IMG/VR virus record: IMGVR_UViG_3300034691_000069
DNA length: 42,612 nt
Origin: a virus
Taxonomy: Duplodnaviria; Heunggongvirae; Uroviricota; Caudoviricetes
Strand: one strand, 5' to 3'
In this document: piece by piece, positions 1 to 42,612 of the stretch
How the letters are laid out: each line of letters begins with the position of its first letter
Position numbering within the stretch: the first letter of the stretch is position 1
Notes under the pieces: model-generated
Told to the model about the DNA's origin: nothing
The model's input: the letters and a program-made list of their open reading frames with translations, nothing else
Database searches by the model: none
Program-made: the position numbers and the translations under genes

Positions 1-16
1 ATTAAATTAAAGGCAT

Positions 17-44
17 AAAAAAACCCAACACTAGGCTGGGCTTT
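17..44 (-). terminator. rho-independent terminator, near-identical to 861-883
   Basis: CCCAGCCTAGTGTTGGG hairpin followed by a T-run on the minus strand. Confidence 0.8.
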
Positions 45-60
45 TCAATAGGTATCAATT

Positions 61-420
61 TTACAGGTGACGGTAGCTCAACAGTCTGCGAGCTTCTTGA
101 CGCAAGCTTTCGATTTGTTCCAACATCTTTTCTTCTGTGCCGGGAAACTCACGGTTCATGTCTTTGAAGTCATTGGTTTGCATATGAAGCTGAATACGGC
201 CAATTCTATCAAAGATTCGCTCAATTTTTTGTTGGTTTTTTGTATGAAACTCTATCCTTTTCACTTTATCAACGATTCGATCAGCGGTGAGGTTCATGCT
301 GTCAAACTGATTTGAAATAGGAGCATAGCTATCTTGCTGAGAATAATCTTGTGGACGTGCCGAACCATTATCAGCACCCAGCAAACGAGCAACGAAACCA
401 CCAAAGGCAAGAAAACTCAT
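61..420 (-). CDS. hypothetical protein (119 aa)
   Basis: ORF with GAGGA SD and a downstream terminator at 17-44. Confidence 0.8.
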   Translation of the reverse strand: MSFLAFGGFVARLLGADNGSARPQDYSQQDSYAPISNQFDSMNLTADRIVDKVKRIEFHTKNQQKIERIFDRIGRIQLHMQTNDFKDMNREFPGTEEKMLEQIESLRQEARRLLSYRHL

Positions 421-446
421 GGTAAAATCCTCAGTAAATATAGGGT

Positions 447-806
447 TTATACGTTATTAGCTGCAATAACCAATGCATCCAGTTCATCACGAAGTTTATG
501 AACTTCTGCTGGCCGATTCACAACCATATCAGCGAATGCTGTGGTAGCAGTAAAATCACTGATTTCAATAATGCGAGCATGAATTTTGTCAAGTTTAGAC
601 ATCCTTCTTGGATGCGTCATCAAAATTCTGATAGTTTCTTTGAAACTGGGCAAATCTTCCATGATCAAGGCAGGTTTTTTTTCAATGTTTTCCTGCTTTT
701 CAATCTTACCAATTCCATTCTTCACAGAGCAATCAAAAGAAACAGAACTTTTTTCTTTCGAACCAAAGACCTTGGAAAAAAAGTTTTTAACTGGTTGATT
801 GCTCAT
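447..806 (-). CDS. hypothetical protein (start MSNQ, 119 aa)
   Basis: GGGGA SD before the ATG at 806; TTGTTA-17-TATAAT promoter upstream. Confidence 0.8.
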   Translation of the reverse strand: MSNQPVKNFFSKVFGSKEKSSVSFDCSVKNGIGKIEKQENIEKKPALIMEDLPSFKETIRILMTHPRRMSKLDKIHARIIEISDFTATTAFADMVVNRPAEVHKLRDELDALVIAANNV

Positions 807-860
807 GATCGTTCCCCTTTTCAATAAGCCATTATAACACTTCATTAAATAAATAACAAT

Positions 861-883
861 AAAAAACCCAACACTAGGCTGGG
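861..883 (-). terminator. rho-independent terminator, copy of 17-40
   Basis: AAAAAACCCAACACTAGGCTGGG identical to the first copy. Confidence 0.8.
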
Positions 884-902
884 TTATTGTAAGGCAATTG
901 AA

Positions 903-1127
903 TTACTTCAAGAATTCTTTCAACTGCGAAGCATTGATAACGTCCGTTCCAGTGTGTTCGCCATTGACGTAATCAACGGTAAGCGAAACGTTAACGTCAC
1001 CACTGACCGGATTCACCGAAAGAGCAGCATCAACAATGGTGAAGCTTTTGCTTGGTGTAACTTCGATTTTTTGATGGAGATTAAATTTAACCCCATTCAG
1101 AACATCTTTGGCGGATACATTGCTCAT
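903..1127 (-). CDS. hypothetical protein (start MSNV, 74 aa)
   Basis: AGGAG SD before the ATG at 1127. Confidence 0.75.
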   Translation of the reverse strand: MSNVSAKDVLNGVKFNLHQKIEVTPSKSFTIVDAALSVNPVSGDVNVSLTVDYVNGEHTGTDVINASQLKEFLK

Positions 1128-1173
1128 AGTGAAAACTCCTAAACACAAAATAAAGAAAAGGTGAAAGCCGCAA

Positions 1174-1413
1174 TTAAGCGGCCAGCGTCGAAACCATGCT
1201 ATGAAGCGGATGGTCTTCGTCAATCATTTGAGTTTCGGAGTAGAAGCGGGCACGCTGTTCAACCATCTGTTCAGCCGGGTATTGACGAATGCCTTCACTC
1301 ACCATCACATCCACCAAAGTGGCATTGCTGATAGAAGGTTCGGCGGTGGTCAGCAAAACAACAGCGAGCTTGTATTGTTTATCGGTCAAGTGCAGGGTGT
1401 TTTGAGTGTGCAT
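1174..1413 (-). CDS. hypothetical protein (start MHTQ, 79 aa)
   Basis: AAGGA SD; promoter at 1448-1476. Confidence 0.75.
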   Translation of the reverse strand: MHTQNTLHLTDKQYKLAVVLLTTAEPSISNATLVDVMVSEGIRQYPAEQMVEQRARFYSETQMIDEDHPLHSMVSTLAA

Positions 1414-1482
1414 TTTGTAATCCTTGGCGTGTTTGGTTGATGGGTCTATTATACCGCTATAACAGACCAAAAACAAGCTTTT

Positions 1483-1767
1483 TCAGCCCCAGTTTTCGAT
1501 TTGACGAATATAAACATGCAGGGGAATACATTCCAGCTTAATTTCTTTGCCATGAAGTTCTTTGATGATTTTAGAAAGGCGAATAGCTTCTGAATGAGCA
1601 TATTCTGCTGTGCTGAACATCCGAATAGATACAGATTTTTCATTCTGTTCAAAGCTCACCACAGCCACATCATTAAAACTATCACTGATTGAGTGGTCAT
1701 TACCAAAGCCAGACCAGACAGTAAATCCCAAGACTTTGGTAGCATCTTCACGGATGAGAATATACAT
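1483..1767 (-). CDS. hypothetical protein (94 aa)
   Basis: AAGGA SD; promoter at 1801-1829. Confidence 0.8.
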   Translation of the reverse strand: MYILIREDATKVLGFTVWSGFGNDHSISDSFNDVAVVSFEQNEKSVSIRMFSTAEYAHSEAIRLSKIIKELHGKEIKLECIPLHVYIRQIENWG

Positions 1768-1843
1768 TATAAATCCTTTACTCTAAATGTGTGAAAGCCC
1801 ATTATATCGCTATAACGGGCTAAAAACAAGCTTTTTCGAGTTG

Positions 1844-2338
1844 TTAGTCGGCCAAACGAAGGAACGCACTGTTCACAACCACGAAGATTTCATCATCCGA
1901 CAACTGAACACGGGAGCCATCAGGCATGCCGACAGTGTTAGCATGCAGAAAAGCTTCCGCATCGTAGGGTGCAATACGGCGACCACGAAGCTCAGAACCA
2001 CCAGCAACAATACGGTCAGTCGCTACAAAGGTCACAACCATACAGGAACCACGCATATCAGGTTCATTGAACTTCGCTGATGGAATATCAGTGATATTAC
2101 TCAATGCCAGATAGAGAGCTTCAAGCTCAGGATCAGTGCCACCTTCAAGCACGATTTCGACTTCGGACTCAGTGCCCCATTGAGTCAGCAGCCTTTGAGC
2201 CGTTTCGGACATTTGGTCTTTGGTTGCCCAGAGACGGTTCAGTGCGTGAAAACCTTGTGGCATGCGGTTACGCCCACCAACATGTTTGTTGAAAATAGTG
2301 TAACGCTTAGAATACACGGGTTGAAGAATAGCAAGCAT
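1844..2338 (-). CDS. putative Pth2-like (peptidyl-tRNA hydrolase II family) protein
   Basis: Motif order Y-x-Q-x-x-HA ... W ... IVLEGG-x4-L-x2-L ... P-x-A-x-F-x-EPD ... VTFV resembles phage Pth2-like proteins; recognised from memory only. Confidence 0.5.
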   Translation of the reverse strand: MLAILQPVYSKRYTIFNKHVGGRNRMPQGFHALNRLWATKDQMSETAQRLLTQWGTESEVEIVLEGGTDPELEALYLALSNITDIPSAKFNEPDMRGSCMVVTFVATDRIVAGGSELRGRRIAPYDAEAFLHANTVGMPDGSRVQLSDDEIFVVVNSAFLRLAD

Positions 2339-2413
2339 ATGATGATTATCCTTTGATTTAATGGGCCTATATTAACATAAACCCAAATAGGTGTCTATTT
2401 TTTTATGGTGAAA

Positions 2414-2875
2414 TCAAGAATTGTAGAATTCAAGTTTTCCATGAACATTGAAGAATCCATTAACGAAACCGTTCTTCACAAAACGATTGGCGTCAAACTC
2501 AGAAGCAAAGCGACGGCCATAGCTGCAGTTGTCTCGACCATGATAGAGAACCACCCAAGGCAATCCATCGAAGGAATTTCCACAGAATATTTCCGAGTCG
2601 AAAACTGCTGTATCAGACGTAAAGACACACACAGGAACATAGCTCAAACCATCTTTGGCAACAAAACCGATAGATGAGAGTTCACAGTGTTTGAACAGAC
2701 GGCCATGAGATTCATCAGGGATTTGAATATAACCTACCAGTCTATCAAGCCAGCCCGCAAACACATCAGCTTCCATTGGGTTAAGTTTGACCGCACTGGC
2801 AGGCACCAGAGCTTTCTGAATTTTTGAGTCTTCAACAAGAAACTCAAGGTCAACGGGTGAGATTGGCTTAGCCAT
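2414..2875 (-). CDS. hypothetical protein (153 aa)
   Basis: ORF in cassette context. Confidence 0.8.
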   Translation of the reverse strand: MAKPISPVDLEFLVEDSKIQKALVPASAVKLNPMEADVFAGWLDRLVGYIQIPDESHGRLFKHCELSSIGFVAKDGLSYVPVCVFTSDTAVFDSEIFCGNSFDGLPWVVLYHGRDNCSYGRRFASEFDANRFVKNGFVNGFFNVHGKLEFYNS

Positions 2876-2988
2876 GTCGATATACCTGACGGTGGTTGTT
2901 TAATGAATGTATTTTAACATTAAACTAGTTTTTTGTCGATCAATAAAAACAAAAAAACCCGCTAAGGCAGGTCTTTAATCACTGATAA

Positions 2989-3273
2989 TTAAAGTCGAAG
3001 AAGATAAAGGTCAGGGTTCCGACGATTTATAAGTTGGAAAATTCCGTATTTAACCAACAGTTTACGTCTATTTCGGATTGTTTCGGCATAAAAGGTGCAA
3101 CAGTCCATTTCTTGTTTTTCCTCACCACACTTAGTGCAAGTGAAAATGCAAGCCAAATCAAAGCCAGAAGAACCATTGGGCGTGAATTGCATTGCTTTTT
3201 TATGGCATTTAGGGCAAGGTGATTTTTCTTCTTTCATCAAGAAAAAAGTATCTTTAAGTTTAGAACGTTTCAT
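2989..3273 (-). CDS. putative zinc-ribbon protein (CPKC...CTKC)
   Basis: GAGGTG SD before MKRS; two CxxC motifs. Confidence 0.6.
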   Translation of the reverse strand: MKRSKLKDTFFLMKEEKSPCPKCHKKAMQFTPNGSSGFDLACIFTCTKCGEEKQEMDCCTFYAETIRNRRKLLVKYGIFQLINRRNPDLYLLRL

Positions 3274-3371
3274 ATTGTTCACCTCGGGATTCATACCACT
3301 ATTATATCACTTAAATGGAATAAATCAATAAAAAAAGGAGCCGAAGCCCCTTTATTGGTAAACACAAAACA

Positions 3372-4007
3372 TCAGCGTTTGGATTTGATAACCTTCACCA
3401 GCTCACTGGTATAGCCCATGATGGCCTCACTATGCACATAATTACTGAATTTCAGAGTGCTAGCAAGTTGTTGCTCAGCGAGAATAATCGAAAATTCTGT
3501 GATGATGGCTTCACGAAGCGTGGAACATTCTTCATCAGTGCAGTAAACAGAATCTTTGTGGTGATCATGGTTGACATGGGTAACGTTCAACTTGTCATAA
3601 ACTTTGTTGAGGATCTGAACCTCATCGTAGCTCATATGACCAGTGCCAATGAGAATTGCACGGGTGAAACGTGTTTCTGGAACATTCGCCAACTGAGTTT
3701 CCAACGCTTCACGAAGGTCACCCACTTGCTCATCAAGAATATCGTTGTTTTCTTTGATGAGCGAGTTGCTATCAGAAATCATTTCATGCAGTTGAGCAAG
3801 GTCAGCCACAACCCGAGCGGCAATCACACTGAAATCTTCAGGCAATTTGTCTTTGAGTTCAGTGATCGCTTCGATGATGTAAGGAGTATCCATGAATTGA
3901 GAATCATCACCACACAACAACAGAGTTGGAAGAGCAGCTTGTTGCTGTTCACGCAGTTGGTTAACAGACATTTCGTAGGTGGCAATGATGTCGATTACAG
4001 AATTCAT
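3372..4007 (-). CDS. hypothetical protein with coiled coil (211 aa)
   Basis: Long ORF downstream of a consensus promoter. Confidence 0.8.
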   Translation of the reverse strand: MNSVIDIIATYEMSVNQLREQQQAALPTLLLCGDDSQFMDTPYIIEAITELKDKLPEDFSVIAARVVADLAQLHEMISDSNSLIKENNDILDEQVGDLREALETQLANVPETRFTRAILIGTGHMSYDEVQILNKVYDKLNVTHVNHDHHKDSVYCTDEECSTLREAIITEFSIILAEQQLASTLKFSNYVHSEAIMGYTSELVKVIKSKR

Positions 4008-4037
4008 GTCATTAATCTCATTGGTTTCGATGGGATA

Positions 4038-4066
4038 ATTATATCAAAAACGAGTTTTTATGTCAA
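4038..4066 (-). promoter_or_regulatory. consensus sigma70 promoter TTGACA-17-TATAAT
   Basis: Perfect -35 and -10 with 17-nt spacing; spacer carries an AAAAAC-TC-GTTTTT palindrome. Confidence 0.9.
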
Positions 4067-4171
4067 TGAATCTTTCTTTTAAACACATCATTCATCTATG
4101 AATAAATTGAATTTTTTTGACTTTTATATTATTGTGCTAGAATGAATAAACACAATTATAAGAATAATAAC

Positions 4172-4534
4172 ATGAAAAGATATTTAATGTGCTTAACAGC
4201 TCTTTGCTTCATAGGAGTATCACAGGCCGATTACACAGTGATTTACAACAACTTAGAAAAGAATGCCATCGTATTTAAAACAGGTGGTGGAACCACACCA
4301 GTAGAGCCATCAAACCCAACCTGTGATGATGATACCGTAAGATCCTTATGGACTTCTGGATCTATCGCTTTTCGAACGCACACAATCCGATGGAACAATG
4401 AAATTATTACTACGGGTGGAGACTATGAAATGAATGAATACACAGCCGATGGTTATCATTATACAAAAGGTGAAGTCGTTGTGACAGCACCAGAATATAA
4501 ACAATATAAAGTCTGTCGTGTAGCTGTAAACTAA
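4172..4534 (+). CDS. secreted protein, short member of the 34517/35176 family
   Basis: Signal peptide MKRYLMCLTALCFIGVSQA; YTVIY and GYHYTKG...VCRV motifs shared with the paralogs. Confidence 0.75.
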   Translation: MKRYLMCLTALCFIGVSQADYTVIYNNLEKNAIVFKTGGGTTPVEPSNPTCDDDTVRSLWTSGSIAFRTHTIRWNNEIITTGGDYEMNEYTADGYHYTKGEVVVTAPEYKQYKVCRVAVN

Positions 4535-4641
4535 TAACAAAAAAAGCAGCATAGGCTGCTATTTTAGATATTAATATCAGAAATCCTAAAAAAAGAACAA
4601 CAAAAAGCCCCATCAATGGGGCTTTTTAGACAACAATGGCA

Positions 4642-4812
4642 TTAACGATTACGCAAATCCCATTCAAGATTCTTCGGCTTAGTAGACGTGCCAGAGAGCG
4701 TGGATTTTGCAGCTTCAACAGTTGCAGTTTTTACAGGTTCTTGAGCCATAGCCAAAGAAGAAAGCATCGAAACGGAAAGACCAAGACCAATAACTACTTT
4801 ATACATTTTCAT
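4642..4812 (-). CDS. small secreted protein (56 aa)
   Basis: AGGAG SD; signal peptide ending in AMA. Confidence 0.7.
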   Translation of the reverse strand: MKMYKVVIGLGLSVSMLSSLAMAQEPVKTATVEAAKSTLSGTSTKPKNLEWDLRNR

Positions 4813-4897
4813 TTTTGTAACTCCTATTTTTTGTGGCAATACTATACTCCACAAAATAAAGATTGTCAACTAATATTGCAACAGCTATTGATGTTGT

Positions 4898-5191
4898 TTA
4901 ACCAATCTTTTTAAGACCGAAACGGCCACCAGAAACATAAATCCCCATGTCCATGAACGACATGCAATGAGGATGTTTCAAAATACAATCAACCGAAAAA
5001 CGTTCGTTGTCAGCAGTAAACCATGACACCTGATAGCGAATGTCATCAGGTTGTGCATTCGGATTGACGATTTTAACAATGGCATCACTTTCAAGGTCAA
5101 CCCCCTTGATGGATTTAGCCAGCATCTGACCTTTCGCATATTGAAGCAAGGCGTCTTCAAGATCTGCTGAAATGGTTGGTGTATTGGACAT
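4898..5191 (-). CDS. hypothetical protein (97 aa)
   Basis: ORF with its own TATAAT promoter. Confidence 0.75.
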   Translation of the reverse strand: MSNTPTISADLEDALLQYAKGQMLAKSIKGVDLESDAIVKIVNPNAQPDDIRYQVSWFTADNERFSVDCILKHPHCMSFMDMGIYVSGGRFGLKKIG

Positions 5192-5279
5192 AATGATTTA
5201 CTCAAATACGTTTAGATGGCGTATTATAACAAACAAAGTGAACAAAATATAGTTTTTTGTTCACTTTTATAGGTGATTA

Positions 5280-5573
5280 TCAAATGTTGATAAGCTGGAT
5301 TTCAGCCTCATAATCAGCAATTTGTTTCTTAAAAATATCTGTATGCAGGCTATCTTCAAGAAAAGAAGGGCACGCAAAGCCTTCGCAAGACGGGCCTTGG
5401 CTTCGACCATTGACATTAACTTCTTTCGGGCACTTGCTCGATTTCATCCAGTTGTTACAGTTACCACAACGAGGCTTAGCACGTTGAATAGCATGGGAAC
5501 GTTTTGCCTTCAGGTCAAGCAACCGGCTGGCTTTGGTCACAGCATCAATGAAACCATCAATTTCTTTCATCAT
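5280..5573 (-). CDS. Cys-rich putative metal-binding protein
   Basis: CGNCNNW...CP...C...CPSF; the upstream ATG overlaps the -10 box, so the start was moved. Confidence 0.6.
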   Translation of the reverse strand: MMKEIDGFIDAVTKASRLLDLKAKRSHAIQRAKPRCGNCNNWMKSSKCPKEVNVNGRSQGPSCEGFACPSFLEDSLHTDIFKKQIADYEAEIQLINI

Positions 5574-5639
5574 GGCGGCGTCTATCCCATTATGTTTTGA
5601 TAGCTCATTATACAATAAAAAACAGGTTTAAACAACAGT

Positions 5640-6116
5640 TTAAATATTTGTTATTCTGAGTGTGTATTTCGATACACAGTCAACATAACTTGTAAAATGA
5701 GATTTAGTGGAAAGTTCAAAATCTGGACGAAAGGGCATCCGAGTATAAGTATTAAAAGCCCATATCAGAAATGATTTGTTAGCCTTACCTGTTTTCATCG
5801 CAAATCGACTGGCAAACGCTTCTGCTTCAATAAGTTTATGAAAATCTTGCTCTTCATTGTAAGTAACAACTTTCATTGAATCGGGTGTCAGATCAAAGAA
5901 AGTATTATAGTTCACTAACTTATCATGAACATGATGACCAACTTCATGGAAAAGAATGCTATTGAATTCGGGGTGAAAGGGATTAAGCATGATATATCTG
6001 AAAATATAGTTATATTCAGCACTATCGAATGAACAAAAGGGCTTGTAAATTAAACCATACTTACGGCAAACAACCCATGCCAGAATGAAGTTTTTGATGG
6101 ATTGATAAATAATCAT
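5640..6116 (-). CDS. putative HExxH zinc metallopeptidase (ImmA/IrrE-like fold)
   Basis: LFHEVGHH motif plus downstream E-x-EA-x-x-FA; GAGGTG SD. Confidence 0.6.
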   Translation of the reverse strand: MIIYQSIKNFILAWVVCRKYGLIYKPFCSFDSAEYNYIFRYIMLNPFHPEFNSILFHEVGHHVHDKLVNYNTFFDLTPDSMKVVTYNEEQDFHKLIEAEAFASRFAMKTGKANKSFLIWAFNTYTRMPFRPDFELSTKSHFTSYVDCVSKYTLRITNI

Positions 6117-6223
6117 AGAACACCTCAACTAAGATGAATGAATAATAACATAAATCTATAAAATGATCTATAAAAGAAACAAAAAAGCCTGAAATTAATC
6201 AGGCTCGTTCATGAAATGTTATT

Positions 6224-6454
6224 TTATTCGGTGGGAATAAGTGCCGGGATAACGTGAAAGTTTTCCATCGGTTTGAAAATAAACCATTCCTGTTCTTCGT
6301 CCAACCAAAGAGCGTCACTGCTAGATTTGCAGTATTCAAAAGCAAACGGATCGGCTTTGTCATCAATATGGTTAAACAGAATGGTGGGTGAACTCGCGGC
6401 CACACTACCACAGATAGCTTTATCATGACGATTGCGGAAAATGTAAGTAGCCAT
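6224..6454 (-). CDS. hypothetical protein (76 aa)
   Basis: AAGGG SD; terminator at about 6181-6205. Confidence 0.7.
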   Translation of the reverse strand: MATYIFRNRHDKAICGSVAASSPTILFNHIDDKADPFAFEYCKSSSDALWLDEEQEWFIFKPMENFHVIPALIPTE

Positions 6455-6556
6455 TGATATACCCTTATGTCTATTTTTCTGATGAGTTAGTTTAATACAT
6501 CAAATTTTAATCGAATTGAATAGCCGGGTCAATCACTTAATAACAAAACTCAAAGG

Positions 6557-6619
6557 TTATGCCAAAGTGATGATAGAGAACAGAAAGAGGCTAATCCAAA
6601 CCAGAAGCTTTTTAAACAT
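6557..6619 (-). CDS. 20-aa hydrophobic peptide MFKKLLVWISLFLFSIITLA
   Basis: Translated by hand; GGGTGA SD and its own TATAAT at about 6655. Confidence 0.55.
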   Translation of the reverse strand: MFKKLLVWISLFLFSIITLA

Positions 6620-6686
6620 AGATCACCCGTGTAATGGTTATTTCAATAGGCTGATTATAGCAATGTGGGCTAAAAATAACAACAAC

Positions 6687-6741
6687 TTGTAAGCCTATAG
6701 GCTAACAAAAAATAGATTTCTGTATGCTTATAGGCTTACAA
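6687..6741. repeat. 13-bp perfect inverted repeat with a 29-nt spacer
   Basis: TTGTAAGCCTATA / TATAGGCTTACAA; the left arm overlaps the palindrome AGCCTATAGGCT. Confidence 0.85.
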
Positions 6742-6743
6742 AT

Positions 6744-7145
6744 TTAAAGCGATTTCACTTGATCATCAAAGTCTTTGTAACGACCAAGGCGAGATTCGAA
6801 ACCTGAAATGGAACCTTTGGTGTTTTTTCGATGATTGTAGCTCGATTTCAAGGATTCATCAAAAATGTCATCCACACTTTTCTTGGTGGCATACATTTTA
6901 ATCATTTTTGCAACAACTTCAGCATCATCAAGGCAATCGGCTCGCAAGCTGAAATAAACAGCCGCCCCAAAGTGACCATTGAACTCCAGCTCTTCGGCGT
7001 GAGTGACACCCGATAGAATCGACTGAAGGTCAAAATGATTGTTCGCATCTTGCTCTTGTTCATCGCGTTTTTCAAGGGCAATGAACTGTTTATGAGTGAG
7101 TTCTACTCGGTAGCTAACGGAGGTCACTTCGGCTAATTTTTTCAT
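6744..7145 (-). CDS. hypothetical protein (133 aa)
   Basis: AGGTGA SD; TTGTTT-17-TATAAT promoter. Confidence 0.8.
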   Translation of the reverse strand: MKKLAEVTSVSYRVELTHKQFIALEKRDEQEQDANNHFDLQSILSGVTHAEELEFNGHFGAAVYFSLRADCLDDAEVVAKMIKMYATKKSVDDIFDESLKSSYNHRKNTKGSISGFESRLGRYKDFDDQVKSL

Positions 7146-7201
7146 AACATCACCTATATGTTTGATACAGCATTATACTACAACTTTAAATGTTAAACAA
7201 C

Positions 7202-7226
7202 AAAAAGGCCACCTAAGTGACCTTTT
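7202..7226 (-). terminator. terminator, identical to 7685-7709
   Basis: AAAAAGGCCACCTAAGTGACCTTTT. Confidence 0.8.
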
Positions 7227-7243
7227 TTGCACTACTGAGAATG

Positions 7244-7627
7244 TTATGGGACTTGAACAATCACAACGTCCATTTTTTGAGCCAAAGCTTTCTTAATAAT
7301 GCGATCATAACGGGAATAATTACCAGTATGCAGCACCAGAAGAACGTTATTACAGGCCCAGCGTTTTGCTCTCTCAAAAATCAGGCTCATCGGAGAAATG
7401 GGGAAAGAGAAAAATTTTCTTTTAGGTACATTAATACTGGCGTCGAAAACAACAAGATCTTGATGGTTAGCAAAAAGATGAGCTTGACGCTCGACAGAAG
7501 TCAAAATATCCTTTTCAGACCCAACGCAAATTGAAGTCACATCATGTTCCATTGAAACTCTTTTGATCGTTTGATAGGTCATAGCTACATCATTACATTC
7601 ATGCCCGACAACAATAAGATTTTTCAT
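7244..7627 (-). CDS. hypothetical alpha/beta protein (127 aa)
   Basis: GGGAG SD; cassette context. Confidence 0.75.
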   Translation of the reverse strand: MKNLIVVGHECNDVAMTYQTIKRVSMEHDVTSICVGSEKDILTSVERQAHLFANHQDLVVFDASINVPKRKFFSFPISPMSLIFERAKRWACNNVLLVLHTGNYSRYDRIIKKALAQKMDVVIVQVP

Positions 7628-7684
7628 GGTTTAACTCCCGATCTAGTGGTATTATTATACACCAAATACAGTTTTATAGCAAGA

Positions 7685-7709
7685 AAAAAGGCCACCTAAG
7701 TGACCTTTT
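7685..7709 (-). terminator. terminator, identical to 7202-7226
   Basis: 25-bp exact copy. Confidence 0.8.
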
Positions 7710-7726
7710 GAATCCATCAACTGATA

Positions 7727-8164
7727 TTAAGAAGCAATGCTATCAAGATAAGCTTTGCGGTGTTCAAACTCTACCAGCATATAGTATGGTTTGACAACAA
7801 GTTTGCGGCGTTCTTTGTAGTCTTCAATCCCATGCACGTCTTTGATATGAGCCATCGCCATACTGTGTTGCTGGTGTTCATCCATCCGGCGACCTTTGTT
7901 GGATCGACCAAAATCTTTCTGGCAGATTTGGCAAGATGTTGCGTGAAGGACATTTTCAAAATATGGGCCAATCAAGTCTTGTTTAGCACGAAGACGTTGC
8001 AGCAAATCATAACCAGACTGCCCACCATTGCACTGAGAGTAATAAGGCGACATCATACCAAGAGCACTATCAAGCTCGTCCATCAAGTCCAATACTTCAT
8101 CGTTCGTCCAAACTTGTTTTTCTTGGGTTTGTTCAACTACTTGACTTTCGTTGACTTCTGACAT
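7727..8164 (-). CDS. hypothetical protein with a C2H2-like zinc finger
   Basis: CQIC...HIKDVH. Confidence 0.55.
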   Translation of the reverse strand: MSEVNESQVVEQTQEKQVWTNDEVLDLMDELDSALGMMSPYYSQCNGGQSGYDLLQRLRAKQDLIGPYFENVLHATSCQICQKDFGRSNKGRRMDEHQQHSMAMAHIKDVHGIEDYKERRKLVVKPYYMLVEFEHRKAYLDSIAS

Positions 8165-8237
8165 GATGACTTACCTATTCGTTTTGATGAGGCATTATAA
8201 CATGAATATCGCCAAACAAAAACCATTTTTTTTAAAA

Positions 8238-8543
8238 TTAGAGAATGAAACCACCCAGTTGATAAAGACGTGTCTTTAATTCGTTATCAGTGGCTTTGCT
8301 GAAAAACCCAATCTGTTGTTTTCTGATGGTCGATTGGGCCGTCATGTAATGGTGGTATGGTTCAAACCTGCAAGGTTCCAGCGGGCCAACAAAATGGATA
8401 GTGTGCGGCCATTTAGTTTTATACGGAGCCTTGATTAACTCATAATCTATTCTTGAAAAATGAATAGGCACATACAGAACCAATAAAATCGAGCCGCCAA
8501 AGACGAAAAACATAAAGGCATATGCTACCCATTGAGCGATCAT
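8238..8543 (-). CDS. membrane-anchored protein, paralog of 9273-9599
   Basis: N-terminal TM segment; FVGPLEPC motif; GGAGA SD. Confidence 0.75.
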   Translation of the reverse strand: MIAQWVAYAFMFFVFGGSILLVLYVPIHFSRIDYELIKAPYKTKWPHTIHFVGPLEPCRFEPYHHYMTAQSTIRKQQIGFFSKATDNELKTRLYQLGGFIL

Positions 8544-8644
8544 GATGTATCTCCAAATATTTTGAGGATTATAACATAAAATGTGATATTTAATCAACAA
8601 AAAAGCCCCTAGCGGGGCTTTTTTAAAAAACAAACACGAACACG

Positions 8645-8974
8645 TTATGCGGGCATATGATCTTCTTCATTCACTCGAAGTGCAGAAAGCTGTGCTTTCA
8701 AATCTTGAATTTCATCAATAAGTGTATCAACGAATTCGATGGAGTAAGTTGGCAGTACATTGCGAGGGTCACTGTATTCATGGCAACTACCTGTTACACG
8801 GCCATAATCACGCTGAGTATAACGATGAACACCGGATTCGTCTGACATCGTTTCATGCGATGTTCCTTCGTTGTGAACTTGAACGAAACGAACCATGTTA
8901 CCACCCTGAGTGCGGTAAAAATTACCCACAACATAAGGAACGGGTTTCAGATTAGGCTTGTTAACTTCTGGCAT
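8645..8974 (-). CDS. hypothetical protein (109 aa)
   Basis: GAGAG SD before MPEV. Confidence 0.75.
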   Translation of the reverse strand: MPEVNKPNLKPVPYVVGNFYRTQGGNMVRFVQVHNEGTSHETMSDESGVHRYTQRDYGRVTGSCHEYSDPRNVLPTYSIEFVDTLIDEIQDLKAQLSALRVNEEDHMPA

Positions 8975-9028
8975 GATGATTACTCTCGTTGAGTTGATGA
9001 AGCATTTTACCATGAATGGATTGAGCGA

Positions 9029-9280
9029 TCAATCTTTCTTTCGATATCCTTGTGAGTCTGAACCCGGTTTGCCCCACATTGGACAATGCTTGGCATTGAA
9101 AGCGTCAAGCTGCCGGGATGGTATCCATTTTGTTTTTTTATTGCACCTGTCACACGTAAAACAAAAGTAAGTCTTTCGATAACGCGAATACTTACCAGAC
9201 AAAATAGACCGAGATTCATAAGAAGGCCGATAAAAATGCCCTCTAATCATGCAAACAAGAGCGTTAATCAGCTTACGCAT
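9029..9280 (-). CDS. hypothetical protein (C-x3-GH ... CxxC)
   Basis: Start overlaps the stop of the upstream gene. Confidence 0.65.
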   Translation of the reverse strand: MRKLINALVCMIRGHFYRPSYESRSILSGKYSRYRKTYFCFTCDRCNKKTKWIPSRQLDAFNAKHCPMWGKPGSDSQGYRKKD

Positions 9281-9599
9281 GATAATACCCAAACTTGTTC
9301 AACCACGCCTTCATTTCTACTGTATTGAACTCAGCACCAAACCATTTGATTTCTGCATTCCTGATTTTTGAGGACGCAATGGTATAGGAACCTGCAGGAC
9401 TTTCTGAGTTATAGAAGAAGCAAGGCTCTAATGGGCCTACGAAGTCTTCCCTTTCCCTCCAATCAGGTTCTTTGGGGTAAGGTGTTCCATCGGCTTGCAT
9501 ACGCTCAACCGGGCCACGCAGCATAACCCACGTCATGAAAGCGAACAGAGCCAAAATAAAAACCCCCACAACAGTAACAAAAATTTCATTGTTCGACAT
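9273..9599 (-). CDS. membrane-anchored protein, paralog of 8238-8543
   Basis: N-terminal TM segment; FVGPLEPC motif. Confidence 0.75.
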   Translation of the reverse strand: MSNNEIFVTVVGVFILALFAFMTWVMLRGPVERMQADGTPYPKEPDWREREDFVGPLEPCFFYNSESPAGSYTIASSKIRNAEIKWFGAEFNTVEMKAWLNKFGYYHA

Positions 9600-9657
9600 G
9601 GTTTTTAGCTCCTATTTTAGACAATTTTGTAAGCAACAAATGCCCCGGAGGGCACTG

Positions 9658-10062
9658 TTAGGTGGTTGATGTGTTTTTAATCGACAGGTATTGACCCAAG
9701 TAGCTGTAAATTCGTTCTTTCGCAATTGGGTTTTGAGAGTGAACGAAAAAATTGAAGTCTTTAGGCAGAAAGGATGGGTCATCCATATCTTTTTCAACCA
9801 ACCACTTTGCCAGATCAACGCCTTCAAGCTCACGCATAAGGTCATTATCGAAGGAAATGAAGTCAGGGCACCCATTACGTTCAATGTAGTCCTGAGCACC
9901 TTCTACCGTTGCAAACTTGATAATTTCAGTATCTGGTGAATAAGCGATCTTCTCGATCTCATCAGCACCGATCAACGGGTAGTAATAACGTGGATGGCGG
10001 ATCTTGTCGGGATGAAAAGCGTCATCATCCAAGAACAAGAAAATCTTTTTCTTTTCTGTCAT
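9658..10062 (-). CDS. cyclic-phosphate-processing receiver-like domain protein
   Basis: LFLDD...PDFISFDNDL...G-x-D-x-AKWL...VHSQNP motif set typical of this family. Confidence 0.75.
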   Translation of the reverse strand: MTEKKKIFLFLDDDAFHPDKIRHPRYYYPLIGADEIEKIAYSPDTEIIKFATVEGAQDYIERNGCPDFISFDNDLMRELEGVDLAKWLVEKDMDDPSFLPKDFNFFVHSQNPIAKERIYSYLGQYLSIKNTSTT

Positions 10063-10149
10063 GATAAATTCCTAATATACCTTTAGTTAAGGGATATAGT
10101 ATATCAAGTAAACAAGTTGATAGCAACTCGAAAGTTGCTATTTCATAGG

Positions 10150-10506
10150 TCAATCTGCGATGTGAATGTGATTTTTCCAGATTTCAAAGGATTGATCATA
10201 GGCACTAACCGTTGATTGCAACAGCAGATGATCCACCTCTGATTCAGGGTTGAGTGATTCGATATCCTCTTTCATTGCCTTGTAAGCATTTTCCAGAATA
10301 TCAAATTCAGCCCGACTGAGAATAATGACATTCTGAGTTTCGAGGTTGTAGAACTTTACGGAAATGTCAGTAAGTGTCAACATGCCATTCGTGAATTCTT
10401 CTGCGGTCATCTTACCTGTAAAGAAGCGAGAACGTAATTCTTTAACAATGAAGTCGAACATTTTTTGATAGAACGAAAAACTAGGTTGTTTAAATGAACT
10501 GTGCAT
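10150..10506 (-). CDS. hypothetical protein (118 aa)
   Basis: GGAG SD before MHSS. Confidence 0.75.
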   Translation of the reverse strand: MHSSFKQPSFSFYQKMFDFIVKELRSRFFTGKMTAEEFTNGMLTLTDISVKFYNLETQNVIILSRAEFDILENAYKAMKEDIESLNPESEVDHLLLQSTVSAYDQSFEIWKNHIHIAD

Positions 10507-10601
10507 AATGCCACTCCTATAAGTTGGCACTATCTTATCATAATTAATAATTTTACACAATGTAAAAAGCCCACCGAAGTGGGCCTTTTGTGTTCATCAA
10601 A

Positions 10602-11198
10602 TCAAGCGGTTTCAACTACGTCCATGTGGCGATCTGGCATGACAGTATTGATGTCAAGTTTGATATATTTCTGTGTCAGTTCTTCTTTTTCGATACGCCC
10701 ACAATCCCAGTATTGATTGCGAGTGATAATATCCATCAAGCTTTTCTTTTTAGGCTTTTCAAAGGTTTCAATGATCGGCTTGATATAAAAGTGAGTAGAG
10801 CTTTCACCAACAATCAAAAAAGGAATATCAAACAATTTCTCAGAATTCTTGCATACATCAACAGAAGTGATGTCACCAATCACGAAAGAATTGGTATGAA
10901 CAATCTCATAAAAACCAGCATGTTGATTTTTAGATTTCGCCATAAGACTACGAAGGTCGGATTGGTAGAAATTTTCATTGGGGATTCCAAAATAATAATT
11001 TCCAACAAAACCAATTTTGTAGTTTTCGTTGATTTTGTAACGGTCTTCTGTGATTGAATAGCAGGCTGAATAGCCAGTATCAAGGCGGCGGGCAAGTCCA
11101 ATTGGAAGATTAAACAAACGCGATGAATTATCAAGACGACTGTAAGAATCGAGGATAATGCGGATGTTGGACAGGTTCAGATCATTCATTTCGATCAT
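10602..11198 (-). CDS. hypothetical protein (198 aa)
   Basis: Long ORF in cassette context. Confidence 0.8.
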   Translation of the reverse strand: MIEMNDLNLSNIRIILDSYSRLDNSSRLFNLPIGLARRLDTGYSACYSITEDRYKINENYKIGFVGNYYFGIPNENFYQSDLRSLMAKSKNQHAGFYEIVHTNSFVIGDITSVDVCKNSEKLFDIPFLIVGESSTHFYIKPIIETFEKPKKKSLMDIITRNQYWDCGRIEKEELTQKYIKLDINTVMPDRHMDVVETA

Positions 11199-11260
11199 CT
11201 CATATGATGGTTGATGTGTTGATTATACAGAAGAATCAGATCTACCACAACGATTATTTC

Positions 11261-11560
11261 TTAATCGAATTTAACTTCCTTACACTGATAAACTTGTTTT
11301 ACACGGGTCACTGATTCTTTCGTCGGGTTAAAAGAACCTTGGTACCAGCGAGATTCTGCAGAAATTTGGCGACCTACAATAGCTTCTTCTTTCGGAACAA
11401 TGACATCAGCACAAGATTCACCGATGCTGTCACGAATATGCGACATAGGATTAAGAGAGAAACGCTCAATTTTGTTGCACACTTGAACTTTACAGATTTC
11501 ACCGGCTTGGACTTGAGCCGAAAGAGCAATCACAAAGAGAGCCGCTATAATTTTTTTCAA
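11261..11560 (-). CDS. secreted Cys-containing protein (TTG start)
   Basis: GAGGA SD; signal peptide ending in VQA; four Cys. Confidence 0.75.
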   Translation of the reverse strand: MKKIIAALFVIALSAQVQAGEICKVQVCNKIERFSLNPMSHIRDSIGESCADVIVPKEEAIVGRQISAESRWYQGSFNPTKESVTRVKQVYQCKEVKFD

Positions 11561-11650
11561 AATGTTTTCCTCAACTGGATGGAATATGGTTCTAACATGA
11601 AAACATATTATACCAAAGTTCTGTACGAAAATAAAGTTTTTTGAATAAAA

Positions 11651-11670
11651 AAAGAGGCCGAAGCCTCTTT
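11651..11670 (-). terminator. UUCG-loop terminator, copy 1 of 5
   Basis: AAGAGGC-TTCG-GCCTCTT plus T-run on the minus strand. Confidence 0.9.
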
Positions 11671-11687
11671 AAAAGAATGAATGGTAT

Positions 11688-12035
11688 TTACGAGAAAACA
11701 AAGTAAGCTTTATAGCTCTCGTTAAAACCGGGTTTATCGTATTTAACTTTCCAACCGGCTTTTTTATAATGAAGTTCAATATCAAGCCAGTTATTTTCAA
11801 AAATAGTGTGTCGTTCAAGAACACCAAGTTCAACAGAACCCAGTTCCAGAATTCGAGTAATAACATCTTCTTGCATCACAGTGGTAGAACCCTTGGTATT
11901 GGATTCAGTGATACATTCGTTAAATGCCTGAATAACAAAGTCAGGAAAGACTCGATCCGCTAGGTTTTTTTTAACTTGCTGTTTAGTGAGTGGTTGAACA
12001 GGTTCTTTCGGTGGAGTAATAGGAGCCATTATCAT
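11688..12035 (-). CDS. hypothetical protein
   Basis: GAGGA SD; TTTACA-17-TATAAT promoter. Confidence 0.8.
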   Translation of the reverse strand: MIMAPITPPKEPVQPLTKQQVKKNLADRVFPDFVIQAFNECITESNTKGSTTVMQEDVITRILELGSVELGVLERHTIFENNWLDIELHYKKAGWKVKYDKPGFNESYKAYFVFS

Positions 12036-12096
12036 TCCTCTTTGTTGGAGAGTTATTATAACAAATAAAAACAAACTTGTAAATATAAGTTGTTAA

Positions 12097-12396
12097 TTAA
12101 TCCACCATGACAAGATCATAATCTGAATAGTCCAATTCGTTCCAAATACCATCATCATAATAACAAAATGGCATAGGCATACCTTCAACTTGGATCAAAA
12201 CCCGTGGACGTGGATCATCTTCAACTTTGTAGCACAACGAAATCGTTTTAAAAGGTAACCCACAACGCAACTTGAACTCTTTACCAGCAAGGGCTTCCTG
12301 CAGTGAGAAATCACGCAATTTCTTTTGTTCAACGTCCATGACAGCAACTGGAATTGGGTTGAACAGGGCTGATAAGAGAGCGGCAACTTGTTTCAT
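12097..12396 (-). CDS. hypothetical protein (99 aa)
   Basis: AGGTGA SD. Confidence 0.75.
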   Translation of the reverse strand: MKQVAALLSALFNPIPVAVMDVEQKKLRDFSLQEALAGKEFKLRCGLPFKTISLCYKVEDDPRPRVLIQVEGMPMPFCYYDDGIWNELDYSDYDLVMVD

Positions 12397-12460
12397 GAAA
12401 TCACCTAAATGGCTGGCTTGAAGCTATATTATATCAAAAATCTGAAAAATGATCAATAAA

Positions 12461-12480
12461 AAAGAGGCCGAAGCCTCTTT
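12461..12480 (-). terminator. UUCG-loop terminator, copy 2 of 5
   Basis: Same 18-bp core. Confidence 0.9.
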
Positions 12481-12500
12481 ATATAATGAATAATTCGTCA

Positions 12501-13028
12501 TCAACTGCAAACAATGTCTGGCTTATGATGAACAGTTGCCATCAAATCAAGCAATGAATCACTCACTTGATATTTTTTGATGAGTTCGCAGCAACGAACA
12601 ATTTTTAGTTCCATGCGATGGTTGTTTATTTCGATATCCGCCGAATCTGAAGCAAACTCATTCGCTGGTCGAAGAACTGATTGTGATTGGATCTGCAACC
12701 TGATCATAGGCTGGCAGTAAGAATTGACATCAGGGATATAGGAAAAATCACCCACAACAACATCAATTTCATGAGCCAACTTATCATTCTTCTCTTTTTT
12801 GACAGCGTTAATAATCCGCATTAAGTTGAGACTAATGTAATGCCGTCTGGTATAAAAGTTGAAGATGGTTTCCCGATATTGGGGAACTTTTGGATAACTG
12901 ATAGCTGGTTGATAAGGCGTATTCAACCCATCAATAATATGACTGACCAGTTGCTGTTTAATGCGTTGTTCTTTTCCCCTACGAGCCAAGTCAGCTAGGT
13001 TATAACGAACAGTTTGAAGTACGGTCAT
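12501..13028 (-). CDS. hypothetical protein (175 aa)
   Basis: GGAGG SD before MTVL. Confidence 0.8.
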   Translation of the reverse strand: MTVLQTVRYNLADLARRGKEQRIKQQLVSHIIDGLNTPYQPAISYPKVPQYRETIFNFYTRRHYISLNLMRIINAVKKEKNDKLAHEIDVVVGDFSYIPDVNSYCQPMIRLQIQSQSVLRPANEFASDSADIEINNHRMELKIVRCCELIKKYQVSDSLLDLMATVHHKPDIVCS

Positions 13029-13080
13029 AAAGCCTCCCATGTCGCAAATGATGAGGCATTATAACACAAAAAAAAATGAA

Positions 13081-13347
13081 TTACCAAATAATCTTAATTG
13101 AAGAATCAATAGAGATTTGTGCCTTGGAATAACCGTTAGCAAACATCCAATCTTCGACATCAACCGAAAGAAACCGGGGCGGAAATTGAATGTCTTTGCT
13201 CGTATGGACAGTTCGAGCCACAAGATGATGAGTACCACCTACTTGCGACTGATAAACTTCACAAGGCTGATAAGGCCCATGAAACAAATGAGATTTGAAA
13301 GGTTTTGGTTCGGGTTTTTTGTGACCGATTCCGAAAATAGAGAGCAT
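13081..13347 (-). CDS. hypothetical protein (88 aa)
   Basis: AGGAG SD; follows tdk. Confidence 0.75.
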   Translation of the reverse strand: MLSIFGIGHKKPEPKPFKSHLFHGPYQPCEVYQSQVGGTHHLVARTVHTSKDIQFPPRFLSVDVEDWMFANGYSKAQISIDSSIKIIW

Positions 13348-13375
13348 GTTTTTTACTCCTGTTTAATTTAATGAT

Positions 13376-13984
13376 TTATGCAACTGATGGCTTAAACATC
13401 AAACCAAGTTTCCAGTGTTTACGGCAAACGGAGCGGTATTTGCTTTCAGCACCCACTTCAACGTCACCGCCATCACGAATAACTTCGCCGGTTTCTGAAT
13501 TGAATTTCAAGGTCATACGAGCTTTGCAACCACACCAGCACACTTGGTCAAGACTTTCGATAATGTCGGCCAATTCCATCAAGCGTTTCGAGGCTGGAAA
13601 CAGTTCGCCTTTAAAGCTGTTTTTCAGGCCGTAGCAAATAACGGGAATATTGAGCACATCAACAACATCTGAGAGTTGGTCGATTTGTGCAGCCGTATAG
13701 AATTGGGATTCATCACAAAGGACACATGCAACGTCTTTGCCTGCTTCAACTTTTGCCGAAACAATGTCGAACACGTTAACGTCTTCGTTAATCGAAATGC
13801 TTGGAGCTTGAATGCTGGCCCCTGCAATGCGAGAAGCAATAACGTCTTCGCCAAAACGGTTGTCGATTTTATGAGAGAATAGGACGGTATCACGGCCTTC
13901 GGAAACGTAGTTGTGATTCACTTGCAACAGAGCAAGGCTCTTGCCAGAGTTCATAACGGCGTGTCGGAAATAAAGTTTAGCCAT
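13376..13984 (-). CDS. tdk: thymidine kinase (type II)
   Basis: MAKLYF-x3-MNSGKS P-loop, DESQF motif, YGL, C-x-CG and Y-x-SVCRKHW zinc motifs. Confidence 0.95.
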   Translation of the reverse strand: MAKLYFRHAVMNSGKSLALLQVNHNYVSEGRDTVLFSHKIDNRFGEDVIASRIAGASIQAPSISINEDVNVFDIVSAKVEAGKDVACVLCDESQFYTAAQIDQLSDVVDVLNIPVICYGLKNSFKGELFPASKRLMELADIIESLDQVCWCGCKARMTLKFNSETGEVIRDGGDVEVGAESKYRSVCRKHWKLGLMFKPSVA

Positions 13985-14084
13985 GACAAAATCTTCCTAA
14001 TTCGTTTCGATGGAATGATTATACCATGATGAGAACGAAAAAAGAAGATATTTTTAGGAAGTATTGAGTAAAAATAAGGTTTTT

Positions 14085-14297
14085 CTAACCTTTGTAGTCG
14101 GTGTTCTTGTAGCAGTAGAGCTGAAATTTTGACAGTTCACGAATTTCTTCGTTTTTCTCTGCAATCGTTTCCCGCAATCGTTTGATTTCAGCCAACCAGC
14201 GAGCATTGTCAGCTTCGACCGATTGAAGACGAACACGGTCATCTTCAAGCGACTTGATGTAAGCTGGGGTTTTGATGTATGGAACTTCTTTGCTCAT
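14085..14297 (-). CDS. hypothetical coiled-coil protein (70 aa)
   Basis: AAGGAG SD before MSKE. Confidence 0.7.
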   Translation of the reverse strand: MSKEVPYIKTPAYIKSLEDDRVRLQSVEADNARWLAEIKRLRETIAEKNEEIRELSKFQLYCYKNTDYKG

Positions 14298-14310
14298 GTC
14301 GAAAGGCTCC

Positions 14311-14577
14311 TTATTCGTTGGCCGGTTGTTGATGTTTTTCACACGTTTTAAAAGGCAAGCCAGTTGTATAAAGATAACGACCTTCTTTGTCACCATACCC
14401 TTTACAGGCAATATCACACAGAAAGAATTTTGCCACACAACCACAATCAAGAGCAACAATGCGGTAATAATTCATCACAGAATTACTGACACGACCTGTT
14501 TCCAGATAATGAATGCTATTTTCATCAATCACCTGAACTTTATCAAGAAGATGTGGATAGTTCATCATTGTCACCAT
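14311..14577 (-). CDS. hypothetical Cys-containing protein
   Basis: ORF in cassette context. Confidence 0.7.
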   Translation of the reverse strand: MVTMMNYPHLLDKVQVIDENSIHYLETGRVSNSVMNYYRIVALDCGCVAKFFLCDIACKGYGDKEGRYLYTTGLPFKTCEKHQQPANE

Positions 14578-14707
14578 TAACGAATATTTTCAATGTGATT
14601 ATTTTATCAAAAACAACCTAAATACACAACCTTTTTTTGATAAATATCAATTTTAAGTCATAAAAAATGCCCGGAAGGGCACGTTTTATTCAATGTTGAT
14701 GGAACCT

Positions 14708-14902
14708 TTAAATTGCCATATCTTCGGCCAAGTCCCAATCACTGACTTCACGACTGACGATACAGAATTCGGTCTGACTGCCCCGGTTAGCCAGATGGTA
14801 GCCCATCCAGTCTTCTGCTTCTTCTTTGGTCAAACCATCACAGATAATGCCAGATGGGTCTGCAAGGTTTCGCGTATTTCGTGCAATGCCATATTCAGTC
14901 AT
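14708..14902 (-). CDS. hypothetical protein (64 aa)
   Basis: AGGTGA SD. Confidence 0.75.
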   Translation of the reverse strand: MTEYGIARNTRNLADPSGIICDGLTKEEAEDWMGYHLANRGSQTEFCIVSREVSDWDLAEDMAI

Positions 14903-14944
14903 GTATTCACCTATTTTACCAAAAAAATATTTTACAAGGACAAT

Positions 14945-15181
14945 TCAGATCTGCAGCAGTTTTTTCATGCCCTCACGTATTTCTTCTTTACCTTGTTCCC
15001 GGCCATGCTCAAACATAACAGTCAAGGCTGTTTTCAAGATAGATGCTTCATCGCAGGCAATGGCCGAAAAATCAAAAAGATGACCATTAAAGCTAACCCG
15101 AGAATCTTGGTGTTCAACTTCAAAGCCAAGTTTGGTCAGCAGTTCGCATTTTTTATTGATTTCTTCATAATTACGACGCAT
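14945..15181 (-). CDS. hypothetical protein (78 aa)
   Basis: AAGGA SD; own promoter. Confidence 0.75.
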   Translation of the reverse strand: MRRNYEEINKKCELLTKLGFEVEHQDSRVSFNGHLFDFSAIACDEASILKTALTVMFEHGREQGKEEIREGMKKLLQI

Positions 15182-15247
15182 GGAAATATCCTTTCTGAGT
15201 TGATAGACTATTATACCAAAATTGAGTTTTTAAAACCATCTTTTTCT

Positions 15248-15958
15248 TTAGGTATAACGAAATTGAACTTGTTCTGTCTCTTTGTTGAACGAATGCCTTA
15301 CAACATAGGGCATATTTTTGGTGTCGTCTTTGAAAATGGAACGAAGATCTTGTTGAAGTGCTTTCACTTGGTCATGAAGGCGTTCGACTTCTTTTTGAAC
15401 TTCGGCTGACTTGCCTTTACCTTTCAACGCATAGTATTGATTGCGTTTAATTCTCAATGATTCATTCAACTTGTCCAGTTGCAACTTCAGGGCATCTACT
15501 TTTTCAAGATACGGTGCCTTAAATTGACGAATATCAGAATCGTTAAGTTTAGAACTTTGAAGGATATTGAAAGTCTTAACAAAATGATCAATCGTTGGGT
15601 TTTCCAAAAACTCGGTGAGAAGTGTTTTAGCGGTAGAAACATCAATCTCGGCTGAGTAGTCAACCCGGTGTTGAATGCCCACACCAGCCCGCACAACAGG
15701 CGTCTCACGGTCAGTGTAGCTGAACGCCAGTGAGATAGTGTTAACAAAGCGTTTATGGCTTCCCAAGTCATGGTAGATGCCACCAGTGCCCAAGATAGCA
15801 ATATAATCAAACGTGACAGGTTTTGATTTATACATTGTCGAGCCTACAAAAGTAGTGCCACCTTTTTTGCCATTTAATTCAATAAGCGTAAAACCTTGAA
15901 GATTCTTAAACAGAGTCAACAAAGGTTTCAAGACTTGCATGGGGGTGGTGTTTTTCAT
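15248..15958 (-). CDS. hypothetical protein, paralog of 41061-41804
   Basis: Shared N-terminus KN-x-TPM-x-x-LKP, ELNGK and VTFD motifs. Confidence 0.8.
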   Translation of the reverse strand: MKNTTPMQVLKPLLTLFKNLQGFTLIELNGKKGGTTFVGSTMYKSKPVTFDYIAILGTGGIYHDLGSHKRFVNTISLAFSYTDRETPVVRAGVGIQHRVDYSAEIDVSTAKTLLTEFLENPTIDHFVKTFNILQSSKLNDSDIRQFKAPYLEKVDALKLQLDKLNESLRIKRNQYYALKGKGKSAEVQKEVERLHDQVKALQQDLRSIFKDDTKNMPYVVRHSFNKETEQVQFRYT

Positions 15959-16039
15959 GGCAATGACCCTGTATGGAATAGCGTTATTATACCAAAGAAA
16001 AGACAAGAAATAAACTCATTTTTGAATCAAAAGAAATAA

Positions 16040-16064
16040 AAAACCCCGAGTTAACGGGGCTTTT
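16040..16064 (-). terminator. terminator closing the peptide/tRNA/minigene transcript
   Basis: GCCCCG-TTAACT-CGGGGT plus T-run. Confidence 0.85.
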
Positions 16065-16107
16065 CTTTATACTAATATTAAGTTTAAATTCTCAATTTTA
16101 TTTGAAT

Positions 16108-16119
16108 TTAGAACTGCAT
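16108..16119 (-). CDS. minigene M-Q-F-stop
   Basis: GTGCCAGAGGTGA-ACTACCG-ATG CAG TTC TAA: strong SD, 7-nt spacer. Confidence 0.6.
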   Translation of the reverse strand: MQF

Positions 16120-16216
16120 CGGTAGTTCACCTCTGGCACTTACTTTAATAGGAACTAAGGGTTAGTCGGCATTCAACAATCATTATACTAGATTCAATTA
16201 TAGATTAAATTAAGTG

Positions 16217-16228
16217 TTAATGCTGCAT
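16217..16228 (-). CDS. minigene M-Q-H-stop
   Basis: GTGCCAGAGGTGA-GCCAATA-ATG CAG CAT TAA: same leader and spacing. Confidence 0.6.
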   Translation of the reverse strand: MQH

Positions 16229-16286
16229 TATTGGCTCACCTCTGGCACACTCATTAAGTAAAAAGTGGTTAATGTTATTTTTAATC

Positions 16287-16371
16287 TGGTGCCCGGTGCC
16301 GGACTCGAACCGGCACTCCTTGCGGAAAGGGATTTTAAGTCCCTCGTGTCTACCAATTTCACCAACCGGGC
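16287..16371 (-). tRNA. tRNA-Leu(UAA), CCA encoded
   Basis: GCCCGGT/ACCGGGC acceptor; AGGGA-CT-TAA-AA-TCCCT anticodon arm; long variable arm; TTCGAGT T-loop. Confidence 0.97.
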
Positions 16372-16377
16372 GTGGTT

Positions 16378-16509
16378 TTATTCTGCGTCTGGATGACGCT
16401 GACGACGCTGGTCACGCATTTGACGGCTGGCTTTGTTATCGCCACGTTTGGAGTTATCTTTCTGCTTGCCTGCAAACTTTTCCATCATGTCGCGGTGAGA
16501 ACCTTGCAT
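16378..16509 (-). CDS. 43-aa basic peptide, family copy 1 (MQGSHRDMMEKFAGKQKDNSKRGDNKASRQMRDQRRQRHPDAE)
   Basis: Translated by hand; AAGGA SD; homologous to 35854 and 39771. Confidence 0.85.
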   Translation of the reverse strand: MQGSHRDMMEKFAGKQKDNSKRGDNKASRQMRDQRRQRHPDAE

Positions 16510-16546
16510 TTTGTATTTCCTTGTGTTGTTTCGTTTTGATGGGTTC

Positions 16547-16575
16547 ATTATATGGAAAAAGTGGGTAGCTGTAAA
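16547..16575 (-). promoter_or_regulatory. sigma70 promoter TTTACA-17-TATAAT for the peptide and tRNA-Leu(UAA)
   Basis: Near-consensus elements followed by a CATCAAAACGAA leader. Confidence 0.85.
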
Positions 16576-16672
16576 GCATTATTTTCGTTTTTTTCTTAAA
16601 AAAAATCCTAAATTTTTGTGTTTATCTTATTGATTTTTAACAAGAAAAAAAAAGGGCCATTCGGCCCTTTTC

Positions 16673-17260
16673 TTAATCATCACTTTCAGTTTCTTCGGCG
16701 TCATAGCATTCGCAATGAGCAACGTAATGTTCAAACAACGCTTCGATGGTTGGAAACTCCTTAGAAGTCATATAACGGCCAGTAAGCTCAATGGTTTTGT
16801 TGGCAGTAAAAACAATGTAATAATCCTGACAGAAAACACGGAACTTTTTGTTACCATGACTGTCCATAGGCTTATAAAGTTCAACCAGTTTTTTGAGTGA
16901 TTCGATGGATTGCTCATTTCTTTCTGCGTCATGCTTAAAGATGAAAACATCACTTGACTTTTGTTCGCTGAATGGGTTATACCCACTCATATACAAACCA
17001 AGAGAGCGAATGAACTTTTCGGCTGCTCGATAACGAATTTCATCGGTGCCGTGACCTTTTTCTTCCATCAAGAAGTCAAAACGCTCCTGTTCAGACTGTT
17101 CCAACAGAAGTGTTGCTTTCGTGATATCTTCTTTGATCAGAGTCATTTCAGCATACAAAACAGATGCTTTCTCTTGAAGTGGCTTAATCTGAGCAAAGAT
17201 CTTAGAACGTTCGTCTTCGATATTTTTCAGTTTTTGAGCTAGTTCTTCAATGACAGACAT
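16673..17260 (-). CDS. hypothetical protein with an N-terminal coiled coil (195 aa)
   Basis: GAGGA SD; cassette context. Confidence 0.8.
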   Translation of the reverse strand: MSVIEELAQKLKNIEDERSKIFAQIKPLQEKASVLYAEMTLIKEDITKATLLLEQSEQERFDFLMEEKGHGTDEIRYRAAEKFIRSLGLYMSGYNPFSEQKSSDVFIFKHDAERNEQSIESLKKLVELYKPMDSHGNKKFRVFCQDYYIVFTANKTIELTGRYMTSKEFPTIEALFEHYVAHCECYDAEETESDD

Positions 17261-17334
17261 GTCGAATCCTCGTTTGATTTCAGCAATTATACATTAATAA
17301 TGAGGATAATGTAAAGAAAATCTAGTTTTTGAAG

Positions 17335-17943
17335 CTAGATTTTTTGAGTGCTATCAATATAGTTCAAATAAGTATCAACTTTCTTTTGAACTGTCGCAAT
17401 CGACTGGGTAAAATCTTTGTGGTGTTCATCACGTTGCAAACAATGCTTAGGGAAGGTCATTGTCACATTCAAACCGATAGCTTCACCAGCAATACCACCC
17501 GCCCAGTCAGCACCTGTTTGACCACCTGAGATAAGGTTAGTCAGCGGCCAGAACTCATGGACTTTGGAAATAACCATATAAACCCACTGGTTCAAGGATA
17601 CTTGGAACTCGTTAATGATTGAACCTTCATCCAAATATTCGAATTTTTGTTTATCCGACAGTTGACCCTGTGACCATTCTCCCGAAAGGGAATAGATACC
17701 ATTCCCCGCTACGTTCAAGGTGGATACATTGTGTTTTTTGCAGGCAGCATAGAGCATACGAGCTGCAACAAGGGGATCTGTGCTCAAATGGATGGCAACA
17801 TAACGATCACCAGCTTCACGCTTGGTAAGTTTTTCACCTGCCGAGCTAAAGTCTTCTGCGAAAGCGACCGTAAGATCTGCAGTATGAGCATTGTGTACAG
17901 TTCTTGGCTTATACTGTGTAGATTCATGTTCGACAATTTTCAT
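17335..17943 (-). CDS. SLOG-superfamily (YpsA/MoCo-carrier/DprA-like) protein
   Basis: RT-x-x-NA-x-x-ADLT, LNVAGN and ISGGQTGAD motifs. Confidence 0.8.
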   Translation of the reverse strand: MKIVEHESTQYKPRTVHNAHTADLTVAFAEDFSSAGEKLTKREAGDRYVAIHLSTDPLVAARMLYAACKKHNVSTLNVAGNGIYSLSGEWSQGQLSDKQKFEYLDEGSIINEFQVSLNQWVYMVISKVHEFWPLTNLISGGQTGADWAGGIAGEAIGLNVTMTFPKHCLQRDEHHKDFTQSIATVQKKVDTYLNYIDSTQKI

Positions 17944-18009
17944 AAAAGCACCCCTTTTTGAATAAGGACATTATACTACAAAAAAGGTAAAATAGGAAAT
18001 GAAAAGCAT

Positions 18010-18033
18010 AAAAAAACCACCCGAAGGTGGTCT
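18010..18033 (-). terminator. UUCG terminator of the tRNA/ncRNA operon
   Basis: GACCACC-TTCG-GGTGGTT plus T-run, about 7 nt after the ncRNA CCA. Confidence 0.85.
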
Positions 18034-18039
18034 TGTGTT

Positions 18040-18206
18040 TGGTAGCTGTTGATGGTGTCGAACCACCAAGTTAGGACTATTTCATAAGTCTCAGAGTACG
18101 TGCGGCCTCGTCTGACTTACTATTTCATCTTCACTCTGCCTCCACATCCACGGTCTTTGATGTTTGCACGTATAACACCGCCAACCGATCCAGTTTAGCA
18201 ACAGCC
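18040..18206 (-). ncRNA. 167-nt tRNA/tmRNA-like structured RNA ending in CCA
   Basis: 7-bp acceptor GGCTGTT/AACAGCT + A + CCA; T-arm GGTGG-TTCGACA-CCATC; stemless 14-nt D-loop with GG; about 110-nt insert in place of the anticodon arm. Confidence 0.75.
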
Positions 18207-18220
18207 AGAAATCTTAAATT

Positions 18221-18305
18221 TGGTGCCCAAGGTCGGACTCGAACCGACACTCCTTTCGGAAGCGGATTTTGAATCCGCCGCGTCTACCAATTTCACCACA
18301 TGGGC
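18221..18305 (-). tRNA. tRNA-Leu(CAA), CCA encoded
   Basis: GCGGA-TT-CAA-AA-TCCGC anticodon arm; long variable arm; one U-U mismatch at 6:67. Confidence 0.95.
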
Positions 18306-18328
18306 GTATGTGTTTCTCTACTCTTTAT

Positions 18329-18367
18329 GCGTTGCAGTGTATCAAGGTTTAGACAAGACTGCAACGC
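18329..18367 (-). promoter_or_regulatory. promoter TTGCAG-17-TACACT embedded in a 10-bp inverted repeat
   Basis: GCGTTGCAGT / ACTGCAACGC arms, 19-nt spacer, just upstream of tRNA-Leu(CAA). Confidence 0.65.
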
Positions 18368-18391
18368 TTTTTTCTACATTTTCAATAAAAT

Positions 18392-18586
18392 TTATTCCAT
18401 CAAATCTTTTGCAGCCGACTTATAGCCACGGTTCCATGCATATTGCAGCATAGCGTCCAAAGACTTCAACTGATCATCAGTCCAACCCACGGTAGACGGC
18501 AATCTAGCGTTCACAACATCCAGACGCTTATTTTCAGCAGCATCTTCCATAATTTCTTTAACATCATCGTGAATGTAACCAGCCAT
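18392..18586 (-). CDS. hypothetical protein
   Basis: GAGGTG SD before MAGY. Confidence 0.7.
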   Translation of the reverse strand: MAGYIHDDVKEIMEDAAENKRLDVVNARLPSTVGWTDDQLKSLDAMLQYAWNRGYKSAAKDLME

Positions 18587-18660
18587 ACACACCTCAAATT
18601 AAATGGTTGTAGAAGATTATACAATCCCAGTATCATAGCAAAAAACAAAGAAGAAAACAA

Positions 18661-18999
18661 TCAACTTCTGTCTGGGTAATACTCGAAAGAGAAACCTTTA
18701 TCGACCAGATGACGCATAAGATCAAGCGGATGACAATGCTTAGTCACTTCAATTAAGTAAGCACTGATCGCCCGGTCAAATTGCTCAAATGCCAACCTGT
18801 CTTTATCAGGGCATTCATGCCACTGGGTGCCGAAAATGGAAACGATTTCAATCGGACCATCGGAATCAATAGTTGCATTTTTAATGCGAATTTTCTTGAT
18901 AATGTTGGTATCAAGCACTTTGGCTGTGATGTTGTAAATATCATCGTTGTCAACATTAGAAACGATGGAGGCATAAGCTTTTTCAGTGGTGACTGTCAT
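18661..18999 (-). CDS. hypothetical protein (112 aa)
   Basis: GAGGT SD. Confidence 0.8.
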   Translation of the reverse strand: MTVTTEKAYASIVSNVDNDDIYNITAKVLDTNIIKKIRIKNATIDSDGPIEIVSIFGTQWHECPDKDRLAFEQFDRAISAYLIEVTKHCHPLDLMRHLVDKGFSFEYYPDRS

Positions 19000-19125
19000 T
19001 AGAATGACCTCAAAATGGATAAAGCGATTATAGCAGAATTAAAAGGTTCAAACAACCCAACTACTGAAAATTTGTTTAACAAAAAAAGACCGTATAACGG
19101 CCTTTTAGTTGGTTTTAAGGTTTTC

Positions 19126-19404
19126 TTACATCGGGCCGAAAGGGCTTTTTTGAGTGCCGTTCAAGCTGCGAGCTTCTTCTGGCGGTTCGTAGTCATAAGC
19201 AGCCTGAATGCATTCACGCGGAGTGCCACATTTCAGGTTGCGGACACATTTACCTGCATTGCCTTCGCTGGCATCGCCACGGTATTCATCAAGACCTGTG
19301 TAGCTGTTACGGCTTTGAGCTGCAAGATAGTAGCCGGAGCCAGCCAAGTTTTTGTTAACTTCGTTGAGTTCAGCGTAAAGGTCTTTGCGAGTATAACGGG
19401 ACAT
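19126..19404 (-). CDS. hypothetical protein (92 aa)
   Basis: GAGG SD; own promoter and terminator. Confidence 0.8.
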   Translation of the reverse strand: MSRYTRKDLYAELNEVNKNLAGSGYYLAAQSRNSYTGLDEYRGDASEGNAGKCVRNLKCGTPRECIQAAYDYEPPEEARSLNGTQKSPFGPM

Positions 19405-19479
19405 GGTAGAGCCTCACTGGGTTAGTGTGGTAATTATACCTAGGGTTGCCAATGAAAACAACATTTTTCGATAGTTTTT

Positions 19480-19740
19480 TTACTTAAAAATCAAAAAGTC
19501 CAAAGCATGTGGATGATTGGACAGGTAAACAAAGGCGAAAAAGCCAAACGGAACAAGGGAAAAACCGACAATAAACAAACGAAGCCCCCATATAAAGCCT
19601 TTAGCCAAATAATCTTCCTTGTTCTCTTCTGCTTCTGGCCGCATAACTTTTACACCAAGATTATGGACAACAATCAGAAGGACAACGAACAAAACACACC
19701 CTGTAAGACCAGCCACATCACCTATGGTTATCTGATACAT
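19480..19740 (-). CDS. membrane protein (2 TM)
   Basis: Two hydrophobic segments. Confidence 0.7.
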   Translation of the reverse strand: MYQITIGDVAGLTGCVLFVVLLIVVHNLGVKVMRPEAEENKEDYLAKGFIWGLRLFIVGFSLVPFGFFAFVYLSNHPHALDFLIFK

Positions 19741-19763
19741 ATTTTTAAACCACAGTTAAAAGA

Positions 19764-20268
19764 TTAAAGACCAAGACTGGTCAGAATGAATTGTTCACGG
19801 TTTTGCAGGAATTCGTGTTGTGGAACTTTACCAAAGACGGCTTCACGTCCACCCGCTTTTATTTTTTCAATCCGAGCTTGAAGGCTGCGAATTTGAGCTT
19901 CCAAGGAAGCAATTTCTTTGTCATCGTCTTCTTTGGCTTTTGCAAAAGCTTCGGCAATTTTCTTTTTGAAAAAGGAAACTACCCGATCATGGTCATGAAC
20001 GAAGTGATAAAGATGATTATCAATAGTGTAGGTGTAATTTCGGCAACTGCCATCTTTTTGGTTAAAGATAAACCGATCATTATGTGCATCATAATTCATG
20101 GGTTTTGTCACATCATATTTAGTGACCGAAAAGTGCTCAGCAGTCGCACTGGTGACTGTTTTTAAAAAAACTGTTTTCAAATTGAGAGAAATGGATGGAA
20201 TTATTCCACAAAGACAGTTCAGAAAGGTCAATTACCTTATCACCAACATTGTATCTGAATTCTGACAT
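19764..20268 (-). pseudogene. gene split by a +1 frameshift at a T7A5 run (slippage, phase variation or sequencing error)
   Basis: The SD-led frame MSEFRYNVGDKV... stops after 43 aa; removing one T at 20164-20170 joins it to the 19764-20231 frame to give 167 aa. Confidence 0.7.
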
Positions 20269-20375
20269 GTCCACTCTCCCATTTGTTTAGATACTTATTA
20301 TACAGCAAAACAAAGGTTTTATCAAATAAAAGACAAAAAAAAGCAGGCCGAAGCCCACTTTTTTAAACGGTTGAA

Positions 20376-20591
20376 TCAAGAAAGAAAACCACGATCTCGA
20401 AGCTGTGAAGCAATTTCAGCGTGAGCATAAGAGGTTTGCTCATCCATGTCATTACCAGCCAGAGCAGCGTGCTCGATGATATCGCCATCGAGTGATTCAA
20501 AGAGATTGTTCAACTCATCTTCTGTAATAAGAGAAACACCATGACTAGCCAGAACCAAAGCTACGTCATCAACGCTGATGCCAAATGCCAT
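20376..20591 (-). CDS. hypothetical acidic protein
   Basis: GGGAG SD region; exact start uncertain. Confidence 0.7.
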   Translation of the reverse strand: MAFGISVDDVALVLASHGVSLITEDELNNLFESLDGDIIEHAALAGNDMDEQTSYAHAEIASQLRDRGFLS

Positions 20592-20666
20592 ACCCATAAT
20601 TATCGCTCCCATTATTAAATATTGAAGCCATTATAACAGACATTAATCATTTGGTCTAGAAAAACT

Positions 20667-20891
20667 TCATTTTGATCGACGGTAATTTTTCCCATAAGGC
20701 TTGTCAAACTGCTGATAATAAAGACGGTTTTCAGCCTTAATTACAATCGGTTCAACGTAATCCACAAAACCCAGATGATCGACAACAAAATCACCATTTA
20801 CAACAGGGATGTTGGACAAAAGACGAATAACCCGACCAAAGCCTACACGACCACTCGCCCCGCCCACAATAATAATGTCTTTACCATACAT
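20667..20891 (-). CDS. hypothetical protein, tandem paralog of 20912-21130
   Basis: C-terminal DKPYGKNYR. Confidence 0.75.
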   Translation of the reverse strand: MYGKDIIIVGGASGRVGFGRVIRLLSNIPVVNGDFVVDHLGFVDYVEPIVIKAENRLYYQQFDKPYGKNYRRSK

Positions 20892-20911
20892 GAAATAAGT
20901 TCCCCTACTGA

Positions 20912-21130
20912 TTAATTAGATTTGCCAAGAAACGAGTTGCGGTATTTTTTACCGTAGGGTTTATCATTACGTTCATAGCGAACACCCTTATCGTTCTTAA
21001 ATTCAGCCAGCAAGTCACTGGAAATTAAAACAAGGGGCGTCAACCGAGATACAAAAATGCCGACACCGGAGCGACCATTGCTCAAACCATGAACGATGAT
21101 GTTATGACCGTAACTACGTTGAGTTGTCAT
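20912..21130 (-). CDS. hypothetical protein, tandem paralog of 20667-20891
   Basis: C-terminal DKPYGKKYR. Confidence 0.75.
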   Translation of the reverse strand: MTTQRSYGHNIIVHGLSNGRSGVGIFVSRLTPLVLISSDLLAEFKNDKGVRYERNDKPYGKKYRNSFLGKSN

Positions 21131-21252
21131 GATAACTACACTCTTGTTAAGAATGTTGATTATACCTGAATAACAGCAAGTTTTCAATCAAATCAACAAA
21201 AAACCCCTAATGACCGAAATCAAAAGGGGCGGTTAATTGTTGCTAAGCAGGC

Positions 21253-21750
21253 TTAGGAGTCTGTTTCACGGGTTGAATCGTAGAACATATGACTTCCGAT
21301 AGAGTTTACATGCGTCATGTTCTTAGACCAACTAGGGGCTTCGATAGACGTGTTAAAGAAATGGTCGGCACCTTTGGCGTAATCTGGATATTTTTTATCC
21401 AACAAGCCTTGGGCGATAACTTTCAACTTGTCATTTTTGATTTGCTTTGGCTTTCCGTTAAGAAGCTCACAGACATATGAAAACTGACAAATGATCTTGT
21501 TTTTGACAATCACTTTTTTATCGACAACTGCGACAATCGTATCACCAGCCCGAGCAGTTCGGTTAAGAACCACCTGACCAACAGCAATGATACCTTCTTT
21601 GGTTTCACCCCGAGCTTCAAAGTAAAGAACCTCGGCCAACTTCAAGCATTCATCATTCGAGTCGCAACGGCTAACAGCCTCTTTTTCAGCAGCGAAAACA
21701 GTAGAGGCACTAAGGGCCAGTAGAATGGTAAGGTTTTTCAAAAGCATCAT
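21253..21750 (-). CDS. SleB/Hydrolase_2 family cell-wall hydrolase with signal peptide
   Basis: LAEVLYFEARGE...AVGQVVLNR...CQFSY...IGSHMFY motifs. Confidence 0.9.
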   Translation of the reverse strand: MMLLKNLTILLALSASTVFAAEKEAVSRCDSNDECLKLAEVLYFEARGETKEGIIAVGQVVLNRTARAGDTIVAVVDKKVIVKNKIICQFSYVCELLNGKPKQIKNDKLKVIAQGLLDKKYPDYAKGADHFFNTSIEAPSWSKNMTHVNSIGSHMFYDSTRETDS

Positions 21751-21858
21751 AACTTACTATCTCCTTCAAAGTGTCGATATTATAATGCTATCGATCTTGA
21801 AGGTCAACCCAAGATAAAGAACGAAAACACATATAAAACTATGTTTTAATAACCAAAA

Positions 21859-22485
21859 TTACGGCTTAAAGTAACCCAATTGGAAAGAATCACGAATGCC
21901 TGAAAATGAGACGCAACCCACATCAAGAAAGTCACCTTGAAAATGAGCGTCAAACAATTCATCTGCACAACATCCCCCGATTTCACCACCAACCAGAATA
22001 GGCTTTTCAGTTCCCCAAGCCTTGATGATCTCGAAAGCTGCACTGGTCATAGGAGGCCAACAGAGAATAAGAACGTCCATTTGGTCATAATATTGACGAA
22101 CAGCGTCTAAACCTGACATGTTTACTACTTCAAGGTCATTCAGTGACCAAGAATTGTCATCGGTTGCCAAAACAGAAACACCGGCTTGGTTCAAATGATG
22201 AGCCAAACGCCCACGACCGGCCATGACTTCAAGGCAGCGGTTACCTTTTAGAAGGTCGGCAAGATTTTCAACCAGTGTTTTAGTAATGAGGGCATAAATA
22301 CCAGCTTTTTGGCATTCATGATGAAAGAAAGAGTTTTGATGAAAGCAGTAGCTGAAATTATCATCCATAATGTGATGGTCAACAATTGTCAAATCGACAA
22401 GTTTGTTTGCCTTGATCGCTTCCAAGTAATCAATATAAGGTTGGTGAACAAGTTTCAATACGCTATCATCAAACATTGTCATCAT
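21859..22485 (-). CDS. class I SAM-dependent methyltransferase-like protein
   Basis: LEVMAGRG motif I, VLATDD and LILCWP strands. Confidence 0.65.
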   Translation of the reverse strand: MMTMFDDSVLKLVHQPYIDYLEAIKANKLVDLTIVDHHIMDDNFSYCFHQNSFFHHECQKAGIYALITKTLVENLADLLKGNRCLEVMAGRGRLAHHLNQAGVSVLATDDNSWSLNDLEVVNMSGLDAVRQYYDQMDVLILCWPPMTSAAFEIIKAWGTEKPILVGGEIGGCCADELFDAHFQGDFLDVGCVSFSGIRDSFQLGYFKP

Positions 22486-22528
22486 ACCTAGTAATTTCAA
22501 TGATCCATTATAGCATAATTGAAACAAA

Positions 22529-22557
22529 AAAAAACCTAAATTTCGCAATATAGGCTT
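22529..22557 (-). terminator. terminator, 1 mismatch from 23377-23405
   Basis: AAAAAACCTAAATTTCGCAATATAGGCTT. Confidence 0.75.
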
Positions 22558-22576
22558 CTTAATCATTACCAATTTT

Positions 22577-22801
22577 TTAATACAAATTGCTTATTTTATC
22601 AATCAGATTAATTTTTTGTTCGGCTGACAGAGTGTCGTCGTCCATAATGATATTCTTCAATGTCAGAAAGGTAGGAGATGGCTTCACACTCTTTCGTGCA
22701 GGTGGAGCAGCAGAGGCAGCAGGTCGAGCCATTGGAATATGGTTATTATCACCATTTCTTTTAAACATTTCTGGCATGGGTTGTGGGGCTTTTGCTGTCA
22801 T
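22577..22801 (-). CDS. hypothetical Pro/Ala-rich protein (74 aa)
   Basis: GCGGAG SD; operonic with 22823. Confidence 0.7.
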   Translation of the reverse strand: MTAKAPQPMPEMFKRNGDNNHIPMARPAASAAPPARKSVKPSPTFLTLKNIIMDDDTLSAEQKINLIDKISNLY

Positions 22802-22822
22802 AAGAATGTCTCCGCTTTTTTC

Positions 22823-23305
22823 TTATTTGTTGTTTGCGACAAATTCATTTTTTTCACGATACAGCCCATTATCTTTCAAATAATGAGTCGCAATCTCCAC
22901 CACTTGGCTCAATGTGATGATTTTAGCATTAAAGTCAATGCGTGTATACCAATCAGAAGAACAAGAATGATGACATTCAGACATGGCAGACTTAACAATG
23001 TTCGCAATAGCCGCTACATATCGTTTTTTCAAAAACGGAACAACAAGGCCAACATAAAAGCGAACTGTTCTGTCAAATTCTTCTGCATAAAACTTATTGT
23101 CATGAGTCAAGACATCAGAATTAGACCAAGATGACTGAAAATGATTGGACACTTCATAAACATAAGCCAACCGGCCATCTTTATCAATTTCTGCATAAGT
23201 CTCCGACCCGCCACAACCTTTATATTTTGAAAAAATATGAGTTGCGAACGCCATGAATGCTTTATTGATAGCAATTTGATTAGTGTTGACCCAATACTTT
23301 TTCAT
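22823..23305 (-). CDS. hypothetical protein (160 aa)
   Basis: Start MKKY; own promoter. Confidence 0.75.
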   Translation of the reverse strand: MKKYWVNTNQIAINKAFMAFATHIFSKYKGCGGSETYAEIDKDGRLAYVYEVSNHFQSSWSNSDVLTHDNKFYAEEFDRTVRFYVGLVVPFLKKRYVAAIANIVKSAMSECHHSCSSDWYTRIDFNAKIITLSQVVEIATHYLKDNGLYREKNEFVANNK

Positions 23306-23425
23306 GATAAAAGTCTCTGTAATTGAATAGCTATTATACAACAAAAAGGATGCAAATACTATATTCCTTTTAAATAAAAAAACCTAAATTTCGCAATTTA
23401 GGCTTGTTTGTTATACCGCTGAGAC

Positions 23426-23545
23426 TTAACGTTTTACTGGGGCTTTATCGTTTCGAGCAAAGAACAGGTGGTATCCGATGTAAGCTGGAAAGATGAATGG
23501 AAGGCAAGTTGCTGAAACAACCAGTGAAACAAGTTCATTTTTCAT
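23426..23545 (-). CDS. 39-aa single-TM peptide MKNELVSLVVSATCLPFIFPAYIGYHLFFARNDKAPVKR
   Basis: Translated by hand; GAGGA SD; terminator downstream. Confidence 0.7.
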   Translation of the reverse strand: MKNELVSLVVSATCLPFIFPAYIGYHLFFARNDKAPVKR

Positions 23546-23612
23546 GATTTGAATCCTCTTGGGTTATATTCATAGTTTACACAACAACCAACTTACATAC
23601 AATTACCGCCTG

Positions 23613-23876
23613 TCAGCGAAATAGTTTTTTCAGGCTGCGATTGATATTGTTATTCAACTTCTTGTCCAGCTCACGGAAAGACTGACGAACTTGTTTTTTA
23701 GGCAGGTTCTCGTAGTAACGAACTTTCGATTTTGCCTGACTGCTGGTCGAACGATACATAGGGGAAGAAACATCCCAACCACGACTGCCATTGTATTTAA
23801 TCCGAACCGGGTCACTAGCAGCCGAAGCCAAGGTAGTAAACAAGCAAAGAACAATGGCGATAATGAATTTGTTCAT
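23613..23876 (-). CDS. secreted basic protein (87 aa)
   Basis: AAGGGG SD; signal peptide ending in ASA. Confidence 0.75.
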   Translation of the reverse strand: MNKFIIAIVLCLFTTLASAASDPVRIKYNGSRGWDVSSPMYRSTSSQAKSKVRYYENLPKKQVRQSFRELDKKLNNNINRSLKKLFR

Positions 23877-23939
23877 GATAAACCCCTTTTCTTTTGATGG
23901 GATAATTATACCAAAAAACAGGATTTTAGGCAAGCCTTT

Positions 23940-24428
23940 TTAATCGGGATAGGTATAGCTTGTATCTTTTTTCTTGACGCTCCAATGCTTATTCGTAAAC
24001 GCCAAGAAATGACCAACCAAAAAAATAAAGGCAAAAGCAGTGACCAGACATTGAAGCAATCCCACTATGGAGTAAAAGTTGTAAGCACCCGTTTGCAATT
24101 TATGGCTACGCTTAAACAGATAAACGTCCCCGGCTTTCGCATGGAAATGGGTTCTCTCAGCAATCTCAATGGTTTTATTTGCCTTTATATCTGGAAAATA
24201 AAAAGTGGCGTAGTAGCGATATTCAACCTTTTGCTTATATTTGTGAGGGTAAGCCACAGGGTCATGAGCAACCAACGTCGCCGGAACTTCTGTGTTATAC
24301 CATGACAAGAAAGAGTAACCAATGGGAGAAGTTACAACGAAGATAACCAGTAGAGACATGAACAAAACGTTCTGCCTGAACATGGTACTCAGTTCAGTGA
24401 AATAGGATTTCCAAAATGTTTTCTTCAT
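23940..24428 (-). CDS. membrane protein (2 TM, 162 aa)
   Basis: GAGGT SD; N- and C-terminal TM segments. Confidence 0.75.
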   Translation of the reverse strand: MKKTFWKSYFTELSTMFRQNVLFMSLLVIFVVTSPIGYSFLSWYNTEVPATLVAHDPVAYPHKYKQKVEYRYYATFYFPDIKANKTIEIAERTHFHAKAGDVYLFKRSHKLQTGAYNFYSIVGLLQCLVTAFAFIFLVGHFLAFTNKHWSVKKKDTSYTYPD

Positions 24429-24521
24429 GAGAACAACCTCTTAATATAGGTCATTATTATAACAAAAAAAGAAACAAAAAGAAAGGGCCGAAGCCCTTAT
24501 CTAAGTGATTAATAAGAATGT

Positions 24522-24911
24522 TTAGCTCTTTTTACTCATCATGTCTCTCAAAAGCTTTTTCCGGCGAGATTTGTGTTCATCGAACTTATTACCATGAAGA
24601 CGATGAAAACCATACAGTTTTTTCTGTTTGGGTGTCGCTAGCTTGGCTTCAACAATCTGACGGAGAGCATCCACTTCCAACATAGAGAGTTCACGGACGT
24701 TCAGGATGTTCATATTGTAATCAAACATTTCACGCGGGCAGGAATAGGCTTTGCCATCCACTTCAAACCAGCATTCATTACCTTGAAGAAACCAACCATT
24801 AACATTAAGTTTTGGTTCGATTTCAGTGTATGGACCCATACGAACTGTATCGGCAAACCCACGTTTTTTTGGGTTCATCCAACCGTCAAGTTCCAAACAT
24901 TTAATAGTCAT
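24522..24911 (-). CDS. hypothetical protein (129 aa)
   Basis: ORF followed by a UUCG terminator. Confidence 0.75.
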   Translation of the reverse strand: MTIKCLELDGWMNPKKRGFADTVRMGPYTEIEPKLNVNGWFLQGNECWFEVDGKAYSCPREMFDYNMNILNVRELSMLEVDALRQIVEAKLATPKQKKLYGFHRLHGNKFDEHKSRRKKLLRDMMSKKS

Positions 24912-24944
24912 TAGGGTAATCTCTGTCTCTTGGGTAGGGAGTAA

Positions 24945-25319
24945 TTATACCATACGCTGATATGAGACACCAACACCATTTTTTCGCCAAAAAGACTTGC
25001 TGTGAACAGTGCCGGAAAGTGTTCTGACATTTTTGTCCATATGTGGTTTAATGACTTCGGAACCAATGCCTTTACGGCGGTAAGCGGCCCGAACAAAGCA
25101 TTGAACTACTTTGTGATATTTTAGGGCGATAGCAATGGGTTTATCACCATCATAAGCAAGGCTGATTTCAACCTCAATAGGGTCGGTATAGCCATTAACA
25201 ACTGAGTTCAAATCACAAATAAGATTCCAACCCGGAATGCACAAGCGATGCGTTTTCGCAATCTGGCAAAATTCGATGATTTGTGCTTTGCCTGCAGCCG
25301 TCTTGTAAATAATGCTCAT
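24945..25319 (-). CDS. GNAT-family acetyltransferase-like protein
   Basis: Acetyl-CoA motif A: FVRAAYRRKGIGS. Confidence 0.65.
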   Translation of the reverse strand: MSIIYKTAAGKAQIIEFCQIAKTHRLCIPGWNLICDLNSVVNGYTDPIEVEISLAYDGDKPIAIALKYHKVVQCFVRAAYRRKGIGSEVIKPHMDKNVRTLSGTVHSKSFWRKNGVGVSYQRMV

Positions 25320-25445
25320 GATAATGACCTTTCTTCGTCTTTATGATGGGGTTATTATAGCAAAAAAAGTATAGAAAAACAAGGTTATTCCAATAAAATT
25401 AAAACAAAAAGCACCTTAATGTGCTCGTGTAAAAAATTCTAATTA

Positions 25446-25694
25446 TCAAACCGTTGCGGTGGAAAATTGCTTCCAATACGCAAGGCATGAAGCAACAAAC
25501 TCCATGCGTTCAACACACATGTCAAGAGTGGCAGCCAGCATCAGTTGACCATCTTTGTCAACAATATTAGCAAACATAAAAAAGTTGGTTGGATTATGCA
25601 GTGGAGCCTTGCAAATGATATCTTTTATAGATGCTCCAACATAACGTTCGGCAAATTTCAGGTCTTCTTCGCTGAATGTGTTAGAAAGTTGCAT
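25446..25694 (-). CDS. hypothetical protein (82 aa)
   Basis: AAGGAG SD; divergent from the NUDIX gene. Confidence 0.75.
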   Translation of the reverse strand: MQLSNTFSEEDLKFAERYVGASIKDIICKAPLHNPTNFFMFANIVDKDGQLMLAATLDMCVERMEFVASCLAYWKQFSTATV

Positions 25695-25824
25695 GATCTT
25701 AACTCCTTCGTTAATGTGCCTTTATTTTATCAAAAAAGAGATTATTCCGCAATCATTTTTTTATCAAATAATCCATTTAATATTCAATGATTATGTGTTA
25801 ACATTGCAAGAAATGGAGACTATT

Positions 25825-26436
25825 ATGAACAGACCCTATAAATTATTGAGCGAAAAGATTGAAATCAATTATCCCTTCATGCAAGTGGGATTTCGTCATT
25901 TTGAATTTGAAAAGTTCAAAGGTGATCGTGGTGAGTTGAATTTTCTGATTGTTAAAAAGGCCGATGCTGTCTGCCTAACGCTGTATGACAAGGATAAAGA
26001 CTCATTTTTGTTAATCCGTCAGTTCAGGCCGGGAGCTGCTGTGAACGAATATAATACCAACCCATATCTGTGGAGTGTGGTAGCTGGTCATATTGACATC
26101 AAGAATGGTATCAGGGAAACACCTCGACAAACTGCAGCCAAAGAAGCAAACGAAGAAGCCGGTGTGATTGTCAACGAAAGCAATCTCATCGATCTAGGCT
26201 CCGGGTATACCAGTGCTGGCTCATCGAGTGAGAAACACCACCACTTCTTGTGTGCGTTCAGTGCCAGTGACATCGACCAGTCAAAAGCCTATGGGATTGA
26301 TGACGAAGATATCGAAGTCGGCGTGTTTACCAGTGAAGAAGCCATGCACATGATTGAAATAGGTCAGATTGCTTGTAATGAGGCTATTCTGGGGATTAGG
26401 AGTACCTTGTTGTTGAAATATACCGGGAAGCTTTGA
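25825..26436 (+). CDS. NUDIX hydrolase, ADP-ribose/ADP-sugar pyrophosphatase (NudF/NudK-like)
   Basis: DAV-x-L-x-x-YD, LIRQFRPG and a Nudix box AG...E-x7-KEANEEAG; GGAGA SD. Confidence 0.85.
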   Translation: MNRPYKLLSEKIEINYPFMQVGFRHFEFEKFKGDRGELNFLIVKKADAVCLTLYDKDKDSFLLIRQFRPGAAVNEYNTNPYLWSVVAGHIDIKNGIRETPRQTAAKEANEEAGVIVNESNLIDLGSGYTSAGSSSEKHHHFLCAFSASDIDQSKAYGIDDEDIEVGVFTSEEAMHMIEIGQIACNEAILGIRSTLLLKYTGKL

Positions 26437-26465
26437 TCGCTTCGGAAATGAATCAATAAAAGCCC

Positions 26466-27143
26466 TCAAAGGGCTTTTTTGTTGTCTGCAAGTTGTGGAT
26501 TAACTGGCTTATTCTTATATTCAAGAACACTAGTGCATGTTGTTTCTGGGCATGAACTATCAAATAAGATTGCTCGATTACTATCTTGTATATTATAAAT
26601 TGAAACATTATCAAACATTGTTGTTAATTCGACAATGGAAGGATTCATATCTTTATTACTTTTTTGCTCTCTCTCAATTAATTTTACTTGTTCTTGTTGA
26701 AAAGTATCATAAGATCTTTCTGAAATCCATTCGTTATAAGGCGTGTTATTAAACTTAAAAATAGAACTGTCGTTTTTTGAGTACAGATAAAAAGAATCAA
26801 ACTTGGAATCTTTATAATAAATTCTTAAATAAGTGTTAGTCGGATATTTTTGTAAATCAATAGGCTTACATATGGAATTAACACAATCTATTTTACTAAA
26901 CAAATCTTTTTGAAAAGGCGTTATTTCATTATACTTTAAAGTAATGACTTCTTTATCTGATTGTAACGAGTTTAAATTATTAGCAAAACTTACAATATCC
27001 ATAAAATCTGGATTAAACCTTTTAGTTGAAGCATTGTAGTAAGTTACTGCAATAATAACAAACATTACAAAGAGAGCAGTTATCATAAGTGGCTCAAGCA
27101 AAGAAACATCACCAGACATTTTTTTTAGTTTTTTTATATTCAT
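26466..27143 (-). CDS. AT-rich single-TM protein, pilin-like family member 1
   Basis: Basic leader, G-DVSLLE, hydrophobic helix; two Cys pairs align with 28594 and 29930. Confidence 0.65.
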   Translation of the reverse strand: MNIKKLKKMSGDVSLLEPLMITALFVMFVIIAVTYYNASTKRFNPDFMDIVSFANNLNSLQSDKEVITLKYNEITPFQKDLFSKIDCVNSICKPIDLQKYPTNTYLRIYYKDSKFDSFYLYSKNDSSIFKFNNTPYNEWISERSYDTFQQEQVKLIEREQKSNKDMNPSIVELTTMFDNVSIYNIQDSNRAILFDSSCPETTCTSVLEYKNKPVNPQLADNKKAL

Positions 27144-27269
27144 CGCTATACCTTATGGTTATTGTTGAAGTTCAAACTTCATTAAAAACTATAACAAATA
27201 ATATAAAAAAAGCAAATAAAAAACCTCCGGGTAGGAGGTTTAGTGAATAAATAAAATAATGAAGTTGTG

Positions 27270-27632
27270 TTAACTAGAAATAAGTGTCTTACAACTTGTA
27301 ACCACATCAACATCTGGAACCATTTTATATTTACCAGTAACTGTTTTAACTTCAACAATTCGATAAGAAATCAAAGCGGTCTTTTTGGTGGGTTCACGTT
27401 CACACCGAAGACGTTGATTAAAAGACTTATCCAGAAGTTCAACTTGAAAGAAAAATCCATTCTCATTAACAGTAATAGGAACTTCTTTTTGAAAAACTTC
27501 TGATTGGATACCTGTTTTATTGTAGCTATATGCAACAGACAAATAGGTAAAAAGCAAAATAACTACGATGGCGATACCGAAAAACCAAAAACAAAAACGT
27601 TTGTTTTCCGCATCCATTTCTTTAATCGTCAT
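27270..27632 (-). CDS. single-TM hypothetical protein (120 aa)
   Basis: GAGGT SD; N-terminal TM segment. Confidence 0.75.
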   Translation of the reverse strand: MTIKEMDAENKRFCFWFFGIAIVVILLFTYLSVAYSYNKTGIQSEVFQKEVPITVNENGFFFQVELLDKSFNQRLRCEREPTKKTALISYRIVEVKTVTGKYKMVPDVDVVTSCKTLISS

Positions 27633-27641
27633 ACCAACCTC

Positions 27642-28010
27642 TTAGATAGTAATTGTGCCAATAACTGGGTATTCTGCAACAGGAGCATTTTCATACTCTT
27701 CGCCACACATCGAAATCAAGAACAGCCCATTTTTATGAGAGCAATCAACAATGAATGGCTGATTTTTGTAAACGATCACCGAACGTGGCAATGGAGAGAA
27801 AGAAAAGAAAATATCTTTCGGGTTGAAATCGGAGTCTTTTGCTGCCAAATCGAGGCGAATAGCATTGATCTTCGCTTCAATGAAGGCAGCTTCTTGGCTC
27901 GATGAAACGGTAGCCTCAACGATTTTTTTCAAATCGCTCGAAATATCATTAACCTTAACACCACAAGCGTTCAACTGGATTTTGACGGTTTCGGCATTCA
28001 AAGTTTTCAT
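27642..28010 (-). CDS. hypothetical protein (122 aa)
   Basis: GAGGA SD; own promoter. Confidence 0.8.
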   Translation of the reverse strand: MKTLNAETVKIQLNACGVKVNDISSDLKKIVEATVSSSQEAAFIEAKINAIRLDLAAKDSDFNPKDIFFSFSPLPRSVIVYKNQPFIVDCSHKNGLFLISMCGEEYENAPVAEYPVIGTITI

Positions 28011-28103
28011 CGGGCTTATCCTCGTTTAGATGACTCATTATACCACTTTGAACAATCAAAAACAACAAAAAAGGGGCCGAAGCCCCTGATTTATTTGAAA
28101 TTA

Positions 28104-28520
28104 CTAAGCTGTTACTGCGTTTTTCCAAGCCCAATCTGCTGGCGTCAATTCACGAAGTCCGTGTTTTGCCCGAGCCTTATCACACCGTTCATTCTTTTCA
28201 CCATCTTCATACGAAGCTGGAAACCCATCACGGCAAGTGGAAGAACGAGTCGCGTAACCACCACAAAACGCATCAACACCGATAGTGCCAGTTAGATTAA
28301 CGCAGTAAGGGGATGTGGAGCTGTCAGTGCCCTTCATGGCGACATGGTGCGGGCTGACTTGAACAACTGTATCATCAGGAACGGTGCCGCCAGCCGATTC
28401 ACATTCCATCCAGTGAAAGGATGCACGAAAATAGGCACAGCAAGCACCACAACCCACGCAAGGATTGTTTTCTTGCCCTTCTGGAACTTTGATTTTGTCG
28501 CTAACGATAATCGCAGTCAT
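28104..28520 (-). CDS. ykgJ: YkgJ-family cysteine-cluster (Zn/Fe-chelating) protein
   Basis: NPCVGCGACCAYFRASFHW, AMKGT, R-x-STCR, C-x-x-AR-x-x-HGL. Confidence 0.85.
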   Translation of the reverse strand: MTAIIVSDKIKVPEGQENNPCVGCGACCAYFRASFHWMECESAGGTVPDDTVVQVSPHHVAMKGTDSSTSPYCVNLTGTIGVDAFCGGYATRSSTCRDGFPASYEDGEKNERCDKARAKHGLRELTPADWAWKNAVTA

Positions 28521-28550
28521 GTTGGATCTCTATTGGTTTTTAGTGAATGT

Positions 28551-28579
28551 ATTATAGCAAAAAAGACTTTTTTCGTCAA
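28551..28579 (-). promoter_or_regulatory. sigma70 promoter TTGACG-17-TATAAT
   Basis: Near-consensus; spacer palindrome AAAAAAG-T-CTTTTTT. Confidence 0.9.
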
Positions 28580-28593
28580 CGTCTTCATGAGTT

Positions 28594-29208
28594 TCATACA
28601 GGATGTTTTTCGTAAAAAAGAACATCAAAACACTGATTTTTAGCCAGCATACACTCTTCTTCCGTAATCATTTTCCCCAAATTGTTTTCATTGTAATATT
28701 CATGCTTCACATGGTTCATCATATCAGCAATAACCAAAGTGTTAGGTCTTCCAATGCGAAAGCTTGCACTTTGTGTAATCGACTCAGGCGGAAATAACCC
28801 TTTTGAATAAGGTTCCATTGAGACATTGTTATTAAAAATAAAACCAATCTTTTTAGAATATATTTTAAGATAATCAACTTTATTATTAATGTAACTGATT
28901 TCAATAAAAGCACCTGAAACCAATTTATCATCAAATGTAAAACAGTAGTCTTTATCTCTTGAACAATTTAAATTTTTAATGACATCCTTTTGAATGTTTA
29001 AGGCTTGCTCATAGTTAATGATATATATGCCATCAGTATTAGTAGATAAGCCTAAATGATAGATGAACGCTAAATAATCTACATTTTCCACAACTGTTTT
29101 TCGCTTATACTCATAGAAAGCACAAAAAGATAATATAATAATCATAACTAAAAGAGATATAACTATTATAAATTTACTTTTGATAACAACGGTTTTATTA
29201 GCAATCAT
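28594..29208 (-). CDS. AT-rich single-TM protein, pilin-like family member 2
   Basis: GGAGG SD; YL-x-FIYHL-x-LS, GAFI-x-I-x-Y and C-x5-C-x-DVL-x-Y shared with 29930. Confidence 0.7.
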   Translation of the reverse strand: MIANKTVVIKSKFIIVISLLVMIIILSFCAFYEYKRKTVVENVDYLAFIYHLGLSTNTDGIYIINYEQALNIQKDVIKNLNCSRDKDYCFTFDDKLVSGAFIEISYINNKVDYLKIYSKKIGFIFNNNVSMEPYSKGLFPPESITQSASFRIGRPNTLVIADMMNHVKHEYYNENNLGKMITEEECMLAKNQCFDVLFYEKHPV

Positions 29209-29344
29209 AAGCCCCTCCAAATATTACGGACGTAATAAAATATAACGAATATCATTGATAAATCAAATACGAAGTGTATTGAATTTAATCAATAAAAAAA
29301 GAGCCATAAAGGCTCTTTAATTGTAAGTGGATTTTTTCAGAACT

Positions 29345-29554
29345 TCACTGTTTAGTCGTCTTACCAAACAGATACTGGTGAGCGGCATTACGGGCATTTT
29401 CTATTTGAGCTGGCGTCAAGCTAGCCAGAAGGCGATTGACTCGTTCAAACGAAGCCCGAGAAGGCATCTTGTGTTCATCCAATGAAGCTGCTTTGTAGGC
29501 AGAATCAGGCAGAGGCTGTGCGAGAAAATCTTTAACGATGGGGTGAATACTCAT
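29345..29554 (-). CDS. hypothetical protein (69 aa)
   Basis: GAGGT SD before MSIH. Confidence 0.75.
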   Translation of the reverse strand: MSIHPIVKDFLAQPLPDSAYKAASLDEHKMPSRASFERVNRLLASLTPAQIENARNAAHQYLFGKTTKQ

Positions 29555-29614
29555 GATAAAAACCTCTTTGAAGTGATATTGAATTATAACAAAAACGAGT
29601 TTTTTTAGCAACTA

Positions 29615-29848
29615 TTAATTACGATAATACTCAGCTTTTTCCTTATCGGAAAAAAGACCATGCCCTTTGGTTGATCGTGGAACAATCAGGTATTGTGCTT
29701 TATTGACCCATGCTCCAAGAGACTGAGTTCGAAATACACCAGAATTGCGTTTTTTGATTTTCAGGTCGATGAAAACTCGTTCCCAAAAATTTGCCTGAAT
29801 ATAGGCAAAACGCATTTTCTTGCAATAACCCATACGAATAATTCGCAT
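29615..29848 (-). CDS. hypothetical basic protein
   Basis: GAGGA SD before MRII. Confidence 0.7.
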   Translation of the reverse strand: MRIIRMGYCKKMRFAYIQANFWERVFIDLKIKKRNSGVFRTQSLGAWVNKAQYLIVPRSTKGHGLFSDKEKAEYYRN

Positions 29849-29929
29849 TAACAATCCTCATAATGGTTTAACATTTTTGATAAACAACTTAAAGATTATA
29901 GCAATAAAAAGCTACATTTTCAATTTTTT

Positions 29930-30520
29930 TTAAAGCTTATAATGTAAAACGTCATAACAATCCAAACCAAATGGAACACATACGTCTTCACTTACTGGAT
30001 TATTTAAATCAGTAGCTAAGTAATATTCATGAGTGACCTTTGTCTTAATACTTAATGCATAAGCATAATCAGGATGCTCATCAAGTGTATTTTTTCCAAG
30101 ATGAAAGTTATCACTATAAAAATAAGAGCTTTTGTTATTCTTGAAGAAAATAGAACTTACATTAGTTGAATAAATTTTAATATCATGTACAACACCATTA
30201 GTGTAATTAATCGAAATAAAAGCCCCAATTGAAAGATCAGTTTTTAGTGGAGCACAATAATTTTTAGTGCAATCTAATGATCTAATAACAGTTTTTTGAA
30301 TTTCTGACACTTCTTTTTCATTGTAAACAATTAATCCCTTCCCACTAGACAAACTTAAATGATAAATAAAACCTAAATAATTAACTTCTTGATCATTTCT
30401 TTTATCTCTGGCAGATCCATAAATTGTCAATGCAACAGAAATAATCAACAACATAATGCCGATTACCATAATTACATCAAGCCCAATGAAACCTGTTTGT
30501 TTAGTCTTATTTAAAATCAT
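29930..30520 (-). CDS. type IV pilin-like protein, family member 3
   Basis: Class III-like signal KQTG/FIGLDVIMVIGIMLLIISVALTIY; C-terminal Cys pair. Confidence 0.7.
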   Translation of the reverse strand: MILNKTKQTGFIGLDVIMVIGIMLLIISVALTIYGSARDKRNDQEVNYLGFIYHLSLSSGKGLIVYNEKEVSEIQKTVIRSLDCTKNYCAPLKTDLSIGAFISINYTNGVVHDIKIYSTNVSSIFFKNNKSSYFYSDNFHLGKNTLDEHPDYAYALSIKTKVTHEYYLATDLNNPVSEDVCVPFGLDCYDVLHYKL

Positions 30521-30662
30521 AAATTACTCACTATTACACTCAGAATAACTATAACTGATAATGTTATTAAATCAAATATAATATGGATTATTTACAATAA
30601 ATATGACAAAAAACAGAAAAAGAGCCATCAAGGCTCTTTTTAGTTAATAAGTTGGAATTTAA

Positions 30663-30950
30663 TTAAACTGAAAAGTTCAACAGCTCACTGAATGGCTTGC
30701 CTGTGGCATCTTCGACCATGTTGGTAATTTGCTTAGACCCTTCACCATAGACAATCACACCACCAGCAGGGAATAAATCATTATTTCCCGGCACAAAGAC
30801 ATCCAACCGCATGATGTTATTGTCTTCATAATCAGTGATGTAGGCTCGACCATGACCATCGGTATCAACAGCCGATTTCGTGGCTTCCACAACGGCTGCA
30901 CGAACTTTCATTATCACGACTGGACGTTTAAGATAAGAAGGCGTAATCAT
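30663..30950 (-). CDS. hypothetical protein (95 aa)
   Basis: GAGG SD before MITP. Confidence 0.75.
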   Translation of the reverse strand: MITPSYLKRPVVIMKVRAAVVEATKSAVDTDGHGRAYITDYEDNNIMRLDVFVPGNNDLFPAGGVIVYGEGSKQITNMVEDATGKPFSELLNFSV

Positions 30951-31033
30951 GGTTATTGCCTCATCGGTTTGTGTGTAGTCATTATACAATAAACATGCTT
31001 TTTGAACAAGCTATTTATTGTAGTTATCTACAT

Positions 31034-31678
31034 TTAACCTAACAATCCTCGAAGTTGTTTCAGTTTTTCTGCAGTTTCTGGTGAAATGTTTAATTTAGGC
31101 ATAAATCGTTTCTGTTCAATCAACAGCTTATGGTAGGTTGTAAAAGCAAATGGGTAGACCCAGTGGTCAGCCTGAGAGCCATCACAGCGATGATTGCAAT
31201 ATTCCTGCTTGGTGGCAATAATCGCTGCCTGCAAGACTTCACGAACTGCTACACGCCAACTGTCTTCAACATTGTCAGGCACTTGGAAGATCAACGAGTA
31301 TTCATTGATTTGACGAACATCAGCAGCAGACATAGCCTTTTCGTCAGGCATCTCAACCTTAACGATGGTATCCAAATGCTTTTCAATAACCAGATATTTA
31401 GCCAGTTCAATCTCACGATAAATTTGCATCGGCGTAAGATGAGCAGCACAAAGAGCCGCCAACTCTACTGGAAAATCCGGTAGGTGACTGGTGTTCAGTT
31501 TAGGATTGGTAACATCTTGGGTCGAAATATGCCGAGAGTAAATAATGCCATCTTGTGCCCAGCACGATTCTGGATCGCTCAACAAGACAAATTTCAACAC
31601 CGAAAAACGACTTTGAAACAAGTCAGGAAATTGGATGATGTGATTTTTGATGTTGATTTCTGCTGGAGTAAGAGCCAT
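31034..31678 (-). CDS. hypothetical protein (214 aa)
   Basis: GAGGT SD before MALT. Confidence 0.8.
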   Translation of the reverse strand: MALTPAEINIKNHIIQFPDLFQSRFSVLKFVLLSDPESCWAQDGIIYSRHISTQDVTNPKLNTSHLPDFPVELAALCAAHLTPMQIYREIELAKYLVIEKHLDTIVKVEMPDEKAMSAADVRQINEYSLIFQVPDNVEDSWRVAVREVLQAAIIATKQEYCNHRCDGSQADHWVYPFAFTTYHKLLIEQKRFMPKLNISPETAEKLKQLRGLLG

Positions 31679-31782
31679 TGTTGAAACCTCTCTAATTGAT
31701 AATAGATTATACCACAATCAAAGTGTTAGGTAAAGAAAAAGCCACCCGAAGGTGGCCTTTATTGTCTACTGAGTGAACCTTA

Positions 31783-32136
31783 TCACAGGTTCATGCAAGA
31801 CAGTTTGTGACGGCCATAAGCCAAGATTTCAGCCAGAACCAGCGGGTCGTTCAGGTCAGCTCCATCGAAGTCGCCCAAGTAGGCTACAACGTGTGGGTTG
31901 CGGGATGCCCACAAGTCACCTTCTTGCTTGATGACGGTAGTGCCTTCCTTTTCACCCCAACCTGCGATGACAGTGCCACGGCAAGCGAAACCAGTATGGC
32001 AAGTGCTGGTAGAACCATCACCAAAGGTGATTTCTTTTGGCTGGTCGGAGGTGATGACACCCCAAACATTCTTGCTGCAGAGAGCCAGAGCAAATTTTTT
32101 GACTGGCAGGTTAGGCAGGTTCTTAGCTTGGGCCAT
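31783..32136 (-). CDS. hypothetical protein (117 aa)
   Basis: AAGGA SD; own promoter and terminator. Confidence 0.8.
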   Translation of the reverse strand: MAQAKNLPNLPVKKFALALCSKNVWGVITSDQPKEITFGDGSTSTCHTGFACRGTVIAGWGEKEGTTVIKQEGDLWASRNPHVVAYLGDFDGADLNDPLVLAEILAYGRHKLSCMNL

Positions 32137-32178
32137 GATGTATTTCCTTTGTGTCGTTGAGTTGATGGAGCTATTCTA

Positions 32179-32547
32179 TCAAAAAACAGTTTTCATTGCA
32201 AGAAAATTAAGAGCATAACACTTAAGTTCTTCTTCAAAAAAGTCCGCTAAGTCACTTTCACGAATATTGAATACATATCCAGTATTGAAATAGAAGTGAC
32301 CACCAGCCAGTGAATACGTTTTCAGCCAACTGGACGCATCAGTAAACAAAATTTGCATGGCAATGTTAACAAAGAAATGATTTCTATTAACAACTACATT
32401 TCGTGCTTGAATAAGTTTTTGTTTAGAAAGTGCTATCTCATCTTTGCTGTAAATATCACCATATTCGGCCACAACATTGTGATTAGAACGGTCAGTCTCA
32501 ATCGGCAATGAACATAGTTTATTTTTTTGACTAACGACAATATTCAT
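32179..32547 (-). CDS. hypothetical protein (122 aa)
   Basis: GGAGA SD. Confidence 0.75.
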   Translation of the reverse strand: MNIVVSQKNKLCSLPIETDRSNHNVVAEYGDIYSKDEIALSKQKLIQARNVVVNRNHFFVNIAMQILFTDASSWLKTYSLAGGHFYFNTGYVFNIRESDLADFFEEELKCYALNFLAMKTVF

Positions 32548-32568
32548 AAGTTGCTCTCCAATAGTTAA

Positions 32569-32754
32569 TTATTTTTTTAAAGGATATACCGTATCCCAAA
32601 GCAAAAATCCTTTTTGAGTAAACGAACAATACATAAAAGAATTACTAGCCATACATTCATTAAATCTGGTTGATTTGATGACAATAGTAAAGACAATGAA
32701 TGCGATAAGAGCAATCACAAATAGAAAGGTGCCAACGGTCTTCAGCTTTTCCAT
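32569..32754 (-). CDS. single-TM peptide (61 aa)
   Basis: GAGGTG SD; hydrophobic N-terminus. Confidence 0.7.
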   Translation of the reverse strand: MEKLKTVGTFLFVIALIAFIVFTIVIKSTRFNECMASNSFMYCSFTQKGFLLWDTVYPLKK

Positions 32755-32872
32755 AAACCACCTCTGAAATAATTATGTGTATTCTATCATAATTAAACAA
32801 AAAATGTAAGATTTATAGTCAAAAAAGGTTGAAAAAAAAAAAATAAATGTAATGATATGAGCACAGAAAGGA

Positions 32873-33574
32873 ATGCAAATGAAAAATTACTTTAAAACAT
32901 TAAAAGAAGGCATATATAGCAATAAAATAATGGTCGCATCATTTTATCTGATGTTGTCTATTATGGCTATTTACACCTTTAATACACCACTAGAAAAAGT
33001 ATTGGCAACTTATATTACATTGGACATCATAGCTATGTTTGTGATGGTAGGCATACTAAGTTACTATAAAACAAACTATTCGAAGTGGAACTATAACAAA
33101 AGAACCATATTGCTGCCAGAAGGGTTTAAATATCTAATAATACTTGGTTTGATATATTCAATGATGTTCTATGCCTCAAACTACGAGACTAATAGTATAG
33201 TTGGGCATGTTTTAAATATAACAGCTATCCTTATTTTTGGATTAGGCTTTGTTTCTAAACTTAACAGTTACAGAAAAATATATAGGCCAATTATTAAGAA
33301 GTCATATATAAACGATAATGAATTTAAAGCATTGTATTTATTCGACAGTTGTACTGATTTATATGTTGAATACAGTTATACATATGGCAATGAATTTGAA
33401 CTCAAATCACTTGAAAAAAATGGTATTAGAGTTGAAAAAAATCATATAGATATGGGTGGCGTTAAATACAGCAAAAACCAATATCTTAACTACCTTAAAG
33501 AAAATGAAATAAAGACATTAGAAGATTTAACAGAAGACGATAAGTTGCTGATTGCCATGATAAACATACAATAA
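32873..33574 (+). CDS. AT-rich multi-pass membrane protein (233 aa)
   Basis: About 4 hydrophobic segments in the N-terminal half; AAGGA SD. Confidence 0.75.
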   Translation: MQMKNYFKTLKEGIYSNKIMVASFYLMLSIMAIYTFNTPLEKVLATYITLDIIAMFVMVGILSYYKTNYSKWNYNKRTILLPEGFKYLIILGLIYSMMFYASNYETNSIVGHVLNITAILIFGLGFVSKLNSYRKIYRPIIKKSYINDNEFKALYLFDSCTDLYVEYSYTYGNEFELKSLEKNGIRVEKNHIDMGGVKYSKNQYLNYLKENEIKTLEDLTEDDKLLIAMINIQ

Positions 33575-33614
33575 AAAAGGAACCTTATGGCTCCTTTCTT
33601 GTTTTAAATACTGC

Positions 33615-33818
33615 TCAGCCCTTAGTGAAAACTTGAAGGATGCCAATAATGAGTGGAAGTGCCAAACAAATACCGGCTGACCAAATAGCAAACTTTAACC
33701 AGAACATGGATTTTTTGTCATAAGTTTCAGCTTTTTTACGGCCATCATCAATGATGTCATTGATGCAATAAGAAGCATTACCATAGGTGCTACATTTTGG
33801 ACAACTACATGCGATCAT
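33615..33818 (-). CDS. small membrane protein with CxCxxC
   Basis: C-terminal TM segment; GAGAGA SD. Confidence 0.65.
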   Translation of the reverse strand: MIACSCPKCSTYGNASYCINDIIDDGRKKAETYDKKSMFWLKFAIWSAGICLALPLIIGILQVFTKG

Positions 33819-33917
33819 TTACATATCTCTCTGATTAAGTACAACAATTATAAACAATATTGAATAGTCATGCAACAAAAAACCGCCGAAGCGGTTCAAT
33901 TATTTTTTGTTACTGTG

Positions 33918-34109
33918 TTACTTTTTACCAACCGCATAAAGATTGAGTTCAGTTGCCCCAGTAATATCATCAACACAGTCATACGAGAGGACGCACTGAT
34001 GTTCAATGAAACGTTCTTTAAGGGACTGCAGGTAAGCAATCGCTTCATCAATAGACATTTGATCCATTGCGTAACCAATCGAAGGTTCTTCTGGCATTAA
34101 CTGGTTCAT
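33918..34109 (-). CDS. hypothetical acidic protein (63 aa)
   Basis: TAAGGA SD overlapping the upstream stop. Confidence 0.7.
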   Translation of the reverse strand: MNQLMPEEPSIGYAMDQMSIDEAIAYLQSLKERFIEHQCVLSYDCVDDITGATELNLYAVGKK

Positions 34110-34120
34110 GGAATAATTCC

Positions 34121-34225
34121 TTATTTCGACTTAACGATAACAGACACATCACCAGAAGGTTTTTCAGTAACCTTCTTGGCGTCATCTTTATTGTCTTTCT
34201 TGCAGACTTTGCATTTATCACACAT
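34121..34225 (-). CDS. 34-aa peptide MCDKCKVCKKDNKDDAKKVTEKPSGDVSVIVKSK
   Basis: Translated by hand; GGAG SD; promoter at about 34258. Confidence 0.65.
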   Translation of the reverse strand: MCDKCKVCKKDNKDDAKKVTEKPSGDVSVIVKSK

Positions 34226-34516
34226 GATGAAAGCTCCAACCTCAATAAAGTAACAAAATTATATCAAGAAAACCTCTAAAATGAAAGCTTTTTATAAAAT
34301 ATATTAAAATTTTATAAAAAATTTTATAGACTTTTATATTTAATTTTTGTGTTTTTAATATTCATTAAATAAACAACTTTATAAAAAACAATATCACACA
34401 ATAATAAGTAATTTTAATATAAAACCTTATATATTAAGTCTTAATTGTACGTTTTTAGATTTGATTTTATTTAAAATATGTTAAATTTATACTAAGACAA
34501 TAATAATAATATTAAT

Positions 34517-35140
34517 ATGAAAAATTCAATACTCATGTTAGCAAGTGCTCTATTAGCCAGCACTGTATTAACAGCAAATGCTTCATATACTGCTATATAT
34601 GGAGAGAAACAAATCAATGGCGATAACATTACGTTTGTAAAAAAAGGTAAATGGATAAAAGCATCTCCAGCAATATCAGACTGGACGAATGTTGGTTCTG
34701 CTACGGGTTGTTCAAACTGGGCACCAGATCCAAGCACAGTAGCTATTGGCACTACGTTTAACCAAACCGCCAATAACTGTACACAAGAACAAACAAGAAC
34801 AACTCAAAACAGAGAGCAAAATGATTATACACTAGCCTTCCGACCTATTGGAAGTCCAATAAATGAAACGCAAACGCTCACTAACCAGACAATGACACGA
34901 TCTGCAAATGGAACAAAGGTAATGGACGAATGTTCGAAAGATCAAAATACACGCTGGGTTAATGGCACACCTTCATTCGGTATTATGTATGTTATGTGGG
35001 ATAATGTAAAAGTATTCCCTGATGTTGGAAATATTTACTTAACAGAATATACTTATAATGGATATAAATATACCAAAGGTGCTCAAACTGCTAACTTAGG
35101 TTATTACACATTCCATAGCGTTTGTAGAGTTCCAATATAA
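34517..35140 (+). CDS. secreted protein (207 aa), tandem paralog
   Basis: Signal peptide; W-x-NVGS-x-TGCS-x-W-x-PDPST...C-x-Q-x-QTR motifs. Confidence 0.8.
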   Translation: MKNSILMLASALLASTVLTANASYTAIYGEKQINGDNITFVKKGKWIKASPAISDWTNVGSATGCSNWAPDPSTVAIGTTFNQTANNCTQEQTRTTQNREQNDYTLAFRPIGSPINETQTLTNQTMTRSANGTKVMDECSKDQNTRWVNGTPSFGIMYVMWDNVKVFPDVGNIYLTEYTYNGYKYTKGAQTANLGYYTFHSVCRVPI

Positions 35141-35175
35141 TACAATGTATAATAAGTTTTAAATTAATAATAATA

Positions 35176-35799
35176 ATGAGTAAAGATATGAAAAAAATAA
35201 GTTTAATGATCTTGCCATTTGCTTTGCTAGGCATAATGGCTAATGCAAACGCAAGTTACCAAGTTATATACGGTGATAAGCAAATTAATGGAGATAACAT
35301 CAAGTTCGTAAGTAAGTGGTTAAATTCTGATCCATTAGTAAGTGAATGGACAAATGTAGGGTCGCCAACAGGTTGTTCTGCATGGACGCCTGACCCAAGT
35401 ACAAAAAATATTGGAGTGGCATTTGAGCAATCAGCTACTGGGTGTACACAAGTGCAAACCAGAACAGTGCAGGAAAGAGAACAAAACAATGTAAGTCATG
35501 AATATAGACCTGTCGGCCCTGTAAAAAATGAAAACAGAACATTGAGTAATCAAACAATAACTAGATCTGCGGTTGGTACTAAATCACCAGAAGAATGTGA
35601 TATTCCAAACTCAACTTGGGTAGCAGGTTCACCGGCTTATTCATTGTTAAATATAACATCAAATGGCGTATTGGTTTATAGTGGTGGCGATTTTGCATCT
35701 ACTCAAAAAGTAGTTGGAGCTTACAAATACACCAAAGGTGTTTTAACCGCAAACTATGGTTCATATACAATAAGTAAAGTTTGTCGCACAGCACTATAA
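35176..35799 (+). CDS. secreted protein (about 207 aa), tandem paralog
   Basis: Colinear with 34517-35140 over the full length. Confidence 0.8.
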   Translation: MSKDMKKISLMILPFALLGIMANANASYQVIYGDKQINGDNIKFVSKWLNSDPLVSEWTNVGSPTGCSAWTPDPSTKNIGVAFEQSATGCTQVQTRTVQEREQNNVSHEYRPVGPVKNENRTLSNQTITRSAVGTKSPEECDIPNSTWVAGSPAYSLLNITSNGVLVYSGGDFASTQKVVGAYKYTKGVLTANYGSYTISKVCRTAL

Positions 35800-35853
35800 G
35801 ATTAAAAAGAAGAAACAAAAAAGCCCTATCACTAGGGCTTTTTCTTTTGTCGA

Positions 35854-35985
35854 TTACTCTGCGTCTTGGTGACGGTTCCGCCGTTTATCACGGAAGTTAC
35901 GTTCCTTGCGATTTTCTTTGGACTTCGAAGTGTCTTGTTGCTTACCGCGAAAACGCTCTGTGGCTTCACCGAAAGAACCTTGCAT
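35854..35985 (-). CDS. 43-aa basic peptide, family copy 2 (MQGSFGEATERFRGKQQDTSKSKENRKERNFRDKRRNRHQDAE)
   Basis: AGGAG SD; homologous to 16378 and 39771. Confidence 0.85.
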   Translation of the reverse strand: MQGSFGEATERFRGKQQDTSKSKENRKERNFRDKRRNRHQDAE

Positions 35986-36099
35986 GGTGTATCTCCTAAC
36001 TGTTTGATTGTGGTGTTTCGTTTTGATGGGATAAGTATATCGAAATCGAGCTATCATGTAAAGCAGTTTTTCATCATTTTACAGTTTATTGATAATAAA

Positions 36100-36119
36100 A
36101 AAGAGGCCGAAGCCTCTTT
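36100..36119 (-). terminator. UUCG-loop terminator, copy 3 of 5
   Basis: Same 18-bp core. Confidence 0.9.
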
Positions 36120-36139
36120 TATGTGAAGTCAAACTGTTG

Positions 36140-36565
36140 TTACTTGAACGATTTTGCTTCCTCGATAAAATCACGATAGAATTTAGCCCAATCATCAATA
36201 TCCACTTCGAGGCGTCCAAGAACTTCGTTGGAAACGCCCAAAAGTTGCAGATTTTCAAATTCTTTTTTGAGCAAATCTTTTTGAAGGTGGTATGCTTTTG
36301 TAAAAGCATTCAGTTCTTCATTGGTGACAACAACATCAACACCAGTCTTCCCTTCGAGGTTGCGGCCATATTTACGGAAGATTGACTTCAGGCTTTGCTC
36401 AAAACCATCATTGAGTGCCGAAAGATTATGAAAATCGACCATGCTTTTTTTGTCTCGCTTTGGATTCATGACATAGCAAACCAAAGAAATATGCATAGAC
36501 TTGCAATGATCTCGAACAACGAGTTCAAGAAACTGCATTTTTTTGTGAAAATCAAAACCTTTCAT
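36140..36565 (-). CDS. hypothetical protein (141 aa)
   Basis: GAGGA SD. Confidence 0.8.
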   Translation of the reverse strand: MKGFDFHKKMQFLELVVRDHCKSMHISLVCYVMNPKRDKKSMVDFHNLSALNDGFEQSLKSIFRKYGRNLEGKTGVDVVVTNEELNAFTKAYHLQKDLLKKEFENLQLLGVSNEVLGRLEVDIDDWAKFYRDFIEEAKSFK

Positions 36566-36628
36566 TTTAAATCCTCGGAATGTTTGATGGGTTGATTATA
36601 TCATCAAAAACGACATTTCACAACTATT

Positions 36629-36805
36629 TTAGGCTAGACGATGGTTCTGATATTCATAGATGTCAGTGCTGCAGCCATCCATACGCCCATGAACAAGCAC
36701 ACGATCAGATACAAACGATTTCAACCAAACCCACTGACCAGCAATTTGACGTGGGAACAGTGCAAAGCGAGTGACTGGATGGGATTCTTCTTCAAAGTGG
36801 CTCAT
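36629..36805 (-). CDS. 58-aa hypothetical protein (MSHFEEESHPVTRFALFPRQIAGQWVWL...)
   Basis: Translated by hand; CAGGT SD; own promoter. Confidence 0.7.
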   Translation of the reverse strand: MSHFEEESHPVTRFALFPRQIAGQWVWLKSFVSDRVLVHGRMDGCSTDIYEYQNHRLA

Positions 36806-36869
36806 GATGTGACCTGTCTCATTGAGTGGATAATAATTATATCAAAAAATGGTTCTAATGACAACAAAA

Positions 36870-36887
36870 AAGAGGCCGAAGCCTCTT
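36870..36887 (-). terminator. UUCG-loop terminator, copy 4 of 5
   Basis: Same 18-bp core. Confidence 0.9.
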
Positions 36888-36889
36888 GC

Positions 36890-37168
36890 TCAATTGTCTT
36901 TAAAATAACATTGCGAAACAGGAACCCGCCTACTAATGCCAGTATCAGTTTCTTGAATTCTTGCTGAAATGTCAGTATCAGTAATGCCAGCGACCAAAAT
37001 AACATTATCATGTTGATAAGGTACTGAGGTTCCTGAATAACAAATAACAGATCTAGTCTTTTTGCCTGAACTATTACTTTGTGTGTTAGTGTTACTTGTT
37101 TCTTCTGCATTACAACCTGCCGACATAGAAAGAGCGAGTGCAAGTGCGAGAATAAATGTCTTTTTCAT
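36890..37168 (-). CDS. putative lipoprotein (92 aa)
   Basis: AGGAGG SD; signal peptide ending in SAG-C. Confidence 0.6.
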   Translation of the reverse strand: MKKTFILALALALSMSAGCNAEETSNTNTQSNSSGKKTRSVICYSGTSVPYQHDNVILVAGITDTDISARIQETDTGISRRVPVSQCYFKDN

Positions 37169-37229
37169 GAAGCCTCCTGATTAATATAAGTTGCCAATAG
37201 TAGCAGAAAAGATTTAACGATACATACAA

Positions 37230-37249
37230 AAAGAGGCCGAAGCCTCTTT
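37230..37249 (-). terminator. UUCG-loop terminator, copy 5 of 5
   Basis: Same 18-bp core. Confidence 0.9.
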
Positions 37250-37266
37250 ATTTTGCAGTGTCTTGC

Positions 37267-37785
37267 TTACGCAACCACTACGGCTGAGGTTGGCAGTCCA
37301 CGCAGGTCAATCGGGTCAATGTCAGACAATTTAATGTCAACAATGTGAACACTTGGATACATGTCTCGAATCATGTCAGAAAAGCTACGCGGCATAACTT
37401 CTGCTTCGAGTTCAGTCACCGACTCAGCCAGACGGCGAGCCTTGGTGCGAAGCTCAATCAGCTCATTGATGAGTTTCAGCTCGTGGGCCGACGATGGCTT
37501 GGCTGGGCGGTTCAGCTCCAAGTTGCTTTCGTGACGCAGGGTGTCGAGGTCTTTCTGAGCCGGGAACAGTTCAGCATGGACAGCAACACCAGCTTGGGTC
37601 AGTGAAACAACGTCGCCATCGCGGGAAACCAGTCCTTTGCCTTTCAGGTTCAAGAGAACTGCATTCACCTGAGAGAGCTTTACAGCTTCTGGGCCGGTAG
37701 GAATGGTTTGAACATTTACCGACGAAGTGCCGAGAGCAACGATGTTCACGATTACTGCGGTTTCGAGAGCGGTAACTTTGGTCAT
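37267..37785 (-). CDS. hypothetical protein with a possible N-terminal winged helix
   Basis: V-x-x-VL-x-x-L-x-x-KGLV...LT-x-x-G pattern; GGAG SD. Confidence 0.55.
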   Translation of the reverse strand: MTKVTALETAVIVNIVALGTSSVNVQTIPTGPEAVKLSQVNAVLLNLKGKGLVSRDGDVVSLTQAGVAVHAELFPAQKDLDTLRHESNLELNRPAKPSSAHELKLINELIELRTKARRLAESVTELEAEVMPRSFSDMIRDMYPSVHIVDIKLSDIDPIDLRGLPTSAVVVA

Positions 37786-37885
37786 GGTGTATCTCCGATG
37801 TTTGATTGGGTATCTCGTTTTGATGTGTCTATCATATCAAAAAGCACATTTACTGGCAAGCATTATCTCATCAAAAAACACATTT

Positions 37886-38101
37886 TTATTTGATGAATTG
37901 GTTAATTGCTTTTTCGTATTCTTTACTTGACTTATATACATCATAAGCGAAAAAAATTAACACAAAAGAGATTATGCTCCAAAAAACCATCTGATCGGAA
38001 AATTCACTTCGGACAGGTTCTCGGATGAAATTGTAGGCACAAATGCCCATCATCAGTAAACACCCCATAATTTGAGCAACAAGACTTCTCATGGCTCCCA
38101 C
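37886..38101 (-). CDS. membrane protein (2 TM, 71 aa)
   Basis: Two hydrophobic segments; overlaps the upstream gene end. Confidence 0.7.
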   Translation of the reverse strand: MGAMRSLVAQIMGCLLMMGICAYNFIREPVRSEFSDQMVFWSIISFVLIFFAYDVYKSSKEYEKAINQFIK

Positions 38102-38382
38102 CGATTAATCAATTCTTCGGAAACAGGTTTTGGATTACTTGAAGGCACTTTCTGTGTCGTCCAGCAAATACAAACCATTGCTGAGGCTACCGCAAGGGTC
38201 ATCGAAAACAACATCAAAATCATACTGACATGGAACCAGTAAGGTAGGTAGTCAGGTGAAATGTGGTAGGCCATATGAGCAGTATAGCGGCTACTTTGGT
38301 ATAAACAGAGCGTCAACAAAATAAAAATAATAGCAATTAAACCAGAATTGAATCGAGTGATTTTTGCCATGTGCTTTTCCAT
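38089..38382 (-). CDS. membrane protein (2 TM)
   Basis: GAGGA SD before MEKH. Confidence 0.7.
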   Translation of the reverse strand: MEKHMAKITRFNSGLIAIIFILLTLCLYQSSRYTAHMAYHISPDYLPYWFHVSMILMLFSMTLAVASAMVCICWTTQKVPSSNPKPVSEELINRWEP

Positions 38383-38534
38383 GTAACTATCCTCTAAATG
38401 ATGTTGTATAGTAGCAAAAGACAGATTTTTAAGCAAGCATTTTAATCTGTAATGGAAACTTACAGAATAATCTAAAATATGTCTTGAAAAAATATCAATA
38501 TTTGATATATTATGTGGAACAATGGAGGAATGCT

Positions 38535-38945
38535 ATGAGTTATGTAAGCGACAATTTGATGGACGGTGAGAAAATTGAATATGAGGCAAGTTTAAGTAAC
38601 TGGGGTTTCTTCTGGCAGATCTTTTTCGGTGTGCTCCTTATTCCTGTTATTGTAGGAATTGTGATTTTAGTGATTGTCTACATTCAGAAAAAGTGTACAG
38701 AACTGGCTGTCACCAACAAGCGATTGATTGCTAAAAAAGGATTTATCCAAAGAGATACGGTGGAAATAAACTTGAAAAAAGTTGAAAGTATTCAAGTGAA
38801 TCAAGGCTTGATGGGCCGAATGTTTAATTTTGGAACAATTATTGTTTCCGGTACTGGTCATGGTAATGCACCGATAAAATACATCGCTGACCCACTTGAA
38901 TTTAGAAGACGCCTTTCAATGGCCCAAGACAAGATGGACGAATAG
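38535..38945 (+). CDS. bacterial PH-domain membrane protein (bPH_2/YdbS-like)
   Basis: GGAGG SD; GEKI-x-Y, TM segment, ELAVTNKRLI, KVESI-x-V-x-QG-x-x-GR-x-FNFGTI. Confidence 0.85.
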   Translation: MSYVSDNLMDGEKIEYEASLSNWGFFWQIFFGVLLIPVIVGIVILVIVYIQKKCTELAVTNKRLIAKKGFIQRDTVEINLKKVESIQVNQGLMGRMFNFGTIIVSGTGHGNAPIKYIADPLEFRRRLSMAQDKMDE

Positions 38946-38986
38946 AAAAAAGAAGACTGTTCAAACAGTCTTTTTTTTCGACTTGA

Positions 38987-39469
38987 TTATTTATCAATAC
39001 GATAATAAAACGTGTAATAACCAGAACCACTTGAACCAACATGGCAACCATATTTACGACCATCAACAGGATCATCAGGAATAGTCGAAACAGTATCAAA
39101 TTTAAGAGAATCATAATTAGCAATGATTTGTTTGCAAACATCCAGTGAAAGTAATGCGGAGTCTTGTATTTTAACTAACGATTCGTCAGCATCAATTACA
39201 AAGTCAACATTTTCATAGTTAGGGACTTGTGTTAAATAAGCGGCATCTTTAAGTTTACTCACATTGTCAACACTCATACCAGTCATGGAAACACCTTCAT
39301 TTTTTGCAAAGAGAGCCGCCGTAGCAATAGTGTTTGCAGTGTTTAACAAGTAAGCAGTTTTTGTATAAATAGAATTGTTATTATAGGCATAAAAACCATA
39401 AGCAATTGTTGCAACCGATAAAGCAGCCATAAGAGCAATAGAAATGATCGAGATAATAAGTGAAAACAT
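38987..39469 (-). CDS. leaderless pilin-like protein (MFSLIISIISIALMAALSVATIAY...)
   Basis: GGAGA SD; N-terminus resembles a processed type IV pilin; C-terminal Cys pair. Confidence 0.6.
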   Translation of the reverse strand: MFSLIISIISIALMAALSVATIAYGFYAYNNNSIYTKTAYLLNTANTIATAALFAKNEGVSMTGMSVDNVSKLKDAAYLTQVPNYENVDFVIDADESLVKIQDSALLSLDVCKQIIANYDSLKFDTVSTIPDDPVDGRKYGCHVGSSGSGYYTFYYRIDK

Positions 39470-39770
39470 GTATTCTCCGTTATTAATATTAACTTCCAAG
39501 TTAGTCTAACACCAAACTCTTAATTAATAATTTACCTCGGAGTACAACGATGTCAATTAAATTTTATATAAATTAGTATATCAAAGTGCCACCATTTACA
39601 TATAAAAATAAATATATAAACAAAAAAGACAGCCTTGGCTGTCTTCTTTTATAATGTTTGAATTAGTAGTTTTGATCACTATCACCGATGGAGTAGACGA
39701 CAACTTGTTCTTTTGTATCCTTATCGGTTACAGTGATGGCTTCTGGTAAGTTGATGTCAGCAAAGTTTCC

Positions 39771-39902
39771 TTATTCGGCGTCTTGATGACGATTGCGTCG
39801 AGCGTCACGGAACTGACGATTTTTGCGATTTTCTTTGGTCTTGGAAGCGTCTTGTTGCTTACCACGAAAACGTTCTGTTGCTTCACCGAAAGAACCTTGC
39901 AT
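39771..39902 (-). CDS. 43-aa basic peptide, family copy 3 (MQGSFGEATERFRGKQQDASKTKENRKNRQFRDARRNRHQDAE)
   Basis: Translated by hand; GGAG SD; 38/43 identical to copy 2. Confidence 0.85.
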   Translation of the reverse strand: MQGSFGEATERFRGKQQDASKTKENRKNRQFRDARRNRHQDAE

Positions 39903-39991
39903 TTGTGTATCTCCGACTAGTTTATGGTGTTTCGTTTTGATGAGACAAGTATAGCTAAAATCAGATTTTATGTAAAGGTTTTTTTGATCGA

Positions 39992-40105
39992 TTAAAGGTG
40001 TTTTTTGAATTGATGATGGTAATAGAATTCAATAGCCGCAAAAATACCAATAGCCAAAAAACCGATAATAATGATAGTGTTCATCCCTTCAGCCATTTCT
40101 TTCAT
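39992..40105 (-). CDS. 37-aa single-TM peptide MKEMAEGMNTIIIIGFLAIGIFAAIEFYYHHQFKKHL
   Basis: Translated by hand; GCGGTGA SD; own promoter. Confidence 0.65.
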   Translation of the reverse strand: MKEMAEGMNTIIIIGFLAIGIFAAIEFYYHHQFKKHL

Positions 40106-40204
40106 GATTTTTCACCGCTGTTATGGAATGTTGATTATACCAAAATTGATTAATTATCACAATAAAAAAGACACCCGAAGGTGCCTTTATTTGATATATC
40201 CTTA

Positions 40205-40960
40205 TTACAGGATAGTCACATTGGCCCGAGCTTTGATATGCTCAATAAAGCCTTTGATACCATCAGTGATGAAGGCATTGAAATGGAATTCAAAGTCCTT
40301 CAAACCGGCTTTCTGTGCCGCCTCAAAGTATTCATACATCTGAGGTACGTTCATACCAGTAGTGTAAACATAAACGATTTTGCCACCTTTTGCTTTGAAT
40401 TCGGTAAACGCCGACATCAGAGCTTCTTTTGTGTATCCGCCCAAATTCAAGATGTAGGAAAAGTTCTGATCTCGTTGTCCCAAATACTGACGTGTGTGCT
40501 CTTCCAGATACGGGTCATTTTCAAGGTTGATGTATTGGGTGTTTGCATTGATGACGTGAGTAGATTTCAATCCCATATCAACAGGTTCTTCTGTTTCAAT
40601 TTCCCATTCTGGAAGCATGAAGCAATAGCCACCTGCTGAGTTAATCAGGACTCGTTTACCATCAAGAATTTCTGCCAGCATATTGGAGAAACGTTTGTTG
40701 ATAATGCCATCCAATTCGTAAATTGGGTTTTTACCATGAAGTTTGCAGTGAGCAACCGTTGCTGCAAGGATGCCAGCAGCCGGTGTAGTGCGTGGAACAT
40801 CACCCCAGCTTTCAATTTCGGCTTTCTCACGGATCAAATGGCTAACTTGTGCAACCACTTGACTGGAAGTATGCTCCATGAAAGTCATCAAATTTTCTGG
40901 AGTGTCAACCAACATCCACTGACCTTCAATTGGGGAGTTCTTGATGGTAACTCGATTCAT
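40205..40960 (-). CDS. hypothetical protein (251 aa)
   Basis: Long ORF with promoter and terminator. Confidence 0.8.
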   Translation of the reverse strand: MNRVTIKNSPIEGQWMLVDTPENLMTFMEHTSSQVVAQVSHLIREKAEIESWGDVPRTTPAAGILAATVAHCKLHGKNPIYELDGIINKRFSNMLAEILDGKRVLINSAGGYCFMLPEWEIETEEPVDMGLKSTHVINANTQYINLENDPYLEEHTRQYLGQRDQNFSYILNLGGYTKEALMSAFTEFKAKGGKIVYVYTTGMNVPQMYEYFEAAQKAGLKDFEFHFNAFITDGIKGFIEHIKARANVTIL

Positions 40961-41060
40961 GACGTTTAATCCATTTATGTTTGAGTAAGGCTATTATAGC
41001 AAAAGCCCCGAACAAAAACAAGATTATTCAGGGCTTTTAGTGGTTCTTAATAATTGACTA

Positions 41061-41804
41061 TCAAGAAATGATATTTTTTTGCTTCAACTCTTTGTAGAAC
41101 AGGTCACGGGCATACGCTGGAATGTTTTTAGTGTTGCCATTCAATAAGAAAGTCCGTTCTTGCAACAGTGCTTTTGCCTGAGCCATTGCTTCGCTCATTT
41201 GAGCACGTTGTTTTGGCAATTTAGAATCGCCACGGTTTGCAATTTCGGTAGCCCACAAGAGTTCCCGAGCAGCGTCAACGGCCTGATTAGCGGCTTTGAA
41301 GCGAGCCATGACATCTTCAACTTCTTTGATACGTTCGGCCTTGATGGCGTTCAGAGCGGAAAGTGTCAGAGCCGAGCTGATAACAATGTCAAATTCTTGA
41401 ACAAACTCTTTCAGGAAGTCTTCTTTATCAGTGATACCCAAAGCCAGCAAAGCATTCATCTTAGGTTTGATTTCAGCAACCGAGAATTCACGCGAATATT
41501 CAGCCGACAGGTCTTTCGATGGCTTGATTGATGCACGAATGGTTGGCTCGCCATTTTTGAAATTAAAGCAAAAGGAGAAGCTGCGATCAAAACGTTGATG
41601 ACCTTTTTCATTGTGATGAATGGCACCACGAATGTTGAAAATAGCCATGAAATCGAAAGTGACAGAAGCGGCAATATAAACCTGATCATTGGCATAAGTG
41701 CGACGTTCTTCTTTACCATTCAACTCCAAATAAGAAATGAATGCCAGTGCTTTAAACTGAGCCAATTCTGGTTTCAACATTGCCATCGGGGTCATGTTTT
41801 TCAA
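41061..41804 (-). CDS. hypothetical protein, paralog of 15248-15958 (TTG start)
   Basis: AGGAG SD; shared N-terminal domain. Confidence 0.8.
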   Translation of the reverse strand: MKNMTPMAMLKPELAQFKALAFISYLELNGKEERRTYANDQVYIAASVTFDFMAIFNIRGAIHHNEKGHQRFDRSFSFCFNFKNGEPTIRASIKPSKDLSAEYSREFSVAEIKPKMNALLALGITDKEDFLKEFVQEFDIVISSALTLSALNAIKAERIKEVEDVMARFKAANQAVDAARELLWATEIANRGDSKLPKQRAQMSEAMAQAKALLQERTFLLNGNTKNIPAYARDLFYKELKQKNIIS

Positions 41805-41914
41805 GGGTGTATCTCCTAAGAAAGTAGATTGATTATACACAAAAATCAGTTTTCATACAATCTTTTTTTTGGAAAATAAAAAACCTTCCGAAGAAGGTCT
41901 TTAAGCAATGCTGA

Positions 41915-42265
41915 TTATCGGCTAGCTTGGTCAATGGCATGTTGGTCATTGACATGGTTCATGATGTCATCAATATCTCGCTGACCAGAAGCGAACGCTT
42001 CATGAATACGCTTCATATCCAGAATGGCTTGACCATAGGCCGCATGAAAAGATTCAGCCCGAGCAATCGAGTCATATTCAGCTTCGCCACCCATTGAGTT
42101 ACTGATAGCGACTTCAATGCCTTGTTTGTTAATGACAACGGCCCGAACCTTGATCGCTTCTTCAGACCAGTAACCATTTGGTTTAAAGGTAATTACGAGC
42201 CATTGGCGGTCTGGCTGCATGATAGAACTTTTACTGATTTCAAATTTACGTTCATAACCAACCAT
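41915..42265 (-). CDS. hypothetical protein (116 aa)
   Basis: GGAG SD before MVGY. Confidence 0.75.
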   Translation of the reverse strand: MVGYERKFEISKSSIMQPDRQWLVITFKPNGYWSEEAIKVRAVVINKQGIEVAISNSMGGEAEYDSIARAESFHAAYGQAILDMKRIHEAFASGQRDIDDIMNHVNDQHAIDQASR

Positions 42266-42330
42266 GACGGCACTCCACTTCAAATTTAGAAAATTATTAT
42301 AGCAAAAATGAGTTTTTGTGTCCACAACAA

Positions 42331-42612
42331 TTAGTGGATAGTGATGCTCTTGCGATGAATAACCAACAAACATTCAGCCATGTCTTTAAGCAAAGGATTG
42401 CTGATGTCATAATAAGCGTGGATGTAGGCCAACAACTCAACCAAGGAGACTTCACCCGTGAAAGGTTTTTGATCCTTTTCGAGAGAGTGCTTGTTGACCA
42501 ACGATGAATAGGTAGTGATTGCCTCGTTAAGAACGGGCAGTTGAATGGAGTCACACTCGAAAGTGCCATCCATAATAGAACCATTAACAAACAACAAATG
42601 ACCACTGGAAGC
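42331..42612 (-). CDS. hypothetical protein, 5'-truncated at the window edge
   Basis: Frame remains open to position 42612. Confidence 0.6.
   Translation of the reverse strand, partial: ASSGHLLFVNGSIMDGTFECDSIQLPVLNEAITTYSSLVNKHSLEKDQKPFTGEVSLVELLAYIHAYYDISNPLLKDMAECLLVIHRKSITIH

Follow-up and report, generated by a model that had tools for sequence, protein, structure and literature searches.

A conserved neighbourhood of leucine tRNAs, three-codon mini-ORFs and a tRNA-like RNA in a giant phage-like element

Overview

The 2.4 kb that carries two leucine tRNA genes, two three-codon mini-ORFs and a tRNA-like RNA is best read as a conserved neighbourhood and not as one machine, with a probability that we put at about 0.6. 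Its parts would be about four independent units: a tRNA-like RNA, a SLOG gene, a gene for a 195-aa protein (p195) and a peptide-tRNA-mini-ORF unit. The argument is built on the anatomy of these units, their conservation, the frame-specific stops of the mini-ORFs, purifying selection and the separate occurrence of the parts in relatives; transcription units, RNA processing, translation and every physiological effect proposed below are read from sequence signals. The locus lies in a window of 42,612 nucleotides, by which we mean the whole stretch of DNA that was analysed. It belongs to a giant phage-like element from peat, with contigs of 0.8-1.9 Mb, whose viral nature is putative. The surrounding region is of an early type, with genes on a single strand and with dense promoters and terminators.

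Nearly every feature reported by the first-pass annotation is present where it had been placed, and all of the listed features lie on the minus strand (Table 1). The order peptide gene, tRNA-Leu(UAA) (6 nt after the stop), MQH-stop, MQF-stop, terminator was recovered, as was the order tRNA-Leu(CAA), 167-nt CCA-ended RNA, terminator, which recurs in four lineages. The SLOG gene and the unknown gene described between the two units match PF12694 and phrog_7208, respectively, and the cyclic-phosphate receiver gene is present in the window as a cREC_REC gene. We take the features to be real because they are conserved in related genomes; within the window alone they are not statistically striking.

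Table 1. Positions of the features of the locus and of the parts of the 167-nt RNA.
Feature	Position	Strand	Evidence and remarks
p66, 66-aa gene	18392-18592	-	ORF list; directly 5' of the tRNA-Leu(CAA)/RNA block
tRNA-Leu(CAA), reads UUG	18305-18221	-	ARAGORN; Rfam RF00005, 52.7 bits
167-nt tRNA-like RNA	18206-18040	-	starts 14 nt past tRNA-Leu(CAA); ACCA end 7 nt before terminator
Acceptor stem of the RNA, 7 bp	RNA positions 1-7/157-163		G1.U72
Single-stranded segment of the RNA	RNA positions 8-19
Arm of the RNA	RNA positions 20-24/52-56 and 28-33/43-48
Long helix of the RNA	RNA positions 58-61/130-133 and 69-75/109-115
T-arm of the RNA, 5-bp stem	RNA positions 140-144/152-156		UUCGACA loop; UUCGA(C/U)N across sequences
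3' end of the RNA			ACCA, encoded
Unit B intrinsic terminator	18034-18013	-	terminator scan; 7 nt past the CCA end; conserved in L001, L008, L027
SLOG gene (circularly permuted YpsA, cpYpsA), 202 aa	17943-17335	-	separate unit; PF12694, 34.1 bits (cut-off 26.2); phrog_10774
195-aa gene promoter	17315-17286	-	promoter scan
195-aa gene (p195)	17260-16673	-	phrog_7208; own promoter and terminator
195-aa gene terminator	16674-16647	-	terminator scan
Unit A promoter, TTTACA-17-TATAAT	16575-16547	-	promoter scan, 11/12 matches
43-aa Arg/Lys-rich peptide gene (MQGSH...RRQRH...)	16509-16378	-	first gene of the tRNA-Leu(UAA) unit
tRNA-Leu(UAA)	16371-16287	-	ARAGORN; Rfam tRNA, 59.4 bits; begins 6 nt past the peptide TAA
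Mini-ORF element 1	16248-16217 (ORF 16228-16217)	-	GTGCCAGAGGTGA, 7-nt spacer, ATG CAG CAT TAA (MQH, stop)
Mini-ORF element 2	16139-16108 (ORF 16119-16108)	-	GTGCCAGAGGTGA, 7-nt spacer, ATG CAG TTC TAA (MQF, stop)
Unit A intrinsic terminator	16065-16038	-	terminator scan; conserved in the A6 alignment
cREC_REC gene	9658-10062		about 6 kb from the locus

Units of the locus and their linkage

Scans for promoters and terminators indicated about four independent units in about 2.4 kb. One of them (unit B) would comprise p66, tRNA-Leu(CAA) and the 167-nt tRNA-like RNA, and another (unit A) would be a single transcript with the 43-aa peptide gene, tRNA-Leu(UAA) and both of the three-codon mini-ORFs. 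The p66 gene, which has no Pfam or PHROG family match, adjoins tRNA-Leu(CAA) in L001, L008, L026 and L027 (tblastn) and is probably the gene with which unit B opens. The SLOG (cpYpsA) protein is predicted to bind nucleotides and would be expressed as its own unit; its 173 homologues carry PF12694. Homologues of p195 form only seven clusters, and its AlphaFold model (pLDDT 82), a long N-terminal helix and an alpha/beta domain, gave no informative structural match. No link to translation was found for the SLOG and 195-aa proteins in Pfam and PHROG or, for the 195-aa protein, in structure.

We compared the locus with its counterparts in related genomes. Synteny of the region extends to all close relatives, and selection for short-range linkage is therefore possible. 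The order p195 then peptide unit is kept in five of five lineages. Gene order otherwise differs among the five lineages, with the SLOG gene on either side of the tRNA-RNA block. In the L009 lineage a 105-aa ORF occupies the syntenic site of unit B, which is missing there; in the more distant G002 and G003, mini-ORFs are present and the sequence examined contains no peptide gene, SLOG gene or RNA. Only two pairwise links hold, that of the peptide gene with the tRNA that follows it and that of tRNA-Leu with the RNA that follows it.

The first-pass annotation had joined the tRNA units, the SLOG gene and p195, with the cREC and Pth2 genes farther off, into one coordinated system that would act on the tRNA pool and on ribosome rescue, either to shut off the host or to evade tRNA-targeting defence. 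Such a system is consistent with the placing of all parts within 2.4 kb, with a neighbourhood kept in the closest relatives, with the cREC_REC gene 6 kb away and with the many translation genes of huge phages (PMC7162821), and in the relative G001 a true PTH2 gene (63 bits) lies about 2 kb from another peptide-tRNA unit, which hints at a wider translation theme. We nevertheless consider it improbable: each unit is recurrent, but promoters and terminators are separate, gene order is shuffled between lineages, the RNA does not qualify as a tmRNA and the SLOG and 195-aa proteins are without a translation link. The Pth2-like gene proposed for the window was not found, as none of the 65 window ORFs of at least 90 aa matched PTH2 (PF01981) at E<=1e-3 and tblastn of the G001 PTH2 protein against the window returned nothing (E>=2.5). 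The dissociation in L009, G002 and G003 is the lack of co-conservation that the annotation itself had named as telling against its module.

The peptide gene and the leucine tRNAs

The 43-aa peptide has no match in Pfam, PHROG, NCBIfam or PDB. All of its homologues begin with MQGS and 14 residues are invariant, and pN/pS of about 0.15-0.45 (11 copies) indicates purifying selection. An alternative start that would give 56 aa falls inside the -10 box of the unit A promoter. Six copies of the gene are found in G001. A tRNA gene follows 6-12 nt after the peptide gene in 9 of 12 distinct copies, and in 2 of the 12 the gene is followed by a terminator with no tRNA.

Both tRNA-Leu genes have a cloverleaf with an anticodon arm (ARAGORN, Rfam), and their simplest role would be to decode UUG and UUA. 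UUG is the commonest leucine codon in the genes of the window (233/717).

A family of mini-ORFs with frame-specific stops

The two mini-ORFs are preceded by an identical 13-mer, and a pair of this kind was reached in 7 of 100 shuffles of the window. Element 1 is invariant in five orthologous copies apart from a synonymous CAT/CAC change; the orthologues of element 2 read MQF, MQL, MQL and MPH, and codon 4 is always TAA. Both belong to a family that is represented by 24 distinct elements in no fewer than five lineages. The elements share a 7-nt Shine-Dalgarno sequence (SD), GAGGTGA or a close variant, a spacer of 6-8 nt, ATG, 1-5 sense codons and a stop. The second codon, CAG, is conserved across the family. 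CAG is the minor glutamine codon in the genes of the window (78/295, 26%), and host codon usage may differ. Members also occur in stand-alone arrays, with their own promoter and terminator and far from tRNAs.

Selection on the reading frame is seen in the position of the stops. In frame 0 a stop occurs within 5 sense codons in 24/24 elements and within 3 in 23/24; in frames +1 and +2 the median stop lies at 7-8, and a stop as early is found in only 41% and 26% of sites, respectively (27 short sites including the 24). The stop is the second, third or fourth codon, in one element the sixth, and in every case lies a whole number of codons past the AUG. Its position is retained across changes in codon 3 (H, F, L, N, I, S, Y or none), which include synonymous ones (CAT/CAC, TTC/TTT). 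In the centroid fold neither the SD nor the AUG is base-paired. The mini-ORFs are members of a selection-maintained family of predicted ribosome-loading sites.

The conserved element spans 26 nt and takes in AGTGCC, 5' of the SD, as well as the spacer sequence CTACCG. This exceeds what an SD and a start codon need, and a role at the RNA level or in protein binding is therefore possible. In the strongest form of this view the 26-nt element would serve mainly as a motif at the RNA level or for protein binding, or would be what is left of the 5' half of a tRNA-Leu (GCCCG..GGUGAA), and the reading frames would be incidental; the neighbouring tRNA-Leu does have a loosely similar 5' end. We give that reading little probability, as stops are kept in frame 0 only and codon 3 is free, the Rfam tRNA model gives no match on the elements and no conserved hairpin is predicted.

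As ribosome-loading sites the mini-ORFs would most likely act in trans, as sinks like bar or CreT for ribosomes, for a tRNA or for peptidyl-tRNA hydrolase capacity. The main alternative is a role in cis, in which loaded ribosomes would shield tRNA or ncRNA transcripts from Rho or RNase, or would time tRNA processing, with the peptide ORF doing likewise. The elements do sit on otherwise non-coding transcripts, in the tRNA trailer in the window, 5' of a structured 3' domain in L034, L029 and L028 and 5' of tRNA-Arg in L036, and the short distance from peptide stop to tRNA in most copies fits as well. A cis role is unlikely in our judgement: in the window both elements follow the tRNA, with about 55 nt of AU-rich RNA and the terminator downstream, and there is therefore little to protect; arrays of up to five copies go beyond what shielding needs; and the conserved CAG second codon would be left unexplained.

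For the trans role we tentatively suggest, as one possibility among several, that the MQx-stop elements are phage-borne minigene arrays, kept by selection, in which start sites of the highest efficiency precede frames of 2-4 codons and which tie up host ribosomes, tRNA or Pth during takeover. Expressed from early-type promoters and from tRNA operons, they might deplete tRNA-Gln CUG or the tRNA of the last codon, and the element's own tRNAs, its CAA-biased codons and, in relatives, PTH2 would shield its own translation. The tRNA-like RNA would then be a second, independent RNA effector.

The 167-nt tRNA-like RNA

The RNA is conserved in four lineages as four variants with mutual identities of 80-92%, always directly 3' of tRNA-Leu and with a terminator next. 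Its p-distance is 0.08-0.20 vs 0.48-0.69 for synonymous sites (pS) in the neighbouring gene, and it evolves 3-4 times more slowly than adjacent synonymous sites. The conserved body of the RNA is 130 nt. In the proposed helices 97.6% of cells are paired, compared with 34-52% when the helices are slid, and three pairs have changed on both sides (23:53, 33:43 and 70:115); support from covariation is thin because there are only four variants, and the observed values were equalled or exceeded in 13-17 of 500 shuffles. The RNA folds with an unremarkable energy (z-score -1.0).

We searched 3.5 kb with Rfam and found no match for the RNA at E<=1, and ARAGORN calls no tmRNA. With a model built from the RNA (R1), genuine tRNAs are the next-best matches, through the ends of the RNA. 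A canonical tRNA was considered as well; the cloverleaf with an anticodon arm is absent, and ARAGORN fits the RNA only at lowered thresholds, as a tRNA-His(AUG) that needs a 72-nt intron, one mismatch and an extra arm of 27 nt without pairing. By analogy with T4 species 1 RNA, the acceptor stem, the T-arm and the encoded CCA would most likely serve for excision of a stable small RNA by RNase P and the tRNA 3'-end enzymes.

Comparison with known systems

The first-pass annotation had called the RNA tmRNA-like, and a part of the likeness stands. As in tmRNA, its tRNA-like domain has an acceptor stem, a T-arm, a CCA end that is encoded and a D-region that lacks a classical D-stem; positions 8-19 are unpaired, and the region contains CUGGAU. 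A miniature rescue RNA, aminoacylated, entering stalled ribosomes and presenting an internal frame, would also agree with GGAG...AUG AAA stop in 3 of 4 variants. We regard such a function as very improbable. The RNA lacks G3.U70, with G1.U72, G2-C71 and C3-G70 invariant in five sequences; the internal AUG AAA UAG/UAA frame is broken in L008, where a 1-nt insertion gives a 12-codon frame; and the proposed P2 helix GUUGG/CUAAC is broken without compensation (GAAGG in L001, GUUUA in L008). Neither ARAGORN nor the Rfam tmRNA models detect the RNA, and no SmpB is among the Pfam matches of the window. At 167 nt the RNA is about half the size of a minimal tmRNA. Huge phages do encode tmRNAs (PMC7162821).

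In position and layout the 167-nt RNA, which appears to be new, is closest to the species 1 RNA (rnaC) of phage T4, without homology. In T4 the tRNA cluster ends with tRNA-Arg, rnaD and rnaC in that order, and here too the tRNA transcription unit ends in a small non-coding RNA placed directly after its last tRNA. A canonical T-arm (CCGGG-UUCGAAU-CCCGG) is found towards the 3' end of T4 rnaC; model R1 scores this RNA at 9.5 bits, by the T-arm only and below genuine T4 tRNAs, and we found no homology in sequence or structure between the RNA and rnaC or rnaD. Unlike the T4 RNAs, which are 139 and 119 nt long, the window RNA has 167 nt, a full 7-bp acceptor stem with an encoded CCA and a different body. 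What species 1 and 2 (rnaC and rnaD), the stable RNAs of T4, do in the phage is still unknown (PMC3014915).

Natural mini-ORF RNAs that sequester tRNAs are represented by CreT, the toxin of CRISPR-Cas CreTA modules (PMC8501985). As with CreT, the active part here would be an efficiently translated mini-ORF on a small RNA, with translation predicted for the present family. CreT uses rare codons in tandem, AGA/AGG or AUA, and has a CreA guide as its partner beside cas genes, whereas the window mini-ORFs contain no tandem rare codons.

Together with CreT, the closest known counterparts of the mini-ORFs are lambda bar and synthetic minigenes of 2-8 codons, in which a strong SD and an AUG are followed by one or a few sense codons and by a stop that is usually UAA. 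With this design, peptidyl-tRNA drop-off and the repeated use of one RNA by ribosomes are both at their greatest (PMC2490762). The present family differs from the bar minigenes in that it is multi-copy and under evident selection, has CAG as the second codon and a 26-nt leader, and occurs in arrays of 2-5 that are often co-transcribed with tRNAs. If the proposed action on host ribosomes, tRNA or Pth is true, the MQx-stop elements would be the first natural physiological role of bar-type minigenes in a virus-like element.

Two parts of the stretch are new: a tRNA-like RNA specific to the clade and a family of conserved minigenes, each a variation on a kind already known. The first-pass annotation had joined tRNAs, minigenes, a tmRNA-like RNA and a basic peptide into one coordinated translation-hijack module; neither the coordinated-module reading nor the tmRNA reading is supported. 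All parts of the stretch are real (see table), and every function we assign to them is one that we infer.

Coordinates of features in the window and in related records
Feature	Location	Strand	Remark
cREC_REC gene	9658-10062
43-aa basic ORF	16509-16378	-	TAA, six bases, then tRNA-Leu(UAA)
tRNA-Leu(UAA)	16371-16287	-	ARAGORN and Rfam
Unit A terminator	16065-16038	-	downstream of both mini-ORFs
tRNA-Leu(CAA)	18305-18221	-	ARAGORN and Rfam
167-nt RNA	18206-18040	-	ends ACCA, 7 nt ahead of terminator
Unit B terminator	18034-18013	-	terminator scan
Stand-alone mini-ORF gene, G001	L034 1150-1880 (~58.9-59.6 kb)	reverse complement	five elements, 200-nt 3' domain
Stand-alone mini-ORF gene, G002	L029 1250-1690	reverse complement	three-element array
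Stand-alone mini-ORF gene, G003	L028 1480-1900		three-element array
Array upstream of tRNA-Arg(UCU), G001	L036 1300-1760 (~183.7 kb)	reverse complement
PTH2 gene, G001	G001:C1:166870-167244 (L051)		63 bits

A conserved minigene family

Unit A runs as first annotated, from the 43-aa peptide gene through tRNA-Leu(UAA), MQH* and MQF* to a terminator, with all elements in place, including the 6-nt gap before the tRNA. Two copies of GTGCCAGAGGTGA lie 3' of the tRNA; ATG CAG comes 7 nt after each, and the frames read MQH* (element 1) and MQF* (element 2). The Shine-Dalgarno sequence is a perfect 7-mer at 7-nt spacing in a region predicted to be unstructured. An internal TAGTATAAT box between the two mini-ORFs gave no promoter call and is degenerate in relatives, and therefore both are treated as tRNA trailer. 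In the orthologous trailers (5 loci) element 1 is invariant from its TTAAT box through ATG CAG CA(T/C), the His codon changing synonymously among the five; in one copy TAA has become AAA, giving MQHKL*. The orthologues of element 2 read MQF, MQF, MQL, MQL and MPH, with TAA as codon 4 in all. The Rfam tRNA model did not match the mini-ORF elements.

The element may bear a loose resemblance to the 5' half of tRNA-Leu. Relatives' contigs from three wastewater and other runs join window position 16140 to 16264 with 14 other letters between; those relatives therefore have one mini-ORF element against the window's two, and copy number varies by unit. Four runs marked 'RNA?' (probably DNA) yielded relatives' contigs only and gave no reading of expression.

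Over all loci we identified 24 distinct elements of the family, including three start-stop forms (ATG TAA); three further sites in the list of 27 short sites were taken for chance matches. Frame 0 meets a stop within five sense codons in 24/24 elements and within three in 23/24, and the stop codon is TAA in 23 of the 24. In the +1 and +2 frames of the 27 short sites the medians are 7-8 codons, and stops as early as this are seen in only 41% and 26%. Early stops specific to frame 0 thus point to constraint on a very short translated frame: selection visibly keeps the family with its frame-specific stops, translation itself being predicted. A pattern scan of contigs from 185,579 species genomes found no member of the family; all nine of its matches arose by chance in coding genes with no relation to it (Variovorax, Roseateles, Bacteroidales and others), and none was a mini-ORF.

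Mini-ORF elements also form stand-alone genes in the related IMG/VR records G001, G002 and G003. Each of these is non-coding: a promoter precedes an ATG TAA element and two to four MQx* elements, and a structured 3' domain comes before the terminator. The genes of G002 and G003 have a common conserved 3' domain, ACGGTGYGG ... TGACAATTTAACGTC ... CCACC. The further array upstream of tRNA-Arg(UCU) places MQH*, two 8-codon acidic ORFs (MKEEFDDI* and MKDEHDDL*) and MQ* in a single transcript, which continues through a GC-rich structured segment and the tRNA to a terminator.

By analogy, known biology supports an effect of such short frames. Behind strong Shine-Dalgarno sequences they promote the drop-off of peptidyl-tRNA and repeated initiation on one RNA (PMC2490762), and CreT RNAs are natural toxins of short-frame design (PMC8501985). 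In the window's genes Gln is encoded by CAA 217 times versus 78 for CAG, and CAG is absent from the 12 commonest second codons (57 genes counted), a bias that fits a CAG-directed sink without proving one.

A tRNA-like RNA behind tRNA-Leu

Unit B probably begins with p66, a 66-aa gene, and its annotated order of tRNA-Leu(CAA), 167-nt CCA-ended RNA and terminator was confirmed by ARAGORN, Rfam, the sequence and a terminator scan. An AU-rich 14-nt spacer separates the tRNA from the RNA; in G001 the RNA sits behind tRNA-Leu(UAG) instead of (CAA), and the conserved spacer travels along. We compared four variants of the RNA, from the window and from loci L001 (identical to L025), L027 and L008 (lineage of L026). 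Their pairwise p-distance (0.08-0.20) is far below the synonymous-site difference of the adjacent SLOG gene (0.48-0.69; nonsynonymous 0.06-0.14), and the RNA is therefore under purifying selection of a strength equal to that acting on protein sequence.

The proposed structure has six helices: a tRNA-like acceptor stem (1-7/157-163) and T-arm (140-144/152-156), an arm of two helices (20-24/52-56 and 28-33/43-48) and a long helix (58-61/130-133 and 69-75/109-115). In the alignment of the four variants it is 97.6% paired, as against 34-52% for slid pairings, and double-sided changes occur at 23:53, 33:43 and 70:115. With four variants, this covariation is suggestive of the structure and falls short of proof; the folding energy of the sequence taken singly is unremarkable. 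After the RNA itself, R1, a covariance model made from the variants, retrieves genuine tRNAs only, via the RNA's two ends, and this is an independent sign that those ends are tRNA-like. In G001-G003 it found tRNAs only and no divergent paralogue. The RNA would be cut out by RNase P and tRNA 3'-end enzymes. Were it to be aminoacylated, its A73 and its place behind tRNA-Leu would point first to LeuRS. With introns allowed, ARAGORN reads it as a tRNA-His(AUG) with a 72-nt intron, a forced fit that is not credible.

The label "tmRNA-like" did not hold. The RNA lacks G3.U70, its internal AUG AAA stop frame, the would-be tag, is disrupted in L008 through an insertion, the variants do not maintain the 'P2' pairing, and neither ARAGORN nor Rfam detected a tmRNA in it.

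Between the p66 stop and tRNA-Leu(CAA), at 18325-18366 (minus strand), lies an inverted repeat of 10 bp, GCGTTGCAGT ... ACTGCAACGC, whose loop is 22 nt long and which has no T-run. It may form a hairpin for processing or stabilisation; at the corresponding spot L008 shows a TATAAT box. R1 also found a 77-nt tRNA-shaped sequence at L041 1501-1577 (G001:C1:129761-129837, minus strand), with a good acceptor stem, T-arm and CCA, an unusual anticodon-loop region and no ARAGORN call.

A basic peptide gene ahead of tRNA genes

Judged from its sequence, the 43-aa protein is real. All homologues begin MQGS, 14 residues are invariant and pN/pS is 0.15-0.45. Some gene callers give a 56-aa form, which we rejected: its ATG falls within the -10 box of the promoter at 16575-16547. 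The gene is multi-copy, with six copies in G001, and among 12 distinct copies a tRNA (Arg-UCU, Leu-UAA or unassigned) follows 6-12 nt after nine and a terminator ends two. The peptide had no match in Pfam, PHROGs, NCBIfam, PDB sequences or the ESM Atlas (best 0.78). Directly 3' of one copy, at L001 11816-11892 (also L044 1414-1490), is a tRNA gene that ARAGORN reports as tRNA-??? with a two-base anticodon, 'ga'.

Separate units with local links

As annotated, a SLOG gene and an unknown gene lie between the two tRNA units. The former is a cpYpsA SLOG gene (PF12694, score above cut-off); the latter, p195 (195 aa, phrog_7208), has its own promoter and terminator and seven homologue clusters only. 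Its confident structure model, a long helix with an alpha/beta domain, gave no informative structural match. The cyclic-phosphate receiver gene placed elsewhere in the window is also present, as cREC_REC. The 'Pth2-like' gene was not recovered: PF01981 (PTH2) matched 0/65 window ORFs, and the true PTH2 protein of a relative, used as a tblastn query, turned up nothing in the window.

Against a coordinated module, the stretch has separate promoters and terminators for its units, and gene order is shuffled: p66, tRNA, RNA, SLOG, p195, peptide in the window and L008; SLOG, p66, tRNA, RNA ... p195, peptide in L027 and L001. In L009 a 105-aa ORF occupies the place of the tRNA-RNA block. The searched sequence of G002 and G003 has the mini-ORFs and lacks the peptide, SLOG gene and RNA, and in G001, which has at least six copies of tRNA-Leu(UAA), intact mini-ORFs follow just one. 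What survives of the module is three local links: p66 goes with tRNA-Leu and the 167-nt RNA, the peptide unit comes after p195, and a tRNA comes after the peptide. G001 carries a genuine PTH2-family peptidyl-tRNA hydrolase gene, with no window counterpart, ~2 kb from a peptide-tRNA-Arg-tRNA-Leu unit. This gene keeps alive a looser idea of a translation neighbourhood, and because of it we regard the first reading as unsupported in part but not in whole.

Relatives and nature of the element

A DNA search of 50,697 phage records matched the tRNA parts alone, and nothing else there resembles the 2.4-kb stretch. The exact 43-aa peptide was found on a JGI contig of 834,842 bp, the window's own, and the window's DNA is present in peat metagenomes. 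Relatives were recovered on several contigs at 78-91% nucleotide identity across alignable blocks. These are G001 (a 290-kb IMG/VR record, also within a 1.54-Mb contig), L008 and L026 (one lineage; contigs of 1.28 and 1.86 Mb), L027 (678 kb) and L009 (a 35-kb contig group). Two IMG/VR records that are further removed, G002 (179 kb) and G003 (437 kb), have only the mini-ORF family in common with the window. An IMG/VR pattern scan returned an already known relative only, and the sole result of the metagenome pattern scan, L024, was a chance match.

The contigs behind L008, L020, L025, L026 and L027 measure 0.68-1.86 Mb. IMG/VR classes these records as viral and labels the 179-290-kb pieces 'provirus'. 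Three hallmark Pfam families (Terminase_6N, Terminase_6C and HK97 capsid) had no match in G001-G003, and we therefore use 'phage' as a working label; megaphage, provirus and giant plasmid are all possible for these contigs.

Comparison with known systems

Knowledge of the lambda bar minigenes goes back to the 1990s; as far as we know they have stayed a laboratory curiosity with no proven natural role. A minigene family under selection, partly in tRNA operons of giant phage-like genomes, offers a test system for deliberate minigene use by mobile elements. There is also a negative lesson, in that translation-flavoured genes close together in the early region of a giant phage are not evidence of a system.

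The best analogue of the 167-nt RNA's layout is the T4 tRNA cluster, which ends tRNA-Arg, rnaD, rnaC; these last two, species 2 and 1, are RNAs of unknown function (PMC3014915). The T-arm of rnaC is canonical. Homology to rnaC and rnaD, looked for with R1, was not found. We know of no function established for the two T4 species in 50 years. The 167-nt RNA, whose stability is predicted, would be the second example after them of a stable RNA ending a tRNA cluster, and a second, unrelated case suggests that this layout is a general route to phage small RNA.

What the first reader, a model, noticed from the sequence alone, without database searches (positions are those of the whole stretch)
18040..18206. 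167-nt CCA-ended RNA with a tRNA top half and tmRNA-like features
Seen (minus strand): acceptor GGCUGUU/AACAGCU + A73 + CCA, a canonical T-arm (GGUGG-UUCGACA-CCAUC), a stemless 14-nt D-loop (GCUAAACUGGAUCG) like that of tmRNA, a P2-like helix GUUGG/CUAAC and a 2-nt linker. It lies 14 nt after tRNA-Leu(CAA) and about 7 nt before a terminator. The insert has U(-5)A(-4) before GCA AAC, matching the tmRNA resume context, and reads ANIKDRGCGGRVKMK*. AUGAAAUAGU occurs twice (M-K-stop, one 10 nt behind GGAGG). Crossing helices are possible: UACGUGC/GCACGUA, CAGAG/CUCUG, UAAGUC/GACUUA. Against a canonical tmRNA: it is about half the usual size, has no pk1, has G1-U72 rather than the G3-U70 AlaRS determinant, and has no AA degron. 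Inference: a minimal or repurposed tmRNA, an SmpB/synthetase decoy, or a new tRNA-mimic class.
Basis: partly seen in the sequence, partly recalled or inferred. Interest (0 to 1): 0.85.

Follow-up and report, generated by a model that had tools for sequence, protein, structure and literature searches.

The report
tRNA-ended folded phage RNA, not tmRNA
A giant phage-like genome carries a conserved 167-base RNA gene with the amino-acid-accepting end of a tRNA but two folded arms where the decoding half should be; it resembles phage T4's unexplained "species 1" RNA rather than the ribosome-rescue RNA tmRNA.

Summary
The feature is real. Window 18040-18206 (minus strand) has a 7-bp acceptor stem, an adjacent canonical T arm, A73 and an encoded CCA. 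That combination turned up in 1 of 300 shuffles of the window. It lies 14 nt after tRNA-Leu(CAA) and just before an intrinsic terminator.

I found seven further distinct copies in metagenomes, all 167 nt, with no indels, each 14 nt behind a tRNA-Leu (CAA or UAG).
- The tRNA-like end is almost invariant: 3 of 56 columns vary, against 40 of 111 in the insert.
- The insert folds into two arms supported by compensatory changes.
- The two arm loops are complementary over 7 invariant bases.

The tmRNA reading fails its tests:
- there is no G3-U70;
- the P2-like helix is not conserved and there is no pk1;
- Rfam and ARAGORN give no tmRNA hit;
- changes in the "tag" frame show no coding pattern;
- a 290-kb relative encodes no SmpB.

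My best reading is a non-decoding tRNA mimic, cut out by tRNA-processing enzymes. It is built like T4 RNA C but is not detectably homologous to it. Its function is unknown; a decoy or cofactor for a tRNA-binding protein is my inference. I obtained no RNA-level data.

This scan found the same RNA earlier on other DNA (e1-5420259, e1-5372268) and read it the same way.

The parts
18336..18364 (-). Promoter-like site: TTGCAG, 17 nt, TACACT, about 30 nt upstream of tRNA-Leu(CAA)
   Evidence: Read. It matches 8 of 12 consensus positions, below the scan's cut-off of 9. The relative L001 has TTGTAC, 17 nt, TATACT at the same place. Inferred, not shown.
18221..18305 (-). tRNA-Leu(CAA), first gene of the transcription unit
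   Evidence: ARAGORN; Rfam tRNA, 52.7 bits.
18207..18220 (-). 14-nt AU-rich spacer (AAUUUAAGAUUUCU) between the tRNA and the element
   Evidence: The length is the same and the sequence nearly the same in the relatives where the upstream flank was read: consensus AWUUUAAGWUUUMU.
18040..18206 (-). The whole 167-nt tRNA-ended RNA gene
   Evidence: Eight distinct homologues, all 167 nt without indels. One copy per genome. No ORF of 40 aa or more overlaps it.
18200..18206 (-). Acceptor stem, 5' strand (RNA positions 1-7)
   Evidence: Seven pairs with 18044-18050, invariant in 8 of 8 sequences.
18188..18199 (-). D-loop-like linker GCUAAACUGGAU (positions 8-19), carrying the GG that could contact the T loop
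   Evidence: 11 of 12 columns invariant. No conserved D stem.
18151..18187 (-). Arm 1 (positions 20-56): helices 20-22/54-56 and 28-33/43-48, with a 9-nt loop AUACGUGCA
   Evidence: Pair 33-43 switches between U-A and C-G, four sequences each. Pairs 29-47 and 22-54 show compatible one-sided changes.
18166..18172 (-). Loop sequence UACGUGC of arm 1 (positions 35-41), complementary to 18097-18103
   Evidence: Seven-bp complementarity; 13 of the 14 columns are invariant, against 40% variable in the rest of the insert (Fisher p = 0.017). Duplex energy about -11 kcal/mol. There is no covariation, so the pairing is inferred.
18137..18150 (-). Linker UGGAUGUGGAGGCA (positions 57-70), 11 of 14 columns invariant. 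Positions 69-73 can alternatively pair with 111-115
   Evidence: Pair 70-114 is A-U, G-U or G-C, but 71-113 is broken in two sequences.
18068..18136 (-). Arm 2 (positions 71-139): helices 71-74/136-139, 78-80/130-132 and 87-93/117-123, a symmetric GAAAUA/GAAAUA internal loop, and a 23-nt terminal loop
   Evidence: Pairs 88-122 (U-A/C-G) and 91-119 (G-C/A-U) covary. Five further one-sided compatible changes. Folding with only the tRNA end enforced recovers this arm in 5 of 7 sequences.
18097..18103 (-). Loop sequence GCACGUA of arm 2 (positions 104-110), partner of 18166-18172
   Evidence: Invariant in 8 of 8 sequences.
18051..18067 (-). T arm GGUGG-UUCGACA-CCAUC (positions 140-156)
   Evidence: The stem is invariant. 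The loop varies only at columns 150 and 151, which correspond to tRNA positions 59 and 60, the variable T-loop positions.
18040..18050 (-). Acceptor 3' strand AACAGCU, discriminator A73 and encoded CCA (positions 157-167)
   Evidence: Invariant in 8 of 8 sequences.
18013..18034 (-). Intrinsic terminator: 9-bp stem, UUCG loop, U run
   Evidence: The same hairpin follows the element in the six relatives where the downstream flank was read.

Best explanation
This is the gene for a stable, non-decoding tRNA mimic.

Maturation (inferred). It is transcribed together with tRNA-Leu from a sigma-70-like promoter to an intrinsic terminator. The 12-bp acceptor/T-arm stack plus ACCA is the shape that RNase P and the 3'-trimming enzymes recognise. 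They should therefore release a discrete 167-nt RNA with a mature CCA end.

Fold (supported by comparison). In place of the D, anticodon and variable arms it has two long arms. Their terminal loops can pair with each other over 7 bases, which would give a compact body. With no anticodon arm it cannot read codons.

Role (inferred only). The tRNA-like end most likely gives stability and access to proteins that recognise the tRNA elbow and CCA end. The RNA would act during infection as a decoy or cofactor for such a protein.

It is built like T4 'species 1' RNA (RNA C) and is not a tmRNA. About 0.8 of my confidence rests on 'processed tRNA-ended structured RNA, not tmRNA'. Far less, about 0.3, rests on the decoy or cofactor role.
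For: - The tRNA top half is far beyond chance: 1 of 300 shuffles.
- Eight distinct copies, all 167 nt, always 14 nt after a tRNA-Leu; the same terminator follows in every copy whose downstream flank was read.
- The tRNA-like end varies at 3 of 56 columns, against 40 of 111 in the insert (p = 9e-6). The T loop varies only at tRNA positions 59 and 60.
- DNA contigs from other habitats keep the element region at about 98% identity while the adjacent gene is about 89%.
- In the two-arm model 97.7% of cells are paired, three pairs covary, and no shuffle reaches the observed covariation score. Slid controls give 32-44% paired.
- The fold with the tRNA end enforced lies within 0-4.6 kcal/mol of the unconstrained MFE.
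- The kissing-loop columns are significantly conserved.
- T4 RNA C has a canonical T arm and an acceptor-like stem and is the last gene of the T4 tRNA cluster. Its role is still unknown (PMC3014915, PMC9697503).
Against: - I obtained no RNA-level evidence. The one 'RNA' run I laid is probably DNA and consists only of contigs. Processing, RNA ends and abundance are therefore inferred.
- The acceptor and T stems never vary, so they carry no covariation evidence.
- The eight sequences are 86-99% identical and phylogenetically related, so the shuffle statistics overstate the support.
- The kissing interaction is invariant and therefore unproven.
- Positions 69-73 have two mutually exclusive partners, each with some support.
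- Nothing tested bears directly on function.
- The MFE z-score of the single sequence is unremarkable at -0.83.
Confidence: 0.6

Rival explanations
1. Miniature or repurposed tmRNA. The RNA is aminoacylated, enters stalled ribosomes with SmpB, and its internal frame (GCA ... stop) is translated as a tag.
For: - tRNA-like end with an unpaired D loop.
- The frame starting at GCA/GCG is open in all 8 copies and ends with UAG or UAA at the same codon in 7 of them; the eighth stops one codon later.
- Huge phages are reported to carry tmRNAs and SmpB (PMC7162821).
Against: - The G-U pair is at 1:72, not 3:70, so the major AlaRS determinant is missing.
- The P2-like helix is broken in relatives: pair 23-136 forms in only 3 of 7. 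There is no pk1.
- No hit to RF00023 or any clan member at E <= 10 or in the relative. ARAGORN -m finds nothing even at an 80% threshold.
- Variable columns fall 7/4/6 on codon positions 1/2/3, so there is no coding constraint. The tag ends in VKMK, not a hydrophobic degron.
- The 'resume codon' lies in a hairpin loop whose bases are better explained as a loop-loop pairing partner.
- With no indels in the family, an open 15-codon frame is expected by chance.
- No SmpB gene in the 290-kb relative.
Confidence: 0.05
2. Aminoacylatable tRNA mimic. It would be charged by a synthetase that ignores the anticodon. LeuRS is the only candidate given A73 and the absence of G3-U70. Its role would be either to sequester the enzyme or to deliver the amino acid outside normal decoding.
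For: - A73 and an encoded CCA are invariant.
- It is always linked to a tRNA-Leu gene.
- The model R1 scores tRNA-Leu genes best among tRNAs in T4 and in the window, with the D-loop motif AAAYUGG shared.
- From my own knowledge, not checked here: bacterial LeuRS uses A73 and the D/T elbow rather than the anticodon or the long variable arm.
Against: - No conserved D stem.
- The end shows no special similarity to any of the phage's tRNA-Leu genes.
- The R1 scores on tRNAs are weak, 12-15 bits.
- Nothing here tests charging.
Confidence: 0.12
3. Cis-acting processing or stability module. The element exists to protect or direct maturation of the upstream tRNA-Leu, acting as a structured 3' cap before the terminator, and has no role of its own.
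For: - Fixed 14-nt spacer and constant position between the tRNA-Leu and the terminator.
- The whole unit of tRNA-Leu plus element is present or absent together in related genomes.
Against: - A second tRNA-Leu(CAA) and many tRNA-Leu(UAA) genes in the relative do without it.
- An invariant ACCA end, a T loop that varies only at positions 59 and 60, and covarying arms with conserved loops are more than a protective hairpin needs.
Confidence: 0.1
4. Base-pairing regulatory RNA. The conserved loops (UACGUGC, GCACGUA) or the GGAGG-containing linker pair with phage or host RNAs. The tRNA end serves only for processing.
For: The loops and the linker are more conserved than the rest of the insert.
Against: - The two loops are complementary to each other, which favours an internal contact.
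- GGAGG becomes GGAAG in two relatives.
- I did not search for targets.
Confidence: 0.08
5. Decayed tRNA gene, or a tRNA with an intron or insertion in the anticodon region.
For: With relaxed settings ARAGORN can force a 'tRNA-His(atg) with 72-nt intron' onto it.
Against: - That call needs an ad hoc anticodon stem and a long extra arm.
- The insert is conserved in length (no indels), covaries, and is under purifying selection.
- It is too short for a group I intron, and no Rfam intron hit was found.
Confidence: 0.03

Closest known systems
Bacteriophage T4 species 1 RNA (RNA C, rnaC; NC_000866 70908-71046, 139 nt) and its neighbour RNA D
   Same: - A stable RNA gene at the promoter-distal end of a phage tRNA transcription unit.
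- A canonical T arm (CCGGG-UUCGAAU-CCCGG) abuts an acceptor-like stem formed by the two ends.
- A long structured insert replaces the decoding half.
- Function unknown after decades (PMC3014915, PMC9697503).
   Different: - No detectable homology: the covariance model R1 scores 6.6 bits, E = 0.12.
- The T4 acceptor has two U-U mismatches and no encoded CCA.
- Different length and different insert architecture; I saw no loop-loop complementarity in RNA C.
- This RNA comes from giant, uncultivated, phage-like genomes of peat and freshwater.
tmRNA (SsrA; Rfam RF00023 and clan CL00001)
   Same: - The two RNA ends form an acceptor stem.
- T arm, unpaired D loop containing GGAU, and a CCA end.
- A structured insert with tertiary pairings.
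- An internal frame that begins with GCA.
   Different: - Half the size.
- G-U at 1:72 instead of 3:70.
- No conserved P2, no pk1-pk4.
- No degron and no coding constraint.
- No model hit.
Bacterial Y RNAs with tRNA-like modules (YrlA)
   Same: A non-coding RNA that mimics the tRNA elbow (T arm plus D-loop contact).
   Different: - From my own knowledge: in YrlA the RNA ends form the Ro-binding stem and the tRNA-like part is internal. Here the ends form the acceptor stem with CCA.
- No Ro (TROVE) or RtcB gene in the 290-kb relative.
- No Rfam hit at E <= 10.
tRNA-like structures at the 3' ends of plant RNA viruses, and mascRNA-type tRNA-like RNAs
   Same: tRNA mimicry serves for processing and/or recognition by tRNA enzymes without decoding.
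   Different: These belong to different hosts and genome types. Viral tRNA-like structures build the acceptor with a pseudoknot. mascRNA is a small cloverleaf. None has two kissing arms. This comparison is from my own knowledge only and was not tested.

Membership tests
tmRNA | tRNA-like domain: acceptor stem formed by the 5' and 3' ends, T arm, CCA | tested here: met
tmRNA | G3-U70 wobble pair, the alanine identity element | tested here: not met
   Pairs are G1-U72, G2-C71 and C3-G70, invariant in 8 of 8 sequences.
tmRNA | D loop without a stem, as in the tmRNA tRNA-like domain | tested here: inconclusive
   No conserved D stem, and a GGAU motif is present. Its likeness to the tmRNA D loop rests on my memory of tmRNA sequences.
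tmRNA | Long P2 helix joining the tRNA-like domain to the body | tested here: not met
   For 22-26/133-137, 80% of cells pair, there is no covariation, and the 23-136 pair forms in only 3 of 7 sequences.
tmRNA | Pseudoknot pk1 upstream of the resume codon, and further pseudoknots downstream | tested here: not met
   The 'resume' GCA sits in the loop of a simple hairpin, arm 1. The only tertiary pairings are loop-loop or 69-73/111-115.
tmRNA | Tag reading frame under coding constraint, ending in a proteolysis signal | tested here: not met
   The frame is open in 8 of 8 sequences, but changes fall 7/4/6 on codon positions 1/2/3. The tail is VKMK(Q) or VKME.
tmRNA | Recognised by the tmRNA covariance models or by ARAGORN | tested here: not met
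tmRNA | Binds SmpB and is alanylated | not testable with these tools
   No SmpB gene in the 290-kb relative, but a host SmpB could serve.
tRNA | Cloverleaf with D arm and anticodon arm | tested here: not met
   No hit to RF00005 at E <= 10. ARAGORN calls it only at an 85% threshold with a forced 72-nt intron. No conserved D stem.
YrlA / bacterial Y RNA | Ro-binding stem formed by the RNA ends; gene next to rsr (Ro) | tested here: not met
   The ends form an acceptor stem. No TROVE or RtcB in the relative. No Rfam hit.
T4 RNA C-like tRNA-cluster stable RNAs (an architectural kind, not a curated family) | Located at the distal end of a phage tRNA transcription unit, before the terminator | tested here: met
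   Position behind the tRNA-Leu seen in all 8 copies; the terminator seen in the 7 whose downstream flank was read.
T4 RNA C-like tRNA-cluster stable RNAs (an architectural kind, not a curated family) | T arm abutting an acceptor-like stem made by the two ends, with a structured insert instead of the decoding half | tested here: met
   for T4; for this RNA.
T4 RNA C-like tRNA-cluster stable RNAs (an architectural kind, not a curated family) | Sequence or structure homology to T4 rnaC | tested here: not met
   R1 scores 6.6 bits, E = 0.12, on rnaC.
T4 RNA C-like tRNA-cluster stable RNAs (an architectural kind, not a curated family) | Accumulates as a discrete, stable, processed RNA | not testable with these tools
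   Only contigs of DNA-like runs were available. An earlier scan report (e1-5420259) says 'expressed', but I did not check that.

The most novel reading that the evidence does not exclude
The RNA is charged at its invariant ACCA end by a synthetase that ignores anticodons (LeuRS-type identity: A73 plus the elbow). It then enters ribosomes as a half-size, alanine-independent analogue of tmRNA. Its internal frame (GCA ... UAG/UAA, kept open in all eight copies) is used to finish stalled proteins with a non-degron tail. That could be useful to a phage whose relatives carry amber-suppressor tRNAs.
Probability: 0.04. Interest if true: 0.9.

Novelty: new variant of a known kind. Interest (0 to 1): 0.55.

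Why it matters
T4's tRNA-like stable RNAs have had no known function for about fifty years and were thought to be a peculiarity of T-even phages. An unrelated RNA with the same design now appears in giant phage-like genomes from peat, freshwater and wastewater, with a nearly frozen tRNA end and covarying arms. This suggests that phages repeatedly find a use for "a tRNA end on a folded body". The new RNA offers a second, independent system for working out what such RNAs do. Candidate roles include interference with tRNA-binding enzymes, with toxins that attack the CCA end, and with the translation apparatus. It also shows that tRNA and tmRNA finders miss this kind of gene.

Tried and rejected
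- **Rfam:** the gathering and E <= 10 scans of the region found only tRNA-Leu and noise.
- **ARAGORN:** tmRNA mode at lowered thresholds found nothing.
- **GenBank phages:** blastn of the region hit only tRNA-Leu. Megablast of 20 kb found no relatives.
- **No whole genome** is held for the window.
- **IMG/VR pattern scans:** a 23-mer gave 0 hits. A 15-mer gave 20 hits, of which only one contig is real. A 17-mer hit the same contig only.
- **GTDB genome scan:** That scan was effectively wasted and is incomplete.
- **Read laying on four runs:** all are contigs and the 'RNA' run is probably DNA, so it says nothing about expression, RNA ends or strand.
the P2 helix and a D stem are not conserved.
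- **Origin from a phage tRNA:** no close tRNA was found.
- **Homology to T4 rnaC:** 6.6 bits.
- **Families sought in the 290-kb relative and not found:** SmpB, TROVE, RtcB, RVT_1 and Terminase_6N.
- **SLOG-gene relatives at 50-58% identity:** they have no tRNAs or element nearby.
- **Systematic search for covarying column pairs:** swamped by phylogenetic correlation in so few sequences.

Full report
**1. What is there**

On the minus strand, window 18206 to 18040 reads as a 167-nt unit. Positions below count from 18206 as 1.
- Its first seven bases (GGCUGUU) pair with bases 157-163 (AACAGCU). The first pair is G-U.
- The 3' strand of this stem is preceded, without a gap, by a five-pair stem with the loop UUCGACA. 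That is a textbook T arm.
- It is followed by A and CCA.

tRNA-Leu(CAA) ends 14 nt upstream. An intrinsic terminator starts about 5 nt downstream. A weak sigma-70-like promoter (TTGCAG, 17 nt, TACACT) lies upstream of the tRNA and is kept in a relative.

I scanned both strands of the window for a 7-bp acceptor, an abutting 5-bp T stem with a TTCRA loop, one base and CCA. Only this element and tRNA-Leu(UAA) matched. The same scan scored once in 300 dinucleotide shuffles. No ORF of 40 aa or more overlaps the element. The observation therefore stands.

**2. Standard finders**

- ARAGORN at default settings and Rfam at gathering thresholds report only the two tRNA-Leu genes.
- An Rfam scan of the 381-nt region at E <= 10 gives no tRNA, tmRNA, mt-tmRNA or Y-RNA match on the element.
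- ARAGORN's tmRNA search finds nothing even at an 80% threshold.
- With introns allowed and an 85% threshold, ARAGORN calls exactly these 167 nt as a 'tRNA with a 72-nt intron'. That confirms the ends but not a real anticodon arm.

**3. Relatives**

The window is 38% GC and packed with small minus-strand genes. It carries a thymidine kinase, a cell-wall hydrolase, a SLOG (cpYpsA) protein and a cyclic-phosphate receiver domain. No whole genome is held for it and GenBank phages hold no close relative.

Seven further distinct copies came from three routes:
- the SLOG gene led to IMG/VR contig 3300024308_000302 (290 kb, 32% GC, 35 tRNAs), which carries a copy;
- a gapped pattern scan of metagenome contigs added two more distinct copies;
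- looking up contigs that encode SLOG homologues added four.

All eight distinct sequences are 167 nt with no insertion or deletion, and 86-99% identical to the window's copy.
- Each lies 14 nt behind a tRNA-Leu: CAA in five copies and UAG in three.
- The spacer is nearly the same wherever the upstream flank was read.
- The same terminator follows in the window and in the six relatives whose downstream flank was read.

There is one copy in the window and one in the 290-kb relative. About half of the related SLOG neighbourhoods lack the whole tRNA-Leu-plus-element unit. The unit therefore comes and goes as a cassette.

**4. Selection**

Variable columns are very unevenly spread. Three of 56 columns vary in the tRNA-like end (positions 1-22 and 134-167), against 40 of 111 in the insert (Fisher p = 9e-6). 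Two of the three variable columns in the end are T-loop positions 59 and 60, which also vary among real tRNAs.

Contigs from food, wastewater and other runs cover the element region (18002-18247) with 5 differences in 246 nt. The adjacent SLOG gene shows 40 differences in 378 nt in the same run. This is a gene under purifying selection, not a decayed tRNA.

**5. Fold of the insert**

The model that best fits the eight sequences is a four-way junction:
- the acceptor stem;
- arm 1, positions 20-56;
- arm 2, positions 71-139;
- the T arm.

Arm 1 has one compensatory pair: 33-43 is U-A in four sequences and C-G in four.

Arm 2 has two compensatory pairs, 88-122 (U-A/C-G) and 91-119 (G-C/A-U), plus five one-sided compatible changes. 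Its middle is a symmetric internal loop, GAAAUA opposite GAAAUA.

Overall 97.7% of cells pair, against 32-44% when partners are slid. No shuffle reaches the observed covariation score. The sequences are related, however, so these numbers overstate the support.

With only the acceptor and T arm enforced, ViennaRNA recovers arm 2 in five of seven sequences. The energies are within 0-4.6 kcal/mol of the unconstrained optimum.

The loop of arm 1 (UACGUGC) is the exact complement of seven bases in the loop of arm 2 (GCACGUA).
- Thirteen of these 14 columns never vary, against 40% variable in the rest of the insert (p = 0.017).
- The duplex is worth about -11 kcal/mol.

Because the loops never vary, this kissing contact is inferred, not shown.

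A competing pairing, 69-73 with 111-115, also has support. Pair 70-114 is A-U, G-U or G-C, with C114 appearing twice and only beside G70. Its neighbour 71-113 is broken in two sequences, whereas 71-139 tolerates that change. I cannot decide between these two pairings; they may alternate.

**6. The tmRNA reading**

The features that define tmRNA were tested one by one.
- The G-U pair is at 1:72, not 3:70.
Its 23-136 pair forms in 3 of 7 sequences and nothing compensates. A D stem fares no better.
- There is no pk1. The proposed resume codon lies in the arm 1 loop, among the bases that match the arm 2 loop.
- The frame from GCA/GCG is open in all eight copies. It stops at the same codon in seven and one codon later in the eighth. 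With no indels and 86-99% identity this is expected.
- Substitutions fall 7, 4 and 6 times on codon positions 1, 2 and 3, so nothing suggests a coding constraint.
- The peptide ends in VKMK, not in a hydrophobic degron.
- The 290-kb relative encodes no SmpB, although a host SmpB could in principle serve.

The RNA is therefore not a member of the tmRNA family. Evidence that it works like one is limited to the tRNA-like end.

**7. Other comparisons**

No Ro (TROVE), RtcB or reverse transcriptase gene is present in the relative. In addition, the RNA ends here form an acceptor stem rather than a Ro-binding stem. A YrlA-type Y RNA is therefore not supported.

The end is not a recent copy of any phage tRNA.

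The closest architectural match is T4 species 1 RNA (RNA C). It is the last gene of the T4 tRNA cluster, and it has a canonical T arm abutting an imperfect acceptor-like stem and a structured insert. Its function is still unknown (PMC3014915, PMC9697503). My covariance model gives it only 6.6 bits. This is analogy, not demonstrable homology.

**8. How it most likely works**

Shown by sequence comparison:
- a conserved, single-copy gene;
- a frozen tRNA-like end;
- two covarying arms;
- fixed linkage to a tRNA-Leu and, where the flank was read, a terminator.

Inferred from established knowledge of tRNA maturation: the 12-bp acceptor/T stack with ACCA is the substrate shape for RNase P and the 3' exonucleases. 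The unit should therefore be cut out as a discrete 167-nt RNA.

Inferred only: the body is compacted by the loop-loop contact, and the RNA engages a protein that recognises the tRNA elbow and CCA end, as decoy or cofactor.

Charging by an anticodon-blind synthetase is a live rival. Given A73 and no G3-U70, only LeuRS comes to mind. I could not test this.

**9. Standing of the finding**

The same RNA was noted earlier in this scan on three other genomes. Two follow-up reports (e1-5420259, e1-5372268) reached the same conclusion. I rebuilt the evidence independently here: homologues, covariation, tmRNA tests and the T4 comparison. The 'two arms that kiss' description did steer me from a pseudoknot model towards the two-arm model, which I then tested. 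Their statement that the RNA is expressed was not checked here.

I found no published description. Rfam has no family for it, and the literature searches returned only T4 RNA C/D and generic phage tRNA-like predictions.

Noticed in passing
G001 (IMGVR_UViG_3300024308_000302) 179840-179914 and 180849-180923, minus strand: Two tRNAs with anticodon CUA, which ARAGORN labels 'tRNA-Pyl'. They are amber suppressors and hint that these genomes recode TAG. The same record has 13 tRNA-Leu(UAA), 6 tRNA(CAU) and 4 tRNA-Arg(UCU).
   Followed up: no
G001 114546-114651 (minus); L028:1501-1606: A second tRNA-ended oddity of 106 nt. It has a perfect acceptor, a normal D arm, a T arm, ACCA, and a roughly 35-nt surplus in the anticodon/variable region. 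Default ARAGORN does not call it; the relaxed mode calls 'tRNA-Gly with 23-nt intron'. The Rfam tmRNA model gives 14.6 bits.
   Followed up: partly
G001 129761-129837 (minus); L032:1504-1577: A 77-nt borderline tRNA (RF00005 29.5 bits, at the cut-off) with an oversized anticodon loop. It has the same T stem (GGUGG/CCAUC) as the element and a near-identical terminator. Default ARAGORN misses it. It was the second-best hit of model R1 at 20 bits.
   Followed up: partly
G001 35401-35477 and 163041-163117; L023:1669-1746; L181:1899-1977: tRNA-like genes that ARAGORN reports with 2-, 4- or 4-base 'anticodons' (ga, tttg, gaaa), that is, irregular anticodon loops. They recur in several relatives.
   Followed up: no
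window 18097-18368, as seen in runs X11 and X19: Contigs from two other samples join 18096 to 18369 through 24 unrelated bases. A related genome therefore keeps only the 3' part of the element and lacks its 5' half, the tRNA-Leu and the promoter (tables 5 and 5c). Together with relatives that lack the whole unit (L052, L053, L178-L180, L182-L185), this shows the cassette is gained and lost.
   Followed up: partly
Contigs behind L024, L025, L053 and L187: Relatives of this 'huge phage' region lie on contigs of 1.54, 0.68, 1.92 and 1.85 Mb. IMG/VR treats 290 kb of the 1.54-Mb contig as a provirus. No Terminase_6N was found in the 290 kb. Whether the replicon is a giant prophage in a small bacterial genome or something larger than any known phage is open.
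   Followed up: no
window 9658-10062 (minus): A 134-aa protein with a cyclic-phosphate processing receiver domain (cREC_REC, E = 7e-16), a domain linked to RNA-repair systems. An earlier scan note reports two Rnl1 RNA ligases further along the same genome.
   Followed up: no
window 1844-2338 (minus): The protein another first-reader note called 'Pth2-like' has no Pfam match at E <= 0.01.
   Followed up: partly
L001:4151-4368: In this relative, tRNA-Leu(CAA) and tRNA-Leu(UAG) are separated by 218 nt. The stretch holds a strong promoter (TTGACG, 17 nt, TATAAT) and a roughly 150-nt leader of unknown role ahead of the tRNA-Leu(UAG)-element unit.
   Followed up: no
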